This document shows positions 1-43,146 of a DNA stretch of 43,146 nucleotides, piece after piece. Made by a program: the position numbers and the translations under genes. Each line of letters starts with the position of its first letter. Position 1 is the first letter of the stretch. This stretch comes from a virus, in the IMG/VR virus record IMGVR_UViG_3300000976_000006, positions 1 to 43,146 of that record, one strand, 5' to 3'. Below the pieces are notes generated by a model that was not told where the DNA came from, did not search any database, and saw only the letters and a list, made by a program, of their open reading frames with translations.

Positions 1-49
1 CCCCGGTGCGATATGCGCCAGTCTGAACTTGAAATTCAAAAGATGAATT
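1..49. repeat. 49-bp terminal duplication, identical to 43098..43146 (closure overlap of a circular or circularly permuted genome)
   Basis: ccccggtgcgatatgcgccagtctgaacttgaaattcaaaagatgaatt occurs at both ends. A minus-strand ORF stays in frame across the junction. Confidence 0.95.
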
Positions 50-955
50 CGTTCCGTTTAAGGGCTGAACCTGGTCCCCAACGGTGAAAGAGAACTCTCT
101 CATATCGAAATTGTTTGTCCTGGTGACGGTGCCGTATTCCTCGATGAATAGGTTTGAACCAGCGACTGTGCAGGGCGTTGGGCAGGTTGAAGCTGTGATT
201 CCGGTGAACGGAAAAGGTTCGTCCATAGGTTCCCAGTATGCGACTGAAAGCGTGACTGTAAGTGTTGGTATCTGTCCCGTTGAAAGGTTGTTAAACGAGT
301 ACGAAGTGGGAACACACCCATGGCAGCGCCACTGGCCATTGCTGGTGCCTAGCCAAAGTCTAAATGACTGAACAGGATCGTTGCAGCTGTCAGAAATCGG
401 ATAGAAAGTTCTGCCAGAGTGAAATACGTCTCCTGTTGTTGGAACTCCTGCAAGTCCTGTCTCAAGCTGGATAATGCCACCGCCCTCGTTTGAGCTAGCT
501 ACAAAAGCACCGCCGGCAGCGCCGTCTCCAGGCGCCCCGACCTTAATGAGGCTGCCATTAAAGAAAGGTGTTGCTGCAACGATTCCTGGTACGTCGGGTG
601 TGCCAGTTCCGTCGGCTGTTGTTGCTGCGAGGTTTTGAGTAAGGCCACCGATAACGCCTTGAAGGAACCTCTGCTGGTCGGTTATTGCTGGTAGGGCGCC
701 AGTTGCTGTGTCACCCAATCCGCCGAGATACATTTCAAGCTGAATTTGGCCGCCTTTTGCTTGTCGTATGCTTGGGCACCGACCGTGTTTGAATGCCGAA
801 ACTGTAGCGTTCTCCTCAGTAGGCCAGGTAAGACCGCTTGGGTCAAACGGGGCAATAAGTGAAAGCCCGTATTGGACTGTGTTTACGTTTTCAGCGAAGG
901 AACCTTCGAAGTCCCAGGCAACGCCTTGTATGTTTGATGGTTTTGCTGTGCTCAT
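1..955 (-). CDS. major tail (tube) protein candidate, 5' part of a junction-spanning gene (complement join 42814..43097,1..955; 412 aa)
   Basis: ATG at 955-953 overlaps the TGA of the upstream ORF (ATGA), and a GGGGGA Shine-Dalgarno lies 7 nt upstream. I checked every codon from 955 to 1 in this frame and found no stop. It continues in frame into ORF 42814..43086. It sits immediately upstream of the G/T chaperone pair and tape measure. The track misses it because it has no stop inside this end of the window. Confidence 0.65.
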   Translation of the reverse strand, partial: MSTAKPSNIQGVAWDFEGSFAENVNTVQYGLSLIAPFDPSGLTWPTEENATVSAFKHGRCPSIRQAKGGQIQLEMYLGGLGDTATGALPAITDQQRFLQGVIGGLTQNLAATTADGTGTPDVPGIVAATPFFNGSLIKVGAPGDGAAGGAFVASSNEGGGIIQLETGLAGVPTTGDVFHSGRTFYPISDSCNDPVQSFRLWLGTSNGQWRCHGCVPTSYSFNNLSTGQIPTLTVTLSVAYWEPMDEPFPFTGITASTCPTPCTVAGSNLFIEEYGTVTRTNNFDMREFSFTVGDQVQPLNGTNSSFEFQVQTGAYRTG

Positions 956-1440
956 GATGTTATCCCCCGTCGTCTGAATTGAAAGTTATAAGTGGTGTTT
1001 AGGATTACGACCTCTTCGAAGTCGTCTCTGTTGGATGTAGAGAGTTGGATCTTGTGAACTCCGTCAGGCCAGTTCTGAAAACCCAAAAGCCCTATAGCCA
1101 AATCAATCTGGTGTTGGTCGCATTCCATGCAGTCCTCCAGGTCTCTATAGTTGTTGATCCCGTAGATACCCATTTGTGTTGGGTAGGCGACTCTGACCGT
1201 GAATGTCTGTTCGGTGTCCAGGCCGCTCGTGCTGGTTACAAACGCTGGTATCAGATCGAGGTTGTTTATGATTGTGAACCTCCTCAAAGACGCGCCAGGG
1301 TTTTGCTGAGCCCAGAGGCCAAACTCAATCTCATCAAGTGCAGACCTAAAGTTAACGTCGCAGTTTCTTTCGGGGATTAATTCCTCGATTGCGCACATCA
1401 GTGATGGCCGGACTTCAGAGAATTTGGTCGTGCAGGTCAT
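952..1440 (-). CDS. hypothetical virion protein, tail terminator / head-tail joining candidate by position (162 aa)
   Basis: Translationally coupled on both sides (4-nt overlaps). It is the last ORF before the major tail gene. No motif recognised. Confidence 0.55.
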   Translation of the reverse strand: MTCTTKFSEVRPSLMCAIEELIPERNCDVNFRSALDEIEFGLWAQQNPGASLRRFTIINNLDLIPAFVTSTSGLDTEQTFTVRVAYPTQMGIYGINNYRDLEDCMECDQHQIDLAIGLLGFQNWPDGVHKIQLSTSNRDDFEEVVILNTTYNFQFRRRGITS

Positions 1441-2372
1441 CTTCTGAGAATCGGAATCCTTTTCGTTTCGTCCTTGCCGCCATCTCCGTCTGAATCATAG
1501 GCGGCTGATGCGTTGTTTATGTATCCGTCAAAACGTTCGTTGTAGATATCCCTAACCAAATCAACTGCAGTGGGATCGATGGGTGCGCCGGAAAGAATCC
1601 TGGACTGAATACCAAGATAAGCCGTCTTGTGAATCACAAGGTCGTCGATGACCTCTTGATTCCTATAGAGCTGATCAGCGCGGCCAGAGCGAAACATGTC
1701 GAGCTTCACCTGTCTGTATGCCTCCGAAATAAGCTCGTGGGCTCCTTCTCTGTACCTTGTGGACAGTGAATCAGAAAAGCCATTAAAAACCCTATCAACG
1801 TCGTTGATGGTCACAGTGTGCCTGCTGCTATAGCGGACCAAGTCAAAGTTGACGGCATGCACATACGTCTTGCAGTTGTGGACGTATTCGATTCGCCATC
1901 TATACCTTGGACCTATACTTTCCGGTCTAGCAAGACAGCTCTCATCGTTTATGAATCTGTGCGATAGAGGCTGATCTATCCTTGTACTAAATATTCTATC
2001 GCCAGGCTGGTAAGAATTGCGCATTGGCAGGCGTGCTTCGATAATGCTGGGTCTAACTTCCCTTGCTTCGACCCATTCACGCTCTCCCCCCGTATCAATC
2101 GCCAAGTATCGACGGCCAACAATGAATCCAGTGCTGTCGTCCACTCTAGCGATTCGAGCGTTTTTCTCTCGGTCGCCTGACAATGCGCTAAAAGTTGTTG
2201 AAATATTTTGACACAGAGCAGTGCCTGCTGTCGCTCTAACAGGCTCGGCATCATCTCCGTAGCAATTTTCAAACACCTCTGAGGATGTGATTGAGCTAGG
2301 TATGCCTTCGGGGGCATCAAAGTACAGCGATTGATGTGCTGCTCTAAATATGATGTCGATGTTTTCAATCAT
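1437..2372 (-). CDS. hypothetical structural protein (311 aa), connector/neck region
   Basis: Long ORF in the late operon, with 4-nt overlaps to both neighbours. No motif recognised. Confidence 0.6.
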   Translation of the reverse strand: MIENIDIIFRAAHQSLYFDAPEGIPSSITSSEVFENCYGDDAEPVRATAGTALCQNISTTFSALSGDREKNARIARVDDSTGFIVGRRYLAIDTGGEREWVEAREVRPSIIEARLPMRNSYQPGDRIFSTRIDQPLSHRFINDESCLARPESIGPRYRWRIEYVHNCKTYVHAVNFDLVRYSSRHTVTINDVDRVFNGFSDSLSTRYREGAHELISEAYRQVKLDMFRSGRADQLYRNQEVIDDLVIHKTAYLGIQSRILSGAPIDPTAVDLVRDIYNERFDGYINNASAAYDSDGDGGKDETKRIPILRR

Positions 2373-2938
2373 CTAACCCACCATGGTCCCATTTTTCCTG
2401 TGGACCGGTCGCAAATGTCCTCAACCAGCCTTTGCAAGATACGAGCGCAATCAACATCGTTCTTCCCGTAAAAAGGATTCATGTACTTCTTGGAATACCT
2501 GAACATCTTGTAATTCAAGTAAGCAATCCAAAACTCGGTAGCAAGTTTGGGCGTCTCGCTGAACTGGCACTTCTCTCGAATGTCCTTGGTTGAATCCATG
2601 ACAATCCTTGAGCATTCGTCGGCGGGTGCGATGATTCGCTCAATCCTAGCCCACGCTGCCACTGCGCGCTTGTCCATCTTGTGGAACGGCTTGTCTGTGA
2701 GAATATCTAAATTGCGCTTGCGCTTCTTGACTGTGCCGCCCTTGGTTAAGTCGACGGGCTTAGGGTCGATGGTTCTCTTGGGTTTACTTTCGATTTCCCG
2801 AGCGAGCACATCGTCTTTCCTCAGCCTTTTAAGAGCAACGGCTTCAACCTCTGACTCGGTCAGAACTTTGCCCGTTTGTTTGGACTCGGCTCTAACCTCG
2901 TCGAGGTAGATGCCTTTTAGGTTCTGACTATTCGGCAT
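2369..2938 (-). CDS. hypothetical structural protein (189 aa), basic
   Basis: ORF in the late operon between capsid and tail genes. Confidence 0.55.
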   Translation of the reverse strand: MPNSQNLKGIYLDEVRAESKQTGKVLTESEVEAVALKRLRKDDVLAREIESKPKRTIDPKPVDLTKGGTVKKRKRNLDILTDKPFHKMDKRAVAAWARIERIIAPADECSRIVMDSTKDIREKCQFSETPKLATEFWIAYLNYKMFRYSKKYMNPFYGKNDVDCARILQRLVEDICDRSTGKMGPWWVR

Positions 2939-3503
2939 CGCCTCCGCCGCTCTTGTTCATGTTGTCGATTAGATCAACAAGCTTCTCGTTAAGAGTCTGC
3001 TGGGATTCAAGCATCTTGTCTGATGTTTGTTTAAATTTTTGCTTACGCTTATCATAGGCATTTGAGTGCACTGCTGACCTGGCGTTACGTTCTGTGATGG
3101 CGCATTCGCACGGCTTCTTTTCAGAACAATCCGTGGCCATACAACCTTTGCCTTTTTCGACCTTCTTTTGGTTTTCGGCGCAAAGGTCATCGGCTTTGAT
3201 ATCTCCTGCAATCGCCATTGTCACCGGGCAGCTTCCTAGTGGAAACCACCCAAGCTGCCTCCATTGCTCTTGCATGTAAATTGAATAAGAGCTGTTCTTG
3301 TTAAGAAGAGCACTGTGATTAGTCAACGGAGCCGGAACAACATGGCCGGAAGCCCTTACCATACGCACCCAACGTCTAAAACGACCGCCACCTGCTGTTT
3401 TAGGGATCCGCTGGAGATTAATTTCTCCGTCCTCTCCCTTAACTCTTTCAAGCGGCGTCCTCCCGTTCATGTAGTCGCCTGCGTTTGTGTAAAGTCCTGC
3501 CAT
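2928..3503 (-). CDS. hypothetical capsid-associated protein (191 aa) with a Cys cluster CMATDCSEKKPCEC
   Basis: ORF directly downstream of the major capsid gene. Function unknown. Confidence 0.55.
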   Translation of the reverse strand: MAGLYTNAGDYMNGRTPLERVKGEDGEINLQRIPKTAGGGRFRRWVRMVRASGHVVPAPLTNHSALLNKNSSYSIYMQEQWRQLGWFPLGSCPVTMAIAGDIKADDLCAENQKKVEKGKGCMATDCSEKKPCECAITERNARSAVHSNAYDKRKQKFKQTSDKMLESQQTLNEKLVDLIDNMNKSGGGDAE

Positions 3504-3523
3504 GTTATTCCTTTCCGTATTAA

Positions 3524-4480
3524 TTAGGCGCCAGTGATGATTGGTACACCGGTCATTCCGTGGTGCACGCCTGGAGCCATTCTTGTTGTAAGAACGAGTT
3601 CGGTTGAGCGTCGTCTGATATTTCTATCTGTTTCAAAACGAGGTGCTCGCTTGATCACGTTGGCAAAAGTAGATTTTGACTCACCAGCTGATGGTGGGCA
3701 GAAAATAGCGCCGATTTCTGAATCTCCGCCGTTAACCTGAGCGTTGATTCCAGTGACATAGACTGGGTAACCTCGGTACGACATGATCATACGAGACTCG
3801 TCAAGACCGTTTCCAGCGTCTGGTTGAGACCTCATGAACCTATCAGCGCCAGCTTCGTAAACGTGCCCCGCGCCAGTTGCTTTAAGTTCAGCTTCTAAAT
3901 CTTCGCCTTGCTTGTGATTAAGAACGATTACGAGAGACCCTGTTACGAGCCCCTGCCGTCTCAAGAAAGCAATAGCTGTATCCAAATCGTCGCTGCTTGC
4001 AGCTGCACTTGGTGTGCCGACTGGAGGATTAGGCAGTGTTGCGAAAAGGTCAGAAAAATCCTTTGCCCAAGCAAGAGCCAAAGCAAACGCATACCGGTCT
4101 CTAACTTGAGAGAAGAGGTCGATTGCTCCGATTGTATCTTCCTGCGCATCGTCGCTCACTTCTGCTGCAATGCCATATTCGCCGACCCCAAGGTCGAAGT
4201 TTGCGCTGCCCATTTGGGTGTTAGCGATGACGCTAAGCTCGGTTTCGTCGTATGCGGTATCCACTGCAACGCCGTCATCGTCTGGTGTTCCGTAGATAGG
4301 TGCCGTATTCCAGGATTGGATGTTTACAGTGTTACGGTTCTGGTTAGAGATGTCGTATTGTCTAGACCACTGCATTGGAAGTGCTTGCTCACGAAGCTCC
4401 TCAAGAATGATTGGTCCCATGAACCCTGCAGAAACAAATGAGTCCACAGAGTTGAATTGATTTGCTATTTCATTAGCCAT
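3524..4480 (-). CDS. major capsid protein candidate (318 aa)
   Basis: Its position after portal and scaffold, and its size, are typical of HK97-fold capsid proteins. An AAGAG-type RBS precedes ATG 4480. There is no motif-level proof. Confidence 0.7.
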   Translation of the reverse strand: MANEIANQFNSVDSFVSAGFMGPIILEELREQALPMQWSRQYDISNQNRNTVNIQSWNTAPIYGTPDDDGVAVDTAYDETELSVIANTQMGSANFDLGVGEYGIAAEVSDDAQEDTIGAIDLFSQVRDRYAFALALAWAKDFSDLFATLPNPPVGTPSAAASSDDLDTAIAFLRRQGLVTGSLVIVLNHKQGEDLEAELKATGAGHVYEAGADRFMRSQPDAGNGLDESRMIMSYRGYPVYVTGINAQVNGGDSEIGAIFCPPSAGESKSTFANVIKRAPRFETDRNIRRRSTELVLTTRMAPGVHHGMTGVPIITGA

Positions 4481-4486
4481 AATTGA

Positions 4487-5128
4487 TTACTCTTTCGATA
4501 TTTTCAGAGCAACACCAGGTCCGTGTCGTTTGATGCTTTCTTTGGCCATCTTCACGAATGCTTTTTTGCCGTGACGCCTTTGATAGTCGTTGCACCAGTC
4601 TTTTGAACGGTGCCATACGGGAATATCGTCGGTGTCACGGTGTCTAGTCATTGCTGGGAGTCCTCCATCAGACGACGGCGTTGGGTTTGCTCTTTTTGGT
4701 TGTTCGGTTTTGACTTCTTCCCTAGAAACTCCGAACTGCTTAGCTAAGTCGGTGATGAAATCGCCAACGTCGTCGACGTCTTGCTTTTCAATCAAACTCC
4801 GAACCAAATCCTCTTGAGACTCACTAAAGCCTGCCCTGTTGATTGCTCGCCCAATCTTTCTCTCTCGATTTAAGATTGCTTGGACGTCGACGCCGGTTTG
4901 ACTTGGCGCTGCTTTGGGTTCTGATTTCACTTTGGGCTCGGGTGCACTTTGCGTTCGCATCATGCTTGCCTGCACCTTCTTGAAATTGCCCATCATGGTT
5001 TTAGCTATTTTCTCGCCGAATTCTTCTAGCTGATCTGCAGTCACATAGGATGGTTGTTGCGACTCGGCGTCAGTCTGCATTTCGCCCGTTTGCGTTTCAT
5101 CTATCGATGTTTCTTGGTCTTCAGTCAC
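4487..5128 (-). CDS. scaffolding protein candidate (213 aa)
   Basis: Acidic N-terminus and charged, helical composition, located between the portal and capsid genes. The GTG start overlaps the portal stop by 1 nt (TAGTG). Confidence 0.55.
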   Translation of the reverse strand: MTEDQETSIDETQTGEMQTDAESQQPSYVTADQLEEFGEKIAKTMMGNFKKVQASMMRTQSAPEPKVKSEPKAAPSQTGVDVQAILNRERKIGRAINRAGFSESQEDLVRSLIEKQDVDDVGDFITDLAKQFGVSREEVKTEQPKRANPTPSSDGGLPAMTRHRDTDDIPVWHRSKDWCNDYQRRHGKKAFVKMAKESIKRHGPGVALKISKE

Positions 5129-6678
5129 TATTCATTCTCCTGTAATCGACCATCTAAGCTGTCGTCGCTTTGTAGGCGCCCGTTAACCTCGGCGTCAGGT
5201 TGTTGTTCGCCCGTTGAGTTCGGCGGCGTCCCTCCAAAAACAGCCCCTGAAATTTCATTCAATGGCCGTTGTAAAACTGCTCTAAAGATTTCATCGTTGA
5301 TGTTCTCTTGGATGATTTCCTCTGCCTGACACCTGTCAATGTCTGGGTTAGATTGCGTGATGTGATTGACAGTTGAAGTAAGGCTTAACTTTCTTGCCCT
5401 CTCGAACTGCTCAAGTTGCTGCATAACCCCACGAGGTGTTTGTGGGTCTGCAAATTCTATGCTCCAGCCCTCTGTTTCAAATGCGTACTGAGGTGCATCC
5501 TTCAACATAACTAGCCTTTGAACTTCGGCCAGCTCTCTTTCGAACTCTCTTAGCGGTGCTTGCTGTTCAAGCCTTAGCTCTCGAATGGGCACTCGCATCA
5601 AGTCTCTCGCCTCGGCACTTTGAACCCCTTGATGTCTTAAAACGCCTGAGCTGATTCCGTAATTGGATGCGACCGTGTCTAGAATGTGATTGGCGGTGCT
5701 AGTAAAAAGACTCAAGTCCATCGACATGTCCCTAACTTCTGCGACCGTCCCCTCCGGTAGCTCTGCCGCTAGCTCTGTATCTATCGATTGATTTCTTAGT
5801 GCTGGGGTCAGATCGCCAGCGAGGAATACCTGTTTATTTGCCGACTTCGTCTCTTTCATCAGGCATGTATTCGTAAACCAAATCGCCTCTTGTGCTCGGA
5901 TTAGGTCTTGACCGGCTTGACCAGGAAAAAGGCTTCCCGTGTCCTCCTCTAGACGGAGAAGTACAAGCGGCATCCGGCCTATCTCATGTTCAACAATCTC
6001 AAGGAATCTCCCATCTTCGTCCAGGTAGGCTTTCTCCGCGTTAGTCCAGAGGACATACTTTGGAGTCATGGCGTCTTTGCGCCCTGAGACACCTTTGATT
6101 TCAATCAACGCGCCTTCGAGCCTGGTGGGGTCCTTTGGTGATGTGATCAGACCTGCAATTTCAGCTGGGGTGATTATATCAAACACGGGTTGTGCGATCG
6201 GGGAAGCTAAAGAGCCGATGTTTCTAACTCTAACGCCCACTAAAATTGTTCTATGCAGGTTGCTTAAACGGTTCCATTGCCGGGACCGTTCGTGTTGCCT
6301 CATTAGTACTTGAAGTTCTGAGTATCGTTTGTTGTTCTCATCTCCTTCAACGTGACGCACAGCAGGCTCTTGGTAAACTGTGCTTCTTTCGTTAACTATT
6401 CTCCTAACGACATTGTTGAAGCCCGCAACGTTAACCCATTGTTCACGTAAATCTTGAACGCATGGGTCTTTAATTACCTTTTCAATGAGCTCACGCATGT
6501 AAAGCTCTCCGCCGTCCTGGTACATCTCTTGACGCTTACGGTGTCTTCGAACCCGTTGCTGTTCGACCTCGTTCTCTATGATGTTTTCACGAATATATAA
6601 AGAGACCTCATCAAGATTTAGACGTTCTCCTATGCCAAAAACGCTGTCGCCAAGAATGTCGCAAATGCCTAGAGTCAT
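5128..6678 (-). CDS. portal protein (516 aa)
   Basis: Size and position immediately after large terminase. ATG 6678-6676 overlaps the terL TGA 6677-6675 (ATGA), so I prefer it to the track start at 6714. Confidence 0.75.
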   Translation of the reverse strand: MTLGICDILGDSVFGIGERLNLDEVSLYIRENIIENEVEQQRVRRHRKRQEMYQDGGELYMRELIEKVIKDPCVQDLREQWVNVAGFNNVVRRIVNERSTVYQEPAVRHVEGDENNKRYSELQVLMRQHERSRQWNRLSNLHRTILVGVRVRNIGSLASPIAQPVFDIITPAEIAGLITSPKDPTRLEGALIEIKGVSGRKDAMTPKYVLWTNAEKAYLDEDGRFLEIVEHEIGRMPLVLLRLEEDTGSLFPGQAGQDLIRAQEAIWFTNTCLMKETKSANKQVFLAGDLTPALRNQSIDTELAAELPEGTVAEVRDMSMDLSLFTSTANHILDTVASNYGISSGVLRHQGVQSAEARDLMRVPIRELRLEQQAPLREFERELAEVQRLVMLKDAPQYAFETEGWSIEFADPQTPRGVMQQLEQFERARKLSLTSTVNHITQSNPDIDRCQAEEIIQENINDEIFRAVLQRPLNEISGAVFGGTPPNSTGEQQPDAEVNGRLQSDDSLDGRLQENE

Positions 6679-8339
6679 CCTAACTCCTTCATTCGAGGCT
6701 TCTCTAGACCCCACAATGCGTATCTCAAAGCAGCCGTATAATGGGAAAGGTCTTTTGCTGTGCCCTTCTTCTCGTTCTCAGCTTTTCCTGCTGCGTCGCG
6801 TTCTGAAAGTTCGATGCTCTCTAAAGTTTTTTTGGCTTTTACAGTGCCGTTTTCATCCAAAGCTACGAAAAGTTTTCTCGTGCCGTTGACGTTGCAGAAC
6901 AATCGGCAAACCATTTCAATTCCAGCTTCCTTACTGATGGTCGCTGGCTTGCCTGTCTTGTTGCTATACGCAGCAGCCTTTATCTGAATGCCTGCTTTTC
7001 TAAACTGTGTATAAACTGTTCGATCTGTGGAGTTGTCGTTTGCCCTGTCGCCGTAGGGGTCCGCTCTAACATGAACCAATGGCGACCCTTGCTCTGGCCG
7101 CCCACGCCTATCGACTAAGTTACATCCGTAGTCTCTTCTAACCTTCGTCAAGAGTTCTCTGATGTGTTTTTCTGTCGTGCCGTGAGTAACTACTTCGTCC
7201 ACTATGTACCAAGCAAAGTCATCATCAGCTTGACGTCTGTACGCTTTCAGGAAAACGGACGAGTTAACGCTTAGGCCCGGATCGAAACCGATAAGCAGAT
7301 TTGCCCCTGCGCAGTTATGGGAGAGGACTTGTGACGTGACGTCTCTGGCTCCTCTTACAGGTATTGCGCGCAGGTTCTTGACCTTGTCAAAGGTTGAATA
7401 AACCATTGCCTCGGGAGAAACGTCCATAGCCAACGCACGTCGCTGCCATTCGCGCTCTGTGCACTCTTCTTTCAGCATCTTCCAGTGTGAGTCATGAACA
7501 AACGGAGTTTCGGTGTACTTGATTCTCTCAATGCTCCAGTTGTCTGAGAGTTCACCTCTCCATGTTCTCCATGCTGCATTATCTTTCGCCGTCGCGCTGC
7601 CAACAATCTGAGATCGCTTTGCAGCTCTTAGCCTTGCCGCTATATCGTGATAGGCCTCTGTGCAGTCTTGAAGCTCGTCGATAATCGCGCCAAGCCAAGA
7701 GTAGCCTTGGATTGCCGAGCCGGTTGCCGCACTCTGCATCTTGGTAGACCTAAGTTGAATGGTGTGCCCACTCTTGGTTACGATGTCCGATGCGTCTGTA
7801 AAGTAGGTTCCCCAGGAGCCTGGTATCGGATTTCTTGCTGCACCGACTGGCGCAAGGTCTGTCATTGCCTTCTTAAGAGTTCCAAGGCGCTTGTGAGTTG
7901 GTGCAAGTGCCCCGATGGATCCGGGCTGGCCTTTCGCTGTGACATTCATGATGAATATCCAGGCCAGCATTCCCATCAGGACGGTTTTCCCGCCACCTTC
8001 TGCAGAGTATAGGAGGGTGTTCTGGTTGGCGTTTTCGTCGAGAAACATTTCTATGATTCCTCGCTGTCTTTCGCCGACGTACCAAACTCTATAGTTGTCG
8101 CAAGGCCCAACAAATCTCCTAGTGAGCGTGTCAAGCTTTCCCCCGAATCTGAGAGGTTCTGCGATTTCCACGACTTTGGGGAGCCCTGGCGTTGGTGCGC
8201 GCCCTTCTTCTGACTTTTTGACTGTTCGGATTTCAACACCGAAATCGATGTACCTGTCTCCGTCGCCACTAGTGAGTGTCTCGGCTTCCCTCTTTAGGGA
8301 GCGCAACTGGGTTTTCGAATGAGAGGTTGGCACCACCAA
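6675..8339 (-). CDS. terL: terminase large subunit
   Basis: Walker A-like YSAEGGGKTVL, Walker B-like GAIIDELQD, and a C-terminal nuclease-like segment (LIGFDPG). The start is uncertain: TTG at 8339 overlaps the upstream ORF by 71 nt, and GTG at 8171 is an alternative. Confidence 0.85.
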   Translation of the reverse strand: MVVPTSHSKTQLRSLKREAETLTSGDGDRYIDFGVEIRTVKKSEEGRAPTPGLPKVVEIAEPLRFGGKLDTLTRRFVGPCDNYRVWYVGERQRGIIEMFLDENANQNTLLYSAEGGGKTVLMGMLAWIFIMNVTAKGQPGSIGALAPTHKRLGTLKKAMTDLAPVGAARNPIPGSWGTYFTDASDIVTKSGHTIQLRSTKMQSAATGSAIQGYSWLGAIIDELQDCTEAYHDIAARLRAAKRSQIVGSATAKDNAAWRTWRGELSDNWSIERIKYTETPFVHDSHWKMLKEECTEREWQRRALAMDVSPEAMVYSTFDKVKNLRAIPVRGARDVTSQVLSHNCAGANLLIGFDPGLSVNSSVFLKAYRRQADDDFAWYIVDEVVTHGTTEKHIRELLTKVRRDYGCNLVDRRGRPEQGSPLVHVRADPYGDRANDNSTDRTVYTQFRKAGIQIKAAAYSNKTGKPATISKEAGIEMVCRLFCNVNGTRKLFVALDENGTVKAKKTLESIELSERDAAGKAENEKKGTAKDLSHYTAALRYALWGLEKPRMKELG

Positions 8340-8595
8340 AGTCCTGTTTGATAAGTTTCCTAGTGGCCCTAAGCTCCTTCTGAAGCTCTTCTAGGCCCTT
8401 GTCGTCGTCGCGCTTCTCCTGAAGGTCAGCAAACATCGCAATCACGTGTTTTCTTGACGTTAATGCGCTTACCTGGTCCCTTGTTCGAGGCTCCTTAAGC
8501 TCTTCGTTGATGGCTGCGAGTTCGTTCGCTAACCCGTTCGGGTCCATCAGAATCGCAGCTTCGGGAGATAAAGCTATTTTTCCGAGTTTACTCAA
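8269..8595 (-). CDS. small terminase subunit candidate (108 aa)
   Basis: Small helical ORF directly upstream of terL. TTG start, no clear RBS. The call is by position only. Confidence 0.4.
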   Translation of the reverse strand: MSKLGKIALSPEAAILMDPNGLANELAAINEELKEPRTRDQVSALTSRKHVIAMFADLQEKRDDDKGLEELQKELRATRKLIKQDFGGANLSFENPVALPKEGSRDTH

Positions 8596-8600
8596 AACTG

Positions 8601-8619
8601 CTTTTAGCGTTGCTAAAAG
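8601..8619. promoter_or_regulatory. perfect 8-3-8 palindrome CTTTTAGC-GTT-GCTAAAAG between the divergent late operon and the RHH gene (candidate operator)
   Basis: Read directly. It lies 6 nt upstream of the predicted first codon of the packaging operon. Confidence 0.4.
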
Positions 8620-8693
8620 TGCATGTAGGTTTCAAGCTGTCTTATGCTGTCATTAGAGACCTTGGGCCACCATTAATGCTAATGTGCATGAAT

Positions 8694-8873
8694 ATGGTAA
8701 CGGGGAAAAAAATAAGAAAAGTAACTCTGAGAATGTCCGAAGAAATGTACGGGGAAGCTCAGAAAATCGCAGACCGAAACGACATGACAGTGCCGAATAT
8801 TTTCAGGGTTGCATGTAGGAAGTTTTTAGGATGGCCAGCGCCAACCCTAGAAACTAAAGAAGCCTCGGAATAA
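8694..8873 (+). CDS. ribbon-helix-helix (Arc/CopG-like) DNA-binding protein (59 aa)
   Basis: RKVTLRMSEEMYGEAQKIADRNDMTVPNIFRVACRKFL fits a beta-strand/helix/helix RHH pattern. It is the lone plus-strand gene between two minus-strand operons. I prefer ATG 8694 to the track start at 8610. Confidence 0.6.
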   Translation: MVTGKKIRKVTLRMSEEMYGEAQKIADRNDMTVPNIFRVACRKFLGWPAPTLETKEASE

Positions 8874-9620
8874 ATTAATAACGTTTCGGGTTCTTTCGAT
8901 TCTAACTTTGTTGGCTGCGACCCTTTTTGCTCGAGCGGTATCGGTTCCTTTAGTTACAATTACTGTTTCAGCTCTTCGAAGTGCGTTTAAGAACTCATTG
9001 TTTCTAAGTAGTGACGACGGGTCCCTAAGTGCTCTCACTCTCGCAAATAGGCCATCAACAAAGTTCCTGCTTCGAAGTCTTTGTGAGGAAAAGTTTATTA
9101 TAAAACTCTCGTTTCTTGTGACCTGGCTGGTTGTTAAGGATGCTATTAGCATTCCCGAGTCGCGATACTCACCCACGCCACCAGGTAAGAACAGGCCCTT
9201 GTTTTCGCCCCTGGTTAGCGTATAGAGCTTAATAGCTCTGGCTTTTGCGGCTGGCGATCCTGATGTTATTGCTTTCCTATATCGACTTCTCCTTGCAAGA
9301 GTTTCAGCAAAGGACGGATCTTCTGGGCTTCTTTGCGGGATGTCCCTGATTTGTTGTTTTATAATATTCTCAATTGCCTTAGCAGGGCCACGACCTAAAA
9401 CTTCATCGGAAAGAGTGATGACCAAAGGTTGGGCGTCGATTCTAATAGAAAACTGCGCTGGTCCATTGCTTCCGTTTTGATTTCTTCTTTGGCGGGCTAC
9501 GAACCTTGACCCTCTGCCATAGTCGTAAAGCGTGATGGTTCTGGGTGGTCTGTTGTTTGGCACTTGTCGAATCGTTTTCTGACAATCCTGGGAAACCTTG
9601 GTTGCCCACTCTTGTACCAA
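8847..9620 (-). CDS. hypothetical protein (up to 257 aa), Arg-rich
   Basis: Last ORF of the early-right operon. The TTG start at 9620 overlaps the ligase by 124 nt, so the true start is unresolved (GTG 9563 is possible). Confidence 0.5.
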   Translation of the reverse strand: MVQEWATKVSQDCQKTIRQVPNNRPPRTITLYDYGRGSRFVARQRRNQNGSNGPAQFSIRIDAQPLVITLSDEVLGRGPAKAIENIIKQQIRDIPQRSPEDPSFAETLARRSRYRKAITSGSPAAKARAIKLYTLTRGENKGLFLPGGVGEYRDSGMLIASLTTSQVTRNESFIINFSSQRLRSRNFVDGLFARVRALRDPSSLLRNNEFLNALRRAETVIVTKGTDTARAKRVAANKVRIERTRNVINLFRGFFSF

Positions 9621-10387
9621 CCATTGTATCTCACTTCGACAACATCGTTGGGGATTAATTTCTTACCAATGCACGAGACAAGGAACTCGCAGCCGAAGGT
9701 CTTAACAAGTGCTGTCTTGGTGCCGGCGCTCAAAACAAGGCAATCCATATTGTCTTCGGGTTTTAGTTTTCGCTTCCCTCCTCGTTGGCCCATCATCGCA
9801 TCCATATTGCAAATCACAGCGCCTTCGATTTGGTCAGCTTGAGCCTGATCCCACAAGTCAGAGACGGTCTGGATTCCAGAGGTCTGAACTATAGGGAATC
9901 GCCTAAAATCCATGGGCACATTGCTCACAAACTTGTTATTATTCACGTCTCGCAAGCATCCCCTGAGGTCTCGCCTGACCTTTGCATTTGGATTTCGCTC
10001 GCCAAACCATTTTATATTATCAGGATTGGCAATCTCAGCCTGACCTCGGTGCAGTGCGTCAAGCCGGTCGCGGTATGGAGCATCCATCGTGATGTCAAAG
10101 AGGTGTATCAATGCATAACCGCGCTCGATTGCGTCCTGGTTGCCTCTTTCAGTGTGGCCCTCAAGTTCCCCGTGGAACTCGGCTTGCCCATTGAATATCT
10201 TTACGCCCCTAAAGTCGTGGTCCAAAGAGCGCCCGGTCCTGGAAAGGATTTGTTTTATCTCACCTTTCTTGTTTGTAAGCACACTTACATACATCCCGTC
10301 TTTCTTCTCCTGGACCCTGTACTTCTTAGGGTTCAGGGAAAGGGCCTTCATGATGTCAATCCGGCCCTTTGCTCCTGCGTATCCCAT
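9497..10387 (-). CDS. lig: ATP-dependent DNA ligase (296 aa)
   Basis: Nucleotidyltransferase motifs: I QEKKDGMY (KxDG), III EFHGEL, IIIa LIHLFDI, IV EGAVICN, V KRKLKP, and OB-domain motif VI RFPRIVRKRFDK. ATG 10387 overlaps the upstream stop (TAATG). Confidence 0.85.
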   Translation of the reverse strand: MGYAGAKGRIDIMKALSLNPKKYRVQEKKDGMYVSVLTNKKGEIKQILSRTGRSLDHDFRGVKIFNGQAEFHGELEGHTERGNQDAIERGYALIHLFDITMDAPYRDRLDALHRGQAEIANPDNIKWFGERNPNAKVRRDLRGCLRDVNNNKFVSNVPMDFRRFPIVQTSGIQTVSDLWDQAQADQIEGAVICNMDAMMGQRGGKRKLKPEDNMDCLVLSAGTKTALVKTFGCEFLVSCIGKKLIPNDVVEVRYNGWYKSGQPRFPRIVRKRFDKCQTTDHPEPSRFTTMAEGQGS

Positions 10388-10686
10388 TAACAGCCGCCGC
10401 AGGATTGGATTAACCCACTTGGCCGCTGGCAAACACCTGGCTGATCAGCGAACTCTCTACATTCGCCACATATTCTCTCTGTTCTGCAGCTATTGCTAAC
10501 AATGTTGCACTCCGGCGGATTGACACATTCGTCCTCGGTGCAGATCTCTTCAACCCTAACCAGAGAGTCGCAGTAGCCCGAGAAGAGTGCGTCTTCTGCG
10601 GCCTGTTTTTCGGCCTCTTCGTCAGTACAAGAGCCTCCAAAAGAAATACAAACAACCAACCCCAGTAACATCCCTAATTTCCTCAT
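10387..10686 (-). CDS. secreted (possibly lipidated) cysteine-rich small protein (99 aa)
   Basis: MRKLGMLLGLVVCISFGGSC is a signal peptide. The mature part has 11 Cys in about 80 aa and starts with the acidic CTDEEAE. An AAGGA RBS lies upstream of ATG 10686. The 54-codon N-terminal extension in the track carries no signal and was dropped. Confidence 0.65.
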   Translation of the reverse strand: MRKLGMLLGLVVCISFGGSCTDEEAEKQAAEDALFSGYCDSLVRVEEICTEDECVNPPECNIVSNSCRTERICGECREFADQPGVCQRPSGLIQSCGGC

Positions 10687-10709
10687 AATTCGTCCTTTTT
10701 CTATGTGTT

Positions 10710-11173
10710 TTGGTGGAAAAACATTGACAGTACCATTAGTTCCTAAAGTTCTTGACAGCGTTTTTGAACGATATTCCTTGACAGCGTAAGTACCTATAGG
10801 CTGGTCCGGTATGCTTGGTGGAAAAGTCAACTTAAATAAGCATATCACAGGTGTATTTCAGCGCCTAGCACTCTCTGTGTGCGGAAAAACGCAAAAAAGT
10901 GGTGTATTTTCACGAATTTACTTGACTTTTGCCCGCGGCGCCACCCTCCTCAGGTAAAAAACCCGTCGGATCAGAAACGGGTGGGGGCCAATAAAATCAT
11001 ATACTTATACGATAGACTGCATACTTCTTGACACGCTCACGTGCTGTGTAGCGCCCTAGGTTGACCGCTAAAGCGTCAAGGATAATCGTATTTGAATTGC
11101 CGATTTGACAACGCTGCCTAAATGGCAAATGGTGACCACCTAGCAGCCTGCAGGATCGTCAAGGGTAATCGTA
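10710..11173. repeat. cluster of short repeats in non-coding DNA
   Basis: TTGAC occurs 10 times: on the plus strand at 10724, 10752, 10778, 10922, 11028, 11061 and 11105, and as GTCAA at 10826, 11075 and 11158. Other repeats: CTTGACAGCGT x2 (10751, 10777), TTGGTGGAAAA x2 (10710, 10815), GGTGTATTT(T)CA x2 (10850, 10901), and CGTCAAGG[A/G]TAATCGTA x2 (11074-11090, 11157-11173). Confidence 0.9.
10956..10982 (-). terminator. Rho-independent terminator ending the fibre module transcript
   Basis: The minus strand reads ACCCGT-ttctgatccg-ACGGGT followed by TTTTT. It lies about 240 nt downstream of the stop at 11219. Confidence 0.6.
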
Positions 11174-11184
11174 GCAGGCTGCTA
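11141..11184. other. 11-bp perfect stem (TAGCAGCCTGC / GCAGGCTGCTA) with a 22-nt loop that carries one copy of the 17-nt repeat
   Basis: Read directly. No T-run follows on either strand, so it is not a canonical terminator. Confidence 0.5.
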
Positions 11185-11218
11185 GAGGGCTCCAAATTAT
11201 GATGCCACAAGCGTAGGC

Positions 11219-11770
11219 TCAGCCATTCTTAAGGTCAGAGATGTCATCTTGTAGCTGCAGAAGCTCTATCTGCACCTCTCCAACGACTGTCTGTAGGTCT
11301 TGCAGTTCACGAGAGATAGCATCGTCCTCCTCATTGCTGCCACCCACCACAAGGCCACCAGATTGCTCTATTGCCTCGGTAAGTTGAGCATCACGAGCAA
11401 CCAGGGCTGCAAGCTGCGTGTCATAGCGCGCAATCTGTGCCTCTACATCAGCACGTAATCCTGCGATGTTCTCGACGTTTGCTGCCAGCTTCTTATCAAT
11501 GCCATCAATACGCACTGTTAGCTCCTTGGTAGTGCGATCGATGTTCTTCTTATTCTCCTCAACCTTAGCCGTTAGCGCTTTTATGTTGCCATACTGTTGC
11601 CTGACAGCGTTCGCCACAACCGCAACCATCTCAGTATTAGTTATGCGTTTGTCTGTTGCTAGCTCCGGCATGATAGCCGCCGCACTTGGTGGGTCAATAA
11701 ATATCTTCCTGCCATCGATAAGTATCTCGAGTTGAAGAAGTTCTTTTAACCCGTATTCTAATTCAGCCAT
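11219..11770 (-). CDS. coiled-coil protein (183 aa), possible fibre assembly/accessory protein
   Basis: Heptad-rich sequence. The start overlaps the stop of the 1556-aa gene by 1 nt. Confidence 0.55.
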   Translation of the reverse strand: MAELEYGLKELLQLEILIDGRKIFIDPPSAAAIMPELATDKRITNTEMVAVVANAVRQQYGNIKALTAKVEENKKNIDRTTKELTVRIDGIDKKLAANVENIAGLRADVEAQIARYDTQLAALVARDAQLTEAIEQSGGLVVGGSNEEDDAISRELQDLQTVVGEVQIELLQLQDDISDLKNG

Positions 11771-14700
11771 TATGGTTTAACTCCTATCGCTTGCCAGTCG
11801 ACTACTGATGCAGCCAAAGAACTCCCGCTATCGTTACTTGTTACGATAACGCAACCAGTAGTTGACTTGCTGGTTATTCTTATGTCTCGGTCGTTCTGGT
11901 TTATAGTCCTTTGCGTTACTATCGAATACGCTGTGTCTGCAAAAGGCATAGGAAATGTAATAGCAGTACCCGACGTCGTAGACGTAGCAACATTGCCAGC
12001 CCATTGCATTCGCGTATTGCCAATATCGATATAACCCGAGGATGATTGGTCATCAACCAAAGTATCTCCAGGAGTAATCGCGGTCACGGTACTAGATGGG
12101 AGTTCTCTTATAATCGCCGTTGCGTTTCTTAACGTACTATCCGAACTGTTCACCGAACCCAGCTGGAGCTGAATCGTGCTATTTGCTGGCAACGGACCTT
12201 CCCAAACGATGTTTAGCGGAGTTGTGACTTCAGTGTTTATTGCATTTGCTGTTGAGCGAACAACTTGTGCAACTCCATTAACCAGCAATATATTCGAAAC
12301 AGCATCGTTATCGTTGTTCCAAATATCAATTCCCAGCTCAACCCTTGCAAGCGCCATATCTTTGTTCGGCGTTGTGATGGTGTCCACAGAGGTCAAAAAC
12401 CCTCCGCTATTTCGCTCATGCGCTTTAGTTGCCCCCCAATTCACAAGGTCCCCATTGGAATCCCAGTCAGTCTGATCAGTTTCAATGGCACAGAAGTAAC
12501 TAGCAAGCGATGCAGGCACAACCATCCCCGCCAAAACAGCTTGAGTGGTTGGTAGCTCCTTTACGTTAAAGGTGCTCTGGGCAGCTAATACCGTGAACGA
12601 ACCAGCGTTTGAACCGGCAATATCTACGCGAACAGTCTTAGGTCCGGTTGTTTCAATTATTACTGTCTTTGAGGAGCAGCCACGGGTTGTAACGTTTCCG
12701 ACACTGCCATTGAACGACCGATGTACTTTTGTAAGATAAGTTAAACTTCCTGGAATTATTACACCATCGGTCACGTCCCAGATCCTAGCAACCGGAGATC
12801 CAGATTGCCCACCGCCTGTCACTACACCGTTTGTGCCTATGTCAAAGCTAACCTCCCATGTTCCCGCATACGGTATGTCAATTGAAAAATCAAGAAGCTG
12901 CGCCCACGCGGCCGCTGGTGCCTGAGACGCCCCTGATCCAACCTTGTCTTCATAGAACAAATCGCTTTGTTCAGCTGCCCCAATAACGGCAACTGTCCAG
13001 CCACCTGCAATTTCTGACACCATGAATTGAGTGCCAGCGGGATAATTCGAAAACAAGAACGTTCCATCGACTACACCGTTTAACGTGTCGAGGTTCCACT
13101 CAACACTTAGCTCCGCAGTATTTGTTACGTCGATATTCGTGTAAAGAAAAACTCTATCAGTCGCGGGAAACACTGCTGTTGGAAGCACAAAGGCTTCAGC
13201 GCCTCCACTCGTATCGACCGGCCTTTGGATAAATAGCTCATGGTGATGAGTCTCATCTAGAACCCAAGAAGAGAAGGTTCTTTGAAAAGTAACCTCGGCA
13301 CCCTCCGGCAAATCGTTCGCGTCAAAGTCGAAAGAAGCTGAGCCTGCGATGTTTTCGCCGTCGCCATTGATTATGAGGTTACCTGCACCCTCACGCTTAA
13401 ATCGAATGTGAGTCCCTATCGGCACATCCGTCGTCTTAACCATCGTAACGGTTCCGGCACTGCTTGATCCAAAATGGACTTCTCGCGCAGTCTTATCCAC
13501 GCTCTCACCGTCCGAGATGGCCTGAAAGTCTCCCGTTGCTGCCGCTGTGTTTCTCGCGAAAAGCAATCGCCACACCGGGTTGGTTCCTCCTGTGTTGTCT
13601 TGTTCAAGAGTAAAAAACAACTCGGTACTCCTGCCTGCAGTGACCGTGACGTTGGACATGGCGGTTGTGCCATCCACATCCGTAAACTCAGATTCAAAAG
13701 ATGTCACGGCATTGACAGTGTTGTCGTTCACAATCTCTAGACGCATGAATCGAAACTTGTCTGATGATGTGAACCCTGGATTCTTTACTATTTGAGCAGC
13801 TGAAGTTACATACCTAAGCCGGTGTGCTTCATTTAAACCTGAGAAGGTCAAGTCAGCATCGGTCGCGACCTTTGAGGCTTCGACGTCTGCAACAAGTCCA
13901 CCTAGTTGCCATTTTTCATTGCTCGTCAGTCCGAAGACGCCAGTCCCATCATATCGACCAAACTTAATCATGGATGAGCTGGTTGCATTGTTGATGGTGT
14001 CGGACTGCTCGATGGTTAAAGGAAAACTAAGCGTTGCATTTTGGCCTGACGGATCAAATGTAATGACGCAATAGTGACCACTTTCGAGAGTCCATGGAGG
14101 CGTAGCCAACAACGCCTGTTTCAAGTCACAACTCAATGTTCCCGTTAAACCGTCGGCAATACTGATAGGTGTTATCCCAGCCCCTGACTGGTTATTATAA
14201 ATAATCATCTGATTTGCTTTTCCGGCCTCGAAAAACAAATCATCCGTTATGGTGACAGTTATCAGAGATGCGGTGCCTTCGTAACTTAGAATCGTCACGC
14301 CTGCTTGCGTCGTTGTCGTATTAAATGCTGTGTTTGAAGTTGAGACGCTGTATGCAGGTGCGCTAACGCCTGCAGTTGCAGCCACGTATGGATAATCCAT
14401 ATCCATGTCAATGATGTTGAGTGAACCGATGTTTGCGAATCCTGGGGTCGTGCTCCCCTGTGAAGTGAATACCGGATAAAGTTGCCAAGATGTTGTTGCG
14501 TTGGCTGACTCATACTTAAGGATGACTTGGATTGTGTGCTCTGTGATTATCTTATCAACAAGAGTCGGTGCGTTCTCGCCTGCAGTTATATTTGTTAATA
14601 GGTCTCCAGTTTCAGTATCAACAATCGCATCAGTTTGACCTGCTGTCGTTATCTGCCTCAGGCCGAATGTGAAAGACCCATTAGGTTTCTTAATAAACCT

Positions 14701-16440
14701 AAACTTTACGTACTGAGTATTTGTTGAAGCAAGATTCTCAGTACTCTCCATCCAAAACCAAGCACCATTGTCTGCGTCTTCAAGTTTTGTTGTTGCGTAT
14801 CCTTCCACGATTTCTTCTACAGGCTCAAGCCCTGAGTTGGGACCGCCGCCACTCAATGTGTGAACCCATTGACTTAGCTCAAGGTAAGTATCGGAGGTCG
14901 GGATAATTTCCGGCACCTCTTCGCTTTTGTAGAGAAATACCCAGTTACTGACACCGTCGTTGATTAAGCAACATTGGCCACCTGCTGGTATTGTTACAGG
15001 TCCAGTTTGTCCATTAATTGTATCGGTCCCATTCGCTTCAACCTCGAAAGAGTTAACCCCGGAAACCTCGACAATCTGAACAGGATAACCTTTGCTCGTA
15101 AAAGCTCCTGTATTAATCTGAAACAAACTGATCTTAACGCTGCCAGCTGTTGTATCGCAGACCCGAACGTTCTCCTGTGTTTGAATACCACTATCTGTGG
15201 TAACGGGCGCTGTTGTGTAGTTATAGCGAACCGATTGAAACCCGAACGCATCTGAGAAGGCTCCACCCATGGCTGGCTGGTTGTCTGAGTAGTTTGAGTT
15301 TTGATAGTTCTCAACAAACACACCGGTGCCGTTTCGAATGGTGGTGTCGTTTAGATTTCCACCATAAAGCCTAAGGAGTAGGAGTGCGTTTGCACCCAAA
15401 TCAATAACCTCCTCAGACCCCGCAAATCCCCAGCCTGACCTCTCGTAAAATTCTGCAACAACAAAACTGCCTGGCCCCAGCGCCTGAGCGTCAATAAAAG
15501 CTGCAGCACCAAAGTTAGACACCTCTGCCGCACCCTCGAACCTAAACGTGGCGCCGTTTCCAGCCTGTATAACTGGCGTTGCTGTCGCAGAGTTAATGAT
15601 TCGAACGTCATCGTAAACAAAAGGTCCATTCTGAAAGACAGTACCTTCTGTGATTGTCATCTCAGCAAAACCGGTTGAGTTGACTAGGTTTGAAATAGCC
15701 GACAACCTTCTAACTCCTTCAAAATCATATGTACCTGGAACGGTTGAAGTTGAGCCCGCTGTGTCATCGATGATGACTTCAAATGAACTGTTACCAGATG
15801 TTCTCTCGATAGCTAATTGAGCGGTTAGGTCTGCAAGCAGATCGAATGTTGCAGGACCGTTAAGACCGCTTCCTGGTTTCCATGTGAACACCTGAACTGC
15901 ACCATCGCCTGGTGGACTGTAGACTAGCTCAGCATTGCCAAGGTTGTCGATATGATAAACATGTGTAGGCACACTAGTTGCTACTCCGTCACCAGTGTAG
16001 AGACCCATCGTGTTCTTGATACCTTGTGCAGTGACATAGGTTTGGATCTCACCCAGTGTTGGATTCGCAACATCAGTAGCTCCAACTGGTCCCGATGGCA
16101 GGTGCGTTTGGCTTTGCTCGTGAGACAGGCCATCTGCAATTCGCTCGTAAGTAACGGAAGGTGTATCAGCCAATACGAAATACATCGCCCAGGTGTTGAT
16201 GCCAACATCGGTGTCCGCTGTTGCGTCGGCTACATAAATCAAGTCGCCTTTCTTCAGGGTCGTCAACGCATCGCGAGATGCAATGTCAGCAACCTGATGA
16301 TGTGAAATCTTGATGAGGTCAAGCACTCGTCCCTGATTGGCAGCGAGTGCATCGGTAGTTGATGTGGAAACTAAGTTGTTGACTACTGTCGAAGGTGGCC
16401 CACCGCCACCACCGTTAAAGCCTTGCCCTCCGAAACCCAT
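11770..16440 (-). CDS. large tail fibre / receptor-binding protein (1556 aa)
   Basis: Gly-rich N-terminus followed by NLVSTSTTDALAANQGRVL, a motif common in phage fibres. Long Thr/Ser/Gly/Asn-rich beta-type sequence. The C-terminal ...VDWQAIGVKP resembles distal fibre tips. Confidence 0.7.
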   Translation of the reverse strand: MGFGGQGFNGGGGGPPSTVVNNLVSTSTTDALAANQGRVLDLIKISHHQVADIASRDALTTLKKGDLIYVADATADTDVGINTWAMYFVLADTPSVTYERIADGLSHEQSQTHLPSGPVGATDVANPTLGEIQTYVTAQGIKNTMGLYTGDGVATSVPTHVYHIDNLGNAELVYSPPGDGAVQVFTWKPGSGLNGPATFDLLADLTAQLAIERTSGNSSFEVIIDDTAGSTSTVPGTYDFEGVRRLSAISNLVNSTGFAEMTITEGTVFQNGPFVYDDVRIINSATATPVIQAGNGATFRFEGAAEVSNFGAAAFIDAQALGPGSFVVAEFYERSGWGFAGSEEVIDLGANALLLLRLYGGNLNDTTIRNGTGVFVENYQNSNYSDNQPAMGGAFSDAFGFQSVRYNYTTAPVTTDSGIQTQENVRVCDTTAGSVKISLFQINTGAFTSKGYPVQIVEVSGVNSFEVEANGTDTINGQTGPVTIPAGGQCCLINDGVSNWVFLYKSEEVPEIIPTSDTYLELSQWVHTLSGGGPNSGLEPVEEIVEGYATTKLEDADNGAWFWMESTENLASTNTQYVKFRFIKKPNGSFTFGLRQITTAGQTDAIVDTETGDLLTNITAGENAPTLVDKIITEHTIQVILKYESANATTSWQLYPVFTSQGSTTPGFANIGSLNIIDMDMDYPYVAATAGVSAPAYSVSTSNTAFNTTTTQAGVTILSYEGTASLITVTITDDLFFEAGKANQMIIYNNQSGAGITPISIADGLTGTLSCDLKQALLATPPWTLESGHYCVITFDPSGQNATLSFPLTIEQSDTINNATSSSMIKFGRYDGTGVFGLTSNEKWQLGGLVADVEASKVATDADLTFSGLNEAHRLRYVTSAAQIVKNPGFTSSDKFRFMRLEIVNDNTVNAVTSFESEFTDVDGTTAMSNVTVTAGRSTELFFTLEQDNTGGTNPVWRLLFARNTAAATGDFQAISDGESVDKTAREVHFGSSSAGTVTMVKTTDVPIGTHIRFKREGAGNLIINGDGENIAGSASFDFDANDLPEGAEVTFQRTFSSWVLDETHHHELFIQRPVDTSGGAEAFVLPTAVFPATDRVFLYTNIDVTNTAELSVEWNLDTLNGVVDGTFLFSNYPAGTQFMVSEIAGGWTVAVIGAAEQSDLFYEDKVGSGASQAPAAAWAQLLDFSIDIPYAGTWEVSFDIGTNGVVTGGGQSGSPVARIWDVTDGVIIPGSLTYLTKVHRSFNGSVGNVTTRGCSSKTVIIETTGPKTVRVDIAGSNAGSFTVLAAQSTFNVKELPTTQAVLAGMVVPASLASYFCAIETDQTDWDSNGDLVNWGATKAHERNSGGFLTSVDTITTPNKDMALARVELGIDIWNNDNDAVSNILLVNGVAQVVRSTANAINTEVTTPLNIVWEGPLPANSTIQLQLGSVNSSDSTLRNATAIIRELPSSTVTAITPGDTLVDDQSSSGYIDIGNTRMQWAGNVATSTTSGTAITFPMPFADTAYSIVTQRTINQNDRDIRITSKSTTGCVIVTSNDSGSSLAASVVDWQAIGVKP

Positions 16441-16718
16441 TATCCGTTCCTCAATACGACTTGAAGCGTTTCACCTGGCACAGCGACACCGCCTTGAATT
16501 CGCGTGTAAATCAATTCTTCGTTTAAAGCCTGCTCGTTAAATATTCCACCAGCTGGCAATGTAAGCGCTACGTCTGTTCCATTGTAGCTAATCTCAACAG
16601 TCGAACCGCTGTTGTTTGAGTACGAAACAAAGTGATACCTGTATCCAGTATCAGTCTTAACGAAGGCCACGTTTGCGCCAAAATCTATATTCAACTCTTT
16701 ATTAATTCTATTAGTCAT
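16440..16718 (-). CDS. hypothetical small beta-rich protein (92 aa) preceding the fibre gene
   Basis: ATG 16718 overlaps the rusA TGA (ATGA). The stop overlaps the fibre ATG (TAATG). Confidence 0.5.
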   Translation of the reverse strand: MTNRINKELNIDFGANVAFVKTDTGYRYHFVSYSNNSGSTVEISYNGTDVALTLPAGGIFNEQALNEELIYTRIQGGVAVPGETLQVVLRNG

Positions 16719-17188
16719 ATTTTCCACCCCTTCATGGATTCTTCCATATCTTCCCTTGTTGTTTTCTTTGCCCTTATCCAGACACCTGTCGACTTGGCAG
16801 ACTCTGCATAGAATTGAGCGACCCTTTTAATTACAATCCTCGAATCATTGTCCATGACGCCACCCTTTTCCATGCCGTCAAAAACCCCTCTGCAAAGCTT
16901 GTCGATGTCTGGAGCAACACAAGGCAACTTATCTTCCGCCGACCGCAGGACACCAGAAACACCATAGTGACCCCTGGGTCTTTTCATGAAGAAAACCAGC
17001 CAAACTTCAAGAGGTGCGTCTTCAAAAGGCTCCTTGTTAACCATCTCAATCTCACAAGCTTTCCTTACCGCAGCCTGCCATCCAACTAACTTTTTGCATG
17101 ACTCGAACCAGCCGCCATTTCTTGTGCGTGTACCGGAACCTTTTGGTTTCGGATTACCTTTAACGAATATGTCGAACTCTTTAATCAA
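16715..17188 (-). CDS. rusA: RusA-family Holliday junction resolvase
   Basis: N-terminal GNPKPKGS and catalytic-region pattern PDIDKLCRGVFDGM...DNDSRIV. 157 aa. Confidence 0.8.
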   Translation of the reverse strand: MIKEFDIFVKGNPKPKGSGTRTRNGGWFESCKKLVGWQAAVRKACEIEMVNKEPFEDAPLEVWLVFFMKRPRGHYGVSGVLRSAEDKLPCVAPDIDKLCRGVFDGMEKGGVMDNDSRIVIKRVAQFYAESAKSTGVWIRAKKTTREDMEESMKGWKI

Positions 17189-17475
17189 ATATCACAACCT
17201 TTGCGCAAATCTTTTTGCATTTGGTTAAGACCCATATAAACGACCGTGTCGTCTTCTTCTTCAAGCATTTCGTAAATCCAATCATTAGAAACGATTTTAG
17301 TTTTCGTTAATTTCCCATGCTCTTCTTGCCCTTTGAGGATTCTCACCGCAAGTCGACCCCAGAGCACTCGCTCGTATCTCCCCATGAGACGCCACGCATC
17401 TATGAATGGGCCGACCTCTGGATAGTCTAATTTTTTAAGAAGTTTATAAATTTTCCCCACAAAACCCATGACCAA
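17185..17475 (-). CDS. hypothetical protein (96 aa)
   Basis: ORF in the operon with a 4-nt overlap to rusA. Confidence 0.5.
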   Translation of the reverse strand: MVMGFVGKIYKLLKKLDYPEVGPFIDAWRLMGRYERVLWGRLAVRILKGQEEHGKLTKTKIVSNDWIYEMLEEEDDTVVYMGLNQMQKDLRKGCDI

Positions 17476-17847
17476 CTACTCCTTTTTCTTTTCTTTGCGC
17501 TTAACGATGTTCTTTGTCGCTCGAAATTCGTTGGCAGCCTTCGCAATACTATCAAGTCTTTCATGAATGCTTCTTTCCGAAAAACCTGCAGGTCTTTCTT
17601 GATAGCTCGGGCCATCTTCAAAACTTATTTCGTCGTAATCGAGTATGTCTTCGTCTTCGACTGGCTTAGAGATTGTTAATCTTTTTGTCCTTCGCAAAGA
17701 GTCATGCTCCGTCGAAGTTCGAGCGGCAATGTGAATCTCTTTTCCAAGGTCGCAATAGCAGTCGCGATAGTCGCCTTCTTCAAGCATGTTGGAGTGGAGG
17801 CCGAATAGTCGGCAATAAAGGCGACGGAGTTTTCTAAGCATCGTCAT
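17476..17847 (-). CDS. hypothetical protein (123 aa)
   Basis: ORF in the operon. No motif recognised. Confidence 0.5.
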   Translation of the reverse strand: MTMLRKLRRLYCRLFGLHSNMLEEGDYRDCYCDLGKEIHIAARTSTEHDSLRRTKRLTISKPVEDEDILDYDEISFEDGPSYQERPAGFSERSIHERLDSIAKAANEFRATKNIVKRKEKKKE

Positions 17848-17998
17848 GCTTCCTAGCCAGCTCTCGCAAATCCTTAATCACGGACCTTGCTAGGTCTTCG
17901 CCAATTTCTTTGAATCCGTCCTGGATAAGTCTCTCAGCAATAACTTGAGTCGCTGCTAATTGCCTGTAGGTATCAGTAGATTGTAATTGTTTCTCCAT
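17834..17998 (-). CDS. hypothetical small protein (54 aa)
   Basis: ATG 17998 is preceded by a strong AGGGAGG RBS. It overlaps the dnaB end by 26 nt. Confidence 0.45.
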   Translation of the reverse strand: MEKQLQSTDTYRQLAATQVIAERLIQDGFKEIGEDLARSVIKDLRELARKHDDA

Positions 17999-19259
17999 GA
18001 AACCTCCCTGTAACGACACCAACGGCGCCATGATTGTTTTTGCGAATAATTATCTCGACGTGATCATCTGGAATCTCTTTTCCAAATGCGTCCCTGTCTC
18101 CGTAAACAGACGGACGATAGAGAAAGAGCACACACTTTGCTTTTTCTTCGATGCCACCACTTTCTTTTAAATCGGAAAGCAGAGGCCTTTTATTTTCTCT
18201 TGATTCGCAACCTCTATTTAATTGCGCAAGCACGACATAACTAACGTCGTCTTGCTTTGCCGACGTTGCAAAAGTTTTCATAATGTCGTCGACAGCTTCG
18301 TGTCTTTTTTTGAACGGTTCGATTTTTACAAGGTTGATATAATCAACAACAACCATCCTTGTTTTATTCGCGACCTTATGGCGACGAACTGAATGAACAA
18401 TTTGTTCAGCATTCATTCCGGCGGTATCGTCTATTTTCCAGTTCGCGTTCTTTAGGGATTCAACGTTCTTGCTAATCTTAAAGAGTTCATCTTTGGACAA
18501 AGATTTTGGGTGCTGGAGTTTGCGCACTGGCACACCTGAAAGCCTTGCCATAATTCGATTTATATATGCATCTCTTGTGTCTTCCATCGAGAAGACATGA
18601 CAACCAGCACCATCTTTAAGTGCTCCAATCACAAGGCTCATGGCCATAGCGCTCTTGCCCATACCGGGACGACCTGCAACGACGGTCACAATGCCTGGCT
18701 TTATTCCGCCTAGCTGACTATCAAGCTCTGCTATGCCCGTAGCGATGCCGTTACTTTCGCCGCCGCCTTCGATAATCGAAACGATATTTTTGAACCGTTC
18801 TTGAAGTCCTTCCCAGACGCCAAAAGTCTGGTCGCCCGAAATTAGGTCGACGTCCTGTATTGACTTCTCAGCCCTCGAAAAGATTTCAACCGAGCCAAGC
18901 CCACTTTTTACATCCAAAGCGATCTGTGATGAAATGAGAGACGCACAGCGCAATCTGTGGGCTTCGACGATGACGCTTGCATAGCTTTCGATGTTTGCAG
19001 CTGCTATTTCTGTAGAGCCGCCGACCAGTTGGGATATCTCAACTGAACAACCTTCTTTGCTCATCTTTTCGGCAATTACGAGTGGGTCAATAGGCTCCGA
19101 TTTTTGGTTCGAATCCAGGATTGCTTCAAATGCGGTACGCCAAAGCGGCGAGGTGAACTTTCGAGGGTCCAAATCCGAGACCAGATTGACCGACAGCTTG
19201 TCGACGAAGCAAGAAACCACCACGGCCTCCTCAGCGTTTAGGTGGTTCTGGGTTATCAA
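17973..19259 (-). CDS. dnaB: replicative DNA helicase, DnaB family
   Basis: Walker A GRPGMGKSAMAMS, DnaB-type N-terminal domain, RecA-like C-terminal domain. 428 aa. Confidence 0.9.
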   Translation of the reverse strand: MITQNHLNAEEAVVVSCFVDKLSVNLVSDLDPRKFTSPLWRTAFEAILDSNQKSEPIDPLVIAEKMSKEGCSVEISQLVGGSTEIAAANIESYASVIVEAHRLRCASLISSQIALDVKSGLGSVEIFSRAEKSIQDVDLISGDQTFGVWEGLQERFKNIVSIIEGGGESNGIATGIAELDSQLGGIKPGIVTVVAGRPGMGKSAMAMSLVIGALKDGAGCHVFSMEDTRDAYINRIMARLSGVPVRKLQHPKSLSKDELFKISKNVESLKNANWKIDDTAGMNAEQIVHSVRRHKVANKTRMVVVDYINLVKIEPFKKRHEAVDDIMKTFATSAKQDDVSYVVLAQLNRGCESRENKRPLLSDLKESGGIEEKAKCVLFLYRPSVYGDRDAFGKEIPDDHVEIIIRKNNHGAVGVVTGRFHGETITIY

Positions 19260-20044
19260 GATCCACCGCCAAGAATCTTAAGCCCGCCGCCCAGGACGTA
19301 GGGCTTGGAAGCAACCCCGTTGATTTTTTCTGGGGCGCCCTTGGCTTCATCGAGATAGCGCGAAAAGTTCGATGGGCGGAAGAGCGTCGAAGGTCGGAGG
19401 TTCTTGGCCATCTCAGGTTTGGTTCCCCACTCGCGGTGCTTGAAGTCAACAACGGTTTTGATTTCGTCGATGGTTGTTTTGTTCTTACTCAGAGCTTCGA
19501 AGAAGCGAAGGGTTTCTTTGGTTGAAGGAGAATATTTACTTTTGATTTTGTTATTTAAATAAGCAACCCCCTCCTCGCAGAGGAGTTGCGCAACTCCGCT
19601 CTTGTTATTCTTATCTACTCTTATCTTATCTACTCTTATCTTAGGCGTTTCACCGTTACATGAAACGGGTGTAACGTTTCCTTCCGCTTCATTGGCAGTT
19701 TTCTTTTTTAATTCCCTGTACTTACGAACTCTTTCGGTACTGGACTTCCCACGACCCCATTCTAGCGGGTCCCATCCTTTTATCTGGAATCCACCGTCTA
19801 CTTTCACGAGTAACGATGAAACAATGCAACGTTTCAATCCGTTACATGCAACGGTTTCATCGATATTCAATTGATGGGCGAGGTACGAAGGTTCTAAGTA
19901 TTCATCTGGGATGAATCCATCTTTTTCTAATGCGGAATTTCGACAGATGCAGAAAAGAAAAACATCACGACCATCTCTTCCCGCCTTTATAATCTTAGGG
20001 TGTCCAAAGAAGTCAGCGGAAATTTTTGACCACGCGGCGCTCAC
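19256..20044 (-). CDS. replication initiation / replisome organiser protein (262 aa)
   Basis: The C-terminal VAYLNNKIKSKYSPSTKETLRFFEALSKNKTTIDEIKTVVDFKHREWGTKPEMAKNLRPSTLFRPSNFSRYLDE fits the conserved phage replication-protein C-terminus (DnaD/Phg_2220_C-like pattern YLN..f...t..li.aR....t.e....vi..K...W....m..yLRPsTLF...F..Yl). It lies upstream of and overlaps dnaB. Confidence 0.7.
   Translation of the reverse strand: MSAAWSKISADFFGHPKIIKAGRDGRDVFLFCICRNSALEKDGFIPDEYLEPSYLAHQLNIDETVACNGLKRCIVSSLLVKVDGGFQIKGWDPLEWGRGKSSTERVRKYRELKKKTANEAEGNVTPVSCNGETPKIRVDKIRVDKNNKSGVAQLLCEEGVAYLNNKIKSKYSPSTKETLRFFEALSKNKTTIDEIKTVVDFKHREWGTKPEMAKNLRPSTLFRPSNFSRYLDEAKGAPEKINGVASKPYVLGGGLKILGGGS
19611..19640. 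repeat. perfect tandem duplication of the 15-mer TTATCTACTCTTATC (CTTATCT sub-repeats), candidate origin iterons inside the organiser gene
   Basis: Read directly. It encodes KIRVDKIRVDK in the interdomain linker. A hairpin CTCCTC-GCA-GAGGAG (19571-19585) and a TTGCGCAA palindrome lie adjacent. Confidence 0.6.
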
Positions 20045-20289
20045 GCTACCCTCTTAACTTTCTTTGGAATCTCACCCCAGAACTCATCAAGGGACACACC
20101 ACATACTCGCGCTATCCTGTAAACATCGGTCAAAGGAGGCGCACCACGAGCGTTTTGCCATCTACTTAAAGTTTGTTTCGACTTACCCAAAAGCCGCCCA
20201 AGGTCAATAGATGAGAGCCCTTTTTTATTTCGCCAGTAAATTATCCGTGTTGCGATATCTCGCCGCACCGTCCTCTCACTTGGTCTCAT
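20041..20289 (-). CDS. Cro-like XRE-family HTH regulator (82 aa), first gene of the replication operon
   Basis: GLSSIDLGRLLGKSKQTLSRWQNARGAP is a typical HTH_3 pattern. It is divergent from the CI-like gene. Confidence 0.75.
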   Translation of the reverse strand: MRPSERTVRRDIATRIIYWRNKKGLSSIDLGRLLGKSKQTLSRWQNARGAPPLTDVYRIARVCGVSLDEFWGEIPKKVKRVA

Positions 20290-20406
20290 ACTAAGAACCT
20301 ATCAGATTAGTATCACATCATGCTACTCTTCGGTACACTTATTTACGTATACGTGATACCTCGGTAAACATTAAAAATAGTCCCATCTTGTGGGACAATA
20401 ATACTT
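20290..20406. promoter_or_regulatory. divergent promoter/operator region of the immunity switch
   Basis: Elements seen: a 17-bp dyad GTATC-N7-GCTAC (20310-20326), direct repeats TCGGTA[C/A]AC (20330, 20361), a perfect palindrome ACGTATACGT (20345-20354), GTGATAC (20353), and the dyad GTCCCA-N5-TGGGAC (20380-20396). A possible minus-strand promoter is TTTACC-17-TAAATA. Confidence 0.5.
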
Positions 20407-20748
20407 ATGAATAAAAAGCCAAGGGAAGAAAGTGTCTTAGCGACACCACTCTGGCGGACGAGAGTAAGGGAGTTTCTTGCAGATCAGCCGAGGGGTTACG
20501 CAACAAAAATGTGCTTAAGTTTAGGGTGTACAAAGAGCATATTCTACAAAATACTGGATGGGTCCATAAGAACCAGCACGTGGGTTCCCAAGATATCAAA
20601 ATATACAGGGGTCTCAATAAAACTCGAGTTTGACGATGTGCAGACCGAAGAGCTTTTTAAGGTTTTCGATTCCTTATCGGATGAAGACCAAGCTCTTTTG
20701 ATAGAACAAGCCAAACTATTGAAAAAAAGACAGACAAACGATCATTAA
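20407..20748 (+). CDS. CI-like HTH repressor candidate (113 aa) without a peptidase domain
   Basis: HTH-like GYATKMCLSLGCTKSIFYKILDG. It is divergent from the Cro-like gene and flanked on both sides by GTATC-N7-GATAC-type dyads. Confidence 0.55.
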   Translation: MNKKPREESVLATPLWRTRVREFLADQPRGYATKMCLSLGCTKSIFYKILDGSIRTSTWVPKISKYTGVSIKLEFDDVQTEELFKVFDSLSDEDQALLIEQAKLLKKRQTNDH

Positions 20749-20763
20749 ACTTATTTAAACAAA

Positions 20764-20817
20764 GGTATCTTTTGATGATACCATCCGTTGACATAGCGCT
20801 TAAATAGTTCATATAGT
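20764..20817 (+). promoter_or_regulatory. operator dyad GGTATC-N7-GATACC followed by a sigma70-like promoter (TTGACA 20788-20793, 18-nt spacer, TATAGT 20812-20817) for the early-left operon
   Basis: Read directly. The ATG at 20827 is only 9 nt after the -10 box, so the mRNA would be near-leaderless. Confidence 0.5.
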
Positions 20818-20826
20818 GGTACCCAT

Positions 20827-21564
20827 ATGGCCGTATATGAGGATTTACCAGGGGTACGGATTTCAAGCCTATCTCACATGGCGACTTCAGCTTTTGAGTA
20901 TCAATTCTATGAAAAGAACCCAGAAGCCTTCAAAGAGACTGCGGCGATGTGGCTCGGGACGGCCTTTCATTGCGACGCCCTAGAGCCTGAGAGGTTCCCA
21001 GAAGCCTACAAATTGTTTAAGGGCGCGAAGCTGACTAAGGCCGTAAAAGAGCAATACAAGGCGGACGGTTATCTGCCCATCAAAAAGAAGGACCTGGACA
21101 CCGTTAAGGCAATGACCGCGTCAGTTAAAGCGCATCCTTTGGCCAGCAACCTTCTCAACTCCGAAACGCTGAAAACCGAACACGTCATTCAATGGAAGTT
21201 CGAGGAGAAAAAATGCAAAGGGAAGCTCGACGGCATCGATATAGAAGCAGGTATTGTGTTCGACTTAAAGAAAACCAACAGCGCCGAAATGAATAAGTTC
21301 TCCTGGCAATGTCGCGACCTTCATTACCACGAGAAAGCCGCCTGGTATTTGCACGGCGCAAAGCAGGTCTACGGAAAAGACTTTGAATGGTTTTGGATAG
21401 CAGCCGAGAGCACGCCGCCTTATTCGTGTGCTGTCTATGGCGCATCCTTAGACCATCTCGAAGAAGCTAATCAGGAATGGAAGCGATGGTTTTACATGCT
21501 TTTAAAATGCGAAGAAACCGGCGAATGGCCAGGCTTGAATAACGACCAATTGGAGTATGTCTAA
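20827..21564 (+). CDS. PD-(D/E)XK exonuclease (RecE C-terminal / DUF3799-like)
   Basis: GTAFHCDALEP ... KGKLDGID ... IVFDLKKT gives a D...D/E-x-K arrangement. 245 aa. Confidence 0.7.
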   Translation: MAVYEDLPGVRISSLSHMATSAFEYQFYEKNPEAFKETAAMWLGTAFHCDALEPERFPEAYKLFKGAKLTKAVKEQYKADGYLPIKKKDLDTVKAMTASVKAHPLASNLLNSETLKTEHVIQWKFEEKKCKGKLDGIDIEAGIVFDLKKTNSAEMNKFSWQCRDLHYHEKAAWYLHGAKQVYGKDFEWFWIAAESTPPYSCAVYGASLDHLEEANQEWKRWFYMLLKCEETGEWPGLNNDQLEYV

Positions 21565-21926
21565 TGCCTAAACCAGGAGACCCGGTGACGGGTAATTATA
21601 AGTTGATGGACCTAAGTGATGACTTCATAAAAGGAGTAGAGCTTGGCGATGAAGTTTTTACGGTAACGATCAAGTCGTTCATTTATCAACTTTGCTGGGA
21701 TCATAATTTGAGAAAAGAAGTTACCAAGCCAGTCATCTACTTCACAAAAGGTAAAAAGGGTTTAGTTATGGGGAATCAGGTAAACAAAAGACGGATTGCA
21801 AAGTACGCGGGAAGTGAAAAGGTTGAAGATTGGATTGGCGTAGAAATCAAAATACACAACGATAAAACAGTCAGAAACCCAAAGACAGGTGAATACGGAG
21901 CAATAAGGGTCGTTGAAAAGAAATGA
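21564..21926 (+). CDS. hypothetical protein (120 aa)
   Basis: ATG overlaps the upstream TAA (TAATG). No motif recognised. Confidence 0.55.
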   Translation: MPKPGDPVTGNYKLMDLSDDFIKGVELGDEVFTVTIKSFIYQLCWDHNLRKEVTKPVIYFTKGKKGLVMGNQVNKRRIAKYAGSEKVEDWIGVEIKIHNDKTVRNPKTGEYGAIRVVEKK

Positions 21927-21994
21927 ACGAAGACCACGACCCGCCCGATTTCACCGAAGACGACCCTGACTATTTAAAGGATTTACCATTTTGA
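21923..21994 (+). CDS. 23-codon acidic micro-ORF MNEDHDPPDFTEDDPDYLKDLPF (independent peptide or -1 frame tail of the 120-aa ORF)
   Basis: ATGA overlap with the upstream stop and TTGA overlap with the downstream start. The ending resembles the bacterial SSB C-terminal tip. Confidence 0.3.
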   Translation: MNEDHDPPDFTEDDPDYLKDLPF

Positions 21995-22197
21995 TTAATT
22001 ACAAAACAGCAGAACCCCATGTTGGCCTATGCATGGGCCATCTCGAGGCACACGGTCACGACGATGACCACTCCAAGTTAGCAGTTGAAACTTACATGAG
22101 TGCGTGGCGTCGAGGTTTGGAGGTTGAGGATGTGATGGCTGCTATTAAACAGCTCCATAGTGGTGTTAAGCGTAACCTGGAGAATCAAGAAAATTGA
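21991..22197 (+). CDS. hypothetical protein (68 aa)
   Basis: ORF in the coupled chain. The TTG start is uncertain; an internal ATG at codon 15 is possible. Confidence 0.45.
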   Translation: MINYKTAEPHVGLCMGHLEAHGHDDDHSKLAVETYMSAWRRGLEVEDVMAAIKQLHSGVKRNLENQEN

Positions 22198-22424
22198 AAA
22201 GTAGCTATTTGTTTTTGAATGAGAACAAGTATGTGCAGCAACTAGGTGTTTGCGGTGTACCCAAGTCTCTCGCCCAACACACGGCCCATTTTGCCAATCA
22301 AGTTTTGAGTTGCAAGATGAAATTGGGAGCTGGATTTTCTGCCATGTACTTAATGCAAATGATGCTCAAGCGCGACGGAATAATAAAGTCCGACGACGTC
22401 GACGAACCAACGAGGCCGGGATGA
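22194..22424 (+). CDS. hypothetical protein (76 aa)
   Basis: TTGA overlap upstream and ATGA overlap downstream. Confidence 0.45.
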   Translation: MKSSYLFLNENKYVQQLGVCGVPKSLAQHTAHFANQVLSCKMKLGAGFSAMYLMQMMLKRDGIIKSDDVDEPTRPG

Positions 22425-23359
22425 GCACAACACTAAAAGCACCTTTCCCATGGTTCGGCGGCAAATCAAAAGCCGCGAATATCGTTTGGGATGCGTTCCA
22501 TGAATGTAAAAGATACGTCGAACCGTTCGCCGGATCGTTAGCAGTGCTTTTGGCTAGACCTGATAACAAAGTTTACAAAGAAATCGTAAATGACATTGAC
22601 GGATTTATAGTTAACGCATGGCGCGCAATTCGAGACAAACCGGACGAGGTTGCAAGATATGCCGACCAGCCTGACTTTCAATGTGACCTAACAGCGCGTC
22701 ACCTCTGGTTAGTTCAGCGCAAAGGCACGCTCGCTGCTAAACTTGAAGCAAATGAAAATTACAGCGATCCAAAAATTGCCGGTTATTGGCTTTGGGGTTT
22801 AGCTAACTGGATAGGCCCAAACTTTTGCAAAAAAGGGCCATGGTCTGTTGACGAAAATGGCGAGATGGTTAAAGGCAAAAAAGATCAAGGGATAGGCAGG
22901 GGGTCACTACACATTGGCAACGATGGGCGAGGCATAAACAGAAAGTCACTAAAAGGCCTTGATCAATATATGCAAGCCCTATCGATTAGGTTAGCTAACG
23001 TCTTGGTCCTTTGCGGCGATTGGAGAAATGCCGTAAGCGATAGTGTTTTTAACAAGGCCTCCTTGCCTGTGGGTATTTTCCTGGACCCACCCTATGAAGG
23101 ATTTGAAGACACATACTCAAGCAATGAAAAAAACATCGCACTACAAGTGCAAGAATGGGCGATTAAAAACGGCGAACGCGATGATTTAAGAATTATCTTA
23201 GCCGGCTATAGAGAGCACGACATTTTGGCCGAAAACGGCTGGACTCCAAAAGCATGGAAGGCCGGACGAGGGATGGCCGGCAAGTCAAATCAAAACCGAA
23301 AAGAGGAAACCCTTTGGTTAAGCCCAACATGCTCAAAAATCCAAGGGAGTCTATTCTGA
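22421..23359 (+). CDS. dam: N6-adenine DNA methyltransferase, Dam / D12 class (312 aa)
   Basis: FPWFGGKS, EPFAGS (motif I) and FLDPPYEG (DPPY motif IV). ATG 22421 is coupled to the upstream stop, so the 57-codon extension in the track was rejected. Confidence 0.85.
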   Translation: MSTTLKAPFPWFGGKSKAANIVWDAFHECKRYVEPFAGSLAVLLARPDNKVYKEIVNDIDGFIVNAWRAIRDKPDEVARYADQPDFQCDLTARHLWLVQRKGTLAAKLEANENYSDPKIAGYWLWGLANWIGPNFCKKGPWSVDENGEMVKGKKDQGIGRGSLHIGNDGRGINRKSLKGLDQYMQALSIRLANVLVLCGDWRNAVSDSVFNKASLPVGIFLDPPYEGFEDTYSSNEKNIALQVQEWAIKNGERDDLRIILAGYREHDILAENGWTPKAWKAGRGMAGKSNQNRKEETLWLSPTCSKIQGSLF

Positions 23360-23574
23360 TGTTCTATAGAGAGCTAAGGCACGTCGTCGACTTCCAGGAA
23401 AACGATTCTAAGAGGAGTGGCTACCTCCAAGCTGTCTTAAGTTGTGGCCACACTCAAACTAAGTTTGTGAGAGCAACAATCAATACACTGCCGACATACT
23501 TTAAGTGCGAAGACTGCATTGCTTTAGCGGTTAACAAGTGGAGTTTTTTAAAAACGTCAACGAGGCCGGGATGA
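23359..23574 (+). CDS. hypothetical small protein (71 aa), Cys/His pairs SCGH...CEDC
   Basis: The ATG shares 1 nt with the dam TGA (TGATG). Confidence 0.5.
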   Translation: MFYRELRHVVDFQENDSKRSGYLQAVLSCGHTQTKFVRATINTLPTYFKCEDCIALAVNKWSFLKTSTRPG

Positions 23575-23750
23575 ATTACGACGTGTGCGAAAGATGTCTA
23601 ACCGGAGACCTCGCCGTTTCAACTGTAAAACTATGTTGGTTCAACACTGACTACAGCCAGCCCAGACGAAGCGACGTTGCCGACGACGAAGCCGAGCTTT
23701 GCCTTGATTGCACTACCGAGTTAGAGAGATGGATTAAGGACGAAAAGTGA
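23571..23750 (+). CDS. hypothetical Zn-ribbon-like mini-protein (59 aa), CERC...CLDC
   Basis: ATGA coupling. It is preceded by the repeated junction cassette CAACGAGGCCGGGATGA. Confidence 0.5.
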   Translation: MNYDVCERCLTGDLAVSTVKLCWFNTDYSQPRRSDVADDEAELCLDCTTELERWIKDEK

Positions 23751-23860
23751 ACGAGAAAAAGAAACCAGTGCCTTCAATCCCCGGCTTCGACCACGTCGGG
23801 CTTCAAAAGCAGCTACGTGAACTGGAGAAGTCGCTTGAAAAAATAAAGGATAAGAAATGA
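23747..23860 (+). CDS. possible 37-aa ORF (GTG start)
   Basis: It exactly fills the gap between two genes, with GTGA and ATGA overlaps. It is below the track size cutoff. Confidence 0.3.
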   Translation: MNEKKKPVPSIPGFDHVGLQKQLRELEKSLEKIKDKK

Positions 23861-24228
23861 TCGACCTAGCAAAGCACCGTGAGCTTGATGCGGAGGCGTC
23901 TCCTTGTCCATGGGTGCGCGTCCCTGAAGAACAAGAGGTGCACGGAACTTTAGCTCAAGGGACACGCGATGAGGAATCCATCCATGTATGCGGCAGCGTT
24001 GATGATGAGGTGTACAAAGATTCCCAGCTAATCTGCCTAATGCGCAACGACCACATGGCTATGGTTGATGAGATTGAGCGGTTGCGGGCAATAGTCAAAT
24101 CTATCGATACTGTTGAGTTGCAGGGTCAAGAAACCTGCCCAGAGTGTGGCGGTGAACCTGACAACGGATTCGATAGGTACGTTCCTCGAAGCGCATACGT
24201 TTGCAGTAAGTGTGAGGACCAACCCTAA
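23857..24228 (+). CDS. hypothetical protein (123 aa) with a C-terminal Zn ribbon, CPEC...CSKC
   Basis: ORF in the coupled chain. Confidence 0.55.
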   Translation: MIDLAKHRELDAEASPCPWVRVPEEQEVHGTLAQGTRDEESIHVCGSVDDEVYKDSQLICLMRNDHMAMVDEIERLRAIVKSIDTVELQGQETCPECGGEPDNGFDRYVPRSAYVCSKCEDQP

Positions 24229-24587
24229 TGACTAATCCCGACAACAAAAGCGATTGGTCTCACATCAGCGAAGGCGTGCGTGACTTGGTAATAACTTTAA
24301 ACAATGCTGGTTTTGAAACCACTGACAGTGGCGACGGCACTAACTTTAAAAACGGGATGGAGCACGCTTTGCCTTATAGGCATGTTTTCGGTGTGCTTAG
24401 AGACGGCAAAGATACCGACGATATCAGGGCTTGTGCCGAGGAAATTCATAGTGTGATCTGGGTTAAATACCCTTCAGCTATGGTTGAGATTAGCTACACA
24501 CTTGGAGGTTCGACCATCTTCATGGTCTTTCCCGACGGCCACAAAGATTGGGACACAACCCCTGCAAAGAAGGACCAAGGCGAATGA
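24228..24587 (+). CDS. hypothetical protein (119 aa)
   Basis: ORF in the coupled chain (TAATG). Confidence 0.55.
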   Translation: MTNPDNKSDWSHISEGVRDLVITLNNAGFETTDSGDGTNFKNGMEHALPYRHVFGVLRDGKDTDDIRACAEEIHSVIWVKYPSAMVEISYTLGGSTIFMVFPDGHKDWDTTPAKKDQGE

Positions 24588-24922
24588 ACCACCTCGACAA
24601 CAAAAGAGTTGTGCATAAAGGCATGGCTGGTCACTTTATATGCGCCGACCGATGCTGTTGGCATTTACAAAGTATAATCGATGGGCGATGGATGATTAGT
24701 AGCGTGGGATGCATGCATGACTATCGGAGCGAGGCGCCGAAGAGCTACGACAACCGCGTAGAAATTGGTTGCGGTCGTTTGTACGAAACGATGGTCTTCG
24801 ATTTAGAAGTCAGCAGCTGCTCAGAAATAGACATGGAGGGCTACAACGAAGAATCAGACGCCGACTCCGGCCATTTTTTGATGGTTGAGAAGTGGCTAAA
24901 GAAGACGGAGGAGACCAAATGA
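24584..24922 (+). CDS. hypothetical protein (112 aa), Cys-rich, contains YETMVF
   Basis: ATGA coupling at 24584. I prefer this to the track start at 24548. Confidence 0.55.
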   Translation: MNHLDNKRVVHKGMAGHFICADRCCWHLQSIIDGRWMISSVGCMHDYRSEAPKSYDNRVEIGCGRLYETMVFDLEVSSCSEIDMEGYNEESDADSGHFLMVEKWLKKTEETK

Positions 24923-24980
24923 ACCACCTCGACCAACACAGCTACTCGCGGGATTCGATAATTTTAAGGAAGGGTGCGTG

Positions 24981-25238
24981 ATGGGGTTTAAGAGGCGAAA
25001 AGAACCGAGTGCTATTAGCCTTGCCAGGAGGGGTGGTGTAACCCTGCCCACCTTTCTACGCGGCAAATGGCTAGAAGGCACAGATGTTGAAAAGGCTGCG
25101 ATTGAAGCAATAGTCCGTAGACTTCAGGCTGACAAGGATTCTGGATTTCTACTTGTAGACAAAGACGAACCCTTCTCCAAGGTCACATTCAAAGAGCGAA
25201 TCGAAAAGCTTAAGAAGGCGGTGAAGGGCGATGATTAA
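24981..25238 (+). CDS. hypothetical protein (85 aa)
   Basis: ORF in the chain. A GTG at 24978 is an alternative start. Confidence 0.5.
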   Translation: MGFKRRKEPSAISLARRGGVTLPTFLRGKWLEGTDVEKAAIEAIVRRLQADKDSGFLLVDKDEPFSKVTFKERIEKLKKAVKGDD

Positions 25239-25485
25239 AATCAAACGAATTGAGAACAAAGGTTTCGGTGAGATCGAAGTCAAACGATTCAACCTGCCCT
25301 ATACATTCTCTTCTAGCTGCCCATCATGCGGCATTGAATCCGTTATCGACCTTAGCGACGAATACATTTCCTACCCATTGATAGGCTTAAATGAGATTGA
25401 ATTTTGCTGTGAGTCGGTTGGCTGTAAAATGTGGGTGGAGACATTCAGGCTTGCCGTAACGGTAGACCAAGATGGGCAAGGGTAA
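25231..25485 (+). CDS. hypothetical Zn-ribbon-like protein (84 aa), CPSC...CCESVGC
   Basis: ORF in the chain. Confidence 0.5.
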   Translation: MIKIKRIENKGFGEIEVKRFNLPYTFSSSCPSCGIESVIDLSDEYISYPLIGLNEIEFCCESVGCKMWVETFRLAVTVDQDGQG

Positions 25486-25727
25486 TGAGCGACATTCTAT
25501 CATTGCTCTCTGAGGTCCTGGCATTGTATTCGGAGGAGGAACTACACGAAAGGCTATCTGAATGGCGAGAAGAAAAGAAAGTGCTAGATGTCTCGGACCC
25601 TACGGATGGGGTGACCGCTGGCGAATTATTGAAGTTACGCCAAATGGCGATAAAGAACGTCAAGCGCGGTACTTCAAAACGAAAGCCCAAGCCAAGGCCT
25701 ATAAAAAGCTCTACGAAGAAGCGTTAG
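25485..25727 (+). CDS. hypothetical protein (80 aa) overlapping the integrase 5' end; excisionase-position ORF
   Basis: TAATG coupling and an AAGGG RBS. Its last 166 nt overlap int in another frame. Confidence 0.35.
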   Translation: MSDILSLLSEVLALYSEEELHERLSEWREEKKVLDVSDPTDGVTAGELLKLRQMAIKNVKRGTSKRKPKPRPIKSSTKKR

Positions 25728-26656
25728 TCGACGCGCCTGATTCCGTCGGTGAGGCGCTCGAGGAATACGAGGATTACCTAAGAAACTACAAAGGCAACAA
25801 GGAAGTTTCTGTTTACCAAACCCTTTGGATAATCAGAAAGATGCTCAAAGATGAGTGGCTGCTCTCGTCGCTCACACTTAGGAGATGCCAAAAGGCCTAC
25901 GATGAACTTGTCGAATCCGGCGCATCGGTCGCCACACACAGAAGCGCGCTTTCTCAAGTCAAGACATTCCTAAACTTCTGCATCAAGCGGGATATGATTA
26001 AGGTCAACATGTGCCTGACCATTTCCGGGGTTGGGAAAAGGCGCAAGGGTAAGAAGCAACTGAGAATCAAAGATGCCCGGCGCTGGTACCATTGCGCCAA
26101 CGAACAAGCATCTCGAGGGGTCGAGGGGTCTATCGCTGCCCTAATGAGTTTGCTGCTAGGCCTGAGAGCCTCTGAGATTACAGGAATTAAGATAGGAGCC
26201 CTTGACGAGGATGAGGCGCCTTTCGACGTGGTTCACATTACGGACGCTAAGACCGAAAAAGGCGAACGCTCAGTGGATATTCCTGAGCCCCTTCGAACTT
26301 ACGTGGCCGCCATTGTTGGAGATAGATGCGAAGATGAATGGTTGTTCCACGCGAAACGTTCCGAGTCTGGACGACGTGATCGGGATTGGGTCAGGCACCA
26401 AGTCAAAAGGATATGCCGGGCCGTGGACGTTGAGGAGGTCACAGCCCACGGCATGCGCGGGATGTTGGCGACGATAGCCCTCGAGCGCGGTGCTATGGGG
26501 TCGCTTGTTGCCGACCACCTAGGCCACGAGGATGAGAAGATGACCCGGTCCGTGTATGCCAAGAAAGGTGCCGGGGATTCGGCAAGTAGGCGGAAAGGCG
26601 TCGAGGTCCTCAATAGGAAGCCAATCGTTGTTATTGACCCGTCGTCAAAAGCCTAG
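25562..26656 (+). CDS. int: tyrosine integrase
   Basis: N-terminal arm-binding-like WRIIEVTPNGDKERQARYFKTKAQAKAY. Catalytic residues: R in LGLRASEI, HxxR in AHGMRG, LGH and Y in RSVYAKK. Confidence 0.9.
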   Translation: MARRKESARCLGPYGWGDRWRIIEVTPNGDKERQARYFKTKAQAKAYKKLYEEALVDAPDSVGEALEEYEDYLRNYKGNKEVSVYQTLWIIRKMLKDEWLLSSLTLRRCQKAYDELVESGASVATHRSALSQVKTFLNFCIKRDMIKVNMCLTISGVGKRRKGKKQLRIKDARRWYHCANEQASRGVEGSIAALMSLLLGLRASEITGIKIGALDEDEAPFDVVHITDAKTEKGERSVDIPEPLRTYVAAIVGDRCEDEWLFHAKRSESGRRDRDWVRHQVKRICRAVDVEEVTAHGMRGMLATIALERGAMGSLVADHLGHEDEKMTRSVYAKKGAGDSASRRKGVEVLNRKPIVVIDPSSKA

Positions 26657-26730
26657 TAGAGTGTGATTCAACAACGATTGGCCGCCTAGATCTATGATCT
26701 TATTCGGTGCATGCAGTAATGGCATTCAAG

Positions 26731-26760
26731 AGGTCGTGGGTTCGAGACCCTCTATCTCCA
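26731..26760 (+). other. tRNA 3'-end-like segment (variable loop, T-arm, 3' acceptor strand), candidate attP core
   Basis: AGGTC GTGGG TTCGAGA CCCTC TATCTCC A has a canonical T-loop with one stem mismatch. No matching 5' acceptor strand or valid anticodon arm lies upstream. It sits 75 nt after the int stop. Confidence 0.5.
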
Positions 26761-26807
26761 CTAAATCATTAAGGAAATAAGACTCACAAATTCTGATGAA
26801 GCGAAAA

Positions 26808-26826
26808 TAACAACGGTGTAACAACG
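26808..26826 (+). repeat. direct repeat TAACAACG-GTG-TAACAACG (11-nt period); a third AACAACG lies at 26670-26676 on the other side of the core. Candidate integrase arm-type sites.
   Basis: Read directly. Three copies of a 7-mer fall within 160 bp flanking the tRNA-like core. Confidence 0.45.
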
Positions 26827-26886
26827 TTATTTCGTGTTCGTGTCAGTAAATTATACTTATCCGTGGCGGGTTCTCGCTTTTTTGCG

Positions 26887-26922
26887 TTGAATATGGACTC
26901 CCTGACTTCATATAACTAATCC
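26887..26922 (+). promoter_or_regulatory. sigma70-like promoter TTGAAT-18-TATAAC placed 6 nt before ATG 26923 (leaderless mRNA predicted)
   Basis: Read directly. No Shine-Dalgarno precedes the ATG. Confidence 0.45.
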
Positions 26923-27423
26923 ATGGCAGTCTATTTTATCCAAGATGGTGACAACGTAAAGATTGGCTCAGCAAGGGACCCAAGGAAGAGACTGGAATCA
27001 CTGCAGGGAGGCAATCCGAACCAGCTTACTTTGATAGCAGTGCAGGAGGGAGGACTCCGTGACGAGATGGAGCTTCATAAACGATTCGATGAACACAGGA
27101 TTGGTCGGAGCGAATGGTTCAGGTTTGTAGATAGTCTAAAAGATTACGCGTTGACCAGCATGGCTGGGTTGAATATCACAACCAAGAGAGCTGACCCTGA
27201 AGCTTACCGAGAAGCCCTCCCTGCTATAGCACCTAAGGCTGAGAGGAGCGGTGAAAACGTTGCCATAGCTCACGCTCGGCTACCAAAAGAGCTCTTTGAG
27301 GAGGTTGTTAAACTTGCAGGAGAACAAGGGGTGTCCAGTTACATCCGTAAATTACTAATGGACAAAGTCGTTGTCACGTGTAAAAAGTGCGATGGCAGAG
27401 GGCTTAATGTCGTTTTAAAGTAA
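26923..27423 (+). CDS. T5orf172 (GIY-YIG-like) domain protein fused to a C-terminal RHH-CxxC module (166 aa)
   Basis: N-terminal VYFIQDGDNVKIGSARDPRKRLESLQGGNPNQLTLIAV...EMELHKRFDEHRIGRSEWF matches the T5orf172/MUG113 pattern. The C-terminal NVAIAHARLPKELFEEVVKLAGEQGVSSYIRKLLMDK is RHH-like and is followed by CKKCDGRG. Confidence 0.75.
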   Translation: MAVYFIQDGDNVKIGSARDPRKRLESLQGGNPNQLTLIAVQEGGLRDEMELHKRFDEHRIGRSEWFRFVDSLKDYALTSMAGLNITTKRADPEAYREALPAIAPKAERSGENVAIAHARLPKELFEEVVKLAGEQGVSSYIRKLLMDKVVVTCKKCDGRGLNVVLK

Positions 27424-27430
27424 GGTCTGG

Positions 27431-27595
27431 TCAACTTCTCCCGCAAGTTGGGCACACTCCGAGCCTCTCCTCGCATACCCTCCGCATCCATTCGGCTGTC
27501 GATATGTTTAACTTATCAGCCTCTTTGTCCATGGCCTCTTTGAGCTTCTTGGGCATCATGATGTTTTGTTGAACTAGCTTCTTCTTGTTAGTCAT
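27431..27595 (-). CDS. ribbon-helix-helix protein with a C-terminal CxxC (54 aa); not in the ORF track
   Basis: Codon-by-codon translation gives MTNKKKLVQQNIMMPKKLKEAMDKEADKLNISTAEWMRRVCEERLGVCPTCGRS. A GGGAG RBS lies 6 nt upstream. It starts 17 nt after the stop of the 96-aa ORF. Confidence 0.6.
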   Translation of the reverse strand: MTNKKKLVQQNIMMPKKLKEAMDKEADKLNISTAEWMRRVCEERLGVCPTCGRS

Positions 27596-27612
27596 ATTCT
27601 CCCTTTTTCTGT

Positions 27613-27903
27613 TTAAGCAACTGGCGGGGTCGATGAGGGCCGGCGCCTCGGTGGCGTTGGTAATGGTAGGCCGTTTTCAGACAACGCCCTAATAAGCACA
27701 TCTCGGTTGACTACAATGTCTCGCCTGGAGCTCGAGGCCTTGCCCTCCCTGTTGAAGTTATAGACCACTCTGCAGCCCTCTAAGATCCGAAGAGACCTGG
27801 CTGCTACTTCTGATCCACCCGAAAACCCGACCTCGCCACCGTAGAAGGTGATGTTTTTAGCGCCGGGGATGAGTTTTAGTAGAGAGAGTTTGATTGTGTC
27901 CAT
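27613..27903 (-). CDS. hypothetical 96-aa protein, first gene of a two-gene cassette (antirepressor, anti-defence or toxin candidate)
   Basis: The ORF has a Pro/Arg-rich tail. SLRILEGCRVVYNFNREGK weakly recalls the RelE/ParE core strand pattern. No family was recognised with confidence. Confidence 0.55.
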   Translation of the reverse strand: MDTIKLSLLKLIPGAKNITFYGGEVGFSGGSEVAARSLRILEGCRVVYNFNREGKASSSRRDIVVNRDVLIRALSENGLPLPTPPRRRPSSTPPVA

Positions 27904-27938
27904 GTTTTAATACTAGTATATTTACTAGTATAGATCAA
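27904..27938 (-). promoter_or_regulatory. promoter TTGATC-17-TAGTAT (minus strand) overlapped by tandem palindromes TACTAGTA (27911-27918, 27923-27930) and the dyad CTAGTA-N4-TACTAG (27913-27928)
   Basis: Read directly. The -10 box ends 6 nt before ATG 27903 and there is no Shine-Dalgarno, so the mRNA would be leaderless. Confidence 0.5.
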
Positions 27939-27953
27939 GAACAATCGTGATAC

Positions 27954-28036
27954 AAAAACCACCCCAACGCGCGCGCAAAGAATAGACTCGCGAAAAAGGA
28001 ATACAACAAAAGCGAGCCCCACGCGGGTTGGGGTGG
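27954..28036 (-). terminator. structured intergenic element / probable terminator of the late operon
   Basis: CCACCCCAAC (28036-28027) pairs with GTTGGGGTGG (27968-27959) and is followed by T5 on the minus strand. A smaller hairpin CCCCA-N7-TGGGG lies directly after the stop at 28042. The 58-nt loop is unusually large. Confidence 0.35.
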
Positions 28037-28041
28037 AAACC

Positions 28042-28335
28042 TTAAAGCTCGACAGTCTCGTCTTCGTCTATTGGGGCCGGGTTCTGGACCTCACATCCGC
28101 CTTCGGTATCAAGCTCAAGCTTGGAGCCATCATTGTATACGTACTCCCAAAGGACCTTGTCGCCTTCAAGCTTCTCGCATTCAACGCGAATAAGACCAAC
28201 GCCTCGAGCTGTCAGATCGCACTGTCTAAACCAGATGCCTTTGTCCTCTCCCTTGACGAACTTTTCAATCTTTTCACATCTGCCATCTGCTAACGTTTTT
28301 TCTTCTTCCATCCTCTTGCCTTTCCCGCGCACCAA
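28042..28335 (-). CDS. hypothetical protein (up to 97 aa) downstream of the endolysin
   Basis: The ORF overlaps the endolysin 3' end by 22-46 nt. It has no TM segment or lipobox. Confidence 0.4.
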   Translation of the reverse strand: MVRGKGKRMEEEKTLADGRCEKIEKFVKGEDKGIWFRQCDLTARGVGLIRVECEKLEGDKVLWEYVYNDGSKLELDTEGGCEVQNPAPIDEDETVEL

Positions 28336-28700
28336 CGTGCCGCGAAGTTTCTAGTGTCATAGTGTGTGAAACCGTCGTATAGTCCTACTCCGCCTTGCTT
28401 CATGCGTCCCTCGCGGATAAGCCTTAGGATAACCTCGTAAACTTTGCGAGGACTCATGCCTTTAACTTGGATATCCACAGCCCTGCCTTTGACGTGTTGA
28501 CTGGTATCCTTGGAGCCAATCTTGCGATTGTATTTTAGGTGCCGATATGCGCTTGTGATTTTGATGGGCTTGCCAATCTCGTCGCGCAAGACCTGCAAAT
28601 TTTTTGCAACCTCTCGAACGGTGGGTATCAGTCTCCTAGGAACCGGGGTTCCATCTTTGGTGGCGAACTCTTTTAGTCTAAAGTGCTTCGTAATACGCAT
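28290..28700 (-). CDS. endolysin, peptidase M15 family (Zn D-Ala-D-Ala carboxypeptidase-like fold)
   Basis: LKEF, SAYR, SQHVKGRAVD and THYD give the H-x6-D ... H zinc-ligand arrangement typical of Peptidase_M15_3/M15A. No signal peptide. Confidence 0.8.
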   Translation of the reverse strand: MRITKHFRLKEFATKDGTPVPRRLIPTVREVAKNLQVLRDEIGKPIKITSAYRHLKYNRKIGSKDTSQHVKGRAVDIQVKGMSPRKVYEVILRLIREGRMKQGGVGLYDGFTHYDTRNFAARWCAGKARGWKKKKR

Positions 28701-28879
28701 AACATCCCTTCCTCAATCAACTCCTCTAGGCCGTGGTCACCGTATCGCTTTGAACTTTTTTTAAGCGCATTACACGCGATACTCCTTACGACATTACTTA
28801 TGACACCCTCCTTAAGACATGCGACGACAACGTCAACCAAGTCCTCTCGAAGCCTAATGATTTCGTCATGCGGATCCAC
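28673..28879 (-). CDS. hypothetical protein (68 aa)
   Basis: ORF between the tail and lysis genes. No TM segment. Confidence 0.4.
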   Translation of the reverse strand: MDPHDEIIRLREDLVDVVVACLKEGVISNVVRSIACNALKKSSKRYGDHGLEELIEEGMLCVLRSTLD

Positions 28880-29622
28880 TAAGCAAGACTCTCTGATACG
28901 ATGACCCCAAAATATCCTGTACTTGGAACAGTAAGGACGCCAGAGACCATATTGACGATATATTCAATTAGGATTGTGCCGGGAACGTCTGTTTCGCCGG
29001 GCGCGAATGTATAGCCGACTTTGCCGTTGAGTCCGTCTGTGATGATGCCTGACCTCGTGAAGACAGTACCGTCATCATATCTGAACCGGATATCGACACT
29101 TGTTGCTTGTTGAAGGTTGAGTGGATAGTCATTAGCCTTGACTAGGATAACGTTTAGCTCTGGGAGCGTGTCACCTTCCTTGATGGCGAACTGGCCGGGG
29201 CCATACGGTTCACAATCAGCCGCATCATCGTTGTCGATTAAAACCTTGAAGTACTCACGACCCGAAGAGATAACAGGCTCCGGGCAATCCAACGGCTCAA
29301 CAAATAGCCCAACGCCGTTTGCCACCATGTTATTTCCGATGTTTGATGCACCTTCTATGCAGACCTCGTATGTGCCTGCTGGTGTAAATTCGACTTGATA
29401 CCCGTTAATAATTTCTACAACCTCGATAGGTACGACGGTGCCGGGTGAAGCCACCTCCACATGGTTGTGGGTTATAGGAAACGGCGCCGCCTCCTCGGTG
29501 GCCTCCAGGTTACGAAGAGCTATGTGTAAATCGTTCAGGTTAAGTCCAAAGCAATCGACCAGCGGAGTCAGGAAACTCTGCGGTATTGTTATGACTTGTG
29601 AAACCCAATCTACTTCAACCAT
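28879..29622 (-). CDS. hypothetical tail/fibre-associated protein (247 aa)
   Basis: The C-terminal half (DTLPELNVILV...ATSVDIRFRYDDGTVFTRSGIITDGLNGKVGYTFAPGETDVPG) resembles Ig-like tail-protein domains. It follows the spike gene. Confidence 0.55.
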   Translation of the reverse strand: MVEVDWVSQVITIPQSFLTPLVDCFGLNLNDLHIALRNLEATEEAAPFPITHNHVEVASPGTVVPIEVVEIINGYQVEFTPAGTYEVCIEGASNIGNNMVANGVGLFVEPLDCPEPVISSGREYFKVLIDNDDAADCEPYGPGQFAIKEGDTLPELNVILVKANDYPLNLQQATSVDIRFRYDDGTVFTRSGIITDGLNGKVGYTFAPGETDVPGTILIEYIVNMVSGVLTVPSTGYFGVIVSESLA

Positions 29623-29630
29623 TTTTCCCC

Positions 29631-31907
29631 CTATTCATCGAGCTGCTGATCAACGAAAATTGTTCGGCCGTTGTCACCGATTGTTGCGTTGATATCCCAC
29701 TGTTTATAAAACGTTGGCGATGAGCCTTTTCTTATCCACCCCGTGATTGGTTGGTCACCTAGGTAAGAATAATCAAACTGGGCTGTCGTGCCTGCGACTG
29801 CGGACCTGAACAGCTCAACGCCCGCCGGGTCGTTTCCGCCTGGTGCCGTTAATACAATTATCTCAGACCCTGGCTTTATGTTTTGGAAAAGAACCTGGAC
29901 CGGATTGAACAAGTATGGCGCCTGGTATGCAGGGTCAAGCGTGCACGTAAGCTCCAGTCGATTTAGAAAAGCATTGGTTGAGAAAGTGTTTTTAGTATTG
30001 CGCCACCTGCATTGGATTCGATTGTCTGCATCGGCTGGAAGTGATGCCAGCTGCGCCTGTGCATTTGCGAGGGAGAACGGCATCCATGCTGTATATGTTC
30101 CCAGCGGCCTACGCATCGACAGCTCAACATCGTAGTGCTGGTTAATTGTTCCCGTGTTCCGTATTGCAGTAAAACCTAAAATGCCGCCGTGTACCCTGCC
30201 TTCAATCTCAACCTGGTCTCCAACGTTGTGCATGTAAAGCCGGTTGTCCCTATACGTCGTCTGTGGCCCCGTTATGACGTTTTCTGTGTAGTGAGACCCG
30301 AGCAGGTTTGGTGAGAATCTAAGCAGCAATTCTCCTGTCGTGTCGTCCTCTGTCGGGATAACTAGATGTGACGGCGCATCCTCGCCGCCGCCTTCGGTGC
30401 CGTTGGTTATCCCCTTTGTCATGAAGTTCTGGTACTCGCATCCATCTCCAAGTTCAGCGGCCTGGGTGTTGGCCTGAACATCCGTAAACTTTGCATTGTA
30501 AACACTTAGACCGTATGAGCCAGTCGCGATGTTTACGCCTCGGCTGGCCCATTGCCCGGTCATTGTGACGTCTGCCAGGAGCGTGTTTAACGCTGAGTCG
30601 TTGACTAGGTAACGGCGCCTATTGCCACCGTCAATAGTCAAATTCCTCATCTGAATAAACCTGGCCCCGACAGCGCTTAGTAGGAACCCGAAGCGATTGG
30701 CTACGCCGCCTTGTGCGGGAGGTAAATCAGTATAGTTTTCGACCCTGAACCTGTCGGTGTAATTGCACCTAAACGTATAGTTATTAGCAGTTCCAACTGC
30801 TGCCCTTGATCCATTGGCTGAGGCTGTTGCCCCAGACATGACAGAGTTTTGTGTGTCCAAGACGTAGAAGGGTATTGATGCGCTCGCTGCGGCAAAGTCT
30901 CTGAACTCTGTGTTTCTACAAGAAAGGAAGAATGCCCCTCTACTCGTAGAACCCTGAGTGAACCCAGGCTGCACGCACGTCATGAATTCAAAGTATGAAT
31001 CCTCGAGTCCTCTAATATTGAAGCCTACCGTAAGGCTAGTATTGCTGGTGCACCTAAAGTTAACATTCCTTGAAAAAACCCCTAAATTGTTATTGTTAAA
31101 GCTAACCGAAAGCGCGCTGTTGGCGGCAACGCTGTCAACCTTGACCAGTGACTGACATTGCTGAAAGGGCAAGGAGGTTAAGAACGCGTCATAACAAAAA
31201 TGTTTTATGTCTATCTTGTAGGCGCCCGAATAGTTGCTGTACTGGTCTCTTGAGAAGGCGCAACCTTCGCCGATTATGCTTCCGCCTTTTAGAAAATCCC
31301 AGATATTAGAAAGACCCGGCGTCCCTGTCTTTTGCCATTGGATGTTTGGGATGTAAATCTTTGCCCCAGCTGGGGGAATGTGCCCCTCCGTTCCGTCGCC
31401 AAAGGTAATTGTGTTTGTTGCCTCGTCGTGGGTAAACACAAGACCAAACCTGTCGTCTCCGTAGCAATCGGCGAAAGTATCGGCTCTAGTCCAGCTTCGA
31501 TTGAACGGAGTCCCGTCGTTGTACAGGTCGCCATGGTCAACCCATAGTCCTCCAAGTTGTTGGTATGTGTCTCCAGCTGCATCGGTCGGCAAAACAAAGG
31601 ACTGATTCGCGGTACCGTTTGATGTGCCTAGCTCAATTAGGCCGCCTTGGATGTCCACGGTCGAATCGTTCTCTATTCGGATCCGCCCACTGGCTCCAGT
31701 CTGAGACCTTGAGCGTATAAATATGGGCGTGGTAGTGCTGGGATTCACCACATGGATGGCACCCCAGAGCGTTACAGTCCACTGCTGCAACGCCGGGGTG
31801 CTGGCATCAACTGTCAAAATCGCACCGTCACGCATATTCACGGTGTCGCCTTCTGCGGCGCCTATTGATGAAAATAAAGTGTCTACTGCGAAAGTGAAAG
31901 TTGCCAT
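29631..31907 (-). CDS. tailspike-like protein, probable parallel beta-helix (758 aa)
   Basis: Asn/Gly/Thr-rich short-period beta-type sequence, size, and position in the distal tail module. An enzymatic (depolymerase) function is only inferred. Confidence 0.5.
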   Translation of the reverse strand: MATFTFAVDTLFSSIGAAEGDTVNMRDGAILTVDASTPALQQWTVTLWGAIHVVNPSTTTPIFIRSRSQTGASGRIRIENDSTVDIQGGLIELGTSNGTANQSFVLPTDAAGDTYQQLGGLWVDHGDLYNDGTPFNRSWTRADTFADCYGDDRFGLVFTHDEATNTITFGDGTEGHIPPAGAKIYIPNIQWQKTGTPGLSNIWDFLKGGSIIGEGCAFSRDQYSNYSGAYKIDIKHFCYDAFLTSLPFQQCQSLVKVDSVAANSALSVSFNNNNLGVFSRNVNFRCTSNTSLTVGFNIRGLEDSYFEFMTCVQPGFTQGSTSRGAFFLSCRNTEFRDFAAASASIPFYVLDTQNSVMSGATASANGSRAAVGTANNYTFRCNYTDRFRVENYTDLPPAQGGVANRFGFLLSAVGARFIQMRNLTIDGGNRRRYLVNDSALNTLLADVTMTGQWASRGVNIATGSYGLSVYNAKFTDVQANTQAAELGDGCEYQNFMTKGITNGTEGGGEDAPSHLVIPTEDDTTGELLLRFSPNLLGSHYTENVITGPQTTYRDNRLYMHNVGDQVEIEGRVHGGILGFTAIRNTGTINQHYDVELSMRRPLGTYTAWMPFSLANAQAQLASLPADADNRIQCRWRNTKNTFSTNAFLNRLELTCTLDPAYQAPYLFNPVQVLFQNIKPGSEIIVLTAPGGNDPAGVELFRSAVAGTTAQFDYSYLGDQPITGWIRKGSSPTFYKQWDINATIGDNGRTIFVDQQLDE

Positions 31908-31915
31908 TTTTATTC

Positions 31916-33574
31916 CTAGATGTCGTCTACTCGTTGGGTGTTTACCTGACCGCCAACCCCTGGATAGGCGATGAACACATTTTCAAACGGAACGATCGGG
32001 GTTGCCCCTCCGTCTCTAACTCGCACAACATAGTTGGTGTTTGCAGTGATGTCGACTTGAGCTGATTCAGTCACCGCAGCTGCCAGCGTATCGATGTACG
32101 AAACGAAACCGGTTTGTGCGGTTGTTATTGTATCTGCACTGAAGTCTGTGGCTGCCAGTGTGAACGTGTCTACACCGTTGTGTGATAGGTACTCAATTCT
32201 AACCCATCGGCCAGAGTCAGATTGGAGTCTGATTGTTCCAGCCGGTGGAGCATCTGTAGGAACAGCATCTACAACGACGGCTGTTTCGGCTGCGGTTGTT
32301 AAGTCGACAGACAAAGACATTTGAGCAACGTTAAGCTCTCCGGCCAATTCAGGGCCGACCAAAACATAATCTTCACCAACAACAAGGTTGTTAACGTCAA
32401 TCTGTCCAGGCATCGGAGGTGCAACAACAATGTTGCCTTGAAGGTCAACGAGAGAATCTCCGACCGCAAGGTAAGATTCAACAATTCCGAGACCGTATGC
32501 GCCCTCGAGGTTTGTTGCACCAGAAAGGTTGCCGGCAAAAACGTTGCTGACTGGCTTTGATTCAACCGTGTCAATTGTAGCTGTTGCGGTTGCGCCTGTG
32601 ATTGAGTCACCGTTCGCGCCGGGTGTTCCTCCTGTTAGGAGTTGGACCCAGAGATTGCCGGTGCCATCGTCAGCCAACACAATAGCCTCAGCGCCATTCG
32701 CGAAAGTGACCACTTCGTTTTGCACGAAAGCATTCGCTAGGCCAGTGTAAGCGATTTGGTGGGTTATGCCCCTGAACAACTCACCCTGGATTCCGTACAA
32801 GCTAACGCCTGATCCCATTGACTGAATGGCTTGAGAATAGGCATAGAAGTCCGCGATGCTTGCTGTGGTTAGGTCCCAGTTTGAATAGTAGAACTCACCG
32901 ACCCCATCCCCGGAAACGTCGATAGCATTGTATCCTTCGTTCAAGTTTGTGATTTGTGCTGACAACGCCAGCGCAGTCGCCAATGGCACCGCTGATGTGA
33001 TTGGGTCGACAAACGAACTCAAAGGAACAATTGTGCACCCAGCTGCGCCAATTGCGTCAAAGTCAGAGTAGGTGTAGCCATAGTCTCTGGTTTGAAAGTG
33101 AACCCTCTTGCCGTCAATGTCAGCGCCTGCGTCTCTAACCTTGATAAGCATCCTTGATACGATGCCCATGGTTGGGTCTGCATTTACACCTACCCCTCCC
33201 CACCAGTCAGGCGCAATCAAGGCTCCGTTTTGGACAGCTTGGATTGTGTTTCCGTTTAGTGTTCCAACGATGTCGAAGCCTGCGTAAAGGACATCACCGT
33301 TTTCCTGCTCGATGCTTCCGCCGTAAAGTTGGTTTGCTAAAACATCATCGATGTTAAAATTTCCAAGAAGTTTAATTTCCTTGTCGTTGATTCGCTCCGA
33401 TGGATTTTCGAAAACGATTGACTGAAAATCGTCACTGCCTGTCATCATGGATGGGTCGTCTGCAAGGTCCTGCAGGAGCCTGTGAAGCTCAAGTACGGTG
33501 CCTGTGTTTGTTGTGCCGGTGAAACGAATGTCTCCGTTTGCGGCTATTGAAATGTCTGCTGCTACTAATGCCAT
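31916..33574 (-). CDS. tail fibre/spike-associated protein (552 aa)
   Basis: Long Gly/Ala/Val/Thr-rich ORF in the distal tail module. Confidence 0.5.
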   Translation of the reverse strand: MALVAADISIAANGDIRFTGTTNTGTVLELHRLLQDLADDPSMMTGSDDFQSIVFENPSERINDKEIKLLGNFNIDDVLANQLYGGSIEQENGDVLYAGFDIVGTLNGNTIQAVQNGALIAPDWWGGVGVNADPTMGIVSRMLIKVRDAGADIDGKRVHFQTRDYGYTYSDFDAIGAAGCTIVPLSSFVDPITSAVPLATALALSAQITNLNEGYNAIDVSGDGVGEFYYSNWDLTTASIADFYAYSQAIQSMGSGVSLYGIQGELFRGITHQIAYTGLANAFVQNEVVTFANGAEAIVLADDGTGNLWVQLLTGGTPGANGDSITGATATATIDTVESKPVSNVFAGNLSGATNLEGAYGLGIVESYLAVGDSLVDLQGNIVVAPPMPGQIDVNNLVVGEDYVLVGPELAGELNVAQMSLSVDLTTAAETAVVVDAVPTDAPPAGTIRLQSDSGRWVRIEYLSHNGVDTFTLAATDFSADTITTAQTGFVSYIDTLAAAVTESAQVDITANTNYVVRVRDGGATPIVPFENVFIAYPGVGGQVNTQRVDDI

Positions 33575-33590
33575 AATTACCTATCTCCCC

Positions 33591-33866
33591 TTAGAATTTG
33601 ATCTTTAATTTTCCCATTACTGAATACTCAAGTTTGTTTCTCTGGCCCTCTTTTGAAAAGGTTCCAATCCGACCTCGAAGGGCCGCGTCAAGATTTCTGG
33701 ATATTCTGCGCTCCATGGAAACTCCAGCACCCGCACGAAATCCGTCGTCAACCCGACTAGCAAATCCGGAGATGCTAGCCCCTCCTCGTCCCATAATCTC
33801 GGACGTAGTGTCTTCCCATCTATCGGGCAAAGATAGGTTGAGTGGACCGGTGATTTTTCCGGCCAT
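33591..33866 (-). CDS. hypothetical 91-aa protein with an OMP-like C-terminal beta-signal (…YSVMGKLKIKF)
   Basis: Alternating hydrophobic pattern ending in Phe, with an AAGGG RBS. No signal peptide. Confidence 0.4.
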   Translation of the reverse strand: MAGKITGPLNLSLPDRWEDTTSEIMGRGGASISGFASRVDDGFRAGAGVSMERRISRNLDAALRGRIGTFSKEGQRNKLEYSVMGKLKIKF

Positions 33867-33889
33867 GCCCTTCGCTTTAGCCCCATTCT

Positions 33890-34141
33890 CTATAAGGTTT
33901 CGGGCTTTTTTTCGATTACTTGGTGGACCTCTTTTAATCCTTCAACGGCAATCTTTTCTTTTTCCTTTGCAAAGTCTGCAAGACCTACGCCAACGATGAA
34001 AGTCGACACCAATCCAATTGCCTGGAGCGCTTGTTGCTCACTGATGCCTACGCCCAAAAGACTTGCCAGCCAAACCAATCCGCCCACAAGGAACGCCACA
34101 TTTTTCTTACTGCCCAATAGTTTTTTAATAAGTGCTTTCAT
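33890..34141 (-). CDS. two-TM small membrane protein, holin candidate (83 aa)
   Basis: Hydrophobic segments VAFLVGGLVWLASLLGVGI and AIGLVSTFIVGVGLADF, with a charged C-terminus. ATGA coupling to the upstream ORF. Confidence 0.5.
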   Translation of the reverse strand: MKALIKKLLGSKKNVAFLVGGLVWLASLLGVGISEQQALQAIGLVSTFIVGVGLADFAKEKEKIAVEGLKEVHQVIEKKPETL

Positions 34142-34479
34142 TTTCTCCCCCTCCGTCTTCTTGAAAACTTAATTTCTTCTTTTATCTCATCCACCGATTT
34201 GTTTATCTCATTAAGCTTTACGCCGTTTCTGTCGATGCGCTTTTCTAGCTCTATCGAAACCTTTATGTACTCGCGTTGGTCTTCTCTCAGCTCGGATACA
34301 ACTTTTTTATTCTGCTCTAAGCCGTTAATGTTTGCGTCAATCTTCTTCTCGACTGCCAAGTATGTGCCTGACATCGCGACAAGAATTGCCACAACCGTCC
34401 GAAGGAACTCTGATGTGTTCATCCCCAGTATCTTTCCGTCTTCATCTTTATTCACTACGGTGTCCCCTCGTTCGGCCAA
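34138..34479 (-). CDS. single-TM protein with a coiled-coil C-terminal domain (i-spanin-like topology, up to 113 aa)
   Basis: TM segment TVVAILVAMSGTYLAV followed by a charged heptad-rich region. The start is ambiguous (TTG 34479, GTG 34455, ATG 34422). Confidence 0.5.
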   Translation of the reverse strand: MAERGDTVVNKDEDGKILGMNTSEFLRTVVAILVAMSGTYLAVEKKIDANINGLEQNKKVVSELREDQREYIKVSIELEKRIDRNGVKLNEINKSVDEIKEEIKFSRRRRGRK

Positions 34480-35498
34480 AGTCCTATCCCCCTAATCTGT
34501 GCCGTGCCGGCTCCCGTAACCCACGCTTGCAGGTCAACCTTTGTTTCGCCATTGAAGGTTATGTCGTGGAATGTTGAGTTGGCGAAAAGTGCCCCGCTAT
34601 GAACCACTGAAAGCAGCGTGCCGGATGCGGTCTGAAGTCTTACGTTTAGCTGTGCTGTGCCAGTGGTGTCTGCAGCTATTCCTAGTTCAAGCCTTAAGGG
34701 ACGACGTCTTCTTGCTAGATTTGTGAAGTCCAAGGTGTGTCCAATGGATTGAGCGTTGGCAACGGTTGAACCATCGTAAACGTTTGTCGGTGTTGTGGCT
34801 GAGATCGTCCTAACCCTGAGCGGTGAGTACTGCATCAGGTGGCCGGCGTTAGAGGAGAATAGGTCTGCCCCTTGTTGAATGGTTTGGCTTATATCAAAAT
34901 CTCTAATCTGTGCGTCTCTTTCGAACACAGTTGGATTTGACGCACCCATCATGTCAGACTCCAAGACTTCGTCGTGGAGCTCGTAAACCATCGCGCTCCA
35001 TATGCGAACATTGCCTAGGCCGGCCAGAACTCCCCTGTAAAGCTCGCCGGGCAGAACGTCTAGGGTAAGCTCAGCCCTGATGATATCCTGTGAAAATGCG
35101 GGCACGCTTGGAGACGTTGTATCAGTTGCCGGCGATAGTATTGTTCCTGATGTGGCGCCTCCGCCGCTTACTGGATCCAAGAACATTTGAACGTTGGGGT
35201 TTGATATGTCTACCTCTGTTCTGGGTGCCAGATAGAAAACGCCTCGAACCCTAGTGGTTAAAATCCCCGCCCTAAACATGAACGTTGAAAGGATAGCGTT
35301 CTCGCCCATGGATGGTGCCGGAACGTTGTTGACCGGAAAGTGTTTACAGAACACCATCTTTCGCATACGTGCCGCCACGATGCTTTGACCTGCAGAAATC
35401 GCGCGATAGTCACTCGATTCGGGAAACAGTGTGTTACGGGCAAATCTGCTCTCAATAGACGGCGCTGGCACGGTCGCTGGGTGTGAAATCTTAGGCAA
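34455..35498 (-). CDS. hypothetical tail protein (347 aa)
   Basis: It overlaps the end of the tip-protein gene by 8 nt. No motif recognised. Confidence 0.55.
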   Translation of the reverse strand: MPKISHPATVPAPSIESRFARNTLFPESSDYRAISAGQSIVAARMRKMVFCKHFPVNNVPAPSMGENAILSTFMFRAGILTTRVRGVFYLAPRTEVDISNPNVQMFLDPVSGGGATSGTILSPATDTTSPSVPAFSQDIIRAELTLDVLPGELYRGVLAGLGNVRIWSAMVYELHDEVLESDMMGASNPTVFERDAQIRDFDISQTIQQGADLFSSNAGHLMQYSPLRVRTISATTPTNVYDGSTVANAQSIGHTLDFTNLARRRRPLRLELGIAADTTGTAQLNVRLQTASGTLLSVVHSGALFANSTFHDITFNGETKVDLQAWVTGAGTAQIRGIGLWPNEGTP

Positions 35499-38400
35499 GA
35501 CCTGTTGCTCCTAATGCAAGTTTTGAGAATCCCCAGAACCTTAAGTTTCCTTGGACAGACACCGTAATCCAAGTGGTGTTTGTGTCGTGAGACGACCTTA
35601 TAGGAACCAGGGTTTGCGTCGGGTGGACTTGAGTCGTAGGTATGGCGGTTTGGAAGGTTACCGACTGGTCAGTGTCGCCAAAGTAAAAGTCATCCCAGCT
35701 GCCGTTAACATTTGCAGGTGGGTTCGCTGACGAATGTACAGTGACTCGAGCGAAACCTCCAAGGCTTTGAAACTGAGGGGCAATTTGAAGCTTTCTTACT
35801 CTTATACCGCTCATTCTGGCGGTGCCAATATAAAAAGGGAATGAGTAAAGAACGGTTTGTGATGGCGCGCTAATCGTATCGCCACCGTCTTGCATATTCA
35901 TAGTCTGATTTACGCAACGGTAGTTAACCAGGTTGTTAAGATTCCTGTGACCTATCGCTGAAAGGTGTGGGTGCAAAGATTTTCCGTCGCCAAACCACTC
36001 ATCGTTATGATTCTCTGCTGGAAGGTTGAAGTCTGGAAACGAAAAGTTAGTAAAGCTTTGGTTCCCGTATAGATTAGCTTCTATCTCGTCCTGGATCAGA
36101 TCGTCGTTGATGTCTGCCTGAAACGCGAATAGCTTTTGATCTGGATTGGTTGTCAAATAATCTGCGTATGTGATCACGTACTCAGATCCTGGCGAATAAG
36201 CTGGATTACCCAACGCTCCAAAACCATCCGCAAGTCCAATAAATGGAGGTGTTGTATTGATGCCAATGGATGCTATCTGGTCCTCAAAGGAAACGCCGCC
36301 CGATGGGTTGCTTGGGTTCCTCTGTGTGACCCTAACCTTGTCGCCAACTTTAAAGCTTAGCCCGTCCTCTGGGTCAGTTGTTAGACTGTACTCGTGATTC
36401 AAAAGAGCAAGCTGACCCGTTGCCAGGTTTAGCCCCCCAGACCACAGGCCCCCCGAAAAATTTGCGTCAGTTGCTACGGACGGAGCTAGCTGAAAATAAC
36501 GATCATCTTCGGTAAAAAGTACCTCTATTGTTCCATTGGCAGTTTGCGCCCCGGCTGAAACTCCTAAGTTCCAAGACGTGGATAAGACTGTTGCACCCCT
36601 GGACTGCACACCCCGTCTGCCACTCGTTGGATTTCTTACAAAAGAGTCGGAGAATGAAACGGTGTCACCAGGCGCGGCTAGAAAAATATTATGCGATACA
36701 GAGCGGCGCCATCTTTTCACAGGACGAGCAAGCGGTGGTATGAGCCTAGATCCTATTATGTTTCTTAGATGCTCCACCGAAGTGCCGTTGCCGTGCTCGG
36801 CTCTAAGGATGTTTCTGGCTTTAATGGTTAAAGGCTTTGATGGTCCGTAGGTTTCACGGCTTGCAATGTCAACTATGATCTCAGGCTCTGCGTAATTATC
36901 AGTGCCGTCTAAGGTTCTAGAGTGCTCCAGCTTTACGGTATTTATTAAAAATTCTTTAGTGTGGTTTGTTATTGTCTGTTGGCTCTGTCCTGGCTGGTCA
37001 CTTTTATTGAATTCTCCAAGCGTCCAATCTGCCGTGTTAGCTGACGGTGTCTGTAGTGATCCAACTCTAAGTCCTCCGTCTTTCCAGACGATAAATGCTG
37101 CCCTAAGCATGAGGTCAGCTTTGATCGCGTCCCATAGTTTTACAGGCTCCTCAATCACAACGGTTAGCGCATCGTCGTTGGTTGTCTGCTCAATATCTCG
37201 AAGCGAATCCAACCAACCATCTCCAAGTAGCGACCAAGGGATTCCTGCTCCCCAAGGCAGAATATCGAGAGCATGGTTAACACCATTTCCACTCACGGAA
37301 CAAAATAAAGCCGTCAGTATGTCGCTGAAGCTGCCGCTAAGTAAAATGACCTGCCTAATTCTAACCTCTTCATCCAAGAAGCGAGTCTCGGATTCTTCGA
37401 CCTCTGCGGTGCCTAGGATTCCATCTGTTACAACAATGTTTAAAATTTGGTCGCCAGTATATTGGCCAAAAAAGAATTTATCCTGAGACTGAAAGTAGCC
37501 CCACCTGCCTCCGGACACTGCGTGCTGTCGGGCTGCGTCCGGCAAGTATTCGGTGTTATCAAAGAATTGCCCCTGCTGGTCAGATAAGACAATCCTTGAG
37601 TTTCTACCTACAAGCGATGTTGTGGTCGCCTCTCTGATCGGCTCCCTGGCAATCGCTACAAAGTTGTTTGCCCCAAGGTCTGACAAGTCGAGGTTATTGC
37701 CCCTCAGCTGCGACGGGGTGAACCCAAAGGCTCCAAAGTCATGAGGGTCCCTGACCGTAAAAACAATCCTTCTAGGAAGAATCAGGTCTGCAACCGTGGT
37801 TGACGATATCCTAACAACCTGATTGTCTCCAGATGTCGTATAAGAAATTGACCATTGAAAGTCACTGAGGTTTGGATCTCCGTTTAGCCAAACCAAGAGA
37901 AACCGGATAACTTCTTCCACTTCATAGCATCCGGCCGGCCTCTCATGATCTCCACCTGCTGGCACATCTTTGAATCTGAATGCGTTGGCGTTGGTTATAA
38001 ATGTGTCGCCTACGGCAACGTCTGGGTTTCTTAGGACGATCGAAACGTTCATCAGCCAACCGTCGGGGAAATAAAGACCTGATTTAGGGCGTCCTGACCA
38101 CGCGTTTTCTCCTAGGGTTGCATCTTCAACCAAAGACCTTATCTCGATAAGTTCAATGACAGTCGCACCGTCACCGTCTTCGCCAATGTTATCTATGGTG
38201 CCAGCGAAAAGAAGCTCTGCTTCTTCGTTGGTATCCCATACGCCTTCGGGAGAAACCTCATGAACATATAGAGCACATTTTGCTCCCGTCCAGCTCCGCT
38301 TACTCGTTGACGCGCATACAGTCCCAATAGTGTTCAGGGTTGAGATGTTGTTTGACGCAATGGCGGATCCAGCGCCTGGGAATGCAAAATCGTTGCCCGT

Positions 38401-38895
38401 GTCAGTGGAGAAAGGTGACAATACGCCTGATGAGTCGGCGTCTATCATTATTTCATTTGTGGCCGGGTTGGTTGAATTAAAGTCGTATGCTGTGTTCCCA
38501 ATGAAAACTCTGCCTGCAGCCCCTAGCGATCCAGTCAAAGTTTTAACTTTTATAGATGTAGGCGTGTGGGTAGGTTCAAAGTCAACCGTAAGCTCACTTT
38601 CAAAGTCAGGCTTGCTCTTGAAGATGTCGCGGCCAAACTGATCAGTCTCCTCTGGGAGGACTCGAACCCTCATTGTCGGGACGTCTAAATCGTTTTGGAA
38701 TGGCCGGAAGCTTTGTGTAAAGTTGCCTGAAACTTCTAATCCCGGTAAACTTTTTTTGAATGGCGAGCCGCTCCAGGCCGATACACAGCGTGCCGGGTCG
38801 CCATTTGTCAGGATATATTCGTAACCTTCGAGTACCAAACTGAAGGCGATTTTCATACCTTGTTTGGTTAACAATGCGTCGCGAGTCGTCCCCAT
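35491..38895 (-). CDS. tail tip / central fibre protein (Tal or gpJ-like, 1134 aa)
   Basis: It is the second gene after the tape measure. Size and position match siphovirus tip/host-specificity proteins. Confidence 0.65.
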   Translation of the reverse strand: MGTTRDALLTKQGMKIAFSLVLEGYEYILTNGDPARCVSAWSGSPFKKSLPGLEVSGNFTQSFRPFQNDLDVPTMRVRVLPEETDQFGRDIFKSKPDFESELTVDFEPTHTPTSIKVKTLTGSLGAAGRVFIGNTAYDFNSTNPATNEIMIDADSSGVLSPFSTDTGNDFAFPGAGSAIASNNISTLNTIGTVCASTSKRSWTGAKCALYVHEVSPEGVWDTNEEAELLFAGTIDNIGEDGDGATVIELIEIRSLVEDATLGENAWSGRPKSGLYFPDGWLMNVSIVLRNPDVAVGDTFITNANAFRFKDVPAGGDHERPAGCYEVEEVIRFLLVWLNGDPNLSDFQWSISYTTSGDNQVVRISSTTVADLILPRRIVFTVRDPHDFGAFGFTPSQLRGNNLDLSDLGANNFVAIAREPIREATTTSLVGRNSRIVLSDQQGQFFDNTEYLPDAARQHAVSGGRWGYFQSQDKFFFGQYTGDQILNIVVTDGILGTAEVEESETRFLDEEVRIRQVILLSGSFSDILTALFCSVSGNGVNHALDILPWGAGIPWSLLGDGWLDSLRDIEQTTNDDALTVVIEEPVKLWDAIKADLMLRAAFIVWKDGGLRVGSLQTPSANTADWTLGEFNKSDQPGQSQQTITNHTKEFLINTVKLEHSRTLDGTDNYAEPEIIVDIASRETYGPSKPLTIKARNILRAEHGNGTSVEHLRNIIGSRLIPPLARPVKRWRRSVSHNIFLAAPGDTVSFSDSFVRNPTSGRRGVQSRGATVLSTSWNLGVSAGAQTANGTIEVLFTEDDRYFQLAPSVATDANFSGGLWSGGLNLATGQLALLNHEYSLTTDPEDGLSFKVGDKVRVTQRNPSNPSGGVSFEDQIASIGINTTPPFIGLADGFGALGNPAYSPGSEYVITYADYLTTNPDQKLFAFQADINDDLIQDEIEANLYGNQSFTNFSFPDFNLPAENHNDEWFGDGKSLHPHLSAIGHRNLNNLVNYRCVNQTMNMQDGGDTISAPSQTVLYSFPFYIGTARMSGIRVRKLQIAPQFQSLGGFARVTVHSSANPPANVNGSWDDFYFGDTDQSVTFQTAIPTTQVHPTQTLVPIRSSHDTNTTWITVSVQGNLRFWGFSKLALGATGLA

Positions 38896-38896
38896 G

Positions 38897-39700
38897 CTAT
38901 GCGTAAACTCCTGACCTTAATTCCTCAGGCAAGAGAACAAGCCTTGGAACCCTGAATCGATATAAGCCAGCCCAGCCTCTTGTGACCTGCTCTGGTCTGA
39001 ACGTCCTCAAGCCCACAACGTAGTAGCTCCCGAACTTGTTAAGAGTGTTTGCATCTTGGTGCCATCTCACGGGCCCCCCCGGGCTACTTCCAACTCCGTC
39101 ACCGGCAATTGCATGCAAAAAGAAACGTTCGAAAGATTCTCCTGGGACATTTTCGTGGGCAATCCATGTCCTGCATCCCCGAACCGCATCAAATTGCAGC
39201 TCCATAGTCATCTTTCTTTCACCTACCAGGCTGAACACATCGCCTCTCGGACTTTCATTTTGGTGCATGTCGACTTCTGGAATCCCTCGCCAATCTTCAG
39301 AATGAGCAAGAGTTACGGGGCAAGCGCCTGGGAACCAAAGGCTCTGTGGCACTGATTGCGAGGTGTGATTGTTGTTTCCCGCTAGATTTCCCTGCGTAAA
39401 TCCCAGGAGGTTTGGCAAGTCAGCCCCTATCCAGTCAATCCCGAAGTTAGCTACACCAATAGCAATAACCTCAATCTGACCAGTAGCAGTATTGAGTGTG
39501 ACCGAATAGGTTCCGTTCCCGGCCGCATTCAACTCGTTTTCAAAAGCAGTCAATAAAGGTTGAACACCCCCGGGCGCCTGCGTGGATAAATAATAAACGC
39601 CAGAGTTTACCTGGACCGGGGCAACGAAAGCGCCGTTTTCGTTTAACCTAAAGGTTTGCCCAGACGTAAGCGTTATTCTTCCTTGTAACATTCCGCTCAT
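38897..39700 (-). CDS. distal tail protein (Dit-like) candidate (267 aa)
   Basis: It lies immediately downstream of the tape measure. The call is by synteny only. Confidence 0.5.
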   Translation of the reverse strand: MSGMLQGRITLTSGQTFRLNENGAFVAPVQVNSGVYYLSTQAPGGVQPLLTAFENELNAAGNGTYSVTLNTATGQIEVIAIGVANFGIDWIGADLPNLLGFTQGNLAGNNNHTSQSVPQSLWFPGACPVTLAHSEDWRGIPEVDMHQNESPRGDVFSLVGERKMTMELQFDAVRGCRTWIAHENVPGESFERFFLHAIAGDGVGSSPGGPVRWHQDANTLNKFGSYYVVGLRTFRPEQVTRGWAGLYRFRVPRLVLLPEELRSGVYA

Positions 39701-41908
39701 TTAAGTTCTTTCGATCACGTCCCCTTCGAACGTCAAACCTGCTCGACGACCGCTCTCTCTAAATTCAGAAATCCTTTGCCTGGCAGGCTTGTCTGTGAAG
39801 CTTTCTCCCAGCAAGAACACTGTCGTTCTCGGTCCACCATCTTCGGTGTTTGGCCCACTATCGAGTCCGCTAAGTTCAGGGGCGTTGTTGCCCTGTTGTT
39901 CATCTGGTCGCCCGCCGCCGCCGCCGCCAACTCTACTAGCCGTGCTTCCAAGTAGTGCTGCCAGGCCAAACATGCCTGCCGATGCAGCTGCGTAACCGGC
40001 GCCACTACCAAAATTGCCGCCCGCAAAACTAGCAAGTGATAGGGCTGCATAAAAAGAGCCTCTTGCCGCCGCTTCTTCGCCTAGGCCGCTTAAAACAGCC
40101 GCTCCTGTTTGGCGTAAAGTTTCTTCAACGCTCAGCTCTCCGCCGATGATACCGTCCAAGGCAGCAGCAGCGACGTTCCCGAGAGACATGTAAGCTAGCT
40201 CTGTTGCTGCCAACAGGTCTGGTCTTTCGGCGATGACTGCGTTTACCATTCGCTCGTTAATTAGATTCTGGTCCACGCCGGTTCCGGCAAAGAAAACCTC
40301 GCCCTGCCCTTCGGCTTGTGGTGTCGCATTTAACGCCTGTTGTATGCTCGACTGAAGGTTTTCGAACGCTTGAGAATCTGCAGCAAACTCGACTTGTTGA
40401 ACCAGCGTCCGACCTTCAAACATATCTAGAACTTCTTGATACTCGCGCCTTGCTTGCTCAAGCTCTAGGCGAAGCGCTAGTCCTTCTTCGCTAATGCCTG
40501 TTGAGCCATCGCCAAACTGGGCAAGCGCATCGTTTATGACCGCGATGTTTTGTTCTATTTGCCCAAAAGCATCTACACCTAAATCTGCTAGCGTTGAGAG
40601 AGAGTCTGGGTCTAGGAGTCTACCAATGTCGCGGCTAATGTCGCTGAACGCCTGTTCGGTTGCTTCACGCCTGGCGGTTTCGATTCCTTCGATTAGTGCG
40701 AGTTCTTCACGTCTTAATCTTTCACGCTCCCTGAATGCTTCTCGGTCACGATTACGCCTTGTTCGACGACCTCTTGACCTGGCCATTGCAGCTTGGTCTA
40801 TGGCTCTTTGCTCGTCTGCAAAATCAGCAACTCTCAGTGCAGCGATCTCCTCGAAGGCTGCATTTGCATCGGTTACTCTTTGGTCCGCTCGGTCCTGGTT
40901 TCGGATGTCTCTAAGTCGCCTGAACTCTGCGTCATTTTGGCGCTCCAGCTCTCCTAAGAGGACCGAAAGTGCCCCCTCTTGCTCTCTAAGTGCCGCGATG
41001 TTTTGCTCGAGTGTTATTCGACCAATACCGGCCCGCGTTTCTTGTAATCTGGCCTCGGCCTCTGTGAGTTGTTCTTGAACCACAAGACGCTCTTCGAAGA
41101 TCCTCTGGGCTTCGTCTGCAACTGTCTGAGAGATGCCAGAGGTTTCAATGATGCCTGGAAGCTCAAGGAGCTGCTCTGCAAAGCTGGCGATATCGGCTAG
41201 AACGGGTCCCAGCTCGTTTGCTAGCGACCCTATAACATTCTGAAGTCGGCGGAGTGAATTTGCCAGGCTAACTTGAGCCCTTTGAGCGTCGTCTGTTGCC
41301 CCTTCGAAGTTGCTGCCAACCTCAGCGACGACCCCGTTGAGTTCTTGAAATACAGCGGTCTGGCCTTCGATTACTGAGTTGACGTCTCTTGCTGCAATTC
41401 CATACTGCTCAAGGGGCCCAGTTGACCCGGTCCGGTACGCTTCCCCGACATCGTTTAACGCCTGGGTAAGGTCAACTCCAAAGCGTCTGCTGAGAGCAAG
41501 GGCTTGAGCCGCCGCGTCTGCGTTCTGTTCTGTTGAGAGCGCCTGCTCCCCATTAAGTGTTTGCTGGGAAAATCTGAGAAGGTCGACATTGGTGACTAGC
41601 CCCTCTGTGGCAACCCTTAAAGACTCAACTTCAGCACCCTGGACCGATGCCGCTAGCGCCGCGTCCTCGCGAAAAGCCTGAAAGCTAACCGCTACGACTC
41701 CCGCAGCAATCGTGACTGCTCCGAGGGCAAGAGCCATCTTATCCACAGTGCCGGTCAAGGTTCCTGTGGCGTCGTTCTCCATCGTCAAATTGTTCAGAGA
41801 CTGCTGAGACCTGGCTTGCTCTTGGCGCCCCAGATTCTCAATAGCCGCCGCATGCTGCGAAGTGTTCGCAGTGTAGTTGGTCATGACTGTGGTGGAGATA
41901 CTGGGCAT
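39701..41908 (-). CDS. tape measure protein (735 aa)
   Basis: Long Ala/Glu/Leu/Arg-rich helical sequence, a hydrophobic Gly/Ala-rich C-terminal part and a GGGGG run. It follows the G/T chaperone pair. Confidence 0.8.
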   Translation of the reverse strand: MPSISTTVMTNYTANTSQHAAAIENLGRQEQARSQQSLNNLTMENDATGTLTGTVDKMALALGAVTIAAGVVAVSFQAFREDAALAASVQGAEVESLRVATEGLVTNVDLLRFSQQTLNGEQALSTEQNADAAAQALALSRRFGVDLTQALNDVGEAYRTGSTGPLEQYGIAARDVNSVIEGQTAVFQELNGVVAEVGSNFEGATDDAQRAQVSLANSLRRLQNVIGSLANELGPVLADIASFAEQLLELPGIIETSGISQTVADEAQRIFEERLVVQEQLTEAEARLQETRAGIGRITLEQNIAALREQEGALSVLLGELERQNDAEFRRLRDIRNQDRADQRVTDANAAFEEIAALRVADFADEQRAIDQAAMARSRGRRTRRNRDREAFRERERLRREELALIEGIETARREATEQAFSDISRDIGRLLDPDSLSTLADLGVDAFGQIEQNIAVINDALAQFGDGSTGISEEGLALRLELEQARREYQEVLDMFEGRTLVQQVEFAADSQAFENLQSSIQQALNATPQAEGQGEVFFAGTGVDQNLINERMVNAVIAERPDLLAATELAYMSLGNVAAAALDGIIGGELSVEETLRQTGAAVLSGLGEEAAARGSFYAALSLASFAGGNFGSGAGYAAASAGMFGLAALLGSTASRVGGGGGGRPDEQQGNNAPELSGLDSGPNTEDGGPRTTVFLLGESFTDKPARQRISEFRESGRRAGLTFEGDVIERT

Positions 41909-41910
41909 GA

Positions 41911-42327
41911 CTATTTCTTCTTAGACTTCTTTCTAGCTTGTCTAATCGAGTGTCTCTCCACTGCCCGAAGGGATGAATCAACCGTGTCGATCAGGTCTAT
42001 TGCGTTTTGGGTTAGCCCGTCCGGATAGACTTCGCGGATACAACCGTCTTTTTTCCACCCAAGAGCCCTAGCAGCCTCTCGAACCTCTGGCAGCGTAATC
42101 ATGTATCCTGGGCACTCGTCTGGCATTGGCGCCCCGTTAGGGACAAAGTAATCGTTGCCGGTTCTGTCTTCAGGTGACATCCATCCGCAGCCCATAAGGG
42201 CCTGGACAGACTTAGGCCTGTTTTCTTTGCACCATGTACAATCAAGAACCGTATCAGCCAACTGCGAGCCTTCGTCTTTTTCTGACTCTCGGAAAGCCAA
42301 GACCCAGGGGAGCATGCGAGCCCCCAT
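41911..42327 (-). CDS. tail assembly chaperone T-like ORF, probably expressed as a G-T fusion by -1 frameshift (138 codons)
   Basis: It lies in the -1 frame relative to the upstream ORF. The slippery heptamer sits 2 codons before its ATG. No RBS. Confidence 0.6.
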   Translation of the reverse strand: MGARMLPWVLAFRESEKDEGSQLADTVLDCTWCKENRPKSVQALMGCGWMSPEDRTGNDYFVPNGAPMPDECPGYMITLPEVREAARALGWKKDGCIREVYPDGLTQNAIDLIDTVDSSLRAVERHSIRQARKKSKKK

Positions 42328-42329
42328 AA

Positions 42330-42785
42330 CTACTTTGGGTCAAGGTATGTCCTCGATTGTGCGCGAGCCCCAACCTCAACGACAATGTGGTCGGGAAAAT
42401 GAAGAGTGCTTTCGTTGCTTAAAAGCTTAACGCCATTTTCAACTGTGAACTTGGGTATGAATTCCTTGCCATCGACCTGGAAGTTTTCAACGCTCCTAAA
42501 GGCAATCTTAAACGCTGCGATCGCAGAGCCAACACTGACCTGGCTCTTGCCCTCAACATGATGATAGCTGGTTTCTTTTTCAAGAAGGCCACGAGGTTTA
42601 CCCATGATGTGTCCCAAGGTGAATATGGTCGGCTTAGCCCCTGCCCTTAGTGGGCATTCGGCTTTACCTAGCGTGTACTGTGACCACTTATTATCAAAGT
42701 CGTCGACGGTTTTGTCGACAGCCGGATCTGACTTGCAAATACACTCATAGTCTTTAACTAATGTGCTTGTTCTTGATTCTATCAT
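42330..42785 (-). CDS. tail assembly chaperone G-like protein (151 aa)
   Basis: It lies between the major tail and tape measure genes and ends ...GAC CCA AAG TAG, with C CCA AAG in the X XXY YYZ register. Confidence 0.65.
   Translation of the reverse strand: MIESRTSTLVKDYECICKSDPAVDKTVDDFDNKWSQYTLGKAECPLRAGAKPTIFTLGHIMGKPRGLLEKETSYHHVEGKSQVSVGSAIAAFKIAFRSVENFQVDGKEFIPKFTVENGVKLLSNESTLHFPDHIVVEVGARAQSRTYLDPK
42333..42339 (-). promoter_or_regulatory. -1 programmed frameshift slippery heptamer C_CCA_AAG
   Basis: The zero-frame codons are CCA AAG followed by the TAG stop. After a -1 slip the reading is CCC AAA GTA GTT ATG GGG GCT, which is the frame of ORF 41911..42327. Confidence 0.55.
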
Positions 42786-42813
42786 CTGTATTCCTTTTTC
42801 TTGTTATTGGTTA

Positions 42814-43146
42814 CTAAGCTATTCCGAGCCTCCAAGCCGATTGCGAAATGTCGTCGCCTTCAGTTTCGTCTGTAGATGCGAGCCAGCTCGTGGGTACCGA
42901 GTTCAAACCTGAGAGATCAGCCTGAGTCGGCGCGCTCTGCAATCGAATTAATGGAAAATAAAACGCCAAAGCGCAGCCGTCGACCGGGCTTAGCGTATAG
43001 AGCGCGTGATATGGCTTATTGTCATTGTCGAAAATATCGTAGAATGTTGTGTCATTTGATGTCCTGGCATCAAAAGTCATGTTCACCTCGATATTTCCCC
43101 CGGTGCGATATGCGCCAGTCTGAACTTGAAATTCAAAAGATGAATT
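42814..43146 (-). CDS. 3' part of the junction-spanning major tail protein gene (see 1..955); 43098-43146 duplicates 1-49
   Basis: Same frame as 1..955 across the junction (…AYRTGG|NIEVNMTFDARTS…), with no stop in 43087-43097. The stop is at 42814-42816. Confidence 0.65.
   Translation of the reverse strand, partial: NSSFEFQVQTGAYRTGGNIEVNMTFDARTSNDTTFYDIFDNDNKPYHALYTLSPVDGCALAFYFPLIRLQSAPTQADLSGLNSVPTSWLASTDETEGDDISQSAWRLGIA
43098..43146. repeat. second copy of the 49-bp terminal duplication
   Basis: Identical to 1..49. Confidence 0.95.

Follow-up and report, generated by a model that had tools for sequence, protein, structure and literature searches.

What controls a pair of small minus-strand genes close to the attachment site of a temperate phage, and what might the pair do for that phage? 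The genes are orf96 (positions 27613-27903), the presumed effector of 96 aa, and orf54 (27431-27595), whose product of 54 aa is probably a minimal ribbon-helix-helix (RHH) protein and is the presumed autorepressor; they stand in a window of 43,146 bp, the whole stretch of viral DNA that was analyzed. Our analysis leads us to propose, with about an even chance of being right, that the cassette belongs to the accessory genes of the phage and forms a self-contained operon under negative autoregulation, in the style of Arc and Aca14. As judged by sequence comparison, its regulatory design is familiar, and Orf96 and Orf54 themselves are sequence orphans.

Putative promoter and tandem palindromes

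A preliminary description of this DNA had proposed the minus-strand promoter TTGATC-17-TAGTAT, ending 6 nt before an ATG that has no Shine-Dalgarno sequence, and all of these elements were found in their places. The -35-like hexamer TTGATC (27938-27933, minus strand) matches the consensus at 4/6 positions and is separated by a 17-nt spacer from the -10-like hexamer TAGTAT (27915-27910, minus strand), which is followed after 6 nt (TAAAAC) by the orf96 ATG (27903-27901), upstream of which no purine-rich Shine-Dalgarno sequence is seen. Together the two hexamers agree with the sigma-70 consensus at 8/12 positions, which is under the threshold of the promoter scanner, so that the site was not called, and the window holds 139 sites of this quality. 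The promoter call therefore rests on context and not on the hexamers, and their weakness counts against the autoregulated-operon reading. A -10-like site with an ATG 5 to 8 nt downstream (ORFs of at least 50 aa) occurs only twice in the genome, at orf96 and at the gene for the 113-aa CI-like protein, and this geometry, common only to those two genes, counts in favor of the reading. It also makes a leaderless or near-leaderless orf96 mRNA plausible, as had been suggested, with transcription presumably starting at or near the AUG.

Two copies of the 8-bp palindrome TACTAGTA lie over this promoter as candidate operators, the first within the spacer (27923-27930) and the second overlapping the -10 hexamer (27911-27918). 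They are the only copies in the 43,146 bp (2 observed, 0.21 expected), their starts are 12 bp apart with 4 bp between them, and both belong to a 10-bp direct repeat, TACTAGTATA; copies with one mismatch occur elsewhere in the genome at chance frequency and within genes. Identical 8-bp palindromes in a tandem pair turned up in 3.7% of 1000 first-order Markov genomes; in the phage genome there is a single such pair, the one at the promoter. The want of a further genomic copy fits a regulator that acts on its own promoter alone, and the unique, tandem placement exactly over spacer and -10 argues for an autoregulated operon, in which we infer that Orf54 is the protein that binds the palindromes. 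Promoter-overlapping inverted repeats are also what is expected of acr-aca operons. Moreover, an independent metagenomic locus has five ATACTAGTAT palindromes adjoining a bona fide RHH_1 gene, which we likewise count in favor of autoregulation. Of the symmetric sites claimed earlier for this promoter, the two palindromes 12 nt apart stand, but the bridging dyad CTAGTA-N4-TACTAG does not count as a further element of its own, because it follows arithmetically from two identical palindromes placed 4 bp apart.

That dyad had also been likened to a LexA box of Xylella and Xanthomonas. Such a box exists, the Xanthomonadales box TTAGTArwawTACTAa (PMC2248561), and the promoter dyad agrees with it at 14/16 positions. 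The dyad has a perfect TAGTA-N4-TACTA core and the wrong outer T/A positions on both sides, and the Gram-positive-type box CGAAC-N4-GTTCG is absent from the whole genome. Control of the cassette by LexA and the SOS response is unsupported on this sequence comparison, since the dyad is an automatic by-product of the palindromes, its outer positions are wrong, and no Xanthomonadales are among the at least 120 tRNA-Ala loci of the attP type that were listed. Operators held in common with the immunity region of the phage were considered and rejected: the words GTATCAC/CGTGATAC and ATACTA/TAGTAT occur in both the immunity region and the cassette, at the chance frequency for regions of these sizes.

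The presumed repressor and effector

The Shine-Dalgarno-like sequence GGGAG (27603-27599, minus strand) precedes the orf54 ATG (27595). It had been described as a strong ribosome-binding site; the motif is there, but its spacing of 3 nt is short, which counts against the autoregulated-operon reading, and GGAG-type sites precede other genes of the phage as well. The predicted secondary structure of Orf54 comprises a strand at about residues 6-13 and helices at residues 16-28 and 33-44. Its profile matches are to Pfam RHH_1 (E 0.01, 16.2 bits, under the 20.5-bit cutoff), to Arc-like PHROGs (E 0.0067 and 0.013, below threshold), to the RHH part of BrnA in NCBIfam (E 0.0056, below threshold, at profile positions 34-70 of 70) and, weakly, to VapB in NCBIfam, and the RHH matches in all three libraries span residues of about 9-45. 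An AlphaFold2 model (pLDDT 81) folds confidently as an RHH monomer, and most of its best 50 listed PDB matches in Foldseek, including the top ones, are RHH proteins: Arc (top), VapB, AvtR, CopG, ORF56, the AcrIF25 RHH, NikR and others. These matches superpose over 32-36 residues with an r.m.s.d. that is in most cases about 1-3 Å and is larger for the Arc entries; their E-values are not significant for a chain so short.

These matches weakly place Orf54 in the RHH (Arc/MetJ/CopG) class, in line with the earlier view that the second gene encodes a minimal RHH protein with a CxxC motif. The agreement among Pfam, PHROGs, NCBIfam and the fold search counts for an autoregulated operon, and the scores under curated cutoffs and the nonsignificant Foldseek E-values count against it. 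The RHH occupies residues of about 6-45, with about 5 residues before it and 9 after it, and these 9, GVCPTCGRS, form the C terminus (CPTCG knuckle codons at 27443-27454); with just 9 residues beyond the RHH, Orf54 appears to lack a toxin-neutralizing arm. The protein is basic (pI 9.45). A word-indexed search of 5.8 billion clusters returned no relative besides itself, tblastn against GenBank phages gave no significant match, and no membership in a described Aca family was detected in either set.

Orf96 is also basic (pI 10.5). A full HMMER scan of 1.8 billion representative proteins returned the protein itself and seven large proteins with TIG, ASH or other Ig-like repeats, and the word-indexed search of 5.8 billion clusters returned the self-match alone. 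The seven were rejected as homologues: they belong to heterogeneous families, and their scores are sums over 3-9 repeat stretches, each under about 13 bits, so that no single repeat would be significant. The 96-aa protein had been said to belong to no recognizable family, and this held, with no match at E<=1 in Pfam, PHROGs, NCBIfam or PADLOC, no similarity to the Ant, Tum, KilAC or Bro antirepressor families in Pfam and PHROGs, no match to known anti-defense families in the four libraries, and nothing found in the PDB by sequence.

The fold search that had been proposed for Orf96 was run on an AlphaFold2 single-sequence model, whose pLDDT of 76 was reached in one of five models and is of low reliability. 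The model has an alpha/beta core at residues 1-76 (a-b-b-a-b-b-a) and a Pro/Arg-rich disordered tail at residues 77-96. In Foldseek searches of the PDB and BFVD, the matches were all weak and of mixed kinds (LAGLIDADG half-domains, WhiA, EpsM/PulM, de novo designs, uncharacterized viral proteins) and uninformative. The suggestion that Orf96 recalls a RelE/ParE core was not borne out, as the four libraries hold no match and no RelE, ParE or BrnT is among the best 50 listed PDB fold matches of this low-reliability model. Because the protein is small and basic with a predicted disordered tail, we take it that Orf96 may act by binding a host or phage macromolecule.

Boundaries and genomic setting

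Folding revealed a long, intrinsic-terminator-like hairpin at 27950-28036 (minus strand), with the outer stem CCACCCCAAC/GTTGGGGTGG followed by UUUUUGUAU. Its minimum free energy is -40.4 kcal/mol (z = -4.87), none of 200 shuffles folds equally well, and it is also detected as an inverted repeat; a separate terminator scan gave a smaller terminator-like hairpin at 28033-28017. The long hairpin ends the late/lysis operon and stops 12 nt short of the cassette -35 hexamer, which argues that the cassette is its own transcription unit and counts for the autoregulated-operon reading. The earlier picture of an independent cassette with symmetric promoter sites agrees with this insulation from the late operon and with the sites themselves. 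Upstream of the cassette there is this terminator and no divergent gene, and Rfam gave no RNA family match in 26000-28600.

The gap of 17 nt between orf96 and orf54 counts in favor of an autoregulated operon, and both ORFs were called as genes on the source contig by an independent gene caller. Their codon-usage scores (0.04 for orf96, -0.02 for orf54) lie at the low end of the genes of the phage, whose core genes average 0.27, and usage so atypical counts against the reading. For both, the score is highest in the frame of the ORF itself, where it reaches or exceeds roughly the 95th to 99th percentile of off-frame windows, and codons 1-45 of orf96 score 0.23; this frame-specific signal, which comes chiefly from those 45 codons, supports ATG 27903 as the start.

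On the other side, orf166 (26923-27423, plus strand) converges on the cassette. Its product combines a MUG113/T5orf172 N-domain with an RHH-like C-terminal segment whose last residues are CKKCDGRG; the stop codons of orf166 and orf54 are 7 nt apart, no terminator lies between them, and none was found 3' of orf54 on either strand. In orf166 and orf54 the RHH-like segment and the CxxC stand at the same position, with 30% identity (shuffle p 0.005-0.009), although the match that puts orf166 in the RHH class is very weak (CopG_antitoxin E 0.13) and the predicted beta-strand residues differ, LVQQNIMM in orf54 versus VAIAHARL in orf166. Since other DNA-binding domains are found in homologues of orf166, the protein itself is taken to bind DNA, and its similar RHH-like/CxxC module could bind the palindromes, a possibility that we count against the autoregulated-operon reading.

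The attP core at about 26720-26762 (plus strand), beside the integrase gene (25562-26656), consists of the 3' half of a tRNA-Ala(GGC). The cassette is 0.67-1.14 kb from this core, within the distance of about 1.2 kb given in the preliminary description. A search for attB with an exact 31-mer gave no match. A degenerate 3'-tRNA pattern gave at least 120 tRNA-Ala loci, mainly of Dehalococcoidia, other Chloroflexota and Lachnospiraceae, and the best match among those listed has about 48 nt in common with attP and 3 mismatches; no Xanthomonadales are among the at least 120 listed. The G+C content of the phage is 48.5%. GenBank phages include no relatives of it by DNA, tail protein, terminase, orf96 or orf54, scans of IMG/VR and JGI metagenomes with orf96, the 758-aa tail protein and the integrase gave nothing useful, and relatives of the endolysin sit in unrelated AT-rich phages. 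As these are lone sequences without homologues, conservation and covariation cannot lend support to the genes, the operator or their pairing.

Proposed autoregulation and competing readings

If the autoregulated-operon reading is right, the hairpin at 27950-28036 would stop late/lysis transcription, and RNA polymerase would initiate at the sigma-70-type promoter TTGATC-17-TAGTAT, on or beside the A of the orf96 AUG, to make a leaderless mRNA. This bicistronic RNA would yield Orf96 and, via the GGGAG ribosome-binding site, Orf54, a minimal RHH repressor close to Arc and CopG in length, and one Orf54 dimer would settle on each TACTAGTA palindrome. Since the palindrome centers are 12 bp apart, or about one helical turn, both dimers would sit on the same face of the DNA, and this dimer of dimers over spacer and -10 would block the promoter. 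Orf96 might then be produced in a burst upon entry of the genome into a cell that has no Orf54, or kept at a low, fixed set-point in a lysogen. Two Arc dimers, spaced by about 11 bp, occupy the 21-bp Arc operator and turn off Pant, and MetJ places one dimer on each 8-bp palindromic met box; we count both operator precedents in favor of autoregulation. The same is true for Aca14, an RHH regulator whose autorepression works through an inverted repeat that overlaps the -10 of its operon (PMC13551039, 2026). By analogy with acr-aca14 logic, Orf96 could possibly be an anti-defense or host-takeover effector, a guess that we hold with some reserve; by analogy with P22 arc-ant logic it might, somewhat less probably, be an antirepressor or lysis-lysogeny modulator, and the remaining probability falls to exclusion, toxin or other roles.

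Five rival readings were weighed as well. In the one that we consider rather unlikely, Orf96 is an antirepressor that inactivates the noncleavable CI-like protein (113 aa) or the 82-aa XRE protein and is silenced in the lysogen through the palindromes, either via Orf54, as in P22 arc/ant, or via host LexA, as for 186 Tum or Gifsy. It had been claimed that the CI-like repressor has no autocleavage domain, and indeed S24 or any other self-cleavage domain is missing from both candidate repressors; the cassette lies at the prophage end, as does tum in phage 186, and the weak Arc-like PHROG matches of orf54 and the TAGTA-N4-TACTA core of the promoter site would fit as well. However, Orf96 resembles none of the antirepressor families searched, the gene order is opposite to that of arc-ant, a co-transcribed autorepressor gives no obvious induction signal, the LexA-like dyad is a by-product with both outer positions wrong, and both the listed tRNA-Ala loci, with no Xanthomonadales, and the G+C content of the phage tell against it. 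A toxin-first type II toxin-antitoxin pair of the BrnT/BrnA or RelE/ParE kind, with Orf96 as toxin and Orf54 as RHH antitoxin, has a slim chance. The layout is the expected one, a palindromic operator and a pair of small genes of which the second encodes the RHH protein; Orf96 is basic as RelE-type toxins are, and the BrnA and VapB matches of orf54 point the same way. However, the four libraries and the best 50 listed PDB fold matches of Orf96 show no toxin, the part with which an RHH antitoxin wraps around its toxin is missing from Orf54 (whose BrnA match covers only the last part of that profile), and Orf54 is basic too. This option from the preliminary description is therefore disfavored.

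It is clearly unlikely, in our estimation, that the palindromes are bound by the RHH-like/CxxCxGxG C terminus of orf166 or by a host factor while Orf54 has another target. The likeness of orf166 to orf54 and the DNA-binding domains of its homologues would allow this, and helix-turn-helix proteins, TrpR for example, use CTAG-centered operators too, but the strand residues of the two proteins differ, the RHH call for orf166 is very weak, and a regulator encoded behind the promoter is the simplest partner of an operator over it. That the ORFs arose by chance or are a decaying, nonfunctional remnant strikes us as quite improbable. Both are strict orphans with codon scores near the bottom of the genic range, and the confidence of the orf96 model comes from one model in five; yet their codon scores are best in their own frames, codons 1-45 of orf96 score like core genes, both were recognized as genes by an external pipeline, terminator, promoter, operator and ribosome-binding site form a coherent layout, and the orf54 model folds confidently. 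The slimmest chance goes to control of excision or recombination directionality by a small basic and a small DNA-binding protein near attP. Here the short distance to the attP core, the absence of a recognized excisionase family among the small ORFs upstream of int, and the basic charge and disordered C-terminal tail of Orf96, features also of lambda Xis, are set against a lack of similarity to Xis, Cox or RDF families, palindromes that are 1.15 kb from the attP core and so not arm-type sites, and the absence of a second palindrome copy near attP. A last proposal, which we find very improbable, elaborates the role of the CPTCG half-knuckle of Orf54: it would pair with another chain between operator-bound dimers, as a Rad50-hook-like Zn(Cys)4 site or a disulfide, making operator occupancy dependent on zinc or redox state, so that a stress-sensing switch releases a new small basic effector (antirepressor or anti-defense). 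A second input, of antagonistic effect, would come from the convergent MUG113-RHH-CxxCxGxG protein by way of convergent transcription, because no terminator separates the two units.

The autoregulated-operon reading draws its closest parallels from P22 and from acr-aca operons. As in P22 immI arc-ant, an RHH of about 53 aa (Arc itself has 53) would be co-transcribed with an effector, the operator lies over its own promoter with two dimers predicted about one helical turn apart, and a burst of expression followed by shut-off is proposed; Arc-like PHROGs are among the best orf54 matches and Arc is the top Foldseek match. Unlike in P22, where the Arc-like RHH comes first, the presumed effector here precedes the RHH, Orf96 bears no relation to Ant, a divergent mnt-type gene is missing, and the sole other RHH-like protein, orf166, is convergent. 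Two perfect, identical palindromes replace the single 21-bp pseudo-symmetric site of Arc, and the CPTCG tail of Orf54 is missing in Arc. In common with acr-aca operons of the Aca14 type, the cassette has a small presumed effector gene followed by a small presumed autorepressor that is RHH and not helix-turn-helix, on a mobile element, with AT-rich inverted repeats overlapping the -10. However, no sequence relatives were found for orf54 or orf96, which are not detectable members of the Aca14 or Acr families, and the model of Aca14 has one inverted repeat occupied by one dimer that bears a long helical extension (PMC13551039), whereas the cassette has two palindromes and Orf54 no such extension.

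Among nonphage systems, CopG/RepB-type regulators and MetJ are likewise minimal RHH autoregulators (CopG has 45 aa) of palindromic 8-bp units, with one dimer per unit and cooperative neighbors, as presumed for Orf54. They differ in that this is a phage accessory locus and not a plasmid copy-control or metabolic operon, the centers are 12 bp apart versus 8 bp for MetJ, and the mRNA is apparently leaderless. BrnTA and HicAB with an RHH-bearing HicB share the two small genes, the RHH in second place, the palindromic operator and, for BrnA, a weak RHH match, but not the toxin homology or the toxin-neutralizing extension. The 186 Tum and Gifsy antirepressors resemble the cassette in their prophage-end position, a repressor without cleavage domain and a dyad like one LexA box; unlike them, the cassette encodes its own RHH, its LexA likeness comes from tandem palindromes, and the host bears no sign of being one of the Xanthomonadales.

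If true, the autoregulated operon would be a further case of Arc/Aca logic, with a very small RHH protein holding down the accessory operon that encodes it, taken from a phage lineage without sequenced relatives, and it would flag a 96-residue orphan as a candidate anti-defense or lysis-lysogeny effector. While the evidence leaves the general understanding unchanged, its value lies in a well-delimited cassette that is cheap to test. The cassette lends support to searching for such effectors with palindromes over promoters and small regulators that are not helix-turn-helix proteins as the bait, the same case that was made by the Aca14 work (PMC13551039, 2026).

The operator was also sought beyond this genome. 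In IMG/VR, the pattern TACTAGTA-N4-TACTAGTA gave more than 120 matches, nearly all of them coding Thr/Ser repeats of AT-rich genomes. The pattern TATACTAGTA-NN-TATACTAGTAT gave 47 matches in metagenomes, mostly coding repeats or eukaryote-like low-complexity sequence, none of which encodes a relative of any protein of the phage. One locus among these matches, L279, was singled out as being of interest.

Genomic setting and delimitation of the cassette

The window holds the whole genome of a temperate phage (G+C 48.5%), and a 49-bp direct repeat at its two ends (1-49 and 43098-43146) shows that the assembly closes into a circle. The sequence derives from a Logan contig of SRR2835677. Searches of GenBank phages with the DNA around the cassette, the terminase, the tail protein, orf96 or orf54 returned no relatives, nor did searches of IMG/VR and JGI metagenomes with the tail protein or orf96; the integrase had only distant matches there (25% identity). 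A long minus-strand block leads from the gene for an 82-aa XRE protein (20289) through replication, structural, and tail genes and the M15 endolysin (28290-28700) to a 97-aa ORF ending at 28042, while a plus-strand block leads from the gene for a 113-aa CI-like protein (20407) to the integrase (25562-26656), which is followed by the attP core (about 26720-26762), the 3' half of a tRNA-Ala(GGC). The two-gene cassette, made up of orf96 (27613-27903, minus strand) and, after a gap of 17 nt, orf54 (27431-27595, minus strand), has the end of the lysis block on one side and attP on the other.

The cassette has clear boundaries. The 96 nt past the last stop codon of the lysis block are predicted to fold as a long hairpin (MFE -40.4 kcal/mol, z = -4.87; 0/200 shuffles fold as well), followed by the U-run UUUUUGUAU, which ends 12 nt before the cassette -35. 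At about 78 nt this hairpin is unusually long, and with its U-run (27950-28036, minus strand) it would end the late/lysis operon and insulate the cassette from late transcription. It has the words GCGGGTT and CTCGCTTTT in common with a terminator-like site at 26859-26885, which comes after the attP tRNA fragment.

No holin or spanin gene was recognised in the lysis region (28042-28879, minus strand), where the 68-aa and 97-aa ORFs flanking the endolysin have no obvious transmembrane segments and so do not look like either. The exact attB is absent from the 185,579 species genomes searched. The attP tRNA half has an acceptor stem of the GGGGATA type, which among the loci listed is commonest in Dehalococcoidia, and the nearest tRNAs among these loci belong to Clostridia, Bacteroidia, and Caldiserica MAGs.

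Putative promoter and operator, and coding evidence

The promoter, orf96, and orf54 elements proposed in the preliminary description are all present. By sequence inspection, a -35 (TTGATC, 27938-27933, minus strand) is followed after 17 nt by a -10 (TAGTAT, 27915-27910, minus strand), but these hexamers match the consensus at just 8 of 12 positions, a quality reached by 139 sites across the genome, and a promoter scanner makes no call. As described, the -10 stands 6 nt ahead of the ATG at 27903, with no Shine-Dalgarno sequence. An ORF of 50 aa or more begins with an ATG 5-8 nt past the -10 at just two of the promoter-like sites matching at least 8/12, namely those of orf96 and of the 113-aa CI-like gene, which lends modest support to the idea that transcription units of this phage may have leaderless heads. 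Lambda cI is expressed from PRM as a leaderless mRNA, and the sequence suggests that the mRNA of the CI-like gene may be leaderless as well. Upstream of that gene (ATG 20407) stands TTAAAA-17-GACAAT, with the -10-like hexamer 7 nt before the ATG, and around 20290-20410 the immunity region has inverted repeats (20281-20294/20307-20320 and 20377-20385/20391-20399) unrelated to TACTAGTA.

The genome's 43,146 bp contain just two copies of the palindrome TACTAGTA (0.21 expected), at 27911 and 27923, both lying inside a 10-bp direct repeat within the 138-bp intergenic region upstream of the operon. This is the only tandem pair of identical 8-bp palindromes in the genome, and 3.7% of 1000 Markov-simulated genomes contain such a pair. 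Copies with one mismatch occur elsewhere at chance-level frequency and are intragenic. The dyad CTAGTA-N4-TACTAG, described as bridging the palindromes, is there but is not a separate element, since it arises automatically from two identical palindromes 4 bp apart. Tandem TACTAGTA motifs repeating every 12 nt turn up often in IMG/VR and JGI loci, where most belong to AT-rich phages as in-frame coding repeats rich in Thr/Ser/Ile or else to low-complexity, eukaryote-like DNA, so that motif-only operator searches are uninformative.

Both ORFs were called as genes by an external pipeline. Codon usage, scored as log-odds with 22 long genes of this phage as the training set, is best for each ORF in its own frame. 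Against off-frame windows, orf96 (0.04) exceeds the 99th percentile and orf54 (-0.02) the 95th, with both at the low end of the in-frame scores (mean 0.27). An alternative orf96 start exists at codon 46 (GVG-type; GTG after GAGGG), but codons 1-45 score like core genes (0.23), which favors the ATG at 27903. The GGGAG ahead of orf54, taken earlier as a strong ribosome-binding site, is present (27603-27599), yet merely 3 nt from the ATG. Since both proteins are strict orphans, neither ORF has comparative support.

A candidate negative-feedback operon

The earlier assignment of orf54 as a ribbon-helix-helix (RHH) protein with a CxxC is supported by sequence matches and modeling. Three libraries independently match residues ~9-45 weakly, all to RHH families: Pfam RHH_1 (E 0.01; 16.2 bits against a cut-off of 20.5), Arc-like PHROGs (E 0.0067 and 0.013), and BrnA in its RHH part only (E 0.0056). 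The AlphaFold2 model (pLDDT 81) has an extended N-terminus and two helices, and RHH proteins make up most of its best 50 Foldseek matches in the PDB, top ones included (Arc, VapB, AvtR, CopG, ORF56, the RHH of AcrIF25, MazE6, TacA, NikA, PutA, AmrZ, and NikR), with r.m.s.d. values mostly of 1-3 Å over 32-36 residues, higher for Arc entries, and E-values that fall short of significance for a chain of this length. We accept an RHH fold on these predictions. With its 54 aa, Orf54 is similar in size to Arc and CopG, and only nine residues (GVCPTCGRS) follow helix B, forming a CPxCG knuckle.

For orf96, the claim of no recognisable family is upheld, as Pfam, PHROGs, NCBIfam, PADLOC, and a PDB sequence search gave no match. 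A full HMMER scan returned, besides itself, seven large proteins built of Ig-like repeats (TIG, ASH), rejected as homologues because their significance sums 3-9 individually weak repeat stretches. The protein has a pI of 10.5 and a Pro/Arg-rich end (residues 77-96), and its single-sequence model (a-b-b-a-b-b-a; pLDDT 76 in one of five models) has no informative structural neighbour in the PDB or BFVD. Its function is not readable from sequence or fold.

The simplest reading of the cassette, to which we give an even chance, is a negative-feedback operon. Orf54 dimers would occupy both palindromes, whose centres are separated by 12 bp, or about one helical turn, and would cover the spacer and the -10, stopping initiation. 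A naive cell might then make Orf96 as a burst, or a lysogen might hold it at a low set-point. That the genome has no further copy of the operator is consistent with a regulator acting only locally. The proposed logic resembles the negative-feedback shut-off by P22 Arc at Pant, and repression by MetJ and CopG through tandem or palindromic units. It also resembles that of Aca14, an RHH regulator that represses its own operon at an inverted repeat lying across the -10 (PMC13551039). On metagenome contig Ga0209636_10019008, five perfect ATACTAGTAT palindromes lie within about 100 bp of one intergenic region (2541-2644; 0/200 shuffles attain five), flanked by a bona fide 55-aa RHH_1 gene (1941-2108; E 4.5e-8) and a 158-aa gene. 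The proteins there are unrelated to orf54. This independent locus, in which an RHH gene stands beside the same palindrome, is an anecdotal parallel.

What such an operon would deliver is harder to tell. The slot between lysin and integrase is a classical place for accessory genes, and the cassette lies there with an architecture matching acr-aca operons, but neither protein matched an Acr or Aca family in the searches made and we regard this identity as possible, if doubtful. An antirepressor role for Orf96 is a sensible idea in principle, if an unlikely one: the CI-like repressor indeed has no self-cleavage domain, and neither does the XRE protein, but nothing connects Orf96 with either. A type II toxin-antitoxin pair, including a RelE/ParE-like Orf96, is highly improbable, given that orf96 matched no toxin family in the four profile libraries and no toxin fold among the top 50 PDB fold matches listed, that Orf54 has no neutralising extension, and that its BrnA match is confined to the RHH part. 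The LexA box cited in the preliminary description is a real one of Xanthomonadales (TTAGTArwawTACTAa; PMC2248561) and the promoter carries a perfect TAGTA-N4-TACTA core, but control by LexA is unsupported rather than refuted, as this dyad arises from the two palindromes, the outer positions of the box are wrong on both sides, and the 120 loci listed with the attP tRNA-Ala type come from Chloroflexota, Lachnospiraceae, and other groups, none of them Xanthomonadales. The regulatory architecture and RHH assignment of the preliminary description stand, and its toxin-antitoxin and LexA readings find no support; the cassette is a sequence-orphan example of a known phage accessory operon type.

The convergent neighbour orf166

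On the plus strand, orf166 (26923-27423) converges on orf54, with stop codons 7 nt apart and no terminator between them; none was found downstream of orf54 on either strand. It has a MUG113/T5orf172 (GIY-YIG-like) N-domain (E 3e-10) and a C-terminal RHH-like segment 30% identical to orf54 (shuffle p 0.005-0.009), with a cysteine pair at the same place. Homologues of orf166 have different DNA-binding domains at their C-terminus. We speculate that orf166 may compete for the cassette operator, or may interact with the cassette through convergent transcription. The protein ends in CKKCDGRG, a DnaJ-type CxxCxGxG motif, and in its homologues the C-terminus is replaced by an XRE helix-turn-helix or other domains.
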